Source: Vitrella brassicaformis CCMP3155 (taxonomy: Eukaryota; Protista; Chromerida). Taken from it: a stretch of 64,000 nucleotides of DNA. Shown piece by piece: positions 1 through 64,000 of this stretch (its first letter is position 1; the number at the start of each line of letters is the position of its first letter). The notes under the pieces are model-generated. The model worked only from the letters and a program-made list of their open reading frames with translations. It was not told where the DNA came from and made no database searches. Where the stretch lies: NCBI GenBank assembly GCA_001179505.1, contig CDMY01000821.1, forward strand, positions 124,001 through 188,000. The letters are read 5' to 3'. The translations under genes were made by a program, and so were the position numbers.

Positions 1-24
1 TGACTTCATCACTCAGCCGCTCAC

Positions 25-2755
25 CTAACGCTGGGCTCTCCGCATCTTCTTGTCTCAATGGGCAGGGTAAGCGTTCCCTGCGTGCTGTTGGCGCCTGCCT
101 CTTCAAAAGCAAGCGGCAAGCCACTTGTCTTATTCGTGCTGTCGGCTTCTGCCGGCGGCGGCATCGGCGATGGTTCCCTCTCTGTGCAGTTTCCGCCCTC
201 GTCCGCCGGCGTTTCATGGAATGATTCCTCTCGGCTGGGTGACTGTTCCATCTCGGGAACGGCTCGCGGCACAGGCTGGCCGAACTCGTCGATCAGACTG
301 ACACGTTTCCTGCCCCCGCCCATCTCGGTCACCTCCGGGACGTCTGGCGACGATGGAGCATAGGTGTAAGCCGTCGGTCTCGGCGCCACTTTTCTCCTGA
401 AGAGCTGAGGGCCGCCCTCCGCGAGATCACGGATCCTCTCAGGCTGTGAAGTCAGCCAGAAGCCGCGAATGACTGAACGTTTCTCGTCCTCTGTGCTGTC
501 CCTGCGTCGCGAGCCGTGGGACGGTGGCTTCAGGTTGTTTGTGTCGCTTGGAGGCGTCGACGCGGGATCATAGATGGTGAAGCAGATGGGGTTGAGAAGA
601 ATCGCAGCCCGTGTCGCTGCGATACCATCGCTCTGTGGGTATTCGAGCGCGAAGAGGATCGAGTGTGTCTCTTCATAGAACATCGAGACGACATCGTGGA
701 AATCAAAGCCCTCCCACGGCGCTGTCAGCGGGGCCACCACCAGCTGCATCGTCCGGCCGAGGTAATACGCATACGTCCAGTCGCTTGGCATCTCCAGAGC
801 GATTTCTTCCTCCGAAAGAGCCCCAGTGGTCCCCACGGCCGAGCCACGCACAAGCAGATTATGGATAAAGGCGCAGAGTCCCCTGCATAAGACTGACTTT
901 GCCAGAAGAGCTGCTTTGTAGGCCTCGATTACAATCACGATGTCTCCTTCCCTGCATCAGCACGGAACGAGACATGATCAATTCAGAGGTCGTGAATATG
1001 TTTCGGGTGTCTCGATCTCACCCTTTCAGGACGCCGAATAGGTGCCGCCTCCTGCTCTCCCAGTGGTAGAGCTGTAAGCATATGCGCACTGAGTCGATCC
1101 GATGGCGCAAGAAATAAGTCTTGAGCGCCAAAGCCTTGACAATGTTGCGATCATCCTCCTTCTGCAGGTCGGCCGTGGTGCTGCACGCGAAGCAAGGGAC
1201 AAGTATGACATGGATGTATGGATTACTCACTGACCGATTGGCACACAAGACGACAGCTCGACAATGAGGGCTGTACACTTGTGCTCTGAGACAAGACCAC
1301 ACACTCGATCCATTCGTTCGGCGGAGGGCGGCCATGCACCATGACTAGCCGTCCAGACTGACCTATTCAGATCGGCGTCGTCCATAATGTTCCCCTCAAG
1401 GTAGGTCAGCATGCTCTGATAGGTCGCGGACCTGTACACGCAGGCACACGAGACACATATACTGAGAATGTAAAAAGGAAGCGCTACCTCATAATGCGTT
1501 CAATCGGGTAAGGTGGGTGAGAGTTTTGTATTAAGACAACATGAGCCTGCAGAATCAATTACACCGTTCAATTATCATGCCATGCACTTTCCACGTCTTC
1601 TCTGTTTCTCTTCTCTGTCAGGATGAATGCTGCAATCGGACCTGCACGGGCTGCAGTTGCGATCGAAGCAGCTGGGAAAGGAACGTCAGTAAGTTGTGAG
1701 CCCCAACATTAGATCCCGCCAGCACGAAATGAAACTGGTCCCCCTGCGGGTGGAATTGACGACTCGCATGTCCTCCTCCATGCATCTTCAGAATGCGAAT
1801 CATCTCATTGGTCTGCTCTCACGCCATTGAAGCGCAATGACGCCATACAGTGGAGACACGGATGGGTACTTTCTTTTGCAGCTCACTTGCACTGGAATGA
1901 GAAGCAATGACACAACGATGAATGCACAAATGGCAATTCGGCCTATATCCGTCACAGGCGCAATGTCACTCCCATAGCCAACTGTCGTCTGCACACCACA
2001 CACACATACATACAAACACGAACAGAAGTACTTCCTGCTGGATGCCTTTCAAGCAGCTGACCAAAGTGATAATGATAAAATAGCACATGTCATGAAATTC
2101 CCAGTCAAGAGCATCCCTCTCCACCGCCTGCATGGCTCCAGCAGCGATGTAGATGAGTGCGACGATAGTCAATACGATCTTCATGGACTGCCGTGTCAGC
2201 TCAGACTGGACGTACGAGAAGATACGCGCCAGGCGGAGAATGCGGAGGACGCGCGCCGTCATGAAAAGCTCTACCCAGTACGTCCCTTGCAGGTCCGATG
2301 TGGCGTAGCGCTGGCGAGGGGGACTCAGGACGATGGCCAGCTCTGCAAACGAGGGAAGGATCGTAATGACGTCCAACCACGTGCTGAAAGACGACCAATG
2401 CCGCCTTCTGTCGGTTGCCAGAACAAAACGAATGACAAGATCAAAGACGAAGTAGCCACCAAGAGCAAGATCCAGCAGAAAGAGAGCCTGATCACACACA
2501 TGGCATTCGTGGTGGGGGAAGCCCCTATAAGGGTTCAGGACTCCCTCACGCTCTCACCTCCGAGTTCACATAGGTGCTGATGACGTAGAGGACGCAAGTA
2601 ATACACGAAACGGTCGCGTTGAGGGCATCAACTGGCAGTATGAGCAGGGCCTTGTTGAATGTTGCGAAAGCCGCTGTCTCCTCAGCCTCGGACGCCGCAT
2701 CCTCATCGTTTGATGGGCTGAAGCTGGGATCCACCGGAGAGTCCTGAGCATCCAT
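25..2755 (-). CDS. Ca2+-activated (BK/Slo-like) potassium channel, multi-exon, 3' end runs off the left edge
   Basis: Spliced exons give S1-S6 helices, an S4-like RVLRILRLAR segment, pore HDMCYFIIITL/TTVGYGSDIAP, and RCK-type segments (LEGNIMDDADLNR, DDRNIVKALALKTY, YKAALLAKSVLCRGLCAFIHNLL). A GTGAG donor at about position 24 suggests continuation beyond the window. Confidence 0.9.
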
Positions 2756-2981
2756 GATGATGGGCTGGCCTCACAGAACGTCAGGCTGGAGCCACCACGA
2801 CGGGCTCATGAGACAAAGTATGAGCCAATTTGTCACCAGCGGTAGGCCATCGATGATTCATTGCGGAGGGATGGTGGCAAAGGCCATTGCATTGTAGGAG
2901 AGGACGGAGCTGAGGGTCTCTTGGATCGGGGGAAAACAGGCCCACAGCTCGCACGGTGGCTCGCACGATTCCCGTATTTCG

Positions 2982-5082
2982 ATGCGTAGGGGGTTGGGAA
3001 AGCCGCCAGCTGGCGAGCCGGCGAAAAAGAAACAAAAGGCATCTTCACCAGCTGCTGCCTCGTCGGCAGCGCCCATGTCTTTGCCGCGCCTCTGGGGGGA
3101 CCGCATTCGTGTCGTTCGCCCCTCTCCGTCGCTCACGCCGCCCCAGATCATTGGCCGTCTCGCTGACTTCGCCCAACAGCCGCCGACCAGTAGTGCCGCA
3201 TCGCCGACCAGCAGTGCCGCATCGCAAGGGTCTTACGTCCTGTATTGGATGCAAACGGCTGTTCGAGGACACGAGAATCCTGCGCTCGATGTCGCCTGGA
3301 TGGCGGCACGACAGTTGGGCCTGTCGCTAGTCATCTGTTCGTGTCTACTGGCGGGACATCCTCATGCAAACGACCGACGGTAAGATCTGAGCCTCACAAG
3401 CCTCAAAGCATCAACCCACCACTCGTTCGTTGTGCTACTATGTGTGTGACCAGGTGGTCATTCCTGCTTGAGGGCCTGCGCGACGCCGGTGACGAGTTGG
3501 AGAGGCGTGGAGGAGCCCTCTTCCTCCACATCCAGCGCTCGGGCGGTTCGCCCGCCCACTCATGGCAGGGGATGCTGTCGCTCGCCCGCGGCGCCACCCT
3601 CACAGTGACGGAGGACATGCCAGTCGAACCGCACAGGGGCTGGACATTGGCCATCACAGAGGCGCTCAACAGCCGCCAGCAAGAGCACGACAGCGGTGTG
3701 ATCGACCTTACGGACGAGCGCGACACCGTCGGCTCATCTGGCGGGGGCCTCTGGGCGGTCGACACAGCGTGTGTGGTGCCGTGCATCCAAGTGGGCCGGG
3801 CCTACGAGCGTGCATTCGCGTTCAGATCGGCGACGGCCGGCTATCGGTCGGCAGCCATGGGGATGCTTCAGCGGTACAATAAGTTCGACGGCATTGGGCT
3901 GGGCGATGTGACGCTGAGTGAGGGGCAGGTGGGGTGGATGGATGGCTGGGACGTCATCAAGGCCAACTCACAGACACTCAGCAGCATAGCTGAAATCGTA
4001 GCAGACACGCCTGTTGATCACACGGTCAGCACAATGACACACAGACATGCAGCCTGCAGGTATCTCTTTGTTTGCGTGTGTCATCCATCCATCATATTCA
4101 GGTGCCCCCTTCCCCTTCGCTGAGCGGTGGCGCTGCGGGCTACGCCCAGTGGGAGGTGTTCAAGAGCTCAGGACGGCTGAAGAATTACGCCAAGACGCGG
4201 AACGACATCCTCACTCCGGATGGCGTGTCGAGACTCAGTCCTTATCATCACTGGGGCATGGTGAGAACGACCATAGAATGGGCAGAGGGATATATGCCAC
4301 AGAGGATCCATCCATCCATGTATCCATCCATCCATCCATTTGTGTCTTCATACCCTGCCTGCTTGTGTAGGTGTCTCCCTTCCGCATCGCGCGTGAGGGC
4401 GCGGCCGTCTACAAGTTTCAGGATGAGTTCCTGGTCTGGCGGGAGCTGGCCTACAGCTTCTGCCACTACCGGTATCCCCAGCACTCAACGCTCGATGGGG
4501 TACCCAAGTGGGCGCGTGACACGCTGCAGCAGCACGCGGCAGATGCACGCGAGGCGCTGCCGTTGGCGCAGCTGGAGGGGGCGTCGACCGGCGATCCTGT
4601 GTGGGACGCTGCGCAGCGGTGCCTCAACAGACACGGAGAGCTGCACAACAACATCAGGTCAGATGTGCGCAGTGAGTCAGGCACAACAAACCATGCAAAT
4701 GCTGTCAACGTTATGTGTTTGCAGGATGACTTGGGCGAAGGCGATTCTGAGGTGGGCACCGACGCCCGGCGATGCGCTGCAGTGGGCCATCCATCTCAAC
4801 CACAAATACGCCCTCGACGGATGCGACCCATGCTCATACGCCGGCATCCTCTGGTGCTTCGGACAGGTGCGACAGACATACAACCACTGAAAACACAAAT
4901 CAGTCGTAAGTCTACTTGGACTGTGTATGTCTGTGATTCAGTTCGATGGCCCCAAGTCACCGGAGCGGCCCATTTTTGGCCGTGTGCGCGGAAGGCCGAC
5001 CAGCATCCACAACGCCAAGCTTGCCGGCTACCGGCGCATTGTGGATCGGGACACGTATGGGGCGGCCAGGCGGACCCCGTGA
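2982..5082 (+). CDS. Class II CPD DNA photolyase, multi-exon
   Basis: Motifs YVLYWMQTAVRGHENPAL, SRLSPYHHWGMV/SPFRIARE, KFQDEFLVWRELA, TGDPVWDAAQ, GELHNNIR/MTWAKAILRW and KYALDGCDPCSYAGILWCFG are typical of the class II photolyase FAD domain. Stop TGA at 5080-5082 after splicing. Confidence 0.92.
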
Positions 5083-5688
5083 AGTAAGCGAGCAACCGGG
5101 CGGCCGGGCCAGACGTAGACAGACAGATAGGGTGTGTGCCGGCTCTCTCAGTGGATGAAGTGGGCCAGATCAGTCAGTCTGCAGTCATGACATGGGGATG
5201 AAATGCCGTCATTGAGGGGGATGTGCGAACTTTCCTGCCTGCCCTCCTGGGTGCACGAGAGGCCGTGTGTCCCCTTGCTGACCGGATTGCACCCCCATGG
5301 CATCACCGCACCGCACACGAGATGAGATGAGTCATATGCATATTTATCTTTCCTTCGCGCAGACTGCGGTGGAAAGGCAGATGGGATGGATGGGTGTCTG
5401 TAGTGTTCTGTTGATACGTGCGAGAGTGTACATATGGCAGGCAACTCACCAGCAAAGCTGGCAGTCCAGCGAAGCTGGCAGTGCCAAGACACGCAGGGCA
5501 GGAAGCCATTACGATTCAAGTACGTTTCAGTGCAAATATCAGTCGTAGCTAATATCATATATGCTCCCATGTCGTGAAGTCAAGAGAAGTTTCCTGACGT
5601 CGACAGGCACTTCAGATCTCATCCCTCTCTCACAGATACCCATTCCCTCCCCTCCCCTCTCCAGTGTTCGTTCCAGTGGGTGAGTGAG

Positions 5689-6286
5689 TCAGTAGAGTGC
5701 GACAGGCAGCTCTCCCTTGAAGTATCCCTCTTCCCGCTTGGGCGACCCAACCTTGGTCTGCAGCTCACCAGCCGTGTACAGCTTGAGCAAGTCGTCGTGG
5801 TCACCCACCCACTGCCCGTCCTTCATCAACATCGGACCTCTTCGACGCCGGCTGGACAGGCAGACAGACAAGAGGTATGACACAATCCGTCAGTGCCCAT
5901 GTGATGTGTGTCGGCATCTGACTATACCTGGAAGTGATAGCATATCCGAGAAGGGCTGGGTGCTGCGTGACATCGATGGCCATAAGAGGCACGGCCTGCA
6001 CCTGGGTGAGCATCTTGACCACGTTGAGGCTCAGCTCACTGCGCGGGGCGTCTGGTGTGCCCTCCATGAAGAGCACCAGTGCATTGTCGCGTGTGGTCCT
6101 GGCCATCTCCTGGTCCACTGCCGCCTTGTTGGTCTGGTACTCCTTGAGCGCCACGTCGGCGTACTTATCGTACAGGGCGGCAGCTGACGCCAGCAAAGGA
6201 TGGGTCGACAAAGAGCGGGAGAATTTGGCAGATCCAGCTCCAGCCTGGCGCACTGAGCAACGTAATGCGCTCCTCAACCCCAGCAT
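5689..6286 (-). CDS. Mitochondrial monothiol-glutaredoxin (Grx5)-fold protein lacking the active-site Cys
   Basis: Arg/Ser-rich presequence MLGLRSALRCSVRQ. LVLFMEGTPDAPRSELSLNVVKML aligns with Grx5 VVLFMKGTPxxPQCGFS. C-terminal PMLMKDGQWVGDHDDLLKLYTAGEL. Two exons. Confidence 0.82.
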
Positions 6287-6319
6287 CTTGCAGCGGGGAT
6301 TTTTGGCGAGCTCCCCACG

Positions 6320-6329
6320 AAACCCTAAA
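6320..6329 (+). promoter_or_regulatory. Telo-box-like motif AAACCCTAAA in a bidirectional promoter
   Basis: Lies in the 103-bp spacer between the divergent Grx-like and CNT start codons. A second copy (reverse strand) is at 10916-10925 in another divergent spacer. Confidence 0.35.
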
Positions 6330-6389
6330 GCATTCCGTGAAACTGCTCGGGTCGGAAACCTGAACCTTTTGTTGGGACCGGCAAGACGG

Positions 6390-6968
6390 ATGAGTTCAAC
6401 ACCGAAAACAGACGTCCCTGCTGACCTCGAGGCTCAGGACTCGCAGGACAGCAAGGAGAGCATCAAGAAGCTGGAGCAGGCCTCACCCAGGAAGATCTCT
6501 CCAGCTGCCGACAGTTATGAGGCAGATCCCGAGGACGGACGTGAGGACGGCAGCACAGAGGAGCTGGTCAAGGCAAAGCCATCGCCCTCACACCGGTTGC
6601 TGCGGCGGGTCTTCACCATTATCCTCATATGGGCTCTCATTGCCTACTCTATCGCTGTAAGCCAAGCCAGCTCAAGCAACAATGCAGTGCACACACACCC
6701 AGCACAGCACGCCATTGTGTGTTGGTGATGGATGGACTTCAGGCGTACGTCATATCATGGCCATCGCCGAATGCGACGGCGCTGCTGGTGATGGAGTGCG
6801 TGGCCATGTTCATCTTTTTGTGTTCGTACATCGGCCGTCGGCACTCGAAGGAGATCACGGCCTTCCTGTCGAGCACTGAGCAATTCTTTTATGACATGGG
6901 GAGAAAGACTGCATTCAAGGCAAGCTAGCTACTGCACTGGGCGGTGCATGAGCGGCATGGAGTTGGCG

Positions 6969-7005
<37 letters not shown>

Positions 7006-8966
7006 TGTGTGCAGGTGATAGTGATTGTTGTTCTCGCTGCTGCCATCTTGGCCATCGTGCTTTATGAAGTCTGGGGTAGGCTGGCATTTGATAATCCGTC
7101 CGTCGATCCATGTGTGTGTTGATGCTACATCGTGTGTTTGCAGGTGAGTTCGAGCGACTGATCTCTGCGTGTGGACTGGTCTTCTTCATCGCCGCCGGAT
7201 ATCTGTTTAGCTGGAAAAGGAAACACGTCAACTGGTCAGCCAGCCCCCCAGCCAGACAGATAGCTATCTGTGACGCTGCTCCACGCCAATCTCTCTCTTC
7301 TGTTGGCCCCCTGTGTGTGGTGGCTGCGTGTTGCGTGCAGGCGTCCGGTGGTGTGGGGGTTCCTGCTGCAGTTTGTGTTCGCCTATATCATCCTGCAGAC
7401 GGACTGGGGCCGATCAGCGTTCACCTTCCTGGGCGAGCAGGTCACGGCCTTCCTCAACTACTCACAAGCGGGGGCTGAGTTCCTGTTTGGGTACCTGAGC
7501 AAGCCGCTGGAGATCTCACCCGACCTCACCCTCTTCGCACCGTTCGCCTTCTTCGTGCTGCCGCTCATCATCTTTTTCTCGGCTGTGACGTTCATTCTTT
7601 ATTATCTGGGGGTGCTCCAGGCAGTTATCGAAGTCATCGCACGGGTGAGCGAGACGGAGGGAGGGACGGCAGCGCACAGGCCTTCGTGTGTGTCTATTGT
7701 ATTGTCCTGTGTTGTGTTGTGTGCGAGCGGACTTAGGTCATGGCGCTGACGATGGGGACGTCTGCGAGTGAGTCGCTCAATGCAGCTGGTAACATATTCA
7801 TCGGTCAGACTGAGGCACCGCTGCTCGTCCGGCCGTTCTTGAAGGACATGACAATGTCAGAACTCCACGCCGTCATGGTGAGCTGAGCGGGGTGGGGGGG
7901 GGTCTGCCTGCCGACCGAATGGTCGACAGATAAATAGATGTGCATTTATTTGATGCTTGGTTCCATAATTCAAGACTGGAGGATTCAGCACGATCGCGGG
8001 CAGTGTGTTGGGAGCCTACATCTCCTTCGGCGTGCCGGCGGAACACCTCTTGGCTGCCTCCATCATGAGTGCCCCAGCAGCCCTCGCCCTCAGCAAGTTG
8101 ATCTACCCCGAGACAGAGGAGAGCAAGACCAAAAGCACGGCGGACAAGCCCATCGAGGTGGCGCCCGACGAGGCCTCCAATGTCATAGAAGCTGCGACCA
8201 ACGGAACGACAGTTGCCGTCACGCTCGTGGCCAACATCGCCGCCATGCTGATCGCCTTCCTGGCTATCCTGGCTGCACTGAACAATTGGGTGGGGTTCTT
8301 TGGGAGGCTCGTGGGGTGGGAGGAGGCCTCCTTCGACCGGCTTGTTGGGTATCTCATGTACCCCGTGGCTTGCATTATGGTACCGTGGGGGCGTCCAGTC
8401 CAGCAACCACACACAGAGGCAGAGGATAGGATGCCTGTCGTGACACGTGTCGGCTGTGTGTTTGTGTGTTCAGGGGGTGCCCTTAGTCGATTGCGAGAGA
8501 GTTGGGTATTTGATCGGCATCAAGGTGTTCGCGAATGAGTTCGTGGCCTACCTCAAACTCGCCGAGTTCATTACTGCGGGCAACCTCACAAAGCGCGCTG
8601 AGGTCATCGCCACGTACGCCCTCTGCGGCTTCAGCAACTTTGCATCACTGGGCGTACAGGTACCTAGGAAGGCAGGCACATATGTGTGAGTGGAATGCAT
8701 GATTGTGTGGTGTCCATTCGATGCAGGTTGGCGGGCTGAGTCCGATGGCGCCCAATCGCAAGAAAGACCTCACGACACTGGTCAGTCAGTCGACAGGGAG
8801 AGGGTATGGTGTGTAGTGGATGGTTGGTCTGCGGCTGGTGTCATGTCATCCCGTGTGTAACTGTGACTCTGTGTGTGTGTGTGTGTGTGTGCAGGTGTTC
8901 AGTGCCATGATCGGTGGCAACATGGCCTGCTTTATGACTGCATGCATCGCCGGCTTCTTCTCATGA
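6390..8966 (+). CDS. Concentrative Na+/H+:nucleoside cotransporter (CNT/SLC28/NupC family), multi-exon
   Basis: [92 protein letters not shown] and [14 protein letters not shown] are hallmark SLC28 segments. Confidence 0.95.
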
Positions 8967-10211
8967 TAATGTTAATAATGCATGGGCATGGACGCACTTA
9001 ACGCTCCCTCGTCGGTCTTTTTGCCTCTCTGGCTGTTCGTCCCTCTCTGTGGAAGAGTGTGTCTGTGTTGCCCTGTCTGTCCACCTGTTTGTCAGGTGCG
9101 CTTCTGTTTTTTTGCGGAAGCGATCAGGGAGGGGTCATGTTGTCATTCACTATAGCGGGGCATGGATTGTACGAGTGGTGTGGCACATACATCTTCCTGT
9201 CTCCCCCTCTCTGTATCTGTCTCTGTCTCTGTATGTCTTCGTGTGTGGTGAGCCTGATTTGTGCAGATGAGCCACTGTAGCGTTATCTGTCTATCTGCCT
9301 GTGTTGTCGACGAGCACGTGATTGTCTGCTCCCTCCATCAACTCGCTGTGGTGAATGTGCGGCGGCAAGCCCGTCAGAGGGTCTGCCCGTCGACCGTTCG
9401 CCGCTGCTGTGGGTACGGAGGGACAGAGGCGGGCTCTATCGAATCGACAGCTCTGGAGGAAAGGCGAGGGCTTTGTCATACAAGTAAAGTGTACGTGTAT
9501 ACTGAGTGAGTGCCAGAGAAGAAAGATGTCAGGGAGATCGACGACATAACGCTGGCTGCGTGACGTGACGCTTGCAGAGCTGCGCTCATGTGATGTGGTT
9601 GGTGTCTACATGCGCGTGTCCACACACACATGCGCAGAGACATGATTCCGTATGTGTGTGTTGTGGAGAAGAGACACGCAGTTCGTTCAACAGGCAGATC
9701 CGCGGCCAGTCCGGCATTCAATGTCATTGCATTGTATGCATGTCAGACAAACGAAAAAGGGAGCACACAGTAGACAGATCTACGCTGCATGGCAAGAAAT
9801 GGACTGGACAATACACACACACACACACACACACACACGAGAGAGAGAGAGAGAGAGACTCACGGCACCGCATCAGAATCGGCTACAGAAAATGGAGTGC
9901 CGCAATTTACGAGAAAAACACATTGCAGGCGCCGGGCAGTGTCAAGCCGGAGGCGACATTTAAAGCCAATGGCGTGTGTCTGTATTTGGGTGGAAGATGC
10001 ATGCTTCATACTTTGCACTGCTTGACAGGGACAGAGAGACACGACGAACGCCTTTACGAAAACTCGAGGTCCAAAATGCGCATTGAAGGACCAATGCAGT
10101 GTACTCCGAGAAAGGCAACGTGGTCCACCAGCATGGACACACGGACATAACCACGATATGTCATGTGCGTCTCAAAGCGCTTGACGCAATCGCTTGACTC
10201 AATCGCAACCG

Positions 10212-10817
10212 CTACATAGCCGCTTCGTCGCTTTTCGGTAATACGGTGACATGCAGCTGTCTGTCGAGTTTGTACCGGTACTTGTAGTCACCGTCAGGGT
10301 ACTTCAGCAACCGAGGCAGCACATAACCATACTCCAGCACCACCTGCCCCTCCTTTAATGCCACAAAGCGTCGCTTCTCGGTGCCCATCATGCCGTAGCC
10401 CAGGGAAGGGGGGCCGACAGGGACGCGGGATGTGGTGCGATAGATGTCGTCTTCGATGAGGACGCCGGTCGGCTGGGAGGAAGACGATGACGGGGAACCA
10501 GAAGCAGGGTGGGTCTCGAAGATCCACTGGTAACCTGAATGTCGACGACACAACAAATTGAGGGGCTGTCGACTGTTGTCGACTGACAATCCTGTCTCAC
10601 CGGTCTGTGGATTGCTCTTTCGGTCAAAAACAAGTGCATCCCCAACGCACATCTCGACAGCCGGTTTCTCCTCTCCCTCCTCAATGATGATCTCTCGCCC
10701 CGTGTGCTGTTGGTGGACGCGCTGCTGCTCTTTGAAAGCATCGAACGCCGCGGTTCGCACGTCAGTGAGTGACTGAGGAGCTCTCATATCGTCACCAGTC
10801 GCCTTCTCCTCGTTCAT
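10212..10817 (-). CDS. Chagasin-family (I42) inhibitor of cysteine peptidases
   Basis: Removing an in-frame 66-nt GT..AG intron (10535-10600) restores SNPQTGYQW (chagasin NPTTGYxW). This is followed by the G-rich loop LGYGMMG and strands RRFVALKEG..LEYGYVLP..LHVTV. Alternative start at 10835. Confidence 0.75.
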   Translation of the reverse strand: MNEEKATGDDMRAPQSLTDVRTAAFDAFKEQQRVHQQHTGREIIIEEGEEKPAVEMCVGDALVFDRKSNPQTGETGLSVDNSRQPLNLLCRRHSGYQWIFETHPASGSPSSSSSQPTGVLIEDDIYRTTSRVPVGPPSLGYGMMGTEKRRFVALKEGQVVLEYGYVLPRLLKYPDGDYKYRYKLDRQLHVTVLPKSDEAAM

Positions 10818-10994
10818 GTCGTGTCGCAGCCGCACCAGATCTCACACTGAGCTGATGGAGATCACAGTGGCATCGTTTCCGGCAGCAGCGCCTCGGTCAA
10901 GATTTGGCTGGGGTCTAGGGTTTAGCTCGCATAGAAAAGTGGAAAGGGGAAGCAGTGTGTCGCTGAAGATAGATTCCTTGCCGTGGTTGGATTG

Positions 10995-11959
10995 ATGGAA
11001 GAGGCCAGTCTGCTGGCCATTCATGACAAGGCCAAGAAGGACAAGGCCAAGAGGGGCAAACGCGGAGGCCTTGGAAACGTCGCGGGGAACGCCACACAGC
11101 AGCACCACAAAGTGCCAAGCAGGTGCATACGCACCCTCACACACACTCGCACCCACATACCACACCGGTCATTTGTCTGTGCCTGCTCCCTGCCTGTCTG
11201 TCTACCTACCTGTCTGCCTGCCTGCCTGCCTGCCTGTATCCTGTCTGTCTGCAGACATACGCCCCTGCACCTGTCGTTTGTCAAGTCCAGCAAGAAGCAT
11301 GAGTCCCTGCACCCCACCAAAGTGGAGATCATCGGCCACGAGGACGAGCACGAGCACAAGGAGGAGGAAGAGGACGCCAATGCCCAGGCAGAGCAGCACA
11401 AGGAAGAGGAGGAGGAGCCCCCCATGACTGCGAGGGCGAAGTGGAAGCGGCAGTCTGACGGCGAACAGAAGTGGACGGTCGACGCGAAGAAGGCAAAGAA
11501 GATGGAGTGCCTCACTGTCCATGTAAGTATGGGCGTAAGAGTGTTTACTCAGTCAGTCAGTCAATCAGTCGGTCAGTCAGTCACACACGCAGGACGCATG
11601 GGTCAATGCATGTGTGTGCGTGCCTGCCTGCCTGCCTGTCTGCCTGTCTGCAGACGTCTATGTCAGCTGTCAAGCTCTCTGCCGTGCTCGACTCCCACGT
11701 GCCATCAGATGAGTCACTTGTGGCGACCATCGTCACCGCACACGGACCTGCAAAACGAGCGGACATCGTGACACAGTCGAGCCAGGGCGACTACGTGAGT
11801 GTGAGGAACTGTACTGTGCACCACCTGAGCGGAAGCTGGTCGTCTGGCGTGCTGTATGCTGCCCTGGAGGATGACAGCGGGTGTGCGCATGTGGGGTTGG
11901 CTAAGAGGAAGACACTGAGGGTGAAGGATGGCTTCCAGATGACTCTTGTCAGACACTGA
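10995..11959 (+). CDS. Hypothetical protein (Lys/Glu-rich N-half, beta-rich C-terminal domain), 3 exons
   Basis: Three exons joined by canonical introns (MEEASLLAIHDK.., RHTPLHLSFVK.., TSMSAVKLSAVLDSH..MTLVRH*). No family recognised. Confidence 0.6.
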
Positions 11960-12160
11960 GTGAGTTAGTTACACATCTATGGACATCCGTCCAGAGGATG
12001 GGCACTGATGGACAAGGAGTGGAGGACACACACGCATCGCATTGCATCGCATCTATAGAGATGCAATATTGCATTGAATGAGCGAATCAATCGTTCACGC
12101 CTCTGCAGACAGTCAGGACATGCACGTACGCTACGCGCAACGCAAACAGGTATCAATCAG

Positions 12161-15100
12161 TCACCTTACTGCCCCACCCTGCCCCCCACTCACTGCCTCT
12201 GGAACTGCACGGACATGTCTGTGTTGGCTGGGCTGCCTGTATCCCCTCTCGCCCGTATTGTCGGCAGCTGCTGCTGGCTGCTGCTGTTGTTGTTGTTGGG
12301 CTGCCCCTGGCGCGCTAGTGCCGTTCACACGGGGGGCTGATGTGTTGTGGGAGGGGGAGAGCTGGGGCGATGACGCTGGTTGCTGCTCTTGGAGCCTTTT
12401 GTACTCGTCGTACGTCAGCAATCTGCCACGCACAGACACGCACACGCTGCTTGTTAGTTGTTGGGTGCGGTTCTCTCTCTCTCTCTCTCTCTTTTACGAG
12501 AAGGGCGGTTCGGTGGATGCCCTGTAGAGGCTGGTGATGTTGGCGACGTCGTCGGCCGACCGCGCAATGATCCAGCAGCTCTGCGTGTCGATGGGCGTCA
12601 CGTGCACAAAGATCGGCGAAAAAAACTGACACATCACACACACACACACACACATATAAATCCACACCCATCCAGACCATGGCATGGACGGTCTGTGAGT
12701 GAGGAGGAGAGTGTAGGCAATGCAGGCAGGCACCTTCATGATGTCCCATTTGCCCCAGTTGTTGGGGTAGCCTGACATAAGGAAGTGCCGTGACATGTCG
12801 GCCTCGTCCTTGCCGCTCAGGTTGATGACACTCGGCTGCGTCTTGACCAGCTTGATCCGGTTGATCATCAAAGGCAGCAGGTCCATCACCGACCGCTGCT
12901 TGTCGTGAACAGAGTACGTTCGCGGACCCCTACACACACACACCCAGAGAGAGAGAGAGGGAGGGAGAGAGAGGGAGAGAGAGAGGAAGAGGGGAGTTGG
13001 GGGGAAGGGAGGAGGTCCATCCATCTGCACACGCCCACACACGCCCATCCATCCTACTTGAAGTCGATTTGGCTCCAGTTGATTTTCTTCTTAGTGATGA
13101 TGTGGTTGAGTTGTAGGATGAAGACCACAGACGTCACGAGGGCGTCAAAGCCCGCCTCGTGGCTCATGTCGTCGCTGTACCGCTCCACACCCATCGCAAA
13201 CTCATCCACACCACTAGTGTCTCCCCCCTGTGTCACAATGCCATTGCCGCCGCCGGTGTCTTGATCCCGCTGATCGGCATCGCTGTCCAGCAGTTGGGTG
13301 CCGCTGCTGCTGCTGCTGCTGCTGCCGTCGTTGCCATCGGAGCCGGTGGCTTTGGCGACGAGTGGTTCGTATGCCTTGGGCAGGCTCCATTGAGTGCCGG
13401 GGATTGACTGGACGTCGAATGAGAGGGGCGGGGAGGGGTCGGTCATGGAGGTGGACGCTATCGCCACCATGAAGTCACACAATCCTGCAGACAGACAGGG
13501 ACAGACAGACAGACAGACAGACAGGGAGTCGTGCAGTGCATGGACACCTACCTGTGCTGTGCGTGTCTGTGGGGGAGGGGAAAGGTAGGTCTACCTACCT
13601 ACCTTTGAGCGTGGGAGGTGCCTGCAGTGCTGACAGAAGTTCGTTGGTTTCAGCGAGGTATTTGGTGTCGAGTGTGCAGGGGAATCTGTCCATCCACTGC
13701 CGCTTGAACTCGTACACCTGACCCGGAAGCTCGCTGCATCCATCCATCAGATCCGTCCGTCCACGAACAAAACACACACACGAGCTGAGCGCAGCGCCTT
13801 GCCTTTCTCCCTCTCTCTAGAGAGTGTGTCCGCGCCCTGCGGTGACTGACTCGTAGAAGGTTTGGTAGAGGTGTAGCAGGTCGTAGAAACAGTTGTGGCC
13901 GACAATGAGCTTCTGGCCGCGGGACACCTCGTCGAACACATGACGCACGCCCACCTGCAGACAGTCACGCCAGGCATCGAATCGATACATACGCACACAG
14001 AGACACTGACTGACTGACTGATTGATTGCAACACACCCGCACTCTCCCATTGATTCCCCCCCACCATTTCGTCGATCTTCTGCAGCTCGCCTTCGAGTGA
14101 GCGGATCTGCTGGTCGTGCACCTCTGACTGAGACCTGACATGGACTCACACGGATACGATGACGATGATGGCCCTCCACACACCTTGCTCGTGCATGCGT
14201 ACGTACGGATGGCATTGCATCCATGGAGGTGTGTATGTCAGTCACTTACGGACCTGTAGACGCACAGGAGTCGCTGGTCGCCCCTCTTTGACGAATGGCT
14301 GTATACCTCAGGGAACTCCTGACCTGTTTAAACACATGCATGAACACACACACATAGACACATTGACACATACATTGAATTCACTGACATGGGCGATGAT
14401 ATGATGTGTTGCTTCTTTAGTGAGTGAGTGAGTGTCCGACCGATGATGTTGTGCATGACCAGCCTTTGGAAGGCGTTGTCCATGGGGATCTCCAGCGGAC
14501 GGACCTCGCCACACTCGATCCAATCACGAACCTGTACACACACATATATACACACACATGGACGGATGGATGGATGGATGTACGGATGGCATAAGCATTG
14601 CCAATCTGTCATTTACCTCACCTGTCCTCGCACCCTGTCGACAAATTCCTTGTCATACCCCTCCGGCAAAGCCAGCGGCGCCACACCAGGACCAGCACCC
14701 CCCTGTCCCTGTGACCCCTGTGTGTGCCTGGCGGCGGCCGCACTGGTGGCCTCCCGCATCTTCTTCTGCAGCCCCTGCAGCTCGTCGATCTTGCTCTGCA
14801 CCACGGCGCGCCTCTCCTCCTCGTCCCTGGGGCGGATGAAGCCGATGCCGCCGCCGACCCACTCGTTGAAGTTGAACGCGTTGTCGCGCAGGAAGTTGAG
14901 TGTTCGGATGGAGACCTGGAATGTCTTGTCTTCGATGTGTGTGGGGTAGATGTATATGCTGGAAGGGGTCAGCAGCCATCGGCTGGGGTCGCTCGCTGAC
15001 AGACAAACAGGTGAACAGGTGAAGCAACCAAGAAAGAAACCGCACCGCCACACCCATCGCTGCGCTGCCGTGTCTGACTTTTCTGTGTGCGGTGTGTTGC

Positions 15101-15419
15101 AGTGAGTGGCTTACGTGATCGTCTGGCGGTGCAAATGCCGACCTGCACCGGCAGGAACTGCCTGGCGCCCTCAGCGTGCGCCTCATAACACCGCTCCACA
15201 CCCACAAACCGCTCGTCACGACTGTGAAGACCTGCAGCCAAACACACACACACACACACACATCCAAACAGATCAAAAGTCCATGTCAGGCAGCCCTCCC
15301 CCGCACCTACCTGTGAGCTCCAGGTCGATTGTGACAAATTCTGCCTCTCTGATGGCTTTAAGGATGAGAGGGCACCGCTGCGCCCATGTCGGATGCGACG
15401 TGGCGTTGGCCAGCGGCAT
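12161..15419 (-). CDS. PARN: Poly(A)-specific ribonuclease (PARN, CAF1/DEDD family), multi-exon
   Basis: [14 protein letters not shown] (D,E), [14 protein letters not shown]3H-like [30 protein letters not shown] (D), LDTKYL and [10 protein letters not shown] (H,D). A start at 15488 is also possible and the exact 3' end is uncertain. Confidence 0.88.
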
Positions 15420-15699
15420 TGATGATATAGAGCACGACGGTGAACTGTTGCGGCCGGCCGAGCTCAGCCGCCCCAGCGAACGAAGCATCGCTGGCGTGAC
15501 GATGGGATGGATGAATAGACGCCTCTTCTGCAGCAGAGCAGCACCGACACGAGGATGAGTCTTAAGAGCAGATGACGGCGTTGTTGCAACTCAATCGATG
15601 CTGGGAGCCCAAAGCGCGCGGCTGCCGCTTCTTACGTTGGCAGATCTCCGCGTTCACTTCTCTGCAAGCTTAGCTCGCATGATCGCGCCATTTCTCGCT

Positions 15700-17110
15700 T
15701 TTTTCGTCACTTTTTCCGTCCCCCGACAGAGTGTCAGCCACGCTCGGGCGCCCCATCGTGCGTGGCTGTTGTGAGGGTATGCGCCGGCATGCAGCGTTTC
15801 GTGCGCATGACGTGTGTATCTCTTGGGTTCTGTGCTGCGTGTAGGGCTTGATTGCGTCGACAAGACAAGCAGCCGGCGGCTTGTCTGCCCTCTCAGAGGA
15901 GGCTGATCAAGCAGCTGGACAGATCGATGGCGTCTGTTGGGAGGTGCGTGTGCGCGCGTCACAGACAAATGCAATTGATACAAACGCACATCATATCTGT
16001 ATCGTCTGCAGGCTGCCCAGTGTGCTGCTCATTCTGTCCGTCGGCCTGTCACCGCTGCCGTCCTCGGCCGCCTTCGTCCGGCCCGTCCGACTGACACACA
16101 CAGCGCCCATCCCACTGACACACCCAGGGCCATCCCACCGTGCACCGCAGCCCACCCCGACGTCACCTGGAGGAATGCCGGTGACCGTGCTGAGTGCGGG
16201 AGGAGGATTCAACTTGAACAAGCATCTCAGCCAGCGGGATATCGGCTTTGCCAGCATTGGGGCGTTCCTCCTCATCCTCTGGTGGCAGATCCTCGGTTCC
16301 TTGGCGGACCTCGCGCCGCCCATAGTGGAGCAGTACATGAGCGCCATTGACATGAGGTAGCGTACGACGAGGCCGCATCATACGTAGATGAGAAGTATGT
16401 GTGTCTCTGTGTCATGAGGTCCGAATGTGTGTGCGTGCGCATGCAGCTGGATGAGTGGTCCTGAGATCGTGTCCAAGTTGGCGAGCGTCGAGGTCGAGAT
16501 TGACGCCGTTGACGCGCCTGATCAGCTCGCCGTGATCGCAGTGCTGGCGTCCAGTGTTATGTACTCGTGGAACAAGATCCCAGAGGCCGAAACCATACCC
16601 AGAGACCGTAAGTAGCGATGGCTGCATGGGATGGATGGATGGATGGATGCGCACGGCCAGACACACACGCACACGGACTCATTTGTGTTTGTATGTGATA
16701 TCAATCAATCCATCCATCAGGTGACCTGCCGCCGGATGAAGAGCTGCTCGAGAACAGCCGGAGAAGACCAGCCGCAGGAAAACAACAGAAACCGCTTAGG
16801 CTGCGGGATCTGAGTGTGCGGGATCTCGGATGCATATGTCTGGGCACGGCCGCTGGCGGTTTTTTCGACTCCGGCATCGACGCTCTCGTCTACAGCATGG
16901 TCGGTGATGCCGTCGTGGTGAGCGCGCGTGGGCTAGTGCTGCTGTTTTCCTTGTTCTGGGTGGTCTTCTGGTGGAAATGGCTGACTGACTGATGGATGGA
17001 TCCGTGGGTCGGGTGCAGCAGAGCTTTTTATACGTACAGGTCAGGGAGGGATGTAGTCACTGAACAGGTCGGGAGTTTTTATACACTACGCATGGCGTAT
17101 TGCATGGAAT
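15700..17110 (+). repeat. About 1.4 kb direct segmental duplication, copy 1
   Basis: Colinear similarity with 24230-25675, from upstream CGCTCGGGCGCCCCATCGTGCGTGGCTGTT through the gene to downstream TACAGGTCAGGGAGGGAT..CGCATGGCGT.TTGCATGGA. Confidence 0.9.
15927..16992 (+). CDS. Plastid-targeted small membrane protein of unknown function, copy 1 (4 exons)
   Basis: Spliced MASVGR/LPSVLLILSVGLSPLPSSAA-FVRPVRL.. gives a signal peptide + Phe + Pro/Ser/Arg-rich transit peptide. It has an internal TM (FASIGAFLLILWWQIL) and C-terminal TMs ending FWVVFWWKWLTD*. All three junctions are GT..AG and in frame. Confidence 0.75.
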
Positions 17111-18423
17111 ACTTGACAGGCAAGATGCCGCTTCTTGAGATAGGGGGAGAGATGACGCAAAGAGGGTCTGTACAGGCATATGTCTGCACAACCTGTAAAC
17201 GCTAGGGTTTGTAATGGCCGATCGGTAGAATGTGTAGAAGGGAGAAGCAGACATCTAGCAAGCAGTCAAACTCATGTCCCTCAAAAAACCGCAAATGGCA
17301 AGGAAGCTGTGACTCAAAGTGTGTGTTCACAGATATGCAGTCGTTCTCACACAGGCGTCTACATAAGTGTTTCCATGCATCGACCAACCCGACACATACG
17401 CGCGCAAACACAAACATACCACGGACAGAAGGGAGGAAAGCAGCCAGACGTGTGCAGAATCCATCCATCCATCCATCCACCACACACAGACAGCCACACC
17501 AGCCACAGACAAATACGGTGCAGGGAGGGAGGGGGGAGGGAGAAGGGCAGGCAACCCAAACTTTTTTGTATTTTGTCCTTTCTTTTCGCGGCTTTAAACG
17601 TGTTCCTTGTTTGTTGGACGTGTTTTAAAATTTCTCCTCAATTTTTTATTTCTTGGCGTTGTGTTAGATATTCTTCTGCGGTTTGCCTTTTTTCTATATT
17701 GGGACGTCTTAGAAAATGCGCGCGCACCGTACAGGCCTCAAGATGCGCGATCAGGGGAGGATCCTTGGACGGGGTGCGACAAGCGCAAGCCAGAGCGCAA
17801 TCTCGCCCCTCCAGCACCAAAGAAACTGCACGGTGAGTCACATAGACACTCTCAGTGAGCCACATGCATGTCTCTGCTTGTCCTCCTGTCTGGCTCACTT
17901 GTGCGTGTCTCTCCAGTTGGGAGTCTCTTTGTGCGCAAACTTTGCTTTGATGCGAAATTTTGCTTGGCGTCCCTTCCCTATCGCCTCCCATTATTCGTTC
18001 GTCGAGCCGCGTTAGGCGTGTACATGCCTCAAGAAAGGTACGCGCGTGGCTTAGGACCCCGGGCGAGGGTTTTTCCCATTGCAATGGAGCGCCCATGAAG
18101 GCCGCTGCCGTGCTCATCTGAGTCCGAATGAATGGGGCGGGGAGGGTTGCGAATTGGGTGAATGCGGTTGGTGTGCAGCAGTGGTCGGCAGACGCACCCA
18201 GACATTCACACACACGGAATTCGATGAGCCCTTTAGGCCTGGGGCTGGGAGGCCGGGGAATGACTGGTGGTGTGATGGGCTGTCTGTGTACGGCGGTTGG
18301 GGGGATGGCCTTGCGTGTGTGAGAAGTGGGTATGCCGCAGGGAGGGTATCGATGGGGTCAGTGCGGTGAAGTGGTGAGAAATGCAATTTGGTGGAAAGGG
18401 CGAGTAGCGAAGCAGGGCGTGTT

Positions 18424-21340
18424 GGGGAAAGAGAGAGACAAGACACAAGACACAAGACTTCCCGCGTTTTAAACAGAAGACTGGGGTGCAGTAAAAAAAA
18501 GGCGGGTTACAATGTCCGGGGGCAGAGAGAGGAGGGCACCGACATTGTAATTCGCCGTGCACACCCGTCCGGATATAAAATGTAGGCAGCGATCATCCAA
18601 CCATCCATCCAACCATCCATCCAACCATCCATCCAACCAGCCAGCAGTGATAAGCAGGTGGCCCTGAACCACACACACACACACACACGTTCGTTCATAC
18701 GTTTGCGCCTTCAAGTGTGTCTCTGTCTGTCTGTGTGTGGCTCTCCTCTCCTCTCCCCCCTCTCCACTCACCTGTCAGTCAATGAATGGGTCGATGTGTC
18801 GTGACCAAGAAGGAAAGGGACAAGAGACAAGACTTCCCGCGTTGTAAATAATTGCAGAGACTGGAGTTGTGCGAAGAAAAAAACCCTCTCTCGCGGCGGA
18901 AAGGCCAGCCGCTGAGAGAGGGGGTGCACACATTACTCCAAGAATATAAAATGTAGGCAGCGATCGATCAGGAGAAAGCACATCCTCCATCCCCCCATCG
19001 ATGGATCGAGTGACTCGCGCCCTGAACACACCATAGACAGACAGACAGACAGACACACGCAGCCAGCAACCAACCAACCAAAACGCCGTGAGTGAGTGAG
19101 CANNNNNNNNNNNNNNNNNNNNNNNNNNNNNNNNNNNNNNNNNNNNNNNNNNNNNNNNNNNNNNNNNNNNNNNNNNNNNNNNNNNNNNNNNNNNNNNNNN
19201 NNNNNNNNNNNNNNNNNNNNNNNNNNNNNNNNNNNNNNNNNNNNNNNNNNNNNNNNNNNNNNNNNNNNNNNNNNNNNNNNNNNNNNNNNNNNNNNNNNNN
19301 NNNNNNNNNNNNNNNNNNNNNNNNNNNNNNNNNNNNNNNNNNNNNNNNNNNNNNNNNNNNNNNNNNNNNNNNNNNNNNNNNNNNNNNNNNNNNNNNNNNN
19401 NNGGAAAGAGAGAGACAAGACACAAGACACAAGACTTCCCGCGTTTTAAACAGAAGACTGGGGTGCAGTAAAAAAAAGGCGGGTTACAATGTCCGGGGGC
19501 AGAGAGAGGAGGGCACCGACATTGTAATTCGCCGTGCACACCCGTCCGGATATAAAATGTAGGCAGCGATCATCCAACCATCCATCCAACCATCCATCCA
19601 ACCATCCATCCAACCAGCCAGCAGTGATAAGCAGGTGGCCCTGAACCACACACACACACACACACGTTCGTTCATACGTTTGCGCCTTCAAGTGTGTCTC
19701 TGTCTGTCTGTGTGTGGCTCTCCTCTCCTCTCCCCCCTCTCCACTCAACCTGTCAGTCAATGAATGGGTCGATGTGTCGTGACCAAGAAGGAAAGGGACA
19801 AGAGACAAGACTTCCCGCGTTGTAAATAATTGAAGAGACTGGAGTTGTGTGAAAAAAAACCCCTCTCTCGCGGCGGAAAGGCCAGCCGCTGAGAGAGGGG
19901 GTGCACACATTACTCCAAGAATATAAAATGTAGGCAGCGATCGATCAGGAGAAAGCACATCCTCCATCCCCCCATCGATGGATCGAGTGACTCGCGCCCT
20001 GAACACACCATAGACAGACAGACAGACAGACACACGCAGCCAGCAACCAACCAACCAAAACGCCGTGAGTGAGTGAGCACACCTCTGTCGACGAATGAAT
20101 GCCTGTGTGAGGGACTGACTGACTTACCGCGAGAGGGGCAATGCATTCTGTCAAATCCACGGCCATCTGATCTTCTTAGTCCGGTACGAATGAACGCCGT
20201 GACGACAACTACACAAAGACCCGACTCCCCACACTCAGGCTCGCCGACCATCTATCCATCCATCCATCCAGCAGTGATGAAGAGGTGGCCCTGAACCACA
20301 CACACACACACACACATGTTCGTTCACACGTTTGCGCCTTCAAGTGTGTCTCTGTCTGTCTGTGTGTGGCTCTCTTCTCCTCTCCCCCCTCTCCACTCAC
20401 CTGTCAGTCAATGAATGGGTCGATGTGTCGTGACCAAGAAGGAAAGGGACAAGAGACAAGACTTCCCGCGTTGTAAATAATTGAAGAGACTGGAGTTGTG
20501 TGAAAAAAAACCCCTCTCTCGCGGCGGAAAGGCCAGCCGCTGAGAGAGGGGGTGCACACATTACTCCAAGAATATAAAATGTAGGCAGCGATCGATCAGG
20601 AGAAAGCACATCCTCCATCCCCCCATCGATGGATCGAGTGACTCGCGCCCTGAACACACCATAGACAGACAGACAGACAGACACACGCAGCCAGCAACCA
20701 ACCAACCAAAACGCCGTGAGTGAGTGAGCACACCTCTGTCGACGAATGAATGCCTGTGTGAGGGACTGACTGACTGACTTACCGCGAGAGGGGCAATGCA
20801 TTCTGTCAAATCCACGGCCATCTGATCTTCTTAGTCCGGTACGAATGAACGCCGTGACAACTACACAAAGACCCGACTCCCCACACTCAGGCTCGCCGAC
20901 CATCTATACATCCATCCATCCAGCAGTGATAAAGAGGTGGCCCTGAACCACACACACACACACACACACACATGTTCGTTCATACGTTTGCGCCTTCAAG
21001 TGTGTCTCTGTCTGTCTGTGTGTGGCTCTCCTCTCCTCTCCCCCCTCTCCACTCACCTGTCAGTCAATGAATGGGTCGATGTGTCGTGACCAAGAAGGAA
21101 AGAGAGAGACAAGACACAAGACACAAGACTTCCCGCGTTTTAAACAGAAGACTGGGGTGCAGTAAAAAAAAGGCGGGTTACAATGTCCGGGGGCAGAGAG
21201 AGGAGGGCACCGACATTGTAACCCGCCGTGCACACCCGTCCAAATGTAAAATGTAGGCAGCGATCATCCAACCATCCATCCATCCAGCCAGCCAGCAGTG
21301 ATAAACAGGTGGCCCTGAACCACACACACACACACACAAA
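18424..21340. repeat. Higher-order tandem repeat array (module A about 345 bp, module B about 650 bp; order A-B-gap-A-B-B-A)
   Basis: Anchors AAGACTTCCCGCGTT and AT(A/G)TAAAATGTAGGCAGCGATC recur six times. B period is about 652 bp (19818 to 20470). A diverged partial copy lies at about 21700-21870. Confidence 0.93.
19103..19402. other. Assembly gap (300 N) inside the tandem array
   Basis: Run of N. True copy number of the array is unknown. Confidence 1.
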
Positions 21341-23489
21341 CACACCTCGACATTCAATTTGTCGACATTCGCTTGTGTTTGGTCTCTCCGTCTCTTGTTA
21401 GCTTACACGTATGTGATACACTGCCTAAAACCGCCATCTGCCCTTGATTACCGACAGACGATCGGCATCAGTCAGTGGTGCTCCGGGTGTTGATGAGGCC
21501 TTCTCTTCAGCCACACCTCCAAGTCTGAAGCAGAAACATGTCAGTGTGTGTGTGGGTGTATTATGCATCCTCTGCGCATGGGTGGGTGGCTTCCTGCTTA
21601 CTTGATGTAAGTAGAGGTGAGCCGCGCGTAGGTCCCTGCACTTGTTCGGTCCTGCCGTCGAGATTGGTAGTTAAGGTAGGTGTGAGAGCCAACGGTCATC
21701 CATCCATCCAGCGATCGAATGACTCGCGCCCTGAACACATCATAGACAGACACGCGCAGCAACCAAAACGCCGTGAGCACACCTCTGTCGATACCTCTGT
21801 CGATGCGTGTGTGGGGGACTGACTGACTTACCTCGAGAGAGACAGTGCATTCTGTCAAAAGCACGGCCATCAGGAGAAAGAATCAAACTTCCATCATCTG
21901 CACACAAGCATGCCGACAGGGCACAGTGACATCACCACAGCAATGAAACGGACCACGCAGTAATCCTCGAATATCATCCACCACATATCGACCACCGCAG
22001 CCAACCAAAAGAAAAAGAGATATGACACGTGGACTCACCTGAAAAGATGTTTGAGTTTGAAGACAAAAGAAGGCGTCCCGGCACTCAGCTGACGCCAGAC
22101 AGGTGTCAGGTAGTCTCCACCCATTCAGCAGAAGAAAGGGCGCCAGCAACCGGCTGAGGCACTCGCGGCACACCACACAAGCCAACGACCACTCACCAAG
22201 GGAGGAGGGAGGCTCAGGCTGATGTCAGCGCCTGACGGGCGGACGGTCAGGGGTGGTCAGGTGGACTCGTCCTCTGCGCAAACGGCGAGCAGCGGGGGAT
22301 GTGTGGGCCTCGGGCGGGTGGCGACCGACCTCTCCCGCCGAAAAATGAGAAGAAACGAAGGAGATGTGAGGCGAACAGTGGGAAAGAGGACAGCTGGCGT
22401 GGAAACTGTCCGATGCTTCCTTTTCTTGAAAAAGCCGTCTCGAGACGGCGAGAATTCAAATCCTCGCCGCGATTCTCGCCACAAGCTCGCGTGTTTTTTT
22501 CTGAAGCGCTCCTTGTTGGTAACGCCACCCTCTCCTTTTCATCATTGTCCTCAAGCTGTCCATGTCAAGTCTGCCCACAGGCAGCCCGCATCTGATTCTG
22601 GCGCGTCTTCATACTGCAGTGAAGTTGCACTGCAATTAAGGATGGAGTGGTCGTCAGCCACCCCAATGGCGCCTCCCATCGATCTGCTGCACATACAGTA
22701 CAACCTAGGCCTTCTGGCAAAGAGGAGACCAGGTTGGGTCTTCACTCACAGTCAGTCCATGCACCTCTCAACAAACAAGCAATCCCTTCGATCTGTGCAC
22801 ACCACATGGACCCTTAATTGCCCTTTCCATCCATCAAGGTCACAGACAGACCCATGCACTCTACCTACTCACACGTATGTACGTATCAAAGGCAAGGAAG
22901 GGACGGACATGCGTCACACGACTGACTGGCCATGGCGTGTCTGTCCACCGCAATTAACGTGTGTTCGTGAATGAATGAAGACCACACCGGCCGCACACTC
23001 ACAGTCCGCAAACACAGCTGGACCAATGCAAACCGCCCGGACTACGGCCGAGAGAAAGACAATAAATACAGCTGATCGAGCTGGCTATCGTCATGTCATC
23101 ATTCACTTATTTATTTCAGGAAGAAAAGTCTGCACCAAAGACAGAGCAGCCGTCAGTGCACAGTTGAGTCAACTGTCTATACGTATGTGTGTGTGTGGTC
23201 TTCTCCCTCGTCGCACTTACAGTACTTCTCTTGACGCATTTGCCCGTCGAGCGATGCGCGGCGGACGGACGTATTTTGGCGCGCACACACGCTCAGGCTG
23301 GTTGAACTTCACCATGCACACACCGCTGGCCATCGCCGCATGAGTAGGCAGCCCTTGCACAACTGCTCCCCAAGATCTGATCGGTCACACACACACACGA
23401 CAAGCAAGAACACACACCGATCAGATCAGACAACACCACCCGGCTCGCGAATGAATCGCCTCGCTCTTTCTCTTTCTGCCCGCCTAGCC

Positions 23490-24005
23490 TACCGATGCCG
23501 CATATATCTCTTGAGGCACTCGTATGTATCCGCCCATGGCCGGTGCAGCCAGCGCCCTGGTTCTGGTCAGTCAGAATCGAGCCGCACCGCCTCTCTCTGC
23601 CTGACGCCGAGTGTGGTTGCCAAGGCGTTCGTTGGTGGGAATGGACAGCAGCCGAAAGGCGACAGTCAGCACACCAGCCAGGGTCCTCACTATTTGTTGA
23701 AGGTTGAAGAGATGAACTCCACCGGCTTGCAGCCCCTGTTGTACTGCCAGTGAGTGCAGGAGGCCTTCTGGGACCAACATGGACTTGCCCGCCTTGAGGG
23801 TGTTGTTGATGACGCGCGGCGAGGGGCCGTTCTCCTCCACGAATCCCATCTCCAACTCACTCCTCCCGAGATGACGTAGACGATCTCGGCCGCACGTCAC
23901 GTGGATGCGATGCAGCTGCGGTGAGTTCAGACCGCACGGCTCGAGCACGTAGTGAGTGCACCCAGCTGTGAGATGGACTCCCCTCGAGGGACGACGGGAG
24001 CTCCT
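23490..24005 (-). pseudogene. Spherulin/germin-like cupin pseudogene
   Basis: After removing short tandem duplications it reads HYVLEPCGLNSPQLHPRAAEIVYVISG.ELEMGFVEENG..VINNTLKAGKSMLVPEGLLHWQYNRGCKPVEF..FN.SEDPGVLTVAFRLLSIPTNALATTLG..ECLKRCGI. This matches the germin box PHxHPRxxE and the Physarum spherulin features NEDPG and CMKRCG. Multiple frameshifts. Confidence 0.85.
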
Positions 24006-24229
24006 GCAGTGCACACGCACCGGACACACAGACAGACAGCAGGGATCTGAGCGAGAAGAGCCTTCTGATGGTCGGTGGCCTTGCTGATCTGTGCGTGGCG
24101 CCTCCCCCTTGCACGTCTAAGCTCGCAGGGTTTGGAACCCTGCATTAGAACAGGTGGCGCGTCAAACCGCTAAACACAATAACCAAACCAAACCAAACCC
24201 GCAAGGGGAGTGGGCCGAAGATCCGCTTT

Positions 24230-25675
24230 CGCTTTTTCTTTTGCTTTTTCGTCCCGCCGCACGTGTTGGCGACGCTCGGGCGCCCCATCGTGCGTGGCTG
24301 TTCTGAGGGTATGCGCCGGCATGCAGCGTTTCGTGCACATGACGTGTGTATCTCTGGTTTCTGTGCTGCGTGTAGGGCTTGATTGCGTCGACAAGACAAG
24401 CAGCCGGCGGCTTGTCTGCCCTCTCAGAGGCCCGCTGAGTGGTCAAGCAGCTGGACAGACAGATCGATGGCGTCTGTGTGGAGGTGCGTGTGTGCGTGTC
24501 ACAGACAAATGCAATTGATACAAACGCACATGTGTGTGTGGCCGCATCAATTGCGTACATTGTCTGTCTGCAGGCTGCCCATTGTGCTGCTCATTCTGTC
24601 CGTCGGCCTGTCACCGCTGCCGTCCTCGGCCGCCTTCGTCCGGCCCGTCCGACTGACACACACAGCGCCCATCCCACTGACACACCCAGGGCCATCCCAC
24701 CGTGCACCGCAGCCCACACCGACGTCACCTGGGGAAATGCCGGTGACCGTGCTGAGTGCGGGAGGAGGATTCAACTTGTACAAGCATCTCAGCCAGCGGG
24801 ATATCGCCTTTGCTGGCATTGGATCGTTCCTGCTCGGGATCTACGTGGAGCTCCTCTACCTCGCAGACGCCGTTGACGTCAGGTAATGGACGAGGCTGTA
24901 TTGTGTTTGTGTAATGAAGTCCGTATGTGTGTGCGTGTGCAGATCGATGAGTGGTCCGGATATCGTGTCCAAGTTGGCGAGCGTCGAGGTCGAGGTGGAC
25001 GCCGTTGCCGCGGCTCCTCGGCTCGCCGTGATCGCACTGCTGGCGTCCAGTGTTATGTACTCGTGGAACAAGCTTATCCCAGGGGCCGACACCATCCCCA
25101 GAGACCGTAAGTAGCGATGGCTGCATGGGATGGGTGGGTGGATGGATGGATGGATGGATGCGCATGGACAAACAGACACGCACACGGACCCATTTGTGTG
25201 TGTCTGTGATATCAATCAATCAATCCCTCAGGTGACCTGCCGCCGGATGTACAGCTGCTCGAGAACAGCCGGAGAAAGGCAGCCGCAGGAGAACAACAGA
25301 AACCGCTCAGGCTGCGGGATGTGAGTGTGCGGGATGCAGACTGCATGTGTCTGGGCTCGGCCGTTGGCGGTTTTTTGGTCTGGGGCGTCCAGCTTCTTCT
25401 GCTTGTTCTGGCAACCACAGTCGACGCATCCGTGAAAGTGGTCAGTGCACTAGTGATCGCCAATCTCACGTTCTGGTTCGTCTTCTGGTGGAAGCGGGTG
25501 GCCGATGACTGACTGACGGACGGACGGACGGACGGACGGGTGGGTGGGTGGGTGGGTGGGTGAGTAGAGAAGGTCGGGTGTGCAGCAGAGTTTTTATACG
25601 TACAGGTCAGGGAGGGATCTAGTCACTGAATAGGTCGGCTGTTTTAGGTACGACGCATGGCGTGTTGCATGGATA
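24230..25675 (+). repeat. About 1.4 kb direct segmental duplication, copy 2
   Basis: Matches 15700-17110 including the promoter region, introns and 3' flank. Confidence 0.9.
24467..25512 (+). CDS. Plastid-targeted small membrane protein of unknown function, copy 2 (4 exons)
   Basis: Same exon structure as 15927-16992: MASVWR/LPIVLLILSVGLSPLPSSAAFVRP.., SGPDIVSKLASVEVEVDA.., DLPPDVQLLENSRR..FWFVFWWKRVADD*. Confidence 0.75.
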
Positions 25676-25775
25676 CACGACACGGAACATGCAGCACACA
25701 TCTCCTCTGCAAGTTTAGCTCGCAGAAAGCAATCGCTTTGGCCGCGTTTCTGCCGCTATATTTCACTGTGGCACG

Positions 25776-27177
25776 ATGTCCCGCCCCGAGGGTGACCGTG
25801 ATTACCGGCGAGATCGTGAAAGAGGTGATTCGCGGGACGACAGGCGGCGTGACGACGACAGGGGCAAGCGCGAGCGAGACGATGATGATGATTCGAGGGA
25901 CAGGGACAGAGAGAGGGAGAGGCGGCGGGACGATGACGACTACCACGACAGGCGGCGGGACAGGGACAGAGGGCGTGACAGGGACAGAGACGATGACCGC
26001 CGAAGAACCGACAGATACAGGTATGTGTCTGTGCGTGGGTGGGTGGCTGGGTGGATTGATAGATCTGACACACATATGTATGTGTCCTTCCGTCAGAGAT
26101 CGGGATTACGACCGGGACAGGGACAGGGACCGGTGAGTGAGCAGCCACGCCCAGACAGCACAGCACTACCAGACAGGGAGGATGGATGAGATTATTGATG
26201 CGCGCGTGTGTGTGTGTGTGTGCGTTGTCAGGGACAGGGATAGGGACAGGGATGACCGCCGGCGTGACCGAGACTACGACGACAGGGACGTAGACAGACG
26301 GAGGTGAGCACCACGAAGCACCACCTAGAAGAGCCTTCATTGCCCTGTGTGTGGATGGTTTCACCCATGCAGGGACAGGGACAGAGACCGTGACAGGGAC
26401 AGAGACAGGCGAGATCGGGATAGGGACTCATACAGGTGTGCATACCCGTCTGGGTGTAAGAATGTTACGTACCTACTTCTGCGACCGCTTTTGTCATTCA
26501 GGCGTGGCCGGAGGGACGATGACGACGACCGAGACGACGACAGATACAACAGAGGTACGCACAGCAGGGAGGGCACCACACACACACACACACACTCTCA
26601 CCAACCAAACGCTCTGTGTGTGTCGGTGTGTTTGCCCATCCATCAGATGAGGACAGGAAGCGTAAGCGTCGCCACGACAGCGATGATGACGACGACGATG
26701 ACGACCGGCGCGACCGGAAGGACCGGCGCCGCGACTCGCCCAAAAAACCCACTACCAATGCCAATGCATCGACGTCCAAGAAACCGGTCAAGCCCAAGCG
26801 CCACAAAAGCGATGATGACATGTCAATCGACAGCGATGGTGACGACGCCAAAAAGAAAAAGAAAAACAAAGTCAGCGGCCGGCGAGAGACAGACAACACA
26901 TGGATGCACGAGTGTGGCTGTGGATGGATGTGATGTGTGTGGTTACTTACAGGACAGTGACGATGATGCGTCGGATGACGATGAGGACAAGGACGGCGAC
27001 TTGACGGAGGAGCAGCTGATGCAGAAGCTGATGGGTTTCGGCAACTTCGACACGAGCAAGGGCAAGGACCACAGCAAGTCAGACCTCGGCGGGGTCAACA
27101 AGAGGACCAAGCGCAAGTACAGGCAGTACATGAACCGGAAGGGCGGATTCAACAGACCCCTCTCGCCCGTCTTCTGA
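25776..27177 (+). CDS. SNRNP27: U4/U6.U5 tri-snRNP 27 kDa protein, RD-repeat N-terminus, multi-exon
   Basis: C-terminus [41 protein letters not shown] is the conserved SNRNP27 (DUF1777) domain. The N-terminus is Arg/Asp dipeptide repeats. Confidence 0.93.
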
Positions 27178-28466
27178 CCAACCTACCAACCAACCAACCA
27201 ACGACAGACGTGACAGACAGGGAGCGTCTCTTGGGAGGCCGTGCCGTCCATCGCATTCACTATATGTTTCGGGAGGGAGGGAGGGAGGGAGGGACTGTTG
27301 CACATGATGCTTGCATGTGTGGTGTGCATCCATGCCATGAGTGAGTGGAGAGGCTGATTGATGCTTTATTGATGATAAGATTGTCGATCGTCTTTGGCGG
27401 GCCGGGCCAGCCTGTGATATGTACTAACTGTCTTTGTACGAGGGCCAAGAGAGAGGAGAGGTATTGTGTGTGTGTTTGTCGTTGCCTTGTCCTTCCTTCG
27501 AGTACGGGTGGTACATGTCGTCGTTCGCTCGCCGATCAGTGAGCGTGCGACAGCGTGGCCTGCTCGAGCTCAAAGGGTGGGAAAGCAACGACACCAAGAC
27601 CGATGGCCCAGAGAGGGCCACTGGCGTCATGCACATGTATCTGCACACGAACGCGTGAGTGTCTTGTGTCCATGTGTGGTTCTTTCAAGAGTGCTTTGGG
27701 CACCTTGTCTGTTGTGGACGTCCTGGTGTACAGCAGACAGGGTGTCCCGAGCACTCAACGGGAGAATCACACGACTGACACTCGCAGACCGCCCGACAGA
27801 CAGATGAACACATTCAAATCAACGACGGGGACCAGTATGTCAGACTGGGGAAATCAACGACAGTTTGAGTAATGAATGACTTGTATGCATGAAATGAATG
27901 TGTTGCTTCAGTTGTAGCATGGCATGCACAGTCATCCTCCCTTGAGTCATTCACCTTCACCTGTCGTTCTCAATCACACGAGCCATGAATGGGGAGCAAC
28001 AACACCAGACAGACAGGACACCAGGCAACTCCCGCCCTCCCCCCTCTCCCCCCCTGTGTGGTGGATTGGATGCACTGCTGTGCGGCTCTTTGGCTGAACG
28101 GACAGCGAAGCATGCAGAAAAAGCGCCAAGACAAGACAAGACGAGATACACACCGGCTTACCTGCTCACGCACTCACATTAAAAGCACGAGGACCAGCTT
28201 ACGCACACACACATGTAAACAAACAGGCAGACCTCTTCCTTCCCTGCTTCCTTCCTCTCTGTGCGTCATGGATGGCAGGCAAAAATACCTTCCTTCCTCA
28301 CGCCATGTCAGGCGCGGAGAGCCATGCGGGCCAACCAACCTCACTTTATCACATGAACGAACGATGAATACATGACAGACACCTCACTATCACAAACACA
28401 CACACACACACACACCTTGTCTAGTTTACGCACAGACAGCAAGCAAGAGACCTTCATACCGCCCAG

Positions 28467-30186
28467 TCAGCCGCAGTGCCTCATGACGGCCGTCTTGAAG
28501 CTCACTGCGTCTTCGTCAAGGCCCAACATCACACCCCCTGGCCGCCAACCCCCACGCCCACTCACGCGCCCCGCCTGCTCAGCAGCCAGCCGCCCAAGCT
28601 CCTCAATAATGACATTGTCGTCATCGTCTTGAAACTCGTCCCCAGACAAGTCGGCAAGAGAGATCCCGTCGGCGCCCCCAAAGGTGGGCGGCGACTCGCT
28701 CGCCAGCTCTTCGCACAGCACGGCCTTGCTGACGGCGGTGGGTGTCTCCCTCTCCCTGTCCCTGTCAGTCTCCACACATGTGTCGAATGTGTCGACGGTG
28801 CTGGCGTGGGATGACCTCCTTGTGTCCTCATGGGCAGGCGAATCAGTCGAAGAAGATGGAGACTGCTCGGTCGCGTCATCGGCAGCGGCAGGAGGGGTGG
28901 GGCTTGGGGGAGGCACCCATCTCGATGTCTGTGTCTGCTGGTGGTGGTGGTGGACGGTCTTCCCCTTCAGCTGAAGGGCCGTCGTCGTCGTCCAGATCAA
29001 GATCGTCGAAAGTGTCACAATGCCAGCGACATCGACACTTCTGCAGAGGCCCAGCCGCCCTCCTCTTGGCCTCCACCAGTGCATCCCGCCGGCCATCGAG
29101 ATAAACCAGCAGTGCCAAGCCGCCCAGCTGGACGACGAGAGCTGCCCACGTGAGCCCGCCGAGATGGTGCGGGCGGACCCCCATCCATCCGTGTGTCTGG
29201 ATGAGAGCACACGGGACGACGCTGCCCGCCAGGTGTGCAAGCATGCACACGCGCCGTGCCCGATTTTCCGCGGCAGATGCAGCCACGACGCCACCAGCAC
29301 CACCACACCCAAAGGGCCTACCAGCTGCAACACCGCGGGCCAGTCAGAAGCCAGCTGGTGCTGCTGCACCAGCCGATACGAAGCGACCACAATCAGGCTG
29401 ATCATGCACGAGAGGGCGCCGGCCAGCCAGGGGGAGCCGAGGGCACTGGTGGCCACTCGGTGCAATGCCGCGTGGATGGGCATGAGGCCGCCGAGGAGTA
29501 CGGCCAGGGAGCCGCGGATGAGGTAGGGGAGCCAGGCCAGGGGGTTCTTCCCTCCCCCTACCGCCATGACGAGCCCCACAACGACGAGAATGACGCTCAC
29601 CAGTCGGAACGGCGACTGGGGTATGGTCACCGAGGGAAGGAAGCCGCAGTTGTCCAGAAGCAGGAACAGCAGGGCCTGCCAAGAATAACAAGGTGAACAC
29701 GCACATTCGATTCATCAATCAATGCATATATATGTGACTTTGACTTTTCTCTCGTCCGCTCCACTCGCTCACCGCGCCGGCCGTTGCAGTGATGAGAGTG
29801 AGGTCGAGGCCCACCACAGGCAGGACGACCATCGGCAGCACAAAATGGGCCCAGCCGATCAGTCCACTCGTCAGAAGCATGAAGACCTTGCCCGGCGACC
29901 GACGCAGCCCCGCCACGGCAGCCACCGTGTGACTCAGCCGCAGAGTCGGGATGGCAGCCAGCAACATCAAGATGCACACCACACCTGCATCATGTCATGC
30001 GGGCGGCAATGTGTGTGACACACGAACAGTTTGTGTGTGCTTGCCAACTGACCGACCTTGTATGGTTGCCGCTGCCCACACAACACTGCCCATCGTCCGG
30101 CTCATCGCCAGTGCTGTCGCCCACACGACAGGAAGGCAGGCGCCAGACAGACACCCCACCGCAGACGCAACGAGCGCCTTGATCAT
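28467..30186 (-). CDS. Drug/metabolite transporter superfamily protein with two YdcZ (DUF606)-like repeats and an acidic tail
   Basis: Two repeats of the YdcZ-type helix 1-2 pattern: VGCLSGACLPVVWATALAMSRTMGSVVWAAA and VLLGGLMPIHAALHRVATSALGSPWLAGALS. About 10 TMs. Start codon uncertain. Confidence 0.6.
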
Positions 30187-30451
30187 TACTGCAGGCCCTG
30201 CTCTCAGCTGCCGAACAGGGCTGCGGCCGTCGGAGTGCCGTCGGGGTGCCGTCGGGGTGCTGTTGCCTCTGTATGTCCTACTGCTGGGGAGGCGTAGACT
30301 TCGTCGGATCAAGCGTGGATCTCCGCAAAAGTCACGCCATCTCTTCAGCCTCTTGTGCCATCTTCACCACCTTCAGGGAGCACCCTTTGCGTTTGCGAGC
30401 TCAAACGCTTCCAAGGTTGTCAGCATCTGGTCTGTGACCTTGCTGTATGCT

Positions 30452-31767
30452 ATGTTAGTGTCGTATGACGGGCTGCCCAAGGCAGCACGAGCAATCGCCG
30501 TCTTTATCTCCATCCTCGTCTCCTCATCTGCATCTGTGCTGCGCTTGTCGAGAGCGGGTCGGCCTGCAAATGCAGCCAATGCAGCCTCTTTCATCCCCTG
30601 CCCGCCCCTGCGGTCTCTGCTGCCATCGCTTTCACCGTCCTCGTGCCAGCGGCTTTCATCGCGGCGGACCGCCCGCATGCTCTTCAACCTCTTCCAACAG
30701 CCGAAGCGGACGCGGAAAGAGATGTTCTGGGAACGGGTCGAACAGGTGACAAACAAGGCCAGCCCTGCACAGAGCATATGGATATCACGCCAGCCAATCC
30801 GCACCTTCTTTCCATGTGTTTGTTGGCGATGAATGCCAGACTTTGCGCAGCAGGTATCGCTTCCGCGAGATCCGGCGGATCTATGACTTCATTGACTACT
30901 GCAACGGCAACCTGCAGCCCCCCGTCGCCGCCACACTCCACTGCCCATCAGAGGAGTTTGTGCCGCGCCTCACCGCCCAACCATGGTGGGACCCAGCTGA
31001 CTTCCCGTGGACAGCTCAGCTCGAGCGGCAGTCGCCCGTCATCCAAGAGGAGCTCAGGAGTGCCCTCGACCAGCCGCGCGAGTACCGATTCGCGGCCAAC
31101 TCTGCAATGGCGCAGACGATGGGCGCGGGGTGGTCTGCTTTTCGGCTGCAGCGGTTCGGCGAGTGGATAGAGGACAACCGGCAGAAGTTCCCGCGCACCT
31201 CTGCGCTGCTCGCCGATCTGGGCATCCCTATCGCCATGAGGGGCGTCATGATTGCGCGACAGAGGGCCGGCAGCGGCGTGCAGCCACACTCAGACGGAAG
31301 GTGAGTATGTGCATCGCGCCATACGCAATTCTTCTCAGCCTCATGTGTGTCGATCTGTGTGTCGGTGTGGGGGCGTGGCGTGCAGGAATTTCATCCTGAC
31401 GGCGCATCTGGGTCTGCAGGTGCCTGAGGGCTGCTGGATGCGTGTGGGTGAGGAGAGGCGTGAGTGGCGAGAGAACAAGGTGTGTGTGTTCGACACGTCC
31501 TTCGAGCACGAGACGGGCAACCCCACGCAGCACGGCCGCTTCGTCCTCATCGTCGACTTCTGGCACCCCGAACTCAGCGATGCGGAGCGCAATGCGCTGG
31601 CCGACATCTATGCCATCAGGAACGAGTTCGACAGGGAGGTGCTCGCCGCAGCTGAGCAGGAGCCCGTCAATGGGCGGGCGAATGGCATCGAGCAGAAGGA
31701 GCAGCAACAGCCGACAGAGGGGGAGAGGGAGGGGGAGAAGACGCCTGCTGCCGTGGAGCGGCCTTAG
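30452..31767 (+). CDS. Aspartyl/asparaginyl beta-hydroxylase-like Fe(II)/2OG dioxygenase with predicted plastid leader, 3 exons
   Basis: PWWDPADFPW, VQPHSDGR/NFILTAHLGLQVP, WRENKVCVFDTSFEHET and RFVLIVDFWHPEL give the HxD..H triad. N-terminal hydrophobic AIAVFISILVSSSASV followed by a Ser/Arg/Pro-rich stretch. Confidence 0.85.
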
Positions 31768-32120
31768 GCCAGGCCGAGAGAGGGGGTGGGGGTGTGGTCG
31801 TGGGTTGGCGTGAGCCATGTTGATGTGTTGATGGCGGGATGCGGCACGTTTTGTGACTTGACGGATTGATTGACGAGTGGAGCCGGCCGCGTTTTTGCGT
31901 GTAATGACTGACATGCATGTTGTGGTGTGTTGCCTTGGGTGTCGTATGTGCGGTGCGATCGAGGCGTGAGATGCGAGCAGACATGCATACAGACTGAGAG
32001 TTTGATTGCAATCAAAGTCATCGAACAGCAACATTCCATCCAATCATCCAACAGCACGCGCACAGATACACAGATAAACAAAAAAAGGCCACTTGCTCAC
32101 CAGCCCAAAAGGTCGGTTAT

Positions 32121-35100
32121 CTATCTGTAGGGCCCCTCGTGTCTCCTTGCCTCCCACAGCCCCCTCCCTCCCTGATGCTCATACATGTCACCCGGCGGCA
32201 TCTGCTCACTCTCCGCCTGCTGCTGCTGGTGCTGGTCCAGCCTGCTCCTGCCGCGTGTGTGCTGCATCGACATGGGGGCGGACAGCGGGCCCTCGGGATG
32301 GCTGCCGCCTGGCGGGGGCGTGTGTGTGCCTGGCGGCCTCTGTGACACGAGTGACCTGTAGACGTCAGCATTGCGCCGTCGCTCACTCTCCAACTCAGCA
32401 CGGGTGGCCGCCAGCTGCCCACATCCATGTGTCAATCAGATGGAGGGCGTGTGTGTGGTGAGTGAATGAGTGAACCACTTTATGAGGTATATGAGGGCTT
32501 ACGATTTTCTCGAGCTGTTCTCTCTCCCCTCGTGCGGCGAGGTACTGGTCCTGTGCGGTGCGGGCCTTCATACGCTCCTCGGCTACGTTGGTGTTCAAAC
32601 GAGACTGCATCCAGTGAAGACGTGCATCGCATCCATCGAATGACACAGACCAGAGAGACCATCGTTGCGTCTTTCTCTGTCTTGCGTTAGTTACGATGGT
32701 TGTGTTGAGGGTGCCGATCATCTCCACTTTGGCCTTGACGTCCTGCCTGGCCGTCTGCGCACACAGCCCACACAGCCCACACACGAAGCAGTGTGATGTG
32801 AATTGAATGCCTGGCTGGGCTGGGTGTGTGTTGTGTACAGTAAGTACATCGAGGTGTTGTTTGGTTGCGTCTAGGTCTTTGTTGGTTTGGCTGTAGGCCT
32901 CTCGCAGGCTGTTGTGGAAGGTGACGAGCTGGTGGTGCTCCTGCACCAACTTCTCGCCCCCCTCCTGCAGACTCTTGACCACCTCACGGTACTGCTGTAG
33001 CTCATGCTCAACACTGACACACATACAGGGCAGAGACAGACAACGGGTGTGGTGTCTCTCTGCAGCATGGGTGCCTTCCTTCATTCCGTGTCGCGACTGA
33101 TTTACCGTGCCTTTTCCGCCTGGAGGTCCTGGTCCCGTTGTGACGCGCTGGCCCCGCCAAACTGCAACCATCAATCCAGTGACGTGACAACCATTGATAT
33201 ACACCTGATTGGATTGATGTGGATGAATCTGCACGCACCTCGTGCTCGGCCTCGAGCGTGGCCTTCTCGTCCGCCAGACGCTGCACACACCACGCACCGC
33301 ACATTCATCAAAAGAGTGCGTTTGGCATCAGAGCGGTCGGAAACGTCACCTTGATTTGTTGCTCCATGTCCTGTATACGTCTGTCCTTCTCCTCAAGTGC
33401 GGCCTGTGTGTCGTCGGCACTGTCCTGCAACTCCGCCAACTGGTTCTGCAGCTGAGTCACGCGGCGCTGATACTCCAACTCCTCATCCTAACACACATAG
33501 AGGGCCGCTGTGCTGGTTGCACACAGGTATGTTTCCGTCAGTCCGCCCCCGGCCACTGACTGACCTGGACTGTCTGCAGTTCCTGCAGCTTCTCGGTGAG
33601 TCTGGTCTGGAGACTCTCCTCGCGGGCCTGGCTCTCCTGCAGGAGGGCAGTCGTCTGACTCACAGCCTGCAGGACACACACAGATTGGGCGATGCGTGGG
33701 GAAGAGACGTGGAGGATAGTTACTCACTCACCACTTTGCTTTTTGAGAGTTCGTCCTGTATGGCCTCCACGTTGCTGAAACGGTCCAGCTGCTTCCGCAG
33801 CTGACGTACGGATAGATAGGATGAATAGACAGATGGATGGATGGATGGATGAGACATCCACCAATGTGTGTCTCATCTGCCCCCCGTTGTGATGTGATTG
33901 TGTCAGCGCACCCGTGCGGTTTCGCTCTCGAGGGTGACGCACCGCTCCTGCACCTCCTTGAGCTCAAACCGAAGACCAGAGTTCTGACGCATGTGCGACA
34001 GCCAGAGACGCATACACAGGGTGTCTGTCTCTGTGGCTTGCACTCGTGTAATCGCATTATATATACCTGCTGGAAGAGCTTATCTCTGTCCTTTTCGAGA
34101 TGCTGCATCTGTGACGACACGCGGTGATACTCATCGGCAGAATACATCTGATGGAGAACCAAACAGCAACACAACACACATACGCCTGCTCTCTCCACCT
34201 CACCTCACCTCACCTCACCTCTGGCGCAGGTGATGGCTGCTCCTCCTCAGCTCCGGTCGGCTCGCCTCGACTGTCGGCTGCGTGTGCTTCCGGCAGCGGG
34301 GGCATGGGGCCTGTGAGTTTGCCCTTCCGGATAAGCTCCTGCATCGTCCGCACCGTCACGTTGCTCGAGTCCAGGGTGCCACGTGGCTGCTGCTGCTGCT
34401 GCAGCTCGCTGTCAGACGGCTCCTCGACAGCTGCGTCGGTGGATGTGGTGCGGCGCTGCTGGCCCTCCTGGCGGCGCGACTCCTTCTCGCGCAGCTGCTG
34501 GATCATCTTCTGCAGACAATGAATGGGTGGAGGGCATGAGGGCAATAGAGGGCAAGAGAGCTGTCGTGCGTGGGCAGATGACTGGCTGACCTGTGCGTGA
34601 GCCTCCCGGACTTGAAGTGTCTGCAGGTCGGTCTCGAGTCTGAACTTGTCGCCCTTGAGCTTCTCAACTTGCACCTGCAACAATACAACAAACACACCGC
34701 AGCATGCATGGATTGAGCCACACCCAGCTCTGTATAAGTGTGTGTGGTGTGGTTTAGGGGTCGGCAGGTTACATCTTTGTCTTTGAGGTCTTTGAGTTTG
34801 TTTCTGAGTGTCTCCTCTCGGTATGCTGTGCTCTCGAGGTCACTCTCCAGACGACGCTTGTCAGACCGAAGCTGACACACTCACAGCCGCAAGTGGATGA
34901 ATGGACAGATTCGAATGCATGGCTGCCTGCCACCCAACGACTTACCGTGTCCACTTCTGCCCGCAGTTTCTTCAGCTCCTCTTCAGATCTGACGACAGCA
35001 GGCAGAATGGATGATGGATGCACCAGCGGATGCCTTGTGCCGTCGGCATGTGCGTACTTGGCCTTGAGGGTGTCGTATTCGATGGTCTTGCGGAGGTTGT

Positions 35101-38100
35101 CGCTCTTGGCTGCCTCCAACTCCACCGCACTGTTGCGCAGCTCAGACAACTCCTCCTGGTGGTACTGCACACACACACACACACACAAGAAGACATCCAT
35201 GATGCGTGCTGGATGCAGGCCGCCACACGCACACACCCGGAGGTCGCTCTCGGCCTGCGTGAGGTCGATCCTGAGCGGGAGACACGCAGAGCAGACCGAG
35301 AAACGAAACGAGTGAAAGAGAGACCGACCTATACAGGTATGTTTGCACCTGAGGCGCTGGTTTTCGTTGCGCAGCTGGTCCATCTCAGCAGCCTGAGTGA
35401 GTGGGGACGCTTGGTGACTTCAAAGCCCCTACACTCGTATCTACCATCAGTGTCTCTCTCTGTACCTTCTGTCCGTCCCAAGCGGCTGTTTCGACCTCGA
35501 GCTCCAGCTGCGCGGCCCTCTGACGCAAACGCCGGTTGTCATCCTCCAACTCGTGACGCGCATGAGACTATCACACACACGCACACACACACACCCGAGT
35601 CATCCATGCGACCATTGATGTGCTGTGTGGTTGACCTCTTGTGCTTTGGCGTTGTCTCTTTCCTCCTCCATCTGTTTCCTGAGGGCCTCGAGTTGATATT
35701 GCATCCGGGCCCGCTCGGCCCTCTCGCTCTCCAACTCCTTCTGCAGACCCTCAGTCATCTGAATACATACATCAATGAGTAAATGAATGCTCATCGGGGA
35801 AATGAATCAATCGTTTCTGTCGTATGTTGCATGGTGGTGTGACCTGTAGCATCTGTTCCTTCTTCTGAGCCTCCTCAGCCACACGCCGGGCCGCCTCAGC
35901 CTCCTGTGTGGGGCAAATGGGAGGCAAAGTGAGATGTGGCCATAGGTGATTGACCGCACTCATTGCATTGACTGACCTCCTGCCGGATGCGATCCTCCTC
36001 CTGTTTCTTCCGGGCCTCCTCAGCACGCAGACGCAACTCCTCATTCTGAATGATGGGAACCATCCTCCATCCATCCGTGCAGGTGGTTGAGATTCACCCC
36101 GCCCCAACCTCTTTTTGTGTGATCTGGTGCTGCCGTCTCCGTTCGTCCTCCTGCCGCTTCCGCTCGATGTTCTCCCGGGCCCGCTTGCCCTTCAGACGGC
36201 CGATCTCCTTGCGGGTGAGGTGGCCACGCACGATCGACTGGCACTTGACAGCACTCGAGTGGAGCAACTGCAGCAGACAAAAAGGCAGACCGACAAGAGG
36301 CTTGTGCACCGGAGGGGGTTGTTTGGGATGTACCTTGAACCTGGCCCGTGCGGCGACGCTTCGAAAGACGCTCTGTATCTGGATGATGGCCTTCTCGCGC
36401 TTGCACTGCTGCACAAACTGCTGTCTGCACACGCAAGATCCACCATGTCACGGCCACCTGGTGTGATTGTGAGTGCGTACCTTGCGATGACTGCGCGGAA
36501 TGCTGCCTGAATGCGTTTGAGGCCGTCGAGTTTGCGTCGGTATGCCAGGCGGGCGGCGAAGCGGCGGTAGTTCTTCTGGATCGTGAGGACGTACTTGCGC
36601 GTGGCCGCCGACAGGGCCCGCTCCAACGCACTCTGCAACTCCTCCTTCATGAAGATCTGCCAGCACGTGCCCAACAAGAATGTATTGGGTGCGTGTCCTA
36701 TTGCCTCATGTGTGCCGTTCGTTGTGTGAGATGTCTGACTGACCGACCTTGGTTTGGCCCACTTGCCAGCAGAGGGGTGGGAGGTGGTATCCGGCCTGGT
36801 TGAGCTGCGCCTCGATGCTGGGGAGCATTTGGCGACAGCAGGCAGTGAAGTCGACGTTGTCGCGAGGGTTGTCGATCATGCCGGGGTCCAGTATCCTGAT
36901 TGATGATGCATGGATGGAGGCAATGCAATGCACAGAGAGGCGTTTGTGGCTTGTGTTGTGTTGTGTTGTGTGACGGCTTACTTGAATCGTTGGTAGAACT
37001 CTTTGAAGTTGCGCCTGACTGGGTAGCCCGCCCGCCGAATGCGAATCGCCTCCAACATGCCCGCGCAGTTCAACTGCCTGTAGACACAACGGACGTACAC
37101 AACGCATACATACCCGAAAATGGCCATTGTTGTGGTGTGTGTGTCGTGTGACCTCCCGACCTGAGTGCGTCCTTCGAGTCGAATTGGTGTATGGCCTTCT
37201 CGCTGTTGGGTTTGATGCACCGCACGAAGGACGGATTGGTGTGCTTCAAGATGTCAACCAAACCCTGCAGCTGACGCCTGCACACACACACCGAGACACG
37301 CGCACATCCATTCGCGTGTCATGGCCTCCTGCTTCCCATTCCTCTGCACATGACCTACCTGAAGTTTTCGCCGACCGACATGGATCTCCCCCCTCCGGCG
37401 GCTTGCTCCTGTCTGGTTGGCGCCGCGCCCTTCTTGGGGGCACCACGAGCAGGCACACGGATGATGGGCTCCTTGACCGTGAACAGCTGGCCACAAACCA
37501 CACCCACAGAGTACAGATAGATACACATGGGATGTGGTGTGTTGGGGGGATGTGGTACTGGCTGACTGACCTCTGCGATGAGGGGTACGTTGGACGTGGC
37601 CAGCAGTGCGATGATGTCCTTGTCCAGCGGGTCCTTGTTTTTGTCTGTGAAACCGTCGACGGTGTACTCGACTCGGGCGGCGTAGTGGTTGACACGGAAC
37701 TCGAGAGTCTTGCGCGGATCGGACTGGATGGACAAATCAATGCAATGCACCAACCACAACAGCACAGCACAGCACAAGCCATGAGACAAGGGCGGGGGTC
37801 ATTCATTGACCCAGGTACCTACTTACCTTATGGATGACTGTGGGGTATTCGTTGGCCGTATTTTGGTGTATCTTGTTGATGAGCGTGCGGTCGCTGCCCT
37901 GCGGCATCAGACACTCCGAGTCCAGAAGAGGGAACACACCCATCGGCCTGCATTGCATTGCATGATGCACACACAGCCACTCACTCACTCATGCGCATAT
38001 GTGTGTATCCATCCTCCTTTCTTCCTTGTGTACCTTACTTACCTGCCCTCGAGTGCGTCTATGATGGGTTGGTTGTCCCGCCAGTCGATGTGCTTCCAAT

Positions 38101-39084
38101 CCACACCCTCCGAAGTGTACTCCTCCTGATAGACGGACGACACACAGATGAGATGCCTCTTGGGCGGTGTGGTGTGGTATGGTTGAGTGGGCATGTGAGT
38201 GAGTGAGTGAGTGGGTGACCTACCTGTTCAGATCTGAAGAGGTGTTGGTTGAAGTGCTGCTGGAGTTTCTCGTTTGCGAAGTTGATGCACAGCTGCTCGA
38301 AGGAGTTGACGTCAAACACCTCAAACCCGTAGATGTCCAACAAACCGATCTTCAACGCACCGTCGTCACGGAAACCCCTACACACACACACACACACACA
38401 CGTCCATCTCCCTCTCTCTCCCTCTCTCTCCCCCCCTCTGTGTCTGTGTCTGTGTGTGCCTGGAGATGGCCGTGTTGATGCGTTTGACGAGCCAATCGAA
38501 CAGCCGCGAGTAGAGGGCCTTGACGAGCGAGTCCCGCGCATACTGCGCATCCTCAACCGTCCGAGCCATCAGTATGTCCTGCGGGCAGGCAGACCGACAG
38601 ACAGACAACATACGGACGGCCGTGAAGGGAAGAGGTGGTTCTTCACCCACCCACCTGTTTGGTCATGGGGTCCTTGATGGTCTTGGAGCGAAAGACACTG
38701 GCGATCGACTGCGCATCTGCAGACATATGTACACACATATACGGACGCACGCATGCCTCTGTGTGTCTGTGTGTGTCTGTGTGTGTGTGTGGGGGGGCCT
38801 ACCTAGTTGCAAGAGGCTCGCCGCCTTCTGGAGTACGTCAGTGTTGGTGACGTGTGCTCCCTCAGGCTGCGAGCTGCCGCCAGACTCAAACTCAACGTTA
38901 CCCATGTGCAATATACCTATAACACACACACATCTCTCTCTCTCTCTCTCTCGCTCCTCTGTCTATGTGTGCTGAGTGACCGGCTACTGTCCTGAGTGCG
39001 TTGTATTTCTCGTCGGCAGTGAAGCTCAGCCCCTCCATGCACTCCACCGTCTCGACAAACTCCAACACGTCATCCTTGCCTGCA

Positions 39085-39115
<31 letters not shown>

Positions 39116-40615
39116 GACTGTAGGATGCTGTCTCTCTCTCTCTGAGTCTCCCCTCCCATAGACACATACTTACCGGCCACATCGGTGCAGGTGGCTGTGT
39201 AAGCGAAGTGCTGCGGCCCCCCGACGGCCACGTGCGATGCGAACTGCGGCCAGTCGATTTGACACGCCGCCTGCAGCCGCTCGGCCAGGTCGGGGTAGGA
39301 GGGGTCGGTTGTGGCGATGGCGTCGAGCGTCTTGCACAGCTGGTAGAATATGTGGTAGTTGCGCTCGCTCTCCTGCTGCGTCACTATACTGACACACAGA
39401 CACACACAGAGAGACAGAGAGAGGGAGGGAGGGGAGAGGTGTCATGGGTGTGGTGTGCTATGGTCGACTGACCGTGATTTTTCGAGGAGGTAGTTGGAAA
39501 TGCGCGCCGAGGTGAGTTTGCCGCCGTTGTCGAACTGTATCTCGATGAACTTGCCGAACCGGCTGCTATTGTCGTTGCGGAGCGTCTTGGCGTTGCCAAA
39601 CGCCTCCAGCACCGGATTAGATTGCAGCACCTGCAGGCACAACCAACAGCCAACCGCCACACACAGAGGAGAGAAGACACCCATACCCACCCATACCCAT
39701 CCATCCATCCACCCATCCATCCATCGACCCCTCGACCCACTTGCCTGTTGTTCGACGCTGTGTCCGTGTGGCATTCCCTCGAGTATGGCCGCGTCGCACT
39801 CATGGTCCAGGTCGCGCTGGATGTTGGCCAGATACCGCAGGATGATCTTGGTGGCCTCCGTCTTGCCCGCCCCGCTCTCCCCGGAGATGATGATGCTCTG
39901 CGCCTTGCGATCGCGAAGCAACGTCTGGTAGGCCTGCTGCGCCATCGAGTACAGGTGCGGGGGGAGGGAGGAGCCCGACAGGCTGCTACTGCTGGTGCTG
40001 CTGCCGGCGCCGCTGTTGTTGGCATTGCCGGCCGCTTTGCGATATTTTTTGATGGCTTTCGAGTCGTAGAGTCCGGGGAGGTTTTGGTATGGGTTGACGG
40101 AAATGAGTATGGGCATGCCGATGGCGGTGTAGATCATGTCCTTGCCGTAGCGGACCCGGATGTTGTGCAGCAGGGCACCCTCGGTGAAGTCACCCAGGGA
40201 GAGCAGATCCTCCACGCCGGACAGACAGGAACGGTGCACCTGCACACACAACACCCAAACACACAACACACACACAGACACAGACACAGACGCAGAAAGA
40301 ACCCCAGAATGAGAGATCAGCATGCATTAGCCATCCATCCATATGGGCGTGGTGCTGGCGTACCTGGCTGGACTTGCCGGGCGGCACAATGAATCTCTCG
40401 CCATCGTCAGTGACCACCACAAAGTTGCCCTCCTCACTGTCAAAAGACCACACAGATCACACGCATCAGCATCGCCATGCATCAGGGACGTCCTGCGTTG
40501 CTGCCTGGTGCCCTTACTTGACGGAAATGACCCTCCCCGGCACCCATGCGTCGTGCGGGTGCTCCACCCACACTTGGGAGCCCGCAGAGAACGGAGAGGT
40601 ACTTGGATCCGTCAT
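32121..40615 (-). CDS. Myosin heavy chain: N-terminal SH3-like domain, motor, about 4 IQ motifs, long coiled-coil tail; more than 25 exons
   Basis: [116 protein letters not shown] motifs [22 protein letters not shown] and CQSIVRGH. Confidence 0.97.
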
Positions 40616-40860
40616 GGTCTACTGCTCTGACGCCACGCAGCCACGATTCCAACGTCACGTCAACGGCTGACGGTCACTCTGTTTCGCGCCGCCGAAAGCA
40701 CGACAGTCGCCGCACAGGTCAACCACACACACACACACACACACACACACGAGAGTACTGCAGCCATCACTCTCTCCCTGGTTGTCTGTGTGTGTGCTTG
40801 GTGCAGACGCCATTACTCAACAGATTGAATGCATCGGCTGATGAATCATGATTGAGTGAG

Positions 40861-43800
40861 ATGGGCCAGAAGTGCAGCAGCCTGTGCGAGATCAACCTGT
40901 GCCTTGCCCGCCCGCCAGACGACTTCCCGGAGCTCCTCAACCCCTTGTCGGGCCACCTCACCCTCAGCTACAACTTCAAGCACGACGGCAGGGCACCGTT
41001 CAAGGGCGGCAAGCAGACCATCTCTCCGCAGGGCCTCCAGATTCCATGCGCGCACTCACACGCAGACCCCGATGAGGGATCCATGTGAGCTGAAGACTGA
41101 CTTGAAGATGAATCCACAATAAATAGAGTGGAGATCCATTAAATCAATGCCTTTAGCCTTGTTTGGTGTTCGTGCGTGTGTGTGGTATGTGTGCATGCAG
41201 CATCTATCACGCTAAGGACTACTCCCGGCCGGCCCAAACGTCCCTGACCGTCGCAGGCCGAGTGTGTGTGAGCCTCCCCAAGCACCCGCCCCACCCCTCC
41301 CTCCCACCGCCTGGCGTGTGCGTCTTTGCCGTCAACTTCAGAGGCGCATCTCCCGCCACGCACACACAGACACAGACACAGACACAGACGGCGTCCATCG
41401 ACCACCACCCAGACAAGGGCACCAGCAACGGGTCTGGATGTGGGTGGCGAAGTGGGCTGTACCTGTCGTTCTACGCCTGTGTGGAGGGGCGGGGGCGGTA
41501 CTACCTGGTGCCGCAGCTGTCTGTTTTGACGGATGGGTGTGAGGAGGTGCCAATGGACGAGGAGGGGGACGGAGGGGCACTGGGGCCGCTCACTGGCACA
41601 GACGTGGTGGTCGATTTCGTCCTGGCCGACCACAGAGGTCAGGAGGCGATGACATACGATGGATGGATGGATGGAAGAGTGATTGATTGACTGATGGGTG
41701 TGTTGTTGTGGATTGGATGGGGTGCAGGTCGTGATGTGTATGCGGATGTGATAGCGCGGTCGTCTGGGGCCACCCGCCGGCCTCTGCGCGTGCAGCTCCT
41801 GTCGGAGGTGGCCTTCAACAACTGGCGGCAGCCCGCAACACTCACACTGGGGTACTCTCAACACTCACTGCTCGGACGGTACACACACGCACACACACAC
41901 CATTGATTGACAAAACAGTACACATGACTGACGGTGGGGTGTCCGTTCTGTGTCACGATACATACGAGTGCAGGGATACGTCAGTGCATCTGCAGGCTCT
42001 CTATGTGTCCGAGTGTGCTTCGCCGCACGGTGGTCTGTCTGTCCCCTACAACATCGCAGCCACGGCGCCTGCCGCCCTGAGATATATGGCCAGAAACCCA
42101 CACACGGGCGCCTACCACACCGTGAGTGAAGCGGACAAGACCCACACACGCACGAGTGGATGTATGGGTGTGGGTGTGTTGTGGCGTGTGTGCCCAGGGG
42201 GAGCAGCGTGTGTTGTTCAAGGGCCATGTGGCGTGGGAGGCCGCCATGGCCGTCAAAGACAACCTCACCGCACTCCAGGCACGTAACACACCATCTGTCA
42301 ATCCATCCATCCATCCATGTGTGTGTGTGTGTTTCGCAGAGGACCAAGAGCATGCCCCCGACTTCCATCTTCACGTGTGAGCCGTCCCCCTCCCAGCTGC
42401 CCCACCATCTGCAGGAGAAGGCCGACATCTCATCCGTGTGGTTCGCGCACGTCGAAATAAATTTGCTTACACACCCAGGCACACCAGAGGTCAGCAACTG
42501 ATGGATGGATGGATGGATGGGTGGGTCGACTGACGGCATGAATCGCACTTCACTTTTTCTGTTGCCCCCCCAGGGGTGTTTGTATTTGACGCGGCGCTCG
42601 TTGCCCCATGAGCGTGTGTATATGGCGTGTTACATGACGCTGGCTGAGGCGGTGTGCACGTCGGTGGTGTGGCGGTTCACGTGTGTGGAGGAGGACCGGT
42701 CTATGATCACCAGCCAAAACAGAGAGTACTTCAACCAACGGTGAGCCGACAAATGCATTCTATGTCTCTTTCTGTGTGTGTGTGTGTGTGTGTGTGCAGC
42801 GACCGGCCTTTGTTGATGCGTGGTGTGGTGTTGGGTTTGGACACCGTCCACGACACGAGCACCATCATCCGAGCCGCCATATCGCACAAGAACGAGGTCA
42901 TCATCACCGCCACACATGTGTGTGTATGTGCGTGTGCGTGTGTGTTGGTTGTGTTGTGTTCAGTACCTGAGTGAGCAGTTGTTGTGTGAGCTGCCCGTGT
43001 CTGAGTGGGGGACCACCCAGGTGTACCAGGAGGTCTACGACTCAGGCACACACATCATCTACAGGTCAGTCAGGTCAACACACACCTGTTCGCTCCACTC
43101 GCCTCGCCCATCCACCCATCCATCCACTCATGTGTATGTCATTCATTGTGTGTGTCTCGTGTCGTGCAGGGTGACGGTTGAGTATGGCCGTGGTGTTGTT
43201 GGTCGGCAGCAGGCGGTCCTCAAGGCCGAAATGCCGCACGACGTGCTCGTCCAGCCGCCCAGAGAGGAGTGGGGCGCACAAGACATTCAGGCAACCCTTG
43301 ACACCACCCTTACACACACAGGGGACACATCCCTGCACCTCCTGTCTGTGTCAGCTGGACGGCCTCCCCTTAGTGCACAGCGCCAAGAGGATGGCGCATC
43401 ACATCCACTCGGTGGCCCTCTTCGCACGGCCGTCGCATCCGGCACTGATTGAGCACCACCACCAGCAGCAGCAGATGTGCAGCGAAGGTGACGACGGTGG
43501 CAGCAGGACGCCAGACAGGCTCCTGGGCGCTCCTGCTGCTGCTGCTGCTGGTGGCTTGCCCTTCCACACACCTATGTGTAAGCACTCACACACATATCTG
43601 CCCACGGGTCCACTGACGCGGTCTGGCAAAGCAATGTGGGTGTGGATGGTGTGGATGGTTGATGCGATGCAGCGTACGATGGGTGCAACACGAGCAGTTT
43701 CCAGTCGCCCCTCACCGACCCAAACCCCGGCTTCCAGGTGACTGACAGGACCTCGCTGACCCACCAGCAGCCACACGCACACATATACATGCTGCGCATC

Positions 43801-44422
43801 AATCCTTCCGTTCATGTCTGTGTGTGTGTGTGTGTCAGTCTCCGTTGGTGCAGGTGGACGAGGACGGGCGGCACGACGACGACGTCTTCACACCGGTGGG
43901 TGGGCGACCTCACTCACGGCCGGGAGGGAGGGAGGATGTTGTCTGTCTGTTTCTCTGCTGACGGTGTCTGTGTGTATGCGGAACACACACATGAATCAAT
44001 CAATCCATCAGGCTGATGGTGCCGATGAGGAGGGCAGAGGCGCGGGAATACACGTGGGCCCAACAGAGGACAGCGGCGATGACTATGAGGTACTTACACC
44101 AAAACGTACATCTCCTACATGTCTGTTTGTGTGTGTGTGTGTGTGTGTCAACCAATCCACCAACCAGCCCATCAGCCCCCTTGTGACGGCTATACGGACG
44201 GCACAAGACAACACCGTCACCGACACCGTAAGCTGATTGAAGCACACACGAATCCTGCCTGTTGAGTGGATGCCGTGTGCCCTGTCTGTCTGCCCTTTGC
44301 AGCTTCCCTTGTGGCAGGAGCGTTCCCCCGCCGATTGCTGTCTGCTGGCGGTGCTGCCGGTGGCGCCATTCGACGAGCCGGCAGTGGCGCCGCTGCACGG
44401 CGACCAGCAAATGCGCAAGTGA
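40861..44422 (+). CDS. Large multi-exon hypothetical protein with predicted N-myristoylation/palmitoylation (MGQKCSSLC)
   Basis: A chain of in-frame exons separated by microsatellite-rich GT..AG introns, ending ..HGDQQMRK*. No family recognised. Confidence 0.55.
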
Positions 44423-45268
44423 CTGACCAACTCTTATGTGTGTACATTAATTATGTGTGAATGAGGCTGCTGGCCGTGAATATGTGTCTGTGTGTGAGGG
44501 GGTGGGTGGGTGGGTGGGTGGTGGGCTGTGTATAGGTTCATGGATGGATGGATGGATGAATGTGTGGACGAGATGGTGTGTATGCGTGGTGCGTTGATGA
44601 ATCAATCCTCAGTCTCCGTAGATGTATGCAAGAAGTCAGCACCCCTTTTTTCTCTCACAAAGCACTAACTCTGACAGTGTATGTGTGCAAGGGTTCCCCC
44701 GGTGAGCGCCAGCCACGGTACCGCCTCTGCTGATGAGATGGATCACAGCAGAGGAGCTACGTCAGCCGGCACACAGGGAAGGAACACCCACACGCACGCT
44801 GTACGTCCACACACTCACGCAGCCAACCAGTCATTGCAGACAGACAGTTTATGAGCATCCATCCATCAGTTGCGCCGGCGCGGGTCTCTCATGTCTCTCA
44901 TGGGCCCAATTGCTGCGGCTCCAGGAAGAGTGTGTGAGAAAGGTGGGCGAGGGGGTGGTCCCCCGCTGCCTTTCTCACGCACACCTCCTGGAGGCACTCC
45001 AGAATCGGCACCACGCATGGCCGCCCGACCGGCCGACAGCGAATCATTGGGGGCTCAGTAGTTCCACCCATACGTACAAAAGCTCCCGTCACTCAGTGGA
45101 AAAGAATACCCTTCATGGTCGACTCGATATGAGGCAGACAGACACAGGCAGGCAGGCAGACAGACACAGGCAGGCAGGCAGACAGTCACAGGCAAGTGCC
45201 CTATGCATCCGCCACTGTACAGTGCACAGTGCACACACACCGCTGCGTCCGTTCGGGTGTCTGTCGCG

Positions 45269-46383
45269 TCACTCGTTCATGTCGGCCGCCCGTCGCCTCT
45301 GGTACTCTGCAGACGTGACCAGGTGCCGAGTCGCACGCTGCACACAAAGCACCAACCATGCAGACATTCAACCTTGTGTGTACGGAGGAATGAATGCAAA
45401 CATTCGGCGACCTGGGATGCTTTGATGATGGCCACCCAGCCTTCGCCCTCTTGCTGACGGACATACACACGCACACACAGACACGTACACATGGAGGGAT
45501 GCATGCATGCAGCCACGCGTGTGTCTGTCTGAATTAATCTTCAGATGGTGTGGTGTGTGCCGCTGACCCTTTCGTCCCACAGCAGCAGGGGGTTGTCGAC
45601 AAGCCGCTCGTTGACCTCCACCAAATCGCCTGCACCCACCACAACCAAGACAGCACATCACATCACGACACGCAGGATGGGAGCCATTGAGAGCATTCAC
45701 ACGTGTGCCAGTAGAGTGCCCACCGTTGACACATGCGCGGATGTCATAGGACAGGACGTGTCGGGTGCCATCAGCATCAGAAGGCGAGTCGACTTCACAC
45801 ACACAGATTGTCGTCTCGGGCTTCAGAGAAAGACTCCCGCCTGCACGCAGACAGACCAGGTCCGACAAGCCACGCATCCACACATCCTCTTGCGGCCGTC
45901 TGCTGTGTGTGTGCGTACGTTTGCGTTTGCCCGACACTTGTGACGCCAGCGCCTCCTCGGTGAAGCGAAGCCGAAGCTGCCCCCCACCTGGCGGCGGCTG
46001 AGCGGCCACGAGAGGATGGGAGGGCGCCAGGCCGACCACCAACAGGCTGCATGCAATGCAATTCAGTCACAAGTGTTAATGCGGGAGAACCACGCCGGCG
46101 TCTGTGTCCGTGGCTGTGTGTGGTTGGCTCACTCACTGGTTGACGTGTTGGAGGACATAGTGGTCCTCTCCGGGGCATCCCGCCGCGTCCAGGCAGTACA
46201 GCCGAGTGAAATAACGCTGCATCCACGCCACGCAACACACGCAATCCGCAAACCAAACCCGTTCATCGTTCCCTATCGTTCCCTGATGTGATGCTCCCTC
46301 ACCTGGACAAACGGCGGGAACAGCTGTCGGAAGCCCAGCGATGACCTGCCTTTCTCCCCATGTGGTGGGGCATCTCCGTCCAT
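45269..46383 (-). CDS. ABITRAM: ABITRAM/FAM206A (Simiate) homologue, multi-exon
   Basis: Spliced PPFVQ/RYFTRLYCLDAAGCPGEDHYVLQHVN..GLAPSHPL..SQVSGKRKR..IRACVNG/GDLVEVNERLVDNPLLL..EGWVAII..LVTSAEY. This parallels FAM206A RYFTRWY..EDHCILQHSN..VSGKFKRG..GRLMEVNENIL..EGYIAVV. Confidence 0.8.
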
Positions 46384-46726
46384 TTTGGTTCCGGCGCCTT
46401 CAAATGCTCATCTGCTGCTCATATGCCACCCGATCTTCTTCATCTTCTTCCAGGGCAGGGTTGTCATCCTCAGCGAGCTTAGCTTCTTGGGACGCCCGTA
46501 AAACACGCGGGATTGGGCGTCTCTCAAAGAGCAAACGCACTGGATTGAGAGCATTCTGTGGTTCAGAGGTCAGCAAAGACCTCGATTTGCTGAATGCTAT
46601 CGCGTCAGATCTTCCCTGTGTGTGTTTGTCCCTCGGTCGGTCAGCAGGGAGAAGACCGTGTTGAAGGCTGGTGATTGATTCCTGACTGAGCAAGGACAAG
46701 CAGCAAGAAGCATCGACGAAGACAGG

Positions 46727-47501
46727 ATGTACTACGACCCGAGCTACTCGCAGTCCATCCACGCGATGAACCGCGCCGTGTATGGAGGAGGACCTGCGTC
46801 GCAGCCACCACCCGCCGTGTTGCTCACACCGGTATGTACGGTATGTGAGGGTAAAGCAGCTGGCGGGTGTGAAGGGATACATCTCCAGTCGCGTGTGTGT
46901 GTGGTCATTCTCAGCAGGTGCCGACGACCGTGCCTGTGTATGGTCCGGCGTACGCATACCCCACGGGCGGCGTGCCGAGTATCCACCACCAGGTGACTCG
47001 ACTACAGGCACACAGACACACACACACACTCAGACACACAGACACACAGCCAGCCATTCGTGTCATGAAGTAATCTGGCGCTCTGCTGTGTGTCGGGTCG
47101 GATCTGTGTGTGTCAGAATTACGTCGTGGCGACTCACCAGATGGTCCCGCCCATGCACGAGTACCGACCCACACCCGTGGTATGTAGCCATCCACCCACC
47201 TGCACAACCACAACACAACACAATACACGTGCTGACAGACGACACCCAGACAGACAGAGGTGTGTGTGTGTGTGTGTGTCTGCAGACCCACCCGATGGTA
47301 GTGCCGGTGGCAGGGAGCGTTCCACACATGAACTACGTCCTCACCACGACTCCCAACCCGCCGCTGCTGGCACCGATGCCGCTCTACGGTGCGCCGGTGG
47401 GGGTGCCGCTCCCACACACACCCGTGGAGGGCGCCTCCAAGGCCGGCAGCGCACACGAGGAGCCACAGCACAGCGCATCCAAGGACGAGACCGACAAGTG
47501 A
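46727..47501 (+). CDS. Small Pro/Val/Tyr-rich low-complexity protein, 4 exons
   Basis: MYYDPSYSQS..PPPAVLLTP/VPTTVPVYGPAYAYP../NYVVATHQMVPP../THPMVVPVAG..DETDK*, with canonical introns. Confidence 0.6.
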
Positions 47502-48718
47502 AGGAAGAACACATATCGACCGCACACGTGCAGGGGGGGCGAGTTGAGGGATGATGTTGATTGCACGGGCGCCCGCTTGTTGTCTGTTCGTGTATGGATG
47601 GATGGATGGATGTGTGAATGGGATGGATGTGTGGATGGATGTATAACCACAAGCAACCAAGTACAGTACGATCTGGCTTTTTTCCGGCCGGGGGGGCCCG
47701 TAGATGCATAGCAGACGCCATGCCCGTGTGAATTACTTACCTTTCGTTTGCCCTCTTATGAGTCAGTCAGTCGGTCAGTCAGTCAGTCGTGTTTGTTTTT
47801 TATCATGTGTACAGTACCCCATGCCATACATACCATACATACATAGCATCATACCATACCCACCAGCTCTTTCCTGTGTCGAAGAACGAAGGGCGTGGGT
47901 CATTTTTTGTCCATCGTATGGCAGTGGAGAGGGGGGGGAGAGAGCATTATGGCCGTTGCTAAAGCTGCGGCTACAGACGTCTCTGCTGCCTCCTTGAGTA
48001 CAGGAGGGAAGCAGCGCCGTCGGTGGAGGCGGCACAACCAACGGCCACCATGCCAAGGGTTCCTGTTTCGGGATTGCTGTACGGTACACCGGTGCCTTTT
48101 CCTGCACGCACCTCTCTTTTTCGAAACGCATGTGTGAACATGTCATTGTTGACGGGGGCGGGTGCAACTCGACCGATGGATGGACGGACAAGTGTTTTCC
48201 CTGGGTGTCCGTCTGTCTGTCTGTCTGTGCGTGGGTGCACAGATCACTCTCCCATCCCACTGGTTGTAACTATCTTCTTCGGTGAGTGAGTGTGCCTTGG
48301 TCGGCAGAAGGATATACTCAGTCGGGAGAAAAATGCGTATCATGCGTGTGTGTTGGGTTTAGCTGATATCGTAACATGAGCTTGGCGCTCTTGTCGTGAT
48401 GGGCCCCTCATCGCACAATGGCTTGTTGCGGGGAGGGCACCGTACCGGCAGGCGACGAGAGCACGTGTTGACGAATACAGACGGGGTGGAGGGGAGGGGG
48501 GTGAAGATGGGTTGGTTCGGCGAATCACAGACAAATAAAAACGGAACATTGAATGAGTGTTGCATCCATCCAGTGTATCCATCCATATACATTGATCACT
48601 CACGTCGCATGCTCGTGAACAGAGACACATTATGCGCCGATATATCTGTCCACCAGCACACCGACAGACACTCCATATGTACACCAAGCATATCCATCCA
48701 TCCACCGCCATCCGTGTG

Positions 48719-51700
48719 TCACGGGACGAAAGAGCTCCTGATGTTCTCCCAGTGCACCGCGCCACCACTGCCCGCCACCCACTCCACCCACCGCCGCCAC
48801 ATGGTGTCGCGCTTGCTGGACGCACAAAGGATGCACACATACAGGATGGATGAGACGAGCCAATCACAGAAAGACATCTGATTGCTGGTGTGGTGTGGGT
48901 GCGGTGTGCACTATAGCGCTGCCTGTCGCCATGGCATGGCTACACACGCAATTACCTGAGTGTGTCCCGATGCCCCACCACGATAATGCCCCTCCGTGCC
49001 CGAGTAATGGCGACATTCATCCGTCGTGGGTCGGCGAGGAACCCCACCCGACCGTCGCTGTTGCACCTCACCAAAGAGACCAAAATGAGGTCCCTTTCGT
49101 TGCCCTGGAAACCATCCACTGTGTCGATGGCCAGACCCCCGCTGGCGGCCGTCTCCAGGCCGCCCAGCACAGAACCGATCTCTCGGGAGAGGAGCTGACG
49201 CTGGGCGCGGTAGGGCGTGATCACCCTGCACACAACACAACGACCATGCATGAAATGACTGACGTCCGCTGCCTTGTTTCTCTCTCTCTGGCTTGTGTTA
49301 ACCCGATCTGTGCCGGGGTGACATGTTGGCCTTTGAGGAGTCTGCCGACGATGGCGGCCACTACTTTCGCCTCGCGGTCGTTCCAGAAGGAGCATCCCTC
49401 CAGCCCTTCTGAGGCTGGCGGCTGGTCGCTGCTGGTCTCGTCACTCCCACCGCCGTCCGCCTCCGCGTCGCTGGCAGCATTGACGATGGGCAGGGCGGCC
49501 TCCTCGCTCATCTGCTCGGCGACGTGCTCGATGTCGGTGGCGGTGGACTGGGGCGCGCTGCTCACATCGATGAAGCACGCCTGATGCACACGGACACAAA
49601 GAAAAGAACAAAGAAGGGACAAGAGAATGTGACACAATGAATGCACTGCCCCATGAGCCGTTCGTTTGTTCGTTCGTTCGACCCCCCTCTCACACGTAAG
49701 ACATCGTTTGTGTCAGCGGTTTTGGTGGTGGGTGATGGCCAGGGGAAGCCCACTATGGGCGGCAGGGAGGAGTCGGGGAGGGCGTTCTTAAGCTGCTCCT
49801 TGTAGAAGTGCTGATTGGGCCACCACGAGAGGGACGAGTGCATCCTGCGCTGGTGGTCCAGCATCACGAAACAGTCGTCAGACGGCGACAATGACGCCGA
49901 CAGACGCTCGAACAGGCTGACCGAGAGACCTACACACACACAAACACAGTATTATGTGTTGTGTGCCCGGTATGTTGCCGACCTCTCTGTGTGGCTTCTC
50001 TGCTGATGACGGTTGGCGGCAGCTGGTTGGCGTCGCCGATGAGCACAAGCTGCCGGCACTTCCTCGCCAAAGCGACTAGTGTGGCGGGCTCCGTGCTCTG
50101 GGTGCACTCGTCAACCAGCACGCGCTCAAACTCAGCGCCCTGGAACGAAGTCCCACCCGCACCCACACAAGTGCTCACCACCACCTACACACGCACGCGC
50201 CACACAGCACAAGCAAGAACGACACACAGACCGGTTGGTTCTTGTGCTGTGTGGTGCCTGTCTTTGGTCTCTCTCTGCTCTGTGCGCTGCCTTGCCTGGT
50301 GTTGTCTGATGGCGTCTTTGACGGCTTGTGCGTCGGTCGGCGTCTCATCTGCGTCGATGCCCACACGGATGCACCTCACACCAAGCCGCCGCATGGTCGC
50401 CACAAGGTTGGCCGCCGCTGCATTCGAGTCGGCAACGGCTAGCACATTCGCTGAAAGGATCAAATGAGCATACCGCACACGGGGGTGTGGTGCATTCATT
50501 GTGGCCCTGTCTGTCTGTTCCTCTGGCTCTCCCTCACTGTGTGGGTCAATGATGGTCCATGCGAGGACGATGGCCGCTGCTGTGTGGGTCTTGCCGGTGC
50601 CTGGGGGACCCTGTATGATCGTGAGTCTCTGCCTGAGTGACTTCTCGAGCGCATCCCGCTGTCCACCAACAAGCGACGTTATCGTGATCCCCTGAACGAA
50701 CCAACAAACACGAGGAAGGCAATGCAATGGGCGGGAAGTGAACAAGTGAAGGGCCATCAGCTCTCCACCCATGTGTCTGTATCTTCCCAATCCATCGCGT
50801 CCACCCCCTTGAGCCCACCGCCCAGATGCTGCCGCACCACACCCGGTGGACCCCTTCCCACCAGCAGGCCTCGCATCTCAGTCGTGAAGCTGTACGAATC
50901 GCGGTGTGGGAACTGGCACCATGGACGGCCCAGAAGCGACACAGATGCGGCGGGCGCCGACTCATCGACCTCTGCTGCATGGGCGTGGGCGTGTTTGTGG
51001 CCGTGTCGCAACGCCGCTGCGCGGTCTGCGAGTTTCTCTGACCGACTCTTCTTAGCCCTGGCGGAGGGGTAATGGGCGTGAAGAATGCGGCCCAGACGGG
51101 CCTGCAGAGTCAGCGATCTGCCGACGGCATTCACACACAGAGACAGTGTTTCTCATCCGCGAGTGTTGATGATAGAAGTGTGTCAGAGGGCACCTGAGAG
51201 CCCTCAGCGACCGCAGGTAAGGGATCATGGACACGTGCAGCGGCGCCACTCTGATGAACTCGTGGCCCTCCTTGTCGATCCACTCCTTCCGCTCGCCAGA
51301 CGCCACGTACCGCCCCACCCTCAGCCACTCGGCAGCGGCCTCCCGGCCCTCTCCAGAGGCATACTTGAGATACTCTCGCGGAATCCTCTCCATCTCGTGC
51401 TGGTTGGTCAGGCGGTCCACCAGCTGCACCAGCATCACGACTTCGTTGCTCTCGAGACGCGACCAGGCCATCTCAAAGGATAGGCCGAAAGACCTCAGCC
51501 GCCTGAAGGTGGGGCGCTTTGATGGTTTGGCCACGCTGCTCCCGCCCTCGTAGGTTGACGGCTCATCTGATCCGTTGATGATGCCCGTCTCGGCGAGCTG
51601 GTCACTGTTGATGAATTGACGCACGACGCCAAGGTGGTACTCGTAGGCCGCGTCGTTGGCAGCTGATGGTGAGACAGCCCCGCCACGCGGCAGCCCGATC

Positions 51701-53018
51701 CACAGGAGATCCCACACCTGTGCATGCACACCGATGGATTGATGGATGGATGGATGGATGGATGGAGGGAAGGATGTGTGGGAAGTCAGATACGTGAAGG
51801 CCTTCCCTGCCGTCTTGCTGACCCTGAGCGTGTCGTTGTCTCGTTTTGGGTGGCTGGGCCACTCCTTGCAGTCGCGGCGTAGCAAGGCGTTGCTGAGCAC
51901 CACCATGTCATCGCACCCCACGCACGGCTCACAGAACATCTCGACGCCCTTCTCGAGTCTCTGGCCAAATGCAGCATCCTGTTTGGCGAAGTATACGGCG
52001 TTCCTGACGCTCTCCAGGAGTTCCCACGCCAGGTTGCCTCTGACGGTGTGGTAATGCTCGCCCGCACGTGTCGACATGAACTGACGAGGCGGCAGACTGA
52101 GCAAACAAATCAAACCCGAATGCGTGTCTGGCGGCTCTCTGTCCCTCTGTCCCTCCCTCCTGCTGACATACATGACGTCAGTCAGTTCCCTGAGCGCACC
52201 CCGTGCGACGGCTCGTGCCTGATGAGTGCCCAGCACCCCCTGCCACACACAGCGGTCAATCAGTCTCTCCCACAGGTCGCCAGACACCGGGAACGAAGGC
52301 TGCTCTGGAGGCGCAGAAACTGCAGCAGCAGCAACAGGAGCGGACGCCTCGGTCTCTGGAGGAGGGGAGGCCTCCGCCCTCTCCACTGTCGGTGCTTCAC
52401 TCTCCCCGGCCTGTCGGTGGTTCTGGTCTTTGGTCAGGTCGTCTGGTTGGCTCCTGGGGAAGAGGTGGACAATGCGGTGAATGAGCTTGGTGTTCCTGGT
52501 GCGCAACGCCACGTTGAACACCGATACTGTGGGACAATCAACCAACCGACAACAGCAGCGGCAACCAGCATGCATTCAGAGTGACCAATGAATGATCCAT
52601 TCATGTGTGTTGTGTGTGTGCATCATGATGATGCTTTGTCTATCCGTGGGCACGTACCGATGAATGCCTGCAGATGCTGGATCTCTTCTAAAGATGAATG
52701 ATCGCCAGGATCCACTGCATCGCCCTCCACCAAGGGCTCCATCAGCCCTTCATCTTCGCCTTCGTGCAGATCAGATGCTTCTCTCCCGTGCAGGTGGAGA
52801 GAGTCGTGATCTTGCTCGATTGGTGGGTGCAGCTCATCGGGCATCTGCTGCACAGGCTGGAAGGGGCTGCCTGTGTCCGCATAAGACGATGATTGACTCG
52901 GCGCCACCGATGAGAGCCACCTTCTGCAGAGCAATTCGCCGCTGCTTATGCGAGATCGAAGACGGAGGTGCCGCCACGAATGGACGGGGAGCACACACGC
53001 GGCCGCCGCCGCCTTCAT
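48719..53018 (-). CDS. UPF1/DNA2/NAM7-like superfamily 1 helicase with a probable mitochondrial presequence, multi-exon
   Basis: QRDAL..IIQGPPGTGKT, SNAAA, LVDECTQSTEP, LIGDANQLPP, SLFERL, QRRMH, VITPYRAQ, DTVDGFQGNE, GFLADPRRMNVAITRAR. Putative start MKAAAAACVLPVHSWRHLRLRSRISSGELLCRRWLSS; upstream in-frame ATGs exist. Confidence 0.9.
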
Positions 53019-53191
53019 GACGGAGGATGAAGCTGCGAGCTTAGAAGTGCTCTGCAAGCTCGGCTGTTCCGAACTGGCTGCCAAGGGCTTCTTATCCTTT
53101 TGTCCTTTTGACAGATCCATCTCTTCTTCTGCTGTCCAGTGGCTTGCCAGCTTTGGCGCAAGATTCTTCTCAGTGAAGAGCGCGTTCAAGG

Positions 53192-54425
53192 ATGCAGGCC
53201 GTCCCCGTGGCATTGATCCTCCCGTATCTATTGATCTTGTTCCTTTTGTCGCATCTCTCATCGGGCTTTCTTGTGCCATCTCGGCCCCTTTCGTCTCTGT
53301 CAGCGCGGCATGGCGGCAGGCCGGCGGCGCCACGCGTGTCGGCTGACGGGCAGCCGCGGACCGCCCTGTTCTTCTTTTGGAACAACAAAGATGAAGATGA
53401 GATGGAGGAGAAGCTCGAGTGAGCCGCCGAGACCAACACATGGACAGTGTCGCTGGCTGGCATTGCGTGGGTGTGGCTGTCCTGCTGTCGTGTCAGTCCT
53501 GTCAAGGCCGAGCGGTTTAAGAAGCAGCAGGAGATCCTCCAGCGCAGGCGAAACCCAGAGAAGCTCAAAGAGTGAGTGAGCACGAGTGAGGGACATCCAT
53601 GCGCTCTCGTGTGTGGACGCCGCATCGGGATGTCATGTCTGTCTGCGCATCGTTCAGGTACTACTCCGATTTGGCCGACAGGCGAGCCAAGGCCAGCAAG
53701 CTGGAGATCTTGAAGAAGCAAGCATGGGCCGAGAGGCCAGGTAAGTAAGACACACGTGTGTCCAAGGAAGGGAAAACAACACACAGGGGAGAAAAGTGAT
53801 ACGTACGGGTGCAGGCGAGACGGCAGCCCAGAGGAAGCAGCGCATCGAGGCCACGTGGGAGTCCTTCCGCGAGCAGGGGCTGATCGGCAAGCCTGGCACG
53901 TCTACCTATGAGGAACCAGAGAGGAGTAAGCCAGCTGACTGCGAGCAAGTATCTATCTGCACATGCATCGATGGATTTGCGCGTCTTTCCGTCTTGTCTG
54001 TCTGTCTGTCTGCAGGCATCCCCTTGCCTGTAGCGCCCTTTGGCCTCGAGAAGTAAGCCCACGCGACATCCAGCAGATGCGGCACAGCACACAGGTAGGT
54101 CATCGTGAATGCGCGGCTTCCGTTCAGGTACGACCAGGGGGAGCGTTTTGACTTGCGGTCCCCCTGGGTGGAGTCAGGGTGGGTGAATCCCAACCGCAAG
54201 AGCTGGTGGGCGGGCCTCACTGGCCAGTCCGACAAGCAGCGGTCATCAACCAAGTCCAGACGCTCAGCATCAGGCTCGTCATCGGGCCGTGCTTCATCTG
54301 CCAAGCCCACACGAATGGACGAGACGATCGTCAGCACGAGGCCGCAAGCCAGAGGGGGGATGGCTGCCTCGGTGGGCGGCGCGGAGAGCAGCAAGGAAGA
54401 AAAACCTTTCTGGCAGATCTGGTGA
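53192..54425 (+). CDS. Plastid-targeted protein of unknown function, multi-exon
   Basis: Signal peptide MQAVPVALILPYLLILFLLSHLSSG-FLVP (Phe at +1) plus transit peptide. Mature part has a charged helix and the motif GIPLPVAPFGLEKYDQGERFDLRSPWVESGWV. Confidence 0.7.
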
Positions 54426-55146
54426 GGGGCGACCGACCGTCAGGCAGGGAGAGGATTTTTCTGCATTTGGAGGCAGCGAGTGGTTGAGCAGTGACACTGG
54501 ATGGATGGATGGATGGATGGGTGATTTGTATGAGTTTTTGCCCTGACTACTGACTGAGTCAGCGGGGTTTGTGCATGTATGTCGAATGTGTTGCATGTCC
54601 GTTAGTGATTCTGTTGTTGATAGGAGAGCGGGGCAGCCAGGAAGGGAAGGCTGCTAGTCTGCCTTTCTTTTGGTTGTGTGCAAAACTTGAACGAACACTG
54701 CAGTAGCTAGCTGTTTGCACGTCTCGATGTTACGAACAAGGACTGCATGGAAACAATCGCCAATAAACGCATCAATCAGCACAGCGGCATGTCAGAACCC
54801 CTCAAAAAGTGGGGCCGAGGCATGTGTGTATACGATGTACAGGCAGCAGCAGTCCCCAAGAGCAACCATACAACCATAGCCACACGTACACATTGTGACC
54901 TTTCTCTCGTTCGGGAGTTTCCTCCCTGCAGGCGCTATCCTCTCGTCGCCCGTCTTGACCCGCACCACATGACGCAGTCCAGCGCACAGTGCCCGCACGT
55001 GTGCTCGACACCGTCACACGGGCCAGGAAGACGCACTGACGAGAGAAAAAGGATTTTTTAGGCATCAGAACCCCTCAAAAAGTGAGAGGTCAACACACGC
55101 ACATAGAACAGAACAGCCCGATTTCGTTGGCAAGCCCCCATGCCAC

Positions 55147-55798
55147 TCAGTGGTGGTGGTGGCCATCACAGGTGGTCGTCTTTGGCCACTGAGGGGCGAA
55201 GTGGTGGTGGGTGGATGGGTCCGCTGTGGGGCACTGGTGGGTGTGGTCCATCGGGCGAAGAGTGGTACAGAACTTATCCCAGTTGACGTCCATGTCGGCC
55301 TTGAGCAGATACATCCACTCGGTGCACTCGAGGCTCTTCTTCAACGACACGTGCAGGCACCTGTGTACAAGAGCAGCAGCAGCAGTGAATGCAGCACCCC
55401 GTCCTTCAGTATGAGCTTGGCGGCTACCTTACCTTCCTCTGTGTCGGTCATCGTCTTCTATCATCCACAGCGAGTCGTCGGGCTTGACGATCTGCGTGAG
55501 ATCCCCACTCACAATCTCATCGCCCTGACAAGCACAGCACACATGTGCGTGGAGATCTCTCGTCCGGATCTCATGCTGACTTTGACGGTGATGCTGATCT
55601 CCCTCGGCTTGATGGTACAGCGGATGTCCTTTGCAGTGATGTCCTCTGCAAGCGGCACCCAGACGCTGACGAAATGCCCCTCCTGCAGGCCAGATCCACA
55701 GCGGGAAACATGCGTCCATGCAGCATGAGCCTGTTCTTGCACGTAACCTGGTCCCATTCGTATCGACGGGCGGATTCCGCATCCGAAATGGCAACCAT
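55147..55798 (-). CDS. NudC/p23-like CS-domain co-chaperone, 4 exons
   Basis: RYEWDQ/EGHFVSVWVPL..TAKDIRCTIKPREISITVK/GDEIVSGDLTQIVKPDDSLWMIED../CLHVSLKK..EWMYLL fits the NudC CS-domain pattern. Confidence 0.82.
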
Positions 55799-55879
55799 CC
55801 CGAACAGAGATCTGCGAGCTAAGTTCTCAAAGGCACAGTTTCACGTGCCCCAGCCACTAAGAATTTTCGGCACGCCGCG

Positions 55880-58785
55880 ATGGAGAATGAGCACGAGAAT
55901 GAGGCTACAGACAAGCGAGAGGCGGCGCAGCCGCATTGCAATGTCAATGCGAAGCGGCATCCGCCGCCCGACGACACGCCCGGTCAACGTGACACCGTCC
56001 ACATCCTTTCAAGAGCGCTGTATCAGCCAAGAGTGCCCAAAGCCGCCAGAGGAAGGGGCGGCACCCAAAGGAGAGTTGACGATTCCGTCCGTTATCCTCC
56101 CAAGCGGCCCATCAGTGTTCCGGCTACTCATGAGCCGTCATCATTGGAGATGATAGAGGGGGAGAGCGGGGGAATAGCCGCTGCAGTGAGATCTCTGAGA
56201 CCAAGAACTGCCCCTGGTATGTATGAGAAATGCCAAGTCCACTCGATTGCGTCTGAAGTTCTGTGCATGCAGGTCAGGTGCGTCGTGATTCACGGCAGCA
56301 GAGGAAGTCGCCGCCGGAGGATATCACGTCCCTGCATGCTCTCTACGGACAGAGAGTGGCACAGCTGCAACGACTGCTCAAGTATAGCATGCAATCGCTC
56401 ACTCACCCACACCAAGGCAACAGACATCCACACAGCTATTCGACTTGCTTTCCGCCGTTTGCATTGGTGGCAGGTCGGCCGAGCGGCGGATACACATGCT
56501 CGAGCACACCAATCGGCTGCTCATTGAAGTGACCGTCGACAAAAGACGACTTAAGGAGACGCCCACGGTCGCAGCTGTCGAAGAGAGCCGAGAAAGTGAA
56601 GACACAATAAGGCATGGACGGCCCAAAGGAGACCGAAGCTACCAGACGATCCGCTTTGTGTTAGTGCAGGCGTGAGAAAGGCCGTCTCGTTGCCATGGGC
56701 GGCAAGTTCCTAAAGCAGGTAGGTCGAGGGCGCCAGATCGGTGGCACATCCATCTACTTGACATCGTCTCTGATGTCTCTGATGGCTTCCTGCGTGCAGC
56801 TTCATTCGATGCGGCAGGATCTGGAGCATATGCGCATGTCGGTCATATCACAGCTGTGGGCGCAGAAGACACTGCTCAATGAGGCCTCAGAAAAGGCCGA
56901 ACAGATATGCGCTCAGCACCAAAGACGACCACGCAGCCGGCGTGAGGACAGACTATCCAGACCAGCATCGCGAAAAGGGCAGCAGGCAGAGACACGTAAG
57001 AACTGAACAGAGTGCTGCGTTGCCGCTAGGGTGTAATATCTGTGCCATGCTGATTAGTTCCAGGCACAGAAGCGGCCCCACAACCTGCCGATGCCACAGT
57101 TGCGCCCCTTCCCCCATCCCCCAAACCCCCCATTGCTGACAGCCGCATTACGACGGTGTGCGTCATTCGGCAGGCCCCCCAGCAGCACACCGACGCCCCT
57201 TCCTCCCATGAGACGTCCCTTACTCTCCCCTCCTTCACCCCCTCCCCACACAGACCGTCCACACCCCTGAGGTTCACCGATCTGCCGCACTCCCGCCGCC
57301 TCTCACCCACGGTGTCCGTCATTACCTCCCCTCTCCTTCGCACGCCCAGACCTGTCGTCCCTGAGGCGGACCGAGCCATAGTGCGGTCACTTGGTGGCGG
57401 CATGATTGAGTGTGTGGCCAGGGGAGGATTCACCAGGAGAGTCTATGGGCCGTTCGATGCTGTCTATACGGAGGAGGGGGGGATTGCTGACACGATTATC
57501 GACCAAATAGGGGCCTGCCCTGCTGCCAAGACCTTGACGGTCGCCACGCTGGCCAGCGACGACAAGACCACTGCGTCCTGCGTGTCGCGCGTTCTGTCAC
57601 GTCTCATTGCGGACGACTCTTCTCACCCGGTCGACGTGTCAATATTCCTTGTACAGACCAAGAACGGGGGAGGGGGCGTCGCCGGGTCAGTTACCGATGT
57701 CTTGGCCAGCTACCTCGGACCGGATGAAGTCACAAGGGGAGAGAGGCGACATTCTCGAGGGCTGTTTGCTTCGACCGAGCACGAGCACGAGAAGAGAGTG
57801 GGGACTGTGCTGCAGGCGCGGCTCCGAGAAAGGGCCCGAAAGAGAGATGAGCCGTACGTGAGAGTAAGGGCAGCCACAAATGATGACGTGAAAAGGCTAA
57901 GACGCATCCTGAGGCACCTTGCCACACAGAGGTCAGAATACAAGCGCTCCAGACGGTGTGTGTGACAATGATCGTGGGTCCGCCTGCTCCGAATTGTTTC
58001 TTGTCTTGTTTGCAGGACAAAGGAGGGCCCCCGCAGCCCATCAGATTCACCGCGGCCCTTTTCGACAGAGCGGCCGCACCTCCGGCAGAGCACGACACGA
58101 GACGCTTTTACTGTCAGCAGCACAACGTCCAGAGGACGCACAAAGGAAGAGACACCGACACATGGTGAGAAGGACACGGGCACTGACGTACAATCTCCCC
58201 TGTACACTCTGCTATTGTTCCACAGACTCGTGTCTTGTCGTCGCTCTCTATCTTTCTCATGCCGATGCTCCCGCTTTGACACCATCCGGTGCACAGGGCA
58301 GCCAGTCGGTCGTGTTCGTCGATTTCCCTAAAGCAGCATCGCCCGCCATCCACGCGCTCGCCCTGGCCTGCCAAGAAACCAACGACCCTGGCGAGAGGGA
58401 GACGCACAACGGCTCTATGTTCTTCCCCCAGCCGCCCCCACCAGCACCGCTGAAAGCCAGGAGGTAGGATGCGCCATACTGGCTGCATACGATCGCTATA
58501 CGATTTGATACATGTCTCTCTCGATGCAGGTCACGCCTGACGCTGTTCCTTCACCACACTTTCGATGCTTTCTCGCCCTCTTCACGCTTTGTGTTTGCCC
58601 TTCCTCTGTCACCGTCTAGCACCGATGCGGCGACCAGCCAGAGGCGGCTGGCAGCTCTTGCCGCAATTGGCCAGAGGCAACGGGTCGTGCCCAACAGGGG
58701 AGGTGCGACCTTCCGGAGGAGCACAATGCTTGCTGAGTGTCGTCACCCCTGCACGATGAATTGGGTTCGCACGCCAGACAGTTAG
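55880..58785 (+). CDS. Coiled-coil protein with a C-terminal degenerate kinesin motor-homology domain, multi-exon
   Basis: Coiled-coil segments, then RVYGPFDAVY..DTII, VSIFLVQ, VRAATNDDVKRL..TQRS, VVFVDF, and SRLTLFLHHTF..SRFVFALPLSPSSTDAATSQRRLAALAAI. The last segment matches kinesin SKLTxLLxxSL..SKTxMxxxISP..ETxxSLxFA. Nucleotide-binding motifs are degenerate. Confidence 0.62.
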
Positions 58786-58994
58786 ACAGACAGACGCATA
58801 CATGCACGTGACCGGTAGCTCATTGGAGCTTTTGTCGTGCTTTCGACAGCCATGTCGTGCGATGGATCCATCCATGGAGGCGCGTGTGTCCGTGTGCGTG
58901 TGTTTGACATTCATGCCTGCGAGTGAGAGGGAAAGCAGTGGACATGCACTGGCAGTGGGGGTTAGATGGGGGCCAATTCAAAGACGCCGAGACG

Positions 58995-60559
58995 ATGAAC
59001 CTGGATCAGTCGCACGGCGGCGCATTGAGCAAGTCTGCCCTGCAAGGTGGCGGCCTCACAGTCACGGATACGCACAGGCCGTCTGCCCTTGAGGCCATCG
59101 AAGCGCAACTCAAGGGAGTTGTGAGCAACAAGCAATTCCAAGCCCTTGCGCGTGGCTCTGCCAGTGCATCGTGGTGTGCCCCTCTGCCTCCTTAGGCTTC
59201 ATGCAGCCGCATTTTGCTCGCGTGCACCTTGGTGGAAGCCACCAAGACAGCACAGAGACTCGAGAGTGAGCTGAGGGTGACAAGAATGCGCAAGGGATAT
59301 GTCCTGTCTGTACTGTTGGTGTGTGTGCAGGCGTGTTGTCGGCATGGATGCAGTCAGAGGCTCAGTCTGGCGAGGTGACCGGCCTGCTCCTCGTATACGC
59401 CTCACAGCAGGCGGCCCTCTTGTTCGCAGAGGTAGGTAGAGTGAGTGTATGACAGACACACAGACAGATGGAGACACTCATCTGTCTGCCTGTCTGCCTG
59501 TCTGTTGTTCTGTAGGGCCTCACTGAGCAGCTGTTCCGCCTGTTGACCAAGGTTGGCGACATGCAGACACAATCAGAGGTAGCAAGCGCAATGGCCGACC
59601 AGACCAATACTTGCAAAGAAAAGCTCGTCTGTTTTGCCTTTGTCGGCTCAACGACAACAGGGCAGCCCTGGTGAGGGGGTAGCGAATGTCCGCATCCTCC
59701 AATTCACTGAGCTGGTGGGTGAGACCAGCCAGCCTCAGGGAGGCCATCATGTCTGTTGTGGTCTCTCTCACTCAGCACGGCGTTCGTCTGCTCCCCTTCT
59801 GGACCTCATTCCACGTGCCGCCGCCAAAGGGTAACCACGGCACTGACACCACAAACCACGCACTTACTGCTGCCACGATTGTCTACTACCTGGTGTTGCC
59901 CTCAGCGGCAGGTGGCGCGCAGGCTGGGGGAGACACGGGCGACGCGGAGACACCGGTCCTGGAAAAGGTATGTACGCTGCAGGTGTGTTTTCGTGCCCGA
60001 ATCGTGCATGGGGAGACATCCAGGGTGTCCTGCTCGTGTGCAGGTGTGGGAGATGTACCGTAATCTGCTCATCCTTGGCAGCAAACTCGGCGGCGAAACG
60101 GTCAGTCACGTACAAGGAGAGACGACCGCGGACATACGAGGCGAATCTGGTCAATTTCTTGCCTGCCTGCCTGCAGAAACACAGCGCTGCTCATGTGCTG
60201 AAAAACGTGAGATGAACACGGCCGGCAGAGGAACGTTTTGTGTGCGAATGTGTGTGTGTGTGTGTTTGTGTGTGGGCGGCTGGGCTGCGTCAGACCCCGC
60301 TGCTGCCGCCTGGTGAGGTGTTGGGCGAGCTGCTGAGCGGCGAGAACCACGAGGATGCCCTCATGTCCTACGAAGGTGGGCAATGGCCTCACTACACCCA
60401 TGGCTGGATGGGATGGACGCAGCTGTCTCCTCTGCCTTTCTGTCTGTGGACTGGATGCTTCTATGCGTGTGTTGTGTGTCTATAATAGAGTTTGCTGACG
60501 TGTTCATGTCTCCGTTCACACTCGTGCTCGAGAGTGAGCTGCTGTGGCCCATGTTGTGA
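58995..60559 (+). CDS. DYBLUP/MOT7/TEX47 (C7orf62) BLUF-like axonemal dynein-associated protein, multi-exon
   Basis: SRILLAC, GEVTGLLLVY, VANVRILQF, PLLPPGEVL and C-terminal FMSPFTLVLESELLWPML*. These parallel TEX47 EGVTGLLLIY and YNRPIHITLDSEVVWP. Confidence 0.78.
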
Positions 60560-60754
60560 CTCGCTAATGCCTTTCCATGCCATGTATGCTTCGATGAATA
60601 CAATGCACTTCATGGATGGATTGATGCCAGCACACACACGTGCAACTAAATGAGTGAGTGTCTTTCGAATAAGTCTTTATCTACACAATGGTTGGTTTCT
60701 GCCCATCCGTCCATCCGCCCGTCCGCCCAGCTGCCCATGTATGTATGTATCTCA

Positions 60755-61738
60755 CTATCCCCCCTCGATGTTCATTTGTATGTGCATGTTCCACCACAGC
60801 CACTCAGTCGGCCCCTTCCTGTCGGGGCTCTCCCACGGCTTGGGGCTGCTGCTTAGATGAAGCACCGACAGGCACGGCAACACACACTCGTCCCAGTAAC
60901 CTGACAGACAAACGCACATTCATTCAACCACACAATACACAGCACAGCACAGCACAGCACGAGCATATTTATGCAAATCCATCCCTTTGTGTGCGCCACA
61001 CACATACCCGGCTGTTTGCTGTGGGTCATCCAGTGCATGGTCCTCTGGGCGTTGTAGTGGAAGGCCAGCCGGTGCTTGGCATCCCACCCATACCACCCGC
61101 TGAAGTATGCATTCAGGAAACCCGTGTCGCCTCTGTCGTATGACCGCAGCACTGTCCTCTTGGCCAGCAGGTCCTCATACACGGCCAATGAGGGCTCGAT
61201 GACCATGACGCCAGCGTTGAAGCGGTCCGGGGGGAACACATCCGGGGCGAAGGCAGGGCACGACACGGCGGCCGGGTCGAAGAGGCAATCGATTTTGCGC
61301 ATCACGATACAGTCGGCGTCGATGTATACCACTCGCTGGAACTCAGTCAGCGACCACACCTGGCAGGAAGGCACACATCAGATCAGACACACAGAATGAA
61401 GAAAGCAGTGACTGCAGTGCATGGCCGGACGTCATACGTACGTGCAGTTTGGTGAATCCGCTGTTGACCCATCCCGGCTCGTGACATCCCTCCTCGGCAT
61501 GAGGGTTGGCAATCCCATCCACGCGCCGGACGTCCTCCACGCCCTTCCGCTCGCTGAGCCTCTTGAATGTCCGTTCGCTGACCTGAGGGCCCACCAGCAC
61601 GATGAATGGATGAGGCGTGCCGGTCTTCCGCAGCGAGAAGGCCAATGTTTCGACGCCAATCGCAAATGAGTCGGACGTCAGCAAGGTGATGTAGGCACAC
61701 GAAGTTGAGCCTCCAGAGCTGCCAGAAGCTGAGTTCAT
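60755..61738 (-). CDS. Glycosyltransferase family 8, glycogenin-like, 3 exons
   Basis: AYITLLTSDSF, SGFTKLH/VWSLTEFQRVVYIDAD (DxD), APDVFPPDRFNAGV, SYDRGDTGFLN, YN, VLHLSSSPKPWE. Confidence 0.9.
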
Positions 61739-61799
61739 TGTCAGATCTGCCAGGGCGATCCCTTCGAGATAAGCTTGCAGATCTCCGGCGTGTGGGAAG

Positions 61800-62207
61800 A
61801 TGGATGAGGTGCTGAGTCGTCTGACAACTCAGCCAGGCGTCAAGGCTGCAGCGGTGTACAATGCATACGGCATCAAAGTCGGAGGTGCGAGCAGCGTCAT
61901 CGCAGTATCACGAAGGAACTGACTGCATCTGTGCCTGCCTGTGTATGTGTGTGTGCGTCAGGCAAGGGCGAGATGCCCGACAACGCCTCACTCATCAGCA
62001 CGATTGTGCAGGAGGCCAGCCGGATGGAGCAGGAAGGCGCTGCTGCGCCCGTGGTGTGCATCGAAACCGCACACAGGTGTGCAGTGAGTGCATCGAACCG
62101 ATGGGCAAAGAGTGTGTGCCTGCATATGGGTGTTCAGGAGTTTCATTGCGAAGGCGAAGGACGGCCACACGCTGGTGATGGTGAAGGGCAATGCGGGCGG
62201 GAGGTGA
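61800..62207 (+). CDS. LAMTOR5: Ragulator subunit LAMTOR5/HBXIP-like roadblock protein, 3 exons
   Basis: Spliced MDEVLSRLTTQPGVKAAAVYNAYGIKVG/GKGEMPDNASLISTIVQEASRM..PVVCIETAH/RSFIAKAKDGHTLVMVK (about 89 aa). It resembles LAMTOR5 [38 protein letters not shown]. Confidence 0.72.
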
Positions 62208-62591
62208 CAGAGAGAGGTTGAGGATGTGGACGTCGCTGTACAGTATACTGACTGCGTGTTGTGATGGGGACAGGCAGATTGACAGACTGACTGTACACCA
62301 TAGTGGATGCAGTCCCGACAAATGAACATCTGTTTCTCATCCACTATGCATGCCTGAGTGGTGTCACTCAATCGCATCCACGCCTAGCCCAAACATCTAC
62401 GTCGACATGCTGTGCATGTCATGTCCTCTCTGACAACGTCACCTCTCCCTGCTCCTTGGCGCATTTGAGGGTTATTCCCACGAAGGTGTCGACTTTCTAG
62501 GCGTAACCCTCACGTACGCCAAGGAGAAGGGAGAGATGACACTGAGTCGACTGACTGGTGGCCTCTAACAGAAGCAGCAGACTGTGTCTGT

Positions 62592-64000
62592 CTATCTGTC
62601 GTCCACTGTCAGCTCTATTCTCTTCTCAAACCCCTTGGCCGGCCCAGAGGCCGCCCCTTGCCGCGACCGAAGGCCGCTGAGGTCAATCTGCTGCGAAACC
62701 GCCGCCAAAAGAATCAGTCCAGCACCCACATAACCCTGAATCACACCACACGCCACCACGGCAGATGGGGGTCACACCGATGAAAGACCAAGGCTCGTTA
62801 TGTGGCGGCCAGCGGACCTGAGCACCCAGTGTCTCTCCAAGGAGGAGGTTAGCGAAGATGGCGCCCCAGAGCGGATCGAGGGAGTAGATGATGGCCGCCC
62901 TCTCGGCACTCACGCGACGTTGACCTACAGTCTGCAGCCGACCACACCACCCGTCACGTCAGTCAGCAGAAATGAAGCAGTGCCTGTCTGCGCATGTGCA
63001 CACCTGGATGAAGTTGCAGATGGCTGTTGTCACGATGCCGAGATAGAGGGCTGCACCCACTTGCCGGCCAACATCTCGCAGCACGTCGGCTCTGTTGGAC
63101 CCCTCCTCGCTGACGAGGGCCGTCCTGATGCCGTCCAGCAGCTCCTTGGCTACGTCGCTGTGTCCGTGGTGGCCACCGGCGAGCAATGGATACCCCACCG
63201 TGACGGCAGCCCACACAAGACACAACACGGCCACAGTCGAGAGGCTAGTCGCGTTCAGATCCACAGCACGGTACCTGCAGAGACAGCACCGTATTGTGTG
63301 TGTGTCATGAGGGTGTATGGTTCCTTCCCTCAGTGCTGACTCACTTCCTGGCGGCCGCCTCCAGCCGCAGGATGAACATGGCCGACGCCATTGCCGCTGC
63401 CACACTCCACAGGTCGCCAATATTGGGGGGCGAGCCGTCCGACGACAGCAGGGCAGTCCCCGCAAACGCCGTCAAAGCAGATAGCCACGTGCCCTGTTCA
63501 CAGCACAAGACACGGGAGATCACCGATAGGTGCATGTTTGACGCGCCCCAGGTACGCGTACCGCCGAGATGTGTCTTCCGAAGAGGAGTGCGGCAAGGAA
63601 GGGGACGAACTTGACGTTGAGGTAGAGCAGGAAGGCGCTCCTGCTGGCGGTCGTCTCCTGCAGCCCCACAGCTTGCAAGGCGTAGCCGAGGAACATCCAC
63701 ATACCCAGCTCACCGCCCGCTCGCCACACGCCTGTCCGATCATCCCGTTCCTCCCCTCCCACAACCCCGCTCTGATGCCGCGTGGTTGGCAGCCAGGGAA
63801 GGAAGATGAGAGCTGCGACGGCAAAGCGCATCAGGTTGATGAGGGCGGGGGAGGAGGCAACGGACGGGTCCACGGCGCTCTTGATAACTGCATGCTGGGT
63901 GCCCCACAACACTGTCACAGTGTTGAGCAGCATCAGCTCCAAAAGGGGGAATGCCGGCAGATCGCTGGTATGCTTGGGATCTGACTTGCGCTGCTGCTGC
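62592..64000 (-). CDS. EamA/DMT family transporter, 5' end beyond the right edge
   Basis: LWGTQHAVIK, RFAVAAL, WMFLGYALQAVGLQETTASRSAFL, GDLWSVAAA, ALYLGIVTTA, GQRRVSAERAAIIYSLDPLWGA: two EamA repeats. Confidence 0.9.

Follow-up and report, generated by a model that had tools for sequence, protein, structure and literature searches.

HINEs and Helentrons carry subterminal inverted repeats of 12–15 bp, located 2–4 nt from the 5' end and 38–60 bp from the 3' end, together with a 3' palindrome 8–35 bp from the end (stems of 5–10 bp in HINEs), boundary strings of T that vary in number, and microsatellites or tandem repeats in their interior (PMC4067079). In Helitron2 elements the terminal inverted repeats are asymmetric; these elements also have hairpins and ATTTT ends, and occur with their ends joined (PMC5148889). 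The genome paper attributes 18 kb to Helitrons in Vitrella and leaves 13 Mb of its repeats unclassified.

We compared these elements with a higher-order tandem array of two alternating hairpin modules, A and B, in a window of 64 kb, i.e., the whole stretch of Vitrella brassicaformis DNA that was analysed. Like HINE/DINE-1 Helentrons and Helitron2, the array has inverted repeats near the putative unit start and before the putative unit end and a 3' palindrome by a terminal T-run of variable length; with HINE/DINE-1 Helentrons it also shares a microsatellite-rich interior and a tendency to tandem arrays. It differs from HINEs in that its stems (16–19 bp) exceed their 5–10 bp. In the 64-kb window and the contig ends, neither a RepHel partner nor a TT target nor an empty site was seen. 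In contrast to HINEs and Helitron2, the termini of A and B differ while the adjoining internal blocks, a 22-mer and a 16-mer, are identical, and alternating units are chimeric. We propose that the array derives from a mobile element and would be non-coding repetitive DNA built from Helitron2/Helentron-like end junctions, not a set of dedicated small-RNA genes; we give this reading a probability of roughly 45%.

Layout of the array

Three A and three B modules make up the array, with a CT-rich tract as its left border and a (CA)n tract as its right border. Its edges lie in these microsatellites rather than at a T-run, an observation that counts against a rolling-circle origin. The features, given in window positions, are as follows.

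18424 to 21345, no strand: whole higher-order tandem array, order on the plus strand A1-B1-(gap)-A2-B2-B3-A3
18446 to 18596, minus strand: module A1, nested palindrome, CC>TT in the inner stem
18821 to 18967, minus strand: module B1, T-run T7CTT
19103 to 19402, no strand: assembly gap of 300 N within the array, edges matched to the B3-to-A3 interval
19423 to 19573, minus strand: module A2, identical to A1
19799 to 19944, minus strand: module B2, nested palindrome
20450 to 20595, minus strand: module B3, inner hairpin at 20511–20551
21117 to 21267, minus strand: module A3, inner arms at 21172–21187 and 21212–21227, perfect 16 bp, 24-nt loop
21244 to 21265, minus strand: shared 22-mer GATCGCTGCCTACATTTTAYAT with a TATA-like end; others at 18573, 18944, 19550, 19921 and 20572
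21124 to 21139, minus strand: shared 16-mer AACGCGGGAAGTCTTG, imperfectly paired with the 22-mer; others at 18453, 18828, 19430, 19806 and 20457
21164 to 21171, minus strand: T8 run, A8 on the plus strand, with the inner hairpin on one side and the outer 3' arm on the other
18493–18500, 18877–18883, 19470–19477, 19852–19859 and 20503–20510, minus strand: other T-runs

An earlier note, made from the letters of the window, had reported six modules with shared flanks, and all six were recovered where it had placed them, each with one copy of the 22-mer and of the 16-mer. Its description of a TATA-like box, a hairpin and a T-run between shared flanks was accurate, as was its account of unrelated inner hairpins, with a 16-bp stem in A and a stem containing GCGGC/GCCGC in B. 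The six minus-strand occurrences of the 22-mer compare with none expected from shuffles, and the six of the 16-mer with 0.5. With an nhmmer profile built from the six modules, no seventh copy was found in the 64 kb window.

The A1B1 and A2B2 blocks are 99.6% identical, and the B2 and B3 units, which repeat with a period of 651 nt, are 99.4% identical. Copies are 99.4–100% identical overall, so that the array by itself is nearly uninformative for comparison; between copies within one type the identity is 97–100%. The left edge of the assembly gap corresponds to position 20730 and the right edge to position 21097 of the fully read B3-to-A3 interval, so that a continuous array would need a fill of at least 366 nt, in general 366 + k x 651. 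If the array is continuous, the gap thus hides at least 366 nt, whereas 300 N are drawn, and these 300 N are counted in the A-to-A spacing of 977 nt. Contig depth suggests that B units outnumber those assembled.

Nested palindromes, shared flanks and the T-run

The inner hairpins of A and B are unrelated in sequence, with stems of 16–19 bp. The A stem is a perfect 16 bp in A3 and carries CC>TT in A1 and A2, while the B stem spans 17–19 bp and contains two single-base bulges. Around them lie type-specific outer stems of 12–13 bp, formed by GGACGGGTGTGCA and TGCACCCCAGTC in A3 (DNA fold z = -6.2) and by GGAGT(AA)TGTGTG and CACACAACTCC in B3 (DNA fold z = -8.0); over the modules, fold z-scores range from -2.6 to -8.2 against shuffles, and the extended stems reach 28–32 bp. 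The flanks are in turn imperfect inverted repeats of each other, GCTGCCTACATTTTA pairing imperfectly with TAAAACGCGGGAAGTC and the outer repeat matching at about 11 of 15 positions. Because the flanks pair, the whole module forms one nested palindrome of about 135 nt on both strands, whether folded as RNA or as DNA, with an inverted-repeat identity that decreases from the centre outward. The weak complementarity beyond the putative subterminal repeats would be explained equally well by a foldback element or an RNA stem.

The earlier note had also described outer arms that change in a matched way between A and B. The fold scores bear out the stems themselves; the matched change does not amount to compensatory change in a fixed register, and the outer stems of A and B differ in pairing register when aligned on the shared GGA and CCAGTCT.

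In every module the T-run sits between the inner and outer stems, as an asymmetric bulge inside the palindrome; it is T8 in five of the six and T7CTT in B1. Runs of T or A of at least 7 are rare elsewhere, and 11 of the 15 overlapping matches in the window fall within modules. On the other side of the hairpin, 16 nt (A) or 20 nt (B) separate the end of the TATA-like TTTTATAT from the inner stem. This layout resembles Pol III type-3 (U6-like) genes and engineered shRNA cassettes, in which a hairpin with T7-8 directly behind it stands about 25 nt downstream of a TATA-like box. We know of no natural family with the form of a U6-like promoter, hairpin and T-run cassette. The earlier note suggested that the modules could be such genes and left the strand unsettled. 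As minus-strand hairpin RNA genes, they would have the 22-mer as promoter, the transcript would extend from the base of the inner hairpin into T8, and U-tailed RNAs of about 50–65 nt, of two or more types, would be produced. The spacing of TTTTATAT would suit a TATA-directed start at the hairpin base, a rare T-run follows the stem directly, and the promoter-side and downstream blocks are identical around different hairpins. Differing termini beside an identical 22-mer and 16-mer are the opposite of what transposons usually show, and they suit genes that share a promoter. In addition, a loose end among the DNA contigs at 19549 shows the 22-mer adjoining, and upstream of, a third, unrelated sequence, and the high-copy part of the A module stops exactly at T8. 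However, in both A and B, and likewise in one more member of the family, the arm past the presumed terminator pairs with the stretch from box to hairpin, a pairing that the cassettes lack and that leaves the outer 3' arm unexplained under a terminator model. Furthermore, there is no conserved upstream element beyond the 22-mer, Rfam and the tRNA search gave no signal of this kind, and the CC>TT of A1 and A2, together with two flank mismatches, is G.U-compatible on the plus strand only. We therefore regard minus-strand Pol III genes as improbable. In a bolder version the 22-mer would be a compact lineage-specific promoter, driving tens of natural shRNA-like genes with interchangeable hairpins, and the arm past the T-run would be left over from the process that generates new members; to this too we assign a small chance.

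The G.U asymmetry, whose part in the two A copies the earlier note had read correctly, is divided between the strands: four local mismatches point to the plus strand and a fifth, in another family member, to the minus strand. Plus-strand folds are more stable by 3–7 kcal/mol.

Given that the entire module is an inverted repeat with identity falling outward from its centre, and that the family is multi-copy, the modules could instead be cut-and-paste foldback elements or MITEs, whose flanks would serve a single transposase as long, imperfect terminal inverted repeats, with A and B as two families of different interiors. MITE families with common ends and different interiors are frequent, and the modules share with such elements their short, non-coding, palindromic and multi-copy nature. 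They differ in that no target-site duplication or direct repeat flanks any module, in the weak identity of the outer repeats (the 11 of 15 positions, even though copies are 99–100% identical) and in the asymmetric T-run, which this explanation does not account for; nor does it fit the left flank of A being low-copy when its hairpin and right flank are high-copy. We consider it quite unlikely.

Spacers and copies elsewhere in the genome

Between the modules, the minus-strand spacers resemble the short introns and exons of Vitrella's own genes. The segments concerned are listed below.

20943 to 21056, minus strand: intron-like spacer of 114 nt, CAG/GTGAGT ... (GT)n GGTTCAG/G, recurring after modules
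20650 to 20782, minus strand: second intron-like segment of 133 nt, GCG/GTAAGT ... TGTGTTCAG/G
21690 to 21920, minus strand: outlying diverged spacer copy, 87% identical to the piece after B modules, with no module

Both intron-like segments agree in style with real introns of the SNRNP27 gene, and the 133-nt segment is preceded by a short exon-like piece of 13 codons with an ATG. On the minus strand we counted three CAG/GTGAGT, three G/GTAAGT and nine TTCAG/GGC, the last with all nine of its occurrences in the window lying in or beside the array. These signals, the two intron-like pieces, the extended stems of 28–32 bp and the more stable plus-strand folds are consistent with a polycistronic hairpin or siRNA locus. 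The hairpins would lie in exons that recur along a spliced non-coding Pol II transcript from the minus strand, or in a plus-strand transcript, and would be cut to small RNAs by a Dicer-like enzyme, possibly silencing the repeat family itself. In tandem hairpin and snoRNA clusters of repeated non-coding host genes, such as primate C19MC and SNORD116, the RNAs lie in introns and belong to known families with expression data. The array is like them in combining a structured element with repeated exon/intron-like pieces in each unit, and unlike them in that its palindromes are in the exon-like pieces. Three runs that carry the same sample or species label (X16-X18) are almost without array words, so that an abundant long transcript is absent if these runs are RNA; a conserved one-sided bulge of 8–10 nt is unusual in Dicer substrates; one donor-like site has been altered by a 1-nt insertion (near 19743); and the splice-like signals may be inherited from captured or decayed gene fragments. 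A processed transcript is thus unlikely in our judgement.

The same exon/intron-like layout with its 13-codon ATG exon, the 10 kb around the array being without coding genes, and the microsatellite edges might also indicate a locally amplified, decaying 5' gene region (promoter, hairpin-forming 5' exon, intron and ATG exon), by now inert satellite-like DNA with neither a mobile nor an RNA function. Such decay leaves unexplained both the identical placement of the T-run in two unrelated nested palindromes and the tens of further copies that keep the outer stem, and we hold it to be very unlikely.

Searches of known families gave no assignment. In Rfam, to which the earlier note had pointed, no family matched at the gathering score and none of relevance appeared at E up to 5; the best E-value, 0.26, belonged to miRNA models on the microsatellite spacers. 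ARAGORN found no tRNA genes, Rfam no snRNA gene within the window, and neither a protein domain or homologue nor a transposable-element protein was found around the array, the translations of spurious module-crossing ORFs being without match. By inspection, a snoRNA was rejected (neither a C/D pair nor a correctly placed ACA/AGA), as was a spliced-leader RNA (no shared exon with a GT donor and Sm site). The 1.4-kb direct repeats around the region were also considered as LTRs and rejected; they have no TG..CA ends and their interior holds no transposable-element protein. A scan of metagenomes for the flank motif returned a single bacterial contig, in which a relaxase-like region matches by chance, and scans of a bacterial/archaeal genome collection gave 0 matches. 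In a literature search, no paper was found on Vitrella repeats, hairpin RNAs, introners or Helitrons.

No sequencing run recorded as RNA contained the stretch, and the four runs that matched it best proved to be DNA. Copy number was estimated in these four DNA runs from the depth of the contigs and from alternative junctions; other copies are visible there as 30-nt contig ends, and single-copy depth was assumed from the lowest-depth contig. On this basis, roughly 20–100 further copies of the family exist in the genome. Summed contig depth was 8861 for hairpin A (run X1) and about 1400–3900 for B, against 92 (run X1) and 57 (run X4) for the neighbouring lowest-depth contig. The left flank of A is present in about 2–3 copies, while its hairpin and right flank are high-copy, and contigs of other copies diverge exactly at the T8 boundary (loose ends 21163/21164). 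Past T8, one such contig continues on the minus strand with GCACACTCGT, which again can pair with ACGGGTGTGC along 10 bp, one of these a G.T. At a loose end at 20593 a B module is joined to another neighbour, at the one at 19549 the 22-mer stands beside unrelated sequence, and the outlying spacer copy at 21690–21920 is multi-copy by depth.

Joined rolling-circle ends as the preferred reading

The earlier note had named a MITE- or Helentron-derived tandem repeat as its alternative, and had held that dispersed copies or a lack of covariation would speak against RNA genes. Copies do occur in other contexts and covariation was not seen, which bears out part of that expectation. This alternative fits better than RNA genes, given the multi-copy family, its other contexts and the Helentron/HINE-like geometry.

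Under the mobile-element reading, each module would be the head-to-tail junction of two non-autonomous rolling-circle units of Helitron2/Helentron type (HINE/DINE-1-like). On the minus strand, a unit would end with a subterminal inverted repeat (GGACGGGTGTGCA in A, GGAGTAATGTGTG in B), the 3' palindrome and then the T-run, and the next unit would start 0–2 nt after the T-run with the complementary subterminal repeat (TGCACCCCAGTC in A, CACACAACTCC in B). Ends joined in this way would yield the inner hairpin and the one-sided T bulge, and would make both arms of the outer stem differ in concert between subfamilies A and B. The microsatellites and intron/exon-like fragments of the unit interior would be captured or decayed host sequence. 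Unequal crossing-over may then have made and homogenised the higher-order A/B array (99–100% identity) and shuffled the A and B ends.

The measured distances can be set beside those of described elements. If the T-run is taken as the junction, with the termini putative, the arms are 12–13 nt long and the 3' arm begins 0–2 nt past T8; under the same assumption, the distance from the end of the 5' arm to the end of the T-run is about 65 nt in A and about 53 nt in B. The 3' palindrome with a variable T string that marks Helentrons and HINEs is present, the hairpin abutting T8, or T7CTT in B1. Homology between A and B units ends sharply at the GATC end of the 22-mer. In stretches of alternating A and B, the unit from one T-run to the next combines a B-type 5' arm with an A-type 3' arm; the units are therefore chimeric, and the mobile-element reading needs recombination.

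The layout of box, hairpin and T-run calls for caution, as under the mobile-element reading it would arise without any RNA gene. If the promoter or shRNA-like reading were true, the array would represent a class of endogenous small hairpin RNAs undescribed in alveolates, and it would be a notable new small-RNA gene family only if discrete RNAs exist. If the mobile-element reading is true, the odd appearance of unrelated hairpins between the same flanks would be explained by joined transposon ends, and the array would be an ordinary though neat case of an unclassified chromerid repeat, one that would aid in assigning some of Vitrella's 13 Mb of unclassified repeats.

Six modules built as nested palindromes

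The array (18424-21345) contains six modules of about 135 nt, three of type A and three of type B, arranged on the plus strand as A1-B1-[gap]-A2-B2-B3-A3. The analysis confirms the A and B modules with common flanks described in the earlier note. The window has six copies of the 22-mer GATCGCTGCCTACATTTTAYAT, all of them on the minus strand, against none expected, and six of the 16-mer AACGCGGGAAGTCTTG. A profile of the six modules found no seventh in the 64 kb. In the alignment, A and B are unrelated over a core of ~100 nt, as had been noted for the hairpin sequences, and the blocks to its left and right are identical. Copies of one type are 97-100% identical, and whole blocks 99.4-99.6%.

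Folding gave one long nested hairpin per module on either strand, as RNA or DNA, with z-scores down to -8.2. The inner stem comprises 16 bp with a 24-nt loop in A modules and 17-19 bp with a 5-nt loop in B modules; the outer stem (12-13 bp) differs between the types, and in the outermost layer the common flanks pair weakly with each other. The T-run, seven or eight T on the minus strand, forms a one-sided bulge between the 3' arms of the inner and outer stems. The matched difference between the outer arms that the earlier note described does not amount to compensatory change. Measured from the conserved GGA and CCAGTCT, the outer stems of A and B pair in different registers; they are therefore two independent palindromes instead of one helix with compensatory substitutions. 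Plus-strand folds are 3-7 kcal/mol more stable, due to mismatches that become G.U on that strand (CC>TT in A1 and A2, plus two sites where the flanks pair), and in another family member one mismatch favours the minus strand; taken together, the mismatches do not fix the strand, as the earlier note had held for CC>TT.

Transcription as Pol III type-3 small-RNA genes, which that note proposed, would account for the T-run, the TATA-like box 16-20 nt away from the hairpin, and the way differing hairpins are set between identical flanks. It leaves unexplained the arm past the T-run, which pairs with the box-to-hairpin stretch in A, B and a third family member, and Rfam, where no match was found, lends it no support; we consider such genes highly unlikely.

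Copies elsewhere and the assembly gap

Copy numbers were estimated from contigs of four sequencing runs, all of which behave as DNA, with long contigs that cover the flanks too; none of the runs that contain the stretch is recorded as RNA. With the lowest neighbouring contig assumed to represent single-copy depth (92 in run X1, 57 in run X4), the A left flank is present in ~2-3 copies, matching the assembly, the B module and the spacer preceding it in ~17-30, and contigs with 90% or more similarity to hairpin A plus its right flank sum to ~80-100 copies, figures that are rough because depths of all similar contigs were added together and microsatellites inflate some bins. The point at which contigs of other copies diverge from the array is exactly the T8 boundary (21163/21164). 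Past it one contig reads GCACACTCGT (minus strand), which, as in the array itself, is complementary to the arm lying upstream of hairpin A; the nested palindrome is therefore a family trait. At a loose end (19549) the 22-mer stands next to unrelated sequence, and run X3 links a B module to an A-type neighbour (20593). The right flank of the array (21345-22000) is itself multi-copy, at ~2-12 times the lowest contig, with contig breaks at 21791, 21967 and 21981, which places the array in a larger repeated landscape.

The array is interrupted by 300 N (19103-19402). The final 60 nt left of this gap recur, ending at 20079 and 20730, and the initial 60 nt right of it recur, starting at 18426 and 21097. 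In B3-to-A3, the sole B-to-A interval read through, the equivalents of the gap edges are 366 nt apart; if the array continues through the gap, the 300 N thus replace 366 nt or more, the possible lengths being 366 + k x 651. The 977-nt "period" merely reflects the length estimated for the gap and is artefactual.

Spacers and genomic setting

The window (~57% G+C) has many microsatellites and intron-bearing genes, and the array sits in ~10 kb without recognisable coding genes. One side of this stretch is bordered by a gene that we take to be PARN-like, a name drawn from ORF translations only, and the other by the following gene:

25776-27177, plus strand, SNRNP27 gene (confirmed by Pfam PF08648, E = 5e-27; also delimited as 26347-27177)

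The N-terminal part encoded by the SNRNP27 gene is long and RD/RS-like, and the gene has six or more short introns packed with microsatellites; local intron style was judged against this gene. The minus-strand spacers carry CAG/GTGAGT (n = 3), G/GTAAGT (n = 3) and TTCAG/GGC, the last with 9/9 of its window occurrences within or beside the array. These splice-like signals bound intron-like segments 114 and 133 nt long, resembling the SNRNP27 introns (80-130 nt, microsatellites, (GT)n ahead of YCAG/G), and the modules fall in 249-258-nt pieces that look like exons. The exon-like pieces are crossed by no long reading frame, and searches with three translated probes yielded no protein relatives. 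The spacer pieces may derive from genes, as fragments that were captured or have decayed, or they may be the exons of a non-coding transcript; as readings of the whole array, a spliced hairpin or siRNA locus is unlikely and an inert amplified gene fragment very improbable.

Direct repeats of ~1.4 kb (15695-17128 and 24229-25692; 85-89% identical with indels) flank the gene-poor region, with a ~35-nt similarity, CTCTGCAAGYTTAGCTCGCA, immediately outside each (~15658 and ~25705). They lack TG..CA ends, no TE protein was found in the interval between them, and the pair has the look of an ancient segmental duplication affecting the PARN/SNRNP27 intergenic region. A small GC palindrome, GCCGTCTCGAGACGGC, lies ~1.1 kb away from the array (22434-22453) and runs into T5 on the minus strand, with both the palindrome-plus-T-run look and the strand of the modules. 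Elsewhere in the window lie a nested palindrome of ~75 nt (44918-44994; CTCCAGGAAGA-GTGTGTGAGAAAGG ... CCTTTCTCACGCAC-ACCTCCTGGAG), whose sequence is unrelated to that of the array, and a 16-bp hairpin with one mismatch and a 27-nt loop (50197-50257; GCGCCACACAGCACAAG ... CTTGTGCTGTGTGGTGC). Four marine sediment metagenome runs of 2025 (X9-X12) contain ~30% of the words sampled from the array, which suggests near-identical sequence, hence the organism or a close relative, in the environment.

A proposed mobile-element origin

Helentrons and their non-autonomous forms, HINEs, have subterminal inverted repeats of 12-15 bp, one near the 5' end and one some tens of bases short of the 3' end. They also have a palindrome on the 3' side, T strings at the boundaries that vary in number, and internal microsatellites or tandem repeats (PMC4067079); joined ends are known for Helitron2 elements (PMC5148889). 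With the T-run taken as the junction between units, the module geometry resembles these published end features. A module would be the head-to-tail junction of two units, giving repeat, palindrome, T-run and complementary repeat in exactly the observed order, and the 651-nt B2-to-B3 stretch would represent one entire unit whose ends match. Against this, the units are chimeric wherever A and B alternate, the internal blocks are identical although the adjoining termini differ, the stems are longer than those published, and the window and contig summaries showed neither a partner element nor an empty or target site. Weighing the resemblance of the ends against these four points, we hold a mobile-element-derived repeat with Helentron/HINE or Helitron2-like geometry at a probability of roughly 0.45. 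The earlier note's alternative, a MITE- or Helentron-derived repeat, fits better than its Pol III reading; a foldback element or MITE taken by itself is quite unlikely.

The literature searched contained nothing on this repeat; the genome paper on Vitrella lists 13 Mb of its repeats as unclassified and 18 kb as Helitrons. The array is a real, tidy structure, most likely a transposon-derived tandem repeat, and would be of modest interest unless transcripts turn up.

What the first reader, a model, noticed from the sequence alone, without database searches (positions are those of the whole stretch)
57375..58785. Catalytically dead kinesin motor-homology domain behind a coiled coil (Vik1/Cik1-like architecture)
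Seen in sequence: the C-terminal domain keeps kinesin structural segments in the right order (FDxVY-like, VSIFLVQ, VxVxxxxDV, VDF, SRLTLFL..LSPSSTDAATSQRRLAALA). The P-loop position reads TLASDDKT (57546-57569) instead of GxTGSGKT, no SSRSH switch I is visible, and switch II reads DFPKAA instead of DLAGSE. Established: yeast Vik1/Cik1 are coiled-coil proteins with a nucleotide-free motor-homology domain that heterodimerise with kinesin-14 Kar3. Inference: this may be an independent alveolate example of a non-motor kinesin-14 partner.
Basis: partly seen in the sequence, partly recalled or inferred. Interest (0 to 1): 0.7.

Follow-up and report, generated by a model that had tools for sequence, protein, structure and literature searches.

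The report
Cryptic dead kinesin-like domain in Vitrella

Summary
The motifs sit at the stated coordinates in an expressed, spliced gene: 9 exons, 55880-58785, + strand, 779 aa, identical to the uncharacterised Vitrella brassicaformis protein CEM34461.1.

No standard sequence tool sees a kinesin. Pfam, PDB sequences and hhalign are blank or non-significant, and phmmer against 1.84 billion proteins finds only the protein itself.

Two separate lines still point to kinesin, on non-overlapping halves and in the right order:
- **C-terminal half (beta6 to alpha6):** it scores against a kinesin profile better than at least 999 of 1000 shuffles. Swapped-half controls do not.
- **N-terminal half:** by language-model features and by the ESM Atlas's own model, it matches only kinesin motor clusters (TM 0.55-0.58, 145-163 residues).

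No P-loop, switch I or switch II survives, and the introns are too short to hide alternative exons. A 49-aa S/T/P/R-rich insert, encoded exactly by exon 7, replaces switch I.

The Vik1/Cik1 analogy is only partly supported. The heptad-like helices are short and interrupted. They lie about 125 proline-rich residues away from the domain. No partner could be tested.

The scan has noted other degenerate kinesins in this genome on other DNA, but not this locus. I read it as a new, extreme member of a known kind (pseudo-kinesins).

The parts
55880..58785 (+). Whole gene, 9 exons, 779 codons plus stop. Exons: E1 55880-56216, E2 56273-56381, E3 56474-56611, E4 56670-56718, E5 56800-56995, E6 57064-57931, E7 58016-58164, E8 58226-58463, E9 58530-58785.
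   Evidence: GT..AG joints in RNA-type contigs X1 and X7. The model has no internal stop and equals P0122 = CEM34461.1, Vitrella brassicaformis CCMP3155. Intron 56996-57063 is not covered by RNA contigs; it is supported only by the annotation and the reading frame.
56329..56922 (+). Two heptad-like helical stretches (P0122 about 128-175 and 205-254), interrupted, spanning exons 2-5. This is the putative short coiled coil.
   Evidence: Crude heptad score with proline-free 28-residue windows. No dedicated coiled-coil predictor was available.
56923..57374 (+). Basic, then proline/serine-rich linker of about 125 residues (P0122 about 255-380) between the helices and the domain.
   Evidence: Composition (19% Pro in residues 311-378); sequence.
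57375..57931 (+). N-terminal half of the motor-homology domain (exon 6 part). Elements in order: beta1-like AIVRSL, FDAVY, alpha1-like helix, beta3-like TLTVATLA, P-loop remnant TLASDDKT (57546-57569), alpha2-like helix, beta4-like VDVSIFLVQ, a charged helical region, and alpha3-like NDDVKRLRRILRHLATQR.
   Evidence: ESM Atlas search on P0122 372-566: by features the best named clusters are all kinesin (0.90-0.88); by the Atlas's own model, TM 0.55-0.58 over 145-163 residues, with every row a kinesin cluster. The order of secondary structure in the AF2 single-sequence model fits. Sequence alone is not significant.
57510..57533 (+). GACPAAKT, a near-miss to Walker A (G-x4-A-K-T) and an alternative register for the P-loop.
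Evidence: MAFFT puts it under GQTGSGKT. It is the only G..K[ST] string in the protein.
58016..58164 (+). Exon 7: a 49-residue S/T/P/R-rich insert (P0001 178-226) at the place of switch I / loop 9.
   Evidence: Joints on both sides in RNA contigs; composition 69% S/T/R/K/E/D/Q and 8% hydrophobic; no SSRSH-like string.
58226..58463 (+). Exon 8. Elements in order: beta6-like SCLVVALYLSH, beta7 plus switch II remnant SVVFVDFPKAA (DFPKAA 58321-58338), a shortened alpha4-like SPAIHALALACQET, and a proline-rich loop-12-like stretch.
   Evidence: Joints; alignment blocks. The distance from D of DFPKAA to the alpha4-like I is 9 residues, against about 22 in the kinesins of alignment A2.
58459..58683 (+). 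alpha5-beta8-alpha6 signature: RRSRLTLFLHHTF, RFVFALPLSPSS, DAATSQRRLAALAAIGQRQR (crosses intron 58464-58529).
   Evidence: This is the best-scoring block against the kinesin profile: 19.8 + 3.7 + 7.9 bits. hhalign picks the same stretch. C-terminal half test: 0-1 of 1000 shuffles reach the real score.
58684..58785 (+). 33-residue C-terminal tail and stop codon. The domain sits at the very C-terminus of the protein.

Best explanation
The gene encodes a Vitrella-specific 779-aa protein. It has a disordered N-terminus, two short heptad-like helices, a proline-rich linker of about 125 residues and a C-terminal domain of about 370 residues. That domain is a heavily eroded kinesin motor.

The core strands and helices are still recognisable, in kinesin order and roughly kinesin spacing. 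The P-loop, switch I and switch II are gone, and loop 11 and the start of alpha4 are cut by about 13 residues. The domain therefore almost certainly cannot bind or hydrolyse ATP or generate force (inferred from sequence).

It most likely serves as a passive module. It could be a microtubule- or tubulin-contacting foothold, or a protein-binding scaffold. The two basic positions of the loop 12 / alpha5 RxxK motif are kept as R305 and R308. The helices would bring the domain to its site by self-association or by pairing with another protein. The S/T/P-rich exon-7 insert, with its Ser-Pro sites, is a plausible phosphoregulatory loop (inferred).

Shown here: gene structure, transcription and splicing, absence of the motifs, and absence of detectable relatives. 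Probable: kinesin descent. Inferred only: any binding function.
For: - **Gene model and expression:**
- **Kinesin descent, C-terminal half:** against a profile of 120 kinesins, z = 3.6-5.8 and 0-1 of 1000 shuffles reach the real score. Swapped-half controls are mostly at chance; one of the four settings, the N-terminal half against the C-terminal profile with cheap gaps, gives 21-47 of 1000. The top blocks fall on alpha5, beta8, beta7 and FDxVF, in order. hhalign chooses the same alpha5-beta8-alpha6 alignment.
- **Kinesin descent, N-terminal half:** residues 372-566 exclude that block. In the ESM Atlas they match only kinesin clusters, by features (0.90-0.88) and by the Atlas model (TM 0.55-0.58, 145-163 aligned).
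- **Whole domain:** the best named family by features is kinesin, at 0.87.
- **Secondary structure:** the order in the MSA-free AF2 model is strand-strand-helix-strand-helix-strand...helix, as in a kinesin N-terminal half.
- **Motif loss:**
- **No hidden exons:** intron lengths of 61-84 nt and a single splice form.
Against: - Pfam gives no kinesin hit at E <= 10, for the exons or for the spliced protein.
- No PDB sequence hit at E <= 10.
- hhalign probability is below 1%, P = 0.065.
- HMMER local score is -2.1 bits, reached by about 2% of shuffles.
- The N-terminal half is not above chance by sequence.
- The AF2 single-sequence model is unusable (pLDDT 36.8). Its fold searches give only generic alpha/beta hits.
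- The kinesin-alignment-guided AF2 model is circular and still poor: pLDDT 51, Foldseek TM 0.25-0.35 to kinesins, E >= 0.012.
- The Atlas features and the Atlas model come from one language model, so they count as one source. The Atlas model of the whole protein is mediocre (pTM 0.43, pLDDT 0.50).
- The restriction to halves was chosen after I had seen the alignment.
- With no orthologue, purifying selection cannot be shown.
Confidence: 0.7

Rival explanations
1. The protein is a Vik1/Cik1-like non-catalytic second head. It would heterodimerise through its helices with a Vitrella kinesin-14 (or another kinesin) and give that motor a microtubule foothold.
For: The order of parts is the same: helices at the N-terminus, and a nucleotide-free kinesin-like domain at the extreme C-terminus, as in kinesin-14, Vik1 and Cik1 (PMC4338441). 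The basic residues of the loop 12 / alpha5 motif are retained. Earlier scan notes report a normal kinesin-14 elsewhere in this genome (not checked here).
Against: The heptad-like stretches are short (about 45 residues each) and interrupted. About 125 proline-rich residues separate them from the domain, so there is no neck that would hold two heads side by side. Loop 11 and alpha4, the main microtubule contacts of kinesins, are truncated. The structural neighbours are not kinesin-14-specific. No partner was tested.
Confidence: 0.12
2. Not kinesin-derived. The domain is an unrelated, lineage-specific alpha/beta domain, or largely disordered protein, whose few kinesin-like strings are chance. They were picked out because the reader was looking for resemblances.
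For: All standard homology tools are blank. The N-terminal half shows no sequence signal. The MSA-free AF2 model hits only generic Rossmann-like folds. Language-model scores below 0.9 are leads only, and a third of shuffled proteins get ten same-family hits. A scan of very many windows will turn up resemblances at p of about 0.01.
Against: Two methods applied to two non-overlapping halves name the same family, in the right order. The swap controls are mostly at chance. Every one of the nearest Atlas models is a kinesin rather than a mix of P-loop or Rossmann folds.
Confidence: 0.13
3. A kinesin paralogue in free decay. It is still transcribed and spliced, but it is no longer under selection and has no function.
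For: It has no detectable relative among 1.84 billion representative proteins, nor among proteins of similar length to the whole protein. The divergence is extreme. Coverage in RNA contigs is low next to both neighbouring genes (depth of contigs is a poor measure). Earlier notes report many degenerate kinesins in this genome.
Against: 779 codons stay open across nine exons, and all eight introns keep usable splice sites and reading phase. The spliced form appears in assemblies from two studies. The hydrophobic core strands and the alpha5-beta8-alpha6 block are the parts that survive, which looks like selection for the fold.
Confidence: 0.05

Closest known systems
Vik1 and Cik1 of budding yeast (non-catalytic motor-homology-domain partners of the kinesin-14 Kar3; PMC4338441, PMC3384419)
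   Same: A C-terminal globular domain of kinesin type without a nucleotide site, placed after helical or coiled-coil sequence at the N-terminal side. Non-motor by sequence.
   Different: Here the helices are short and interrupted, and a proline-rich linker of about 125 residues separates them from the domain. No kinesin partner is known. Kinesin sequence motifs are still partly visible in the C-terminal half. A 49-residue insert replaces switch I. The protein is lineage-restricted to Vitrella. Heterodimerisation and microtubule binding are untested.
KIN-B of Trypanosoma brucei (predicted inactive kinesin that pairs with KIN-A by coiled coil in the chromosomal passenger complex; PMC10987093)
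   Same: An independent case of a kinesin-like protein with a non-functional motor domain that works as a scaffold through its helical parts.
   Different: KIN-B has its inactive motor at the N-terminus and the coiled coil at the C-terminus, which is the reverse order. It is conserved across kinetoplastids and has a defined partner and complex. None of this is known here.
Other degenerate kinesins of Vitrella brassicaformis noted by this scan on other DNA (for example s1-221828, s1-231098)
   Same: Same genome, expressed genes, and loss of the nucleotide motifs in a kinesin scaffold.
   Different: By their descriptions, those are recognisable members of kinesin families (kinesin-14, kinesin-3). 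This one falls below every Pfam/HMMER threshold and has no detectable relative. I did not examine those loci.

Membership tests
Kinesin motor domain (Pfam PF00225) | Match to the family profile above the curated threshold | tested here: not met
   No kinesin hit at E <= 10 for the exons, for P0001 or for P0122. Own HMM of 120 kinesins with filters off: -2.1 bits.
Kinesin motor domain (Pfam PF00225) | Kinesin core fold (central sheet flanked by helices, in kinesin order) | tested here: inconclusive
   N-terminal half: the Atlas model gives TM 0.55-0.58 to kinesin clusters only. The C-terminal half was not tested by an independent structure. The AF2 single-sequence model is unusable. The alignment-guided model is circular and poor.
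Kinesin motor domain (Pfam PF00225) | P-loop GQTxxGK[ST] | tested here: not met
   No [AG]xxxxGK[ST] and no GK[ST] anywhere in the protein. The candidates are TLASDDKT and GACPAAKT.
Kinesin motor domain (Pfam PF00225) | Switch I SSRSH | tested here: not met
   No such string. The place is taken by the exon-7 insert and ends in ...TPTHD.
Kinesin motor domain (Pfam PF00225) | Switch II DxxGxE (DLAGSE) | tested here: not met
   The site reads DFPKAA. Only the Asp is kept.
Kinesin motor domain (Pfam PF00225) | Non-catalytic signature alpha5-beta8-alpha6 (R-x-S-K-L-T-x-L-L ... I-S-P ... T-L-x-x-L) | tested here: met
   RRSRLTLFLHHTF, FSPSSRFVFA and PLSPSSTDAATS score 19.8 + 3.7 + 7.9 bits. C-terminal half: 0-1 of 1000 shuffles reach the real score. 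hhalign gives the same alignment.
Vik1/Cik1-type motor-homology-domain proteins | C-terminal kinesin-fold domain without a nucleotide-binding site | tested here: inconclusive
   Absence of the motifs is shown. The fold is probable but not proven.
Vik1/Cik1-type motor-homology-domain proteins | Long coiled coil that runs up to the domain (neck) and carries the two heads together | tested here: not met
   There are only two heptad-like stretches of about 45 residues each. They end about 125 proline-rich residues before the domain (crude score, no dedicated predictor).
Vik1/Cik1-type motor-homology-domain proteins | Heterodimer with a catalytic kinesin-14 | not testable with these tools
   No multimer prediction and no interaction data.
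Vik1/Cik1-type motor-homology-domain proteins | Microtubule binding by the non-catalytic domain | not testable with these tools
   Sequence hints only. R305 and R308 are kept in loop 12 / alpha5, while loop 11 and alpha4 are shortened.
KIN-B-type inactive kinesin | N-terminal inactive motor followed by a C-terminal coiled coil that pairs with an active kinesin | tested here: not met
   The domain order is the reverse here. The KIN-B layout is taken from PMC10987093.

The most novel reading that the evidence does not exclude
Vitrella has evolved, independently of fungi and kinetoplastids, a non-catalytic kinesin-derived head. Through its short helices it would pair with a real kinesin (kinesin-14 or another) and act as a regulated microtubule foothold, with the Ser-Pro-rich exon-7 insert as the switch. 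This would be a third, alveolate origin of the motor plus pseudo-motor design.
Probability: 0.1. Interest if true: 0.7.

Novelty: new member of a known kind. Interest (0 to 1): 0.4.

Why it matters
Dead kinesin heads are known from a few well-studied cases (Vik1/Cik1, KIN-B), where they turn out to be key parts of mitotic machines.

This case shows how far such a domain can erode and still be traceable. It lies below every routine homology threshold and is annotated as 'uncharacterized'. It was recovered only by combining a half-by-half profile test with language-model structure.

That suggests kinesin censuses of chromerids and other alveolates based on Pfam undercount pseudo-motors.

The biological weight is limited for now. 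The protein is an orphan of one species, and nothing is known about its partners, location or function.

Tried and rejected
- **Pfam on exons and on the spliced protein:** nothing.
- **phmmer against PDB sequences at E <= 10:** nothing.
- **Searches for relatives:** phmmer against 1.84 billion representatives found only the protein itself. The word-seeded search with the whole 779-aa protein found nothing. So no alignment of relatives could be built.
- **AF2 without an alignment:** pLDDT 36.8. Foldseek against PDB gave non-significant G-alpha and other alpha/beta hits. The shape search in the Atlas gave generic Rossmann-like rows at TM 0.2-0.3. I take these as uninformative.
- **hhalign -glob:** gave a meaningless end alignment.
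- **AF2 guided by a MAFFT alignment with 42 kinesins:** all 50 best PDB hits are kinesins, but this is circular. The model is also poor (pLDDT 51, TM 0.25-0.35), so I give it no weight.
- **Kinesin profile:** it was built from relatives of a giant-virus kinesin found by a DNA pattern. It is biased towards kinesin-13, so no assignment to a kinesin family was attempted.
- **Alternative exons restoring the motifs:** considered and rejected. The introns are 56-92 nt, there is one splice form, and no canonical motif occurs in any + strand frame.
- **GACPAAKT as a working P-loop:** considered and rejected. The second glycine is missing, and both switches are gone in any case.
- **Joined sequences:** every call to a search or folding tool used exon references or the stored ids P0001 and P0122. 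Local scripts also scored P0001, taken from the stored file, against the kinesin profile. Exons were joined inside scripts only to check length, identity to the stored proteins and coordinates, plus a local pattern scan for motif strings in the joined protein. No typed joined sequence was sent to any search.
Full report
**What is there**

The window has 55-61% G+C and short spliceosomal introns. I laid public runs on 55300-59300. Two DNA assemblies (X2, X4) are colinear with the window. Two others (X1, X7) hold contigs that skip short GT..AG stretches, so they contain spliced RNA.

The joints, one loose end and the reading frames give a nine-exon gene on the + strand:
- E1 55880-56216
- E2 56273-56381
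- E3 56474-56611
- E4 56670-56718
- E5 56800-56995
- E6 57064-57931
- E7 58016-58164
- E8 58226-58463
- E9 58530-58785

The intron 56612-56669 is GC-AG. The intron 56996-57063 has no RNA contig over it.

The model has 779 codons and no internal stop. A word-seeded protein search with exon 6 returned P0001, a 390-aa product of a 1666-base JGI contig. P0001 is exactly the spliced product of the last part of exon 6 plus exons 7-9. The other member of its cluster, P0122, is the 779-aa NCBI protein CEM34461.1 / UniRef A0A0G4GV09 of Vitrella brassicaformis CCMP3155, named only 'unnamed/uncharacterized'. P0122 equals my model letter for letter.

**The observation**

TLASDDKT is exactly at 57546-57569, and DFPKAA is at 58321-58338. 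I add three points:
- Exon 8 begins at 58226, not further downstream. It adds SCLVVALYLSH, which lies where kinesin beta6 follows switch I.
- Exon 7 encodes exactly a 49-residue S/T/P/R-rich stretch at the place of switch I.
MAFFT aligns it to GQTGSGKT.

In either register there is no Walker A motif. The protein has no GK[ST], no SSRSH-like string and no DxxGxE. None is hidden in another + strand frame of the locus. The introns inside the domain are 84, 61 and 66 nt, and only one splice form is seen. The 'alternative exon' refutation therefore fails.

**Is it a kinesin?**

Routine tools say nothing:
- Pfam gives no kinesin hit at E <= 10 for any exon, for P0001 or for P0122.
- PDB sequences give no hit at E <= 10.
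- phmmer against 1.84 billion representative proteins finds only the query.
- The whole-protein word search finds nothing.

To get a kinesin profile by reference, I found a giant-virus kinesin by a back-translated LVDLAGSER pattern. I collected 120 relatives, all carrying PF00225, and aligned them.

Results against that profile:
- hhalign of P0001 returns one local alignment, exactly alpha5-beta8-alpha6, at P = 0.065.
- HMMER with filters off gives -2.1 bits, a score reached by about 2% of shuffles.
- My own Smith-Waterman of P0001 against the profile's log-odds, with shuffles and window-shuffles as the null, gives z = 2.0-3.4. Between 2 and 22 of 500 shuffles reach the real score, depending on gap costs and scoring.
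- The traceback is colinear. Its best blocks are RRSRLTLFLHHTF on RgskLTkiLkdsF (19.8 bits), FDAVY on FdkvF (12.4), GSQSVVFVD on the strand before DLAGSE (8.7) and PLSPSSTDAATS on tiSPekknvedt (7.9).

I then split the test into halves:
- The C-terminal half (P0001 225-360) against the matching profile columns gives z = 3.6-5.8, and 0-1 of 1000 shuffles reach it.
- The N-terminal half gives z = 0.5-1.3.
- The swapped-half controls are at chance in three of four settings. The fourth, the N-terminal half against the C-terminal profile with cheap gaps, gives 21-47 of 1000.
- This split was chosen after I had seen the alignment, so the p-value is somewhat flattering.

The N-terminal half has a different kind of support:
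- The ESM Atlas search of the whole domain by language-model features ranks kinesin as the best named family, at 0.87.
- For P0122 372-566 alone, a stretch that excludes the alpha5-beta8 block, the best named clusters are all kinesin motors (0.90, 0.89, 0.88).
- The Atlas holds its own model of this protein. That model's residues 372-566 superpose on six kinesin cluster representatives at TM 0.55-0.58 over 145-163 residues. Every family set among the 30 nearest models includes PF00225.

Features and model come from one language model and count as one source. The whole-protein model is mediocre (pTM 0.43). Even so, a generic alpha/beta fold would be expected to draw a mix of P-loop and Rossmann families, and my poor AF2 model does exactly that.

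Two methods on two non-overlapping halves therefore name the same family in the right order. I put kinesin descent at about 0.8.

**What did not help**

AF2 without an alignment gave pLDDT 36.8. AF2 with a kinesin alignment gave pLDDT 51 and only weak kinesin hits (TM 0.25-0.35, E >= 0.012). That result is circular, so I give it no weight.

**Anatomy by alignment (inference)**

In order along the domain:
- beta1-like AIVRSL
- FDAVY
- alpha1-like helix
- beta3-like TLTVATLA with the P-loop remnant
- alpha2-like helix, apparently without loop 5
- beta4-like VDVSIFLVQ..SVTDVL
- a charged helical stretch where loop 8 / beta5 should be
- alpha3-like NDDVKRLRRILRHLATQR
- the exon-7 insert in place of switch I
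- beta6-like SCLVVALYLSH
- beta7 plus DFPKAA
- an alpha4 reached after 9 residues instead of about 22
- a proline-rich loop 12
- alpha5 with both basic positions kept (R305, R308)
- beta8 LSPSS
- alpha6
- 33 more residues to the C-terminus

**The rest of the protein**

A crude heptad score finds two proline-free heptad-like stretches, residues about 128-175 and 205-254. A basic and then proline-rich linker follows, up to the domain at about residue 381.

This is the order of parts in kinesin-14, Vik1 and Cik1. It is not their geometry. In Cik1-Kar3 a coiled coil of about 61 nm carries two closely spaced heads at one end (PMC4338441). Another known case, trypanosome KIN-B, is a predicted inactive motor that pairs with KIN-A by coiled coil, but its motor is N-terminal (PMC10987093).

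**Most likely mechanism**

The domain is a non-catalytic kinesin relic used as a binding module. The helices would bring it to its site, by self-association or by pairing with another protein. The Ser-Pro-rich insert is a candidate regulatory loop. Only the loss of catalysis is well grounded. Binding to microtubules and pairing with a kinesin are inferences.

**Rivals**

- The specific Vik1-like partner reading: 0.12.
- Chance resemblance in an unrelated domain: 0.13.
- A decaying paralogue: 0.05.

**Context from the scan**

Earlier notes list eight other degenerate or odd kinesins in this genome on other DNA. Two of them have follow-ups. Those notes named the organism before I confirmed it. 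None of them covers this locus, and I did not examine them.

**Novelty and score**

Pseudo-kinesins are a known kind. This one is a new and unusually eroded member, invisible to Pfam, in an orphan protein of one species. No paper in the library mentions its accession numbers. Interest is moderate, 0.4. It would rise if a kinesin partner were found.

Noticed in passing
window 56612-56669: A GC-AG intron in this gene. A loose end of an RNA contig places the joint there, ambiguous by 2 nt, and GC..AG is the only canonical reading. The annotated protein agrees.
   Followed up: partly
window 58016-58164: Exon 7 encodes exactly the 49-residue S/T/P/R-rich insert that replaces switch I, so the eroded element is a discrete exon. 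It contains RSPSDSPRP-type Ser-Pro sites.
   Followed up: partly
Which of the two corresponds to the ancestral P-loop is unresolved.
   Followed up: partly
window 55150-55800, - strand: Head-to-head neighbouring gene with three confirmed introns (CT..AC joints) and far higher RNA-contig depth than this gene. One exon gives a weak CS-domain hit (E = 0.01, below the cut-off). Its start lies roughly 100 bases from this gene's ATG at 55880.
   Followed up: partly
window 58650-59266: RNA contigs of both RNA-type runs start inside this gene's last exon (58650 and 58708). They run on into the downstream + strand gene, which has an intron at 59121-59195, with a jump in depth. The 3' end of this gene and the 5' end of the next therefore overlap or abut.
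   Followed up: no
P0001 (window 57402-58782, spliced): The two best ESM Atlas feature hits of the domain are unnamed clusters of 468 and 455 aa (scores 0.88 and 0.87), ranked above the first kinesin cluster. They might be other cryptic relatives. No ids were given, so I could not follow them.
   Followed up: no
L001 3442-4548 (IMG/VR giant-virus MAG contig): A giant-virus contig encodes a compact 368-aa kinesin with intact GQTGSGKT, SSRSH and DLAGSE. Its many relatives are mostly from metagenomes, and some are labelled kinesin-2/24 (kinesin-13-like). I used it only as a seed for the profile.
   Followed up: no
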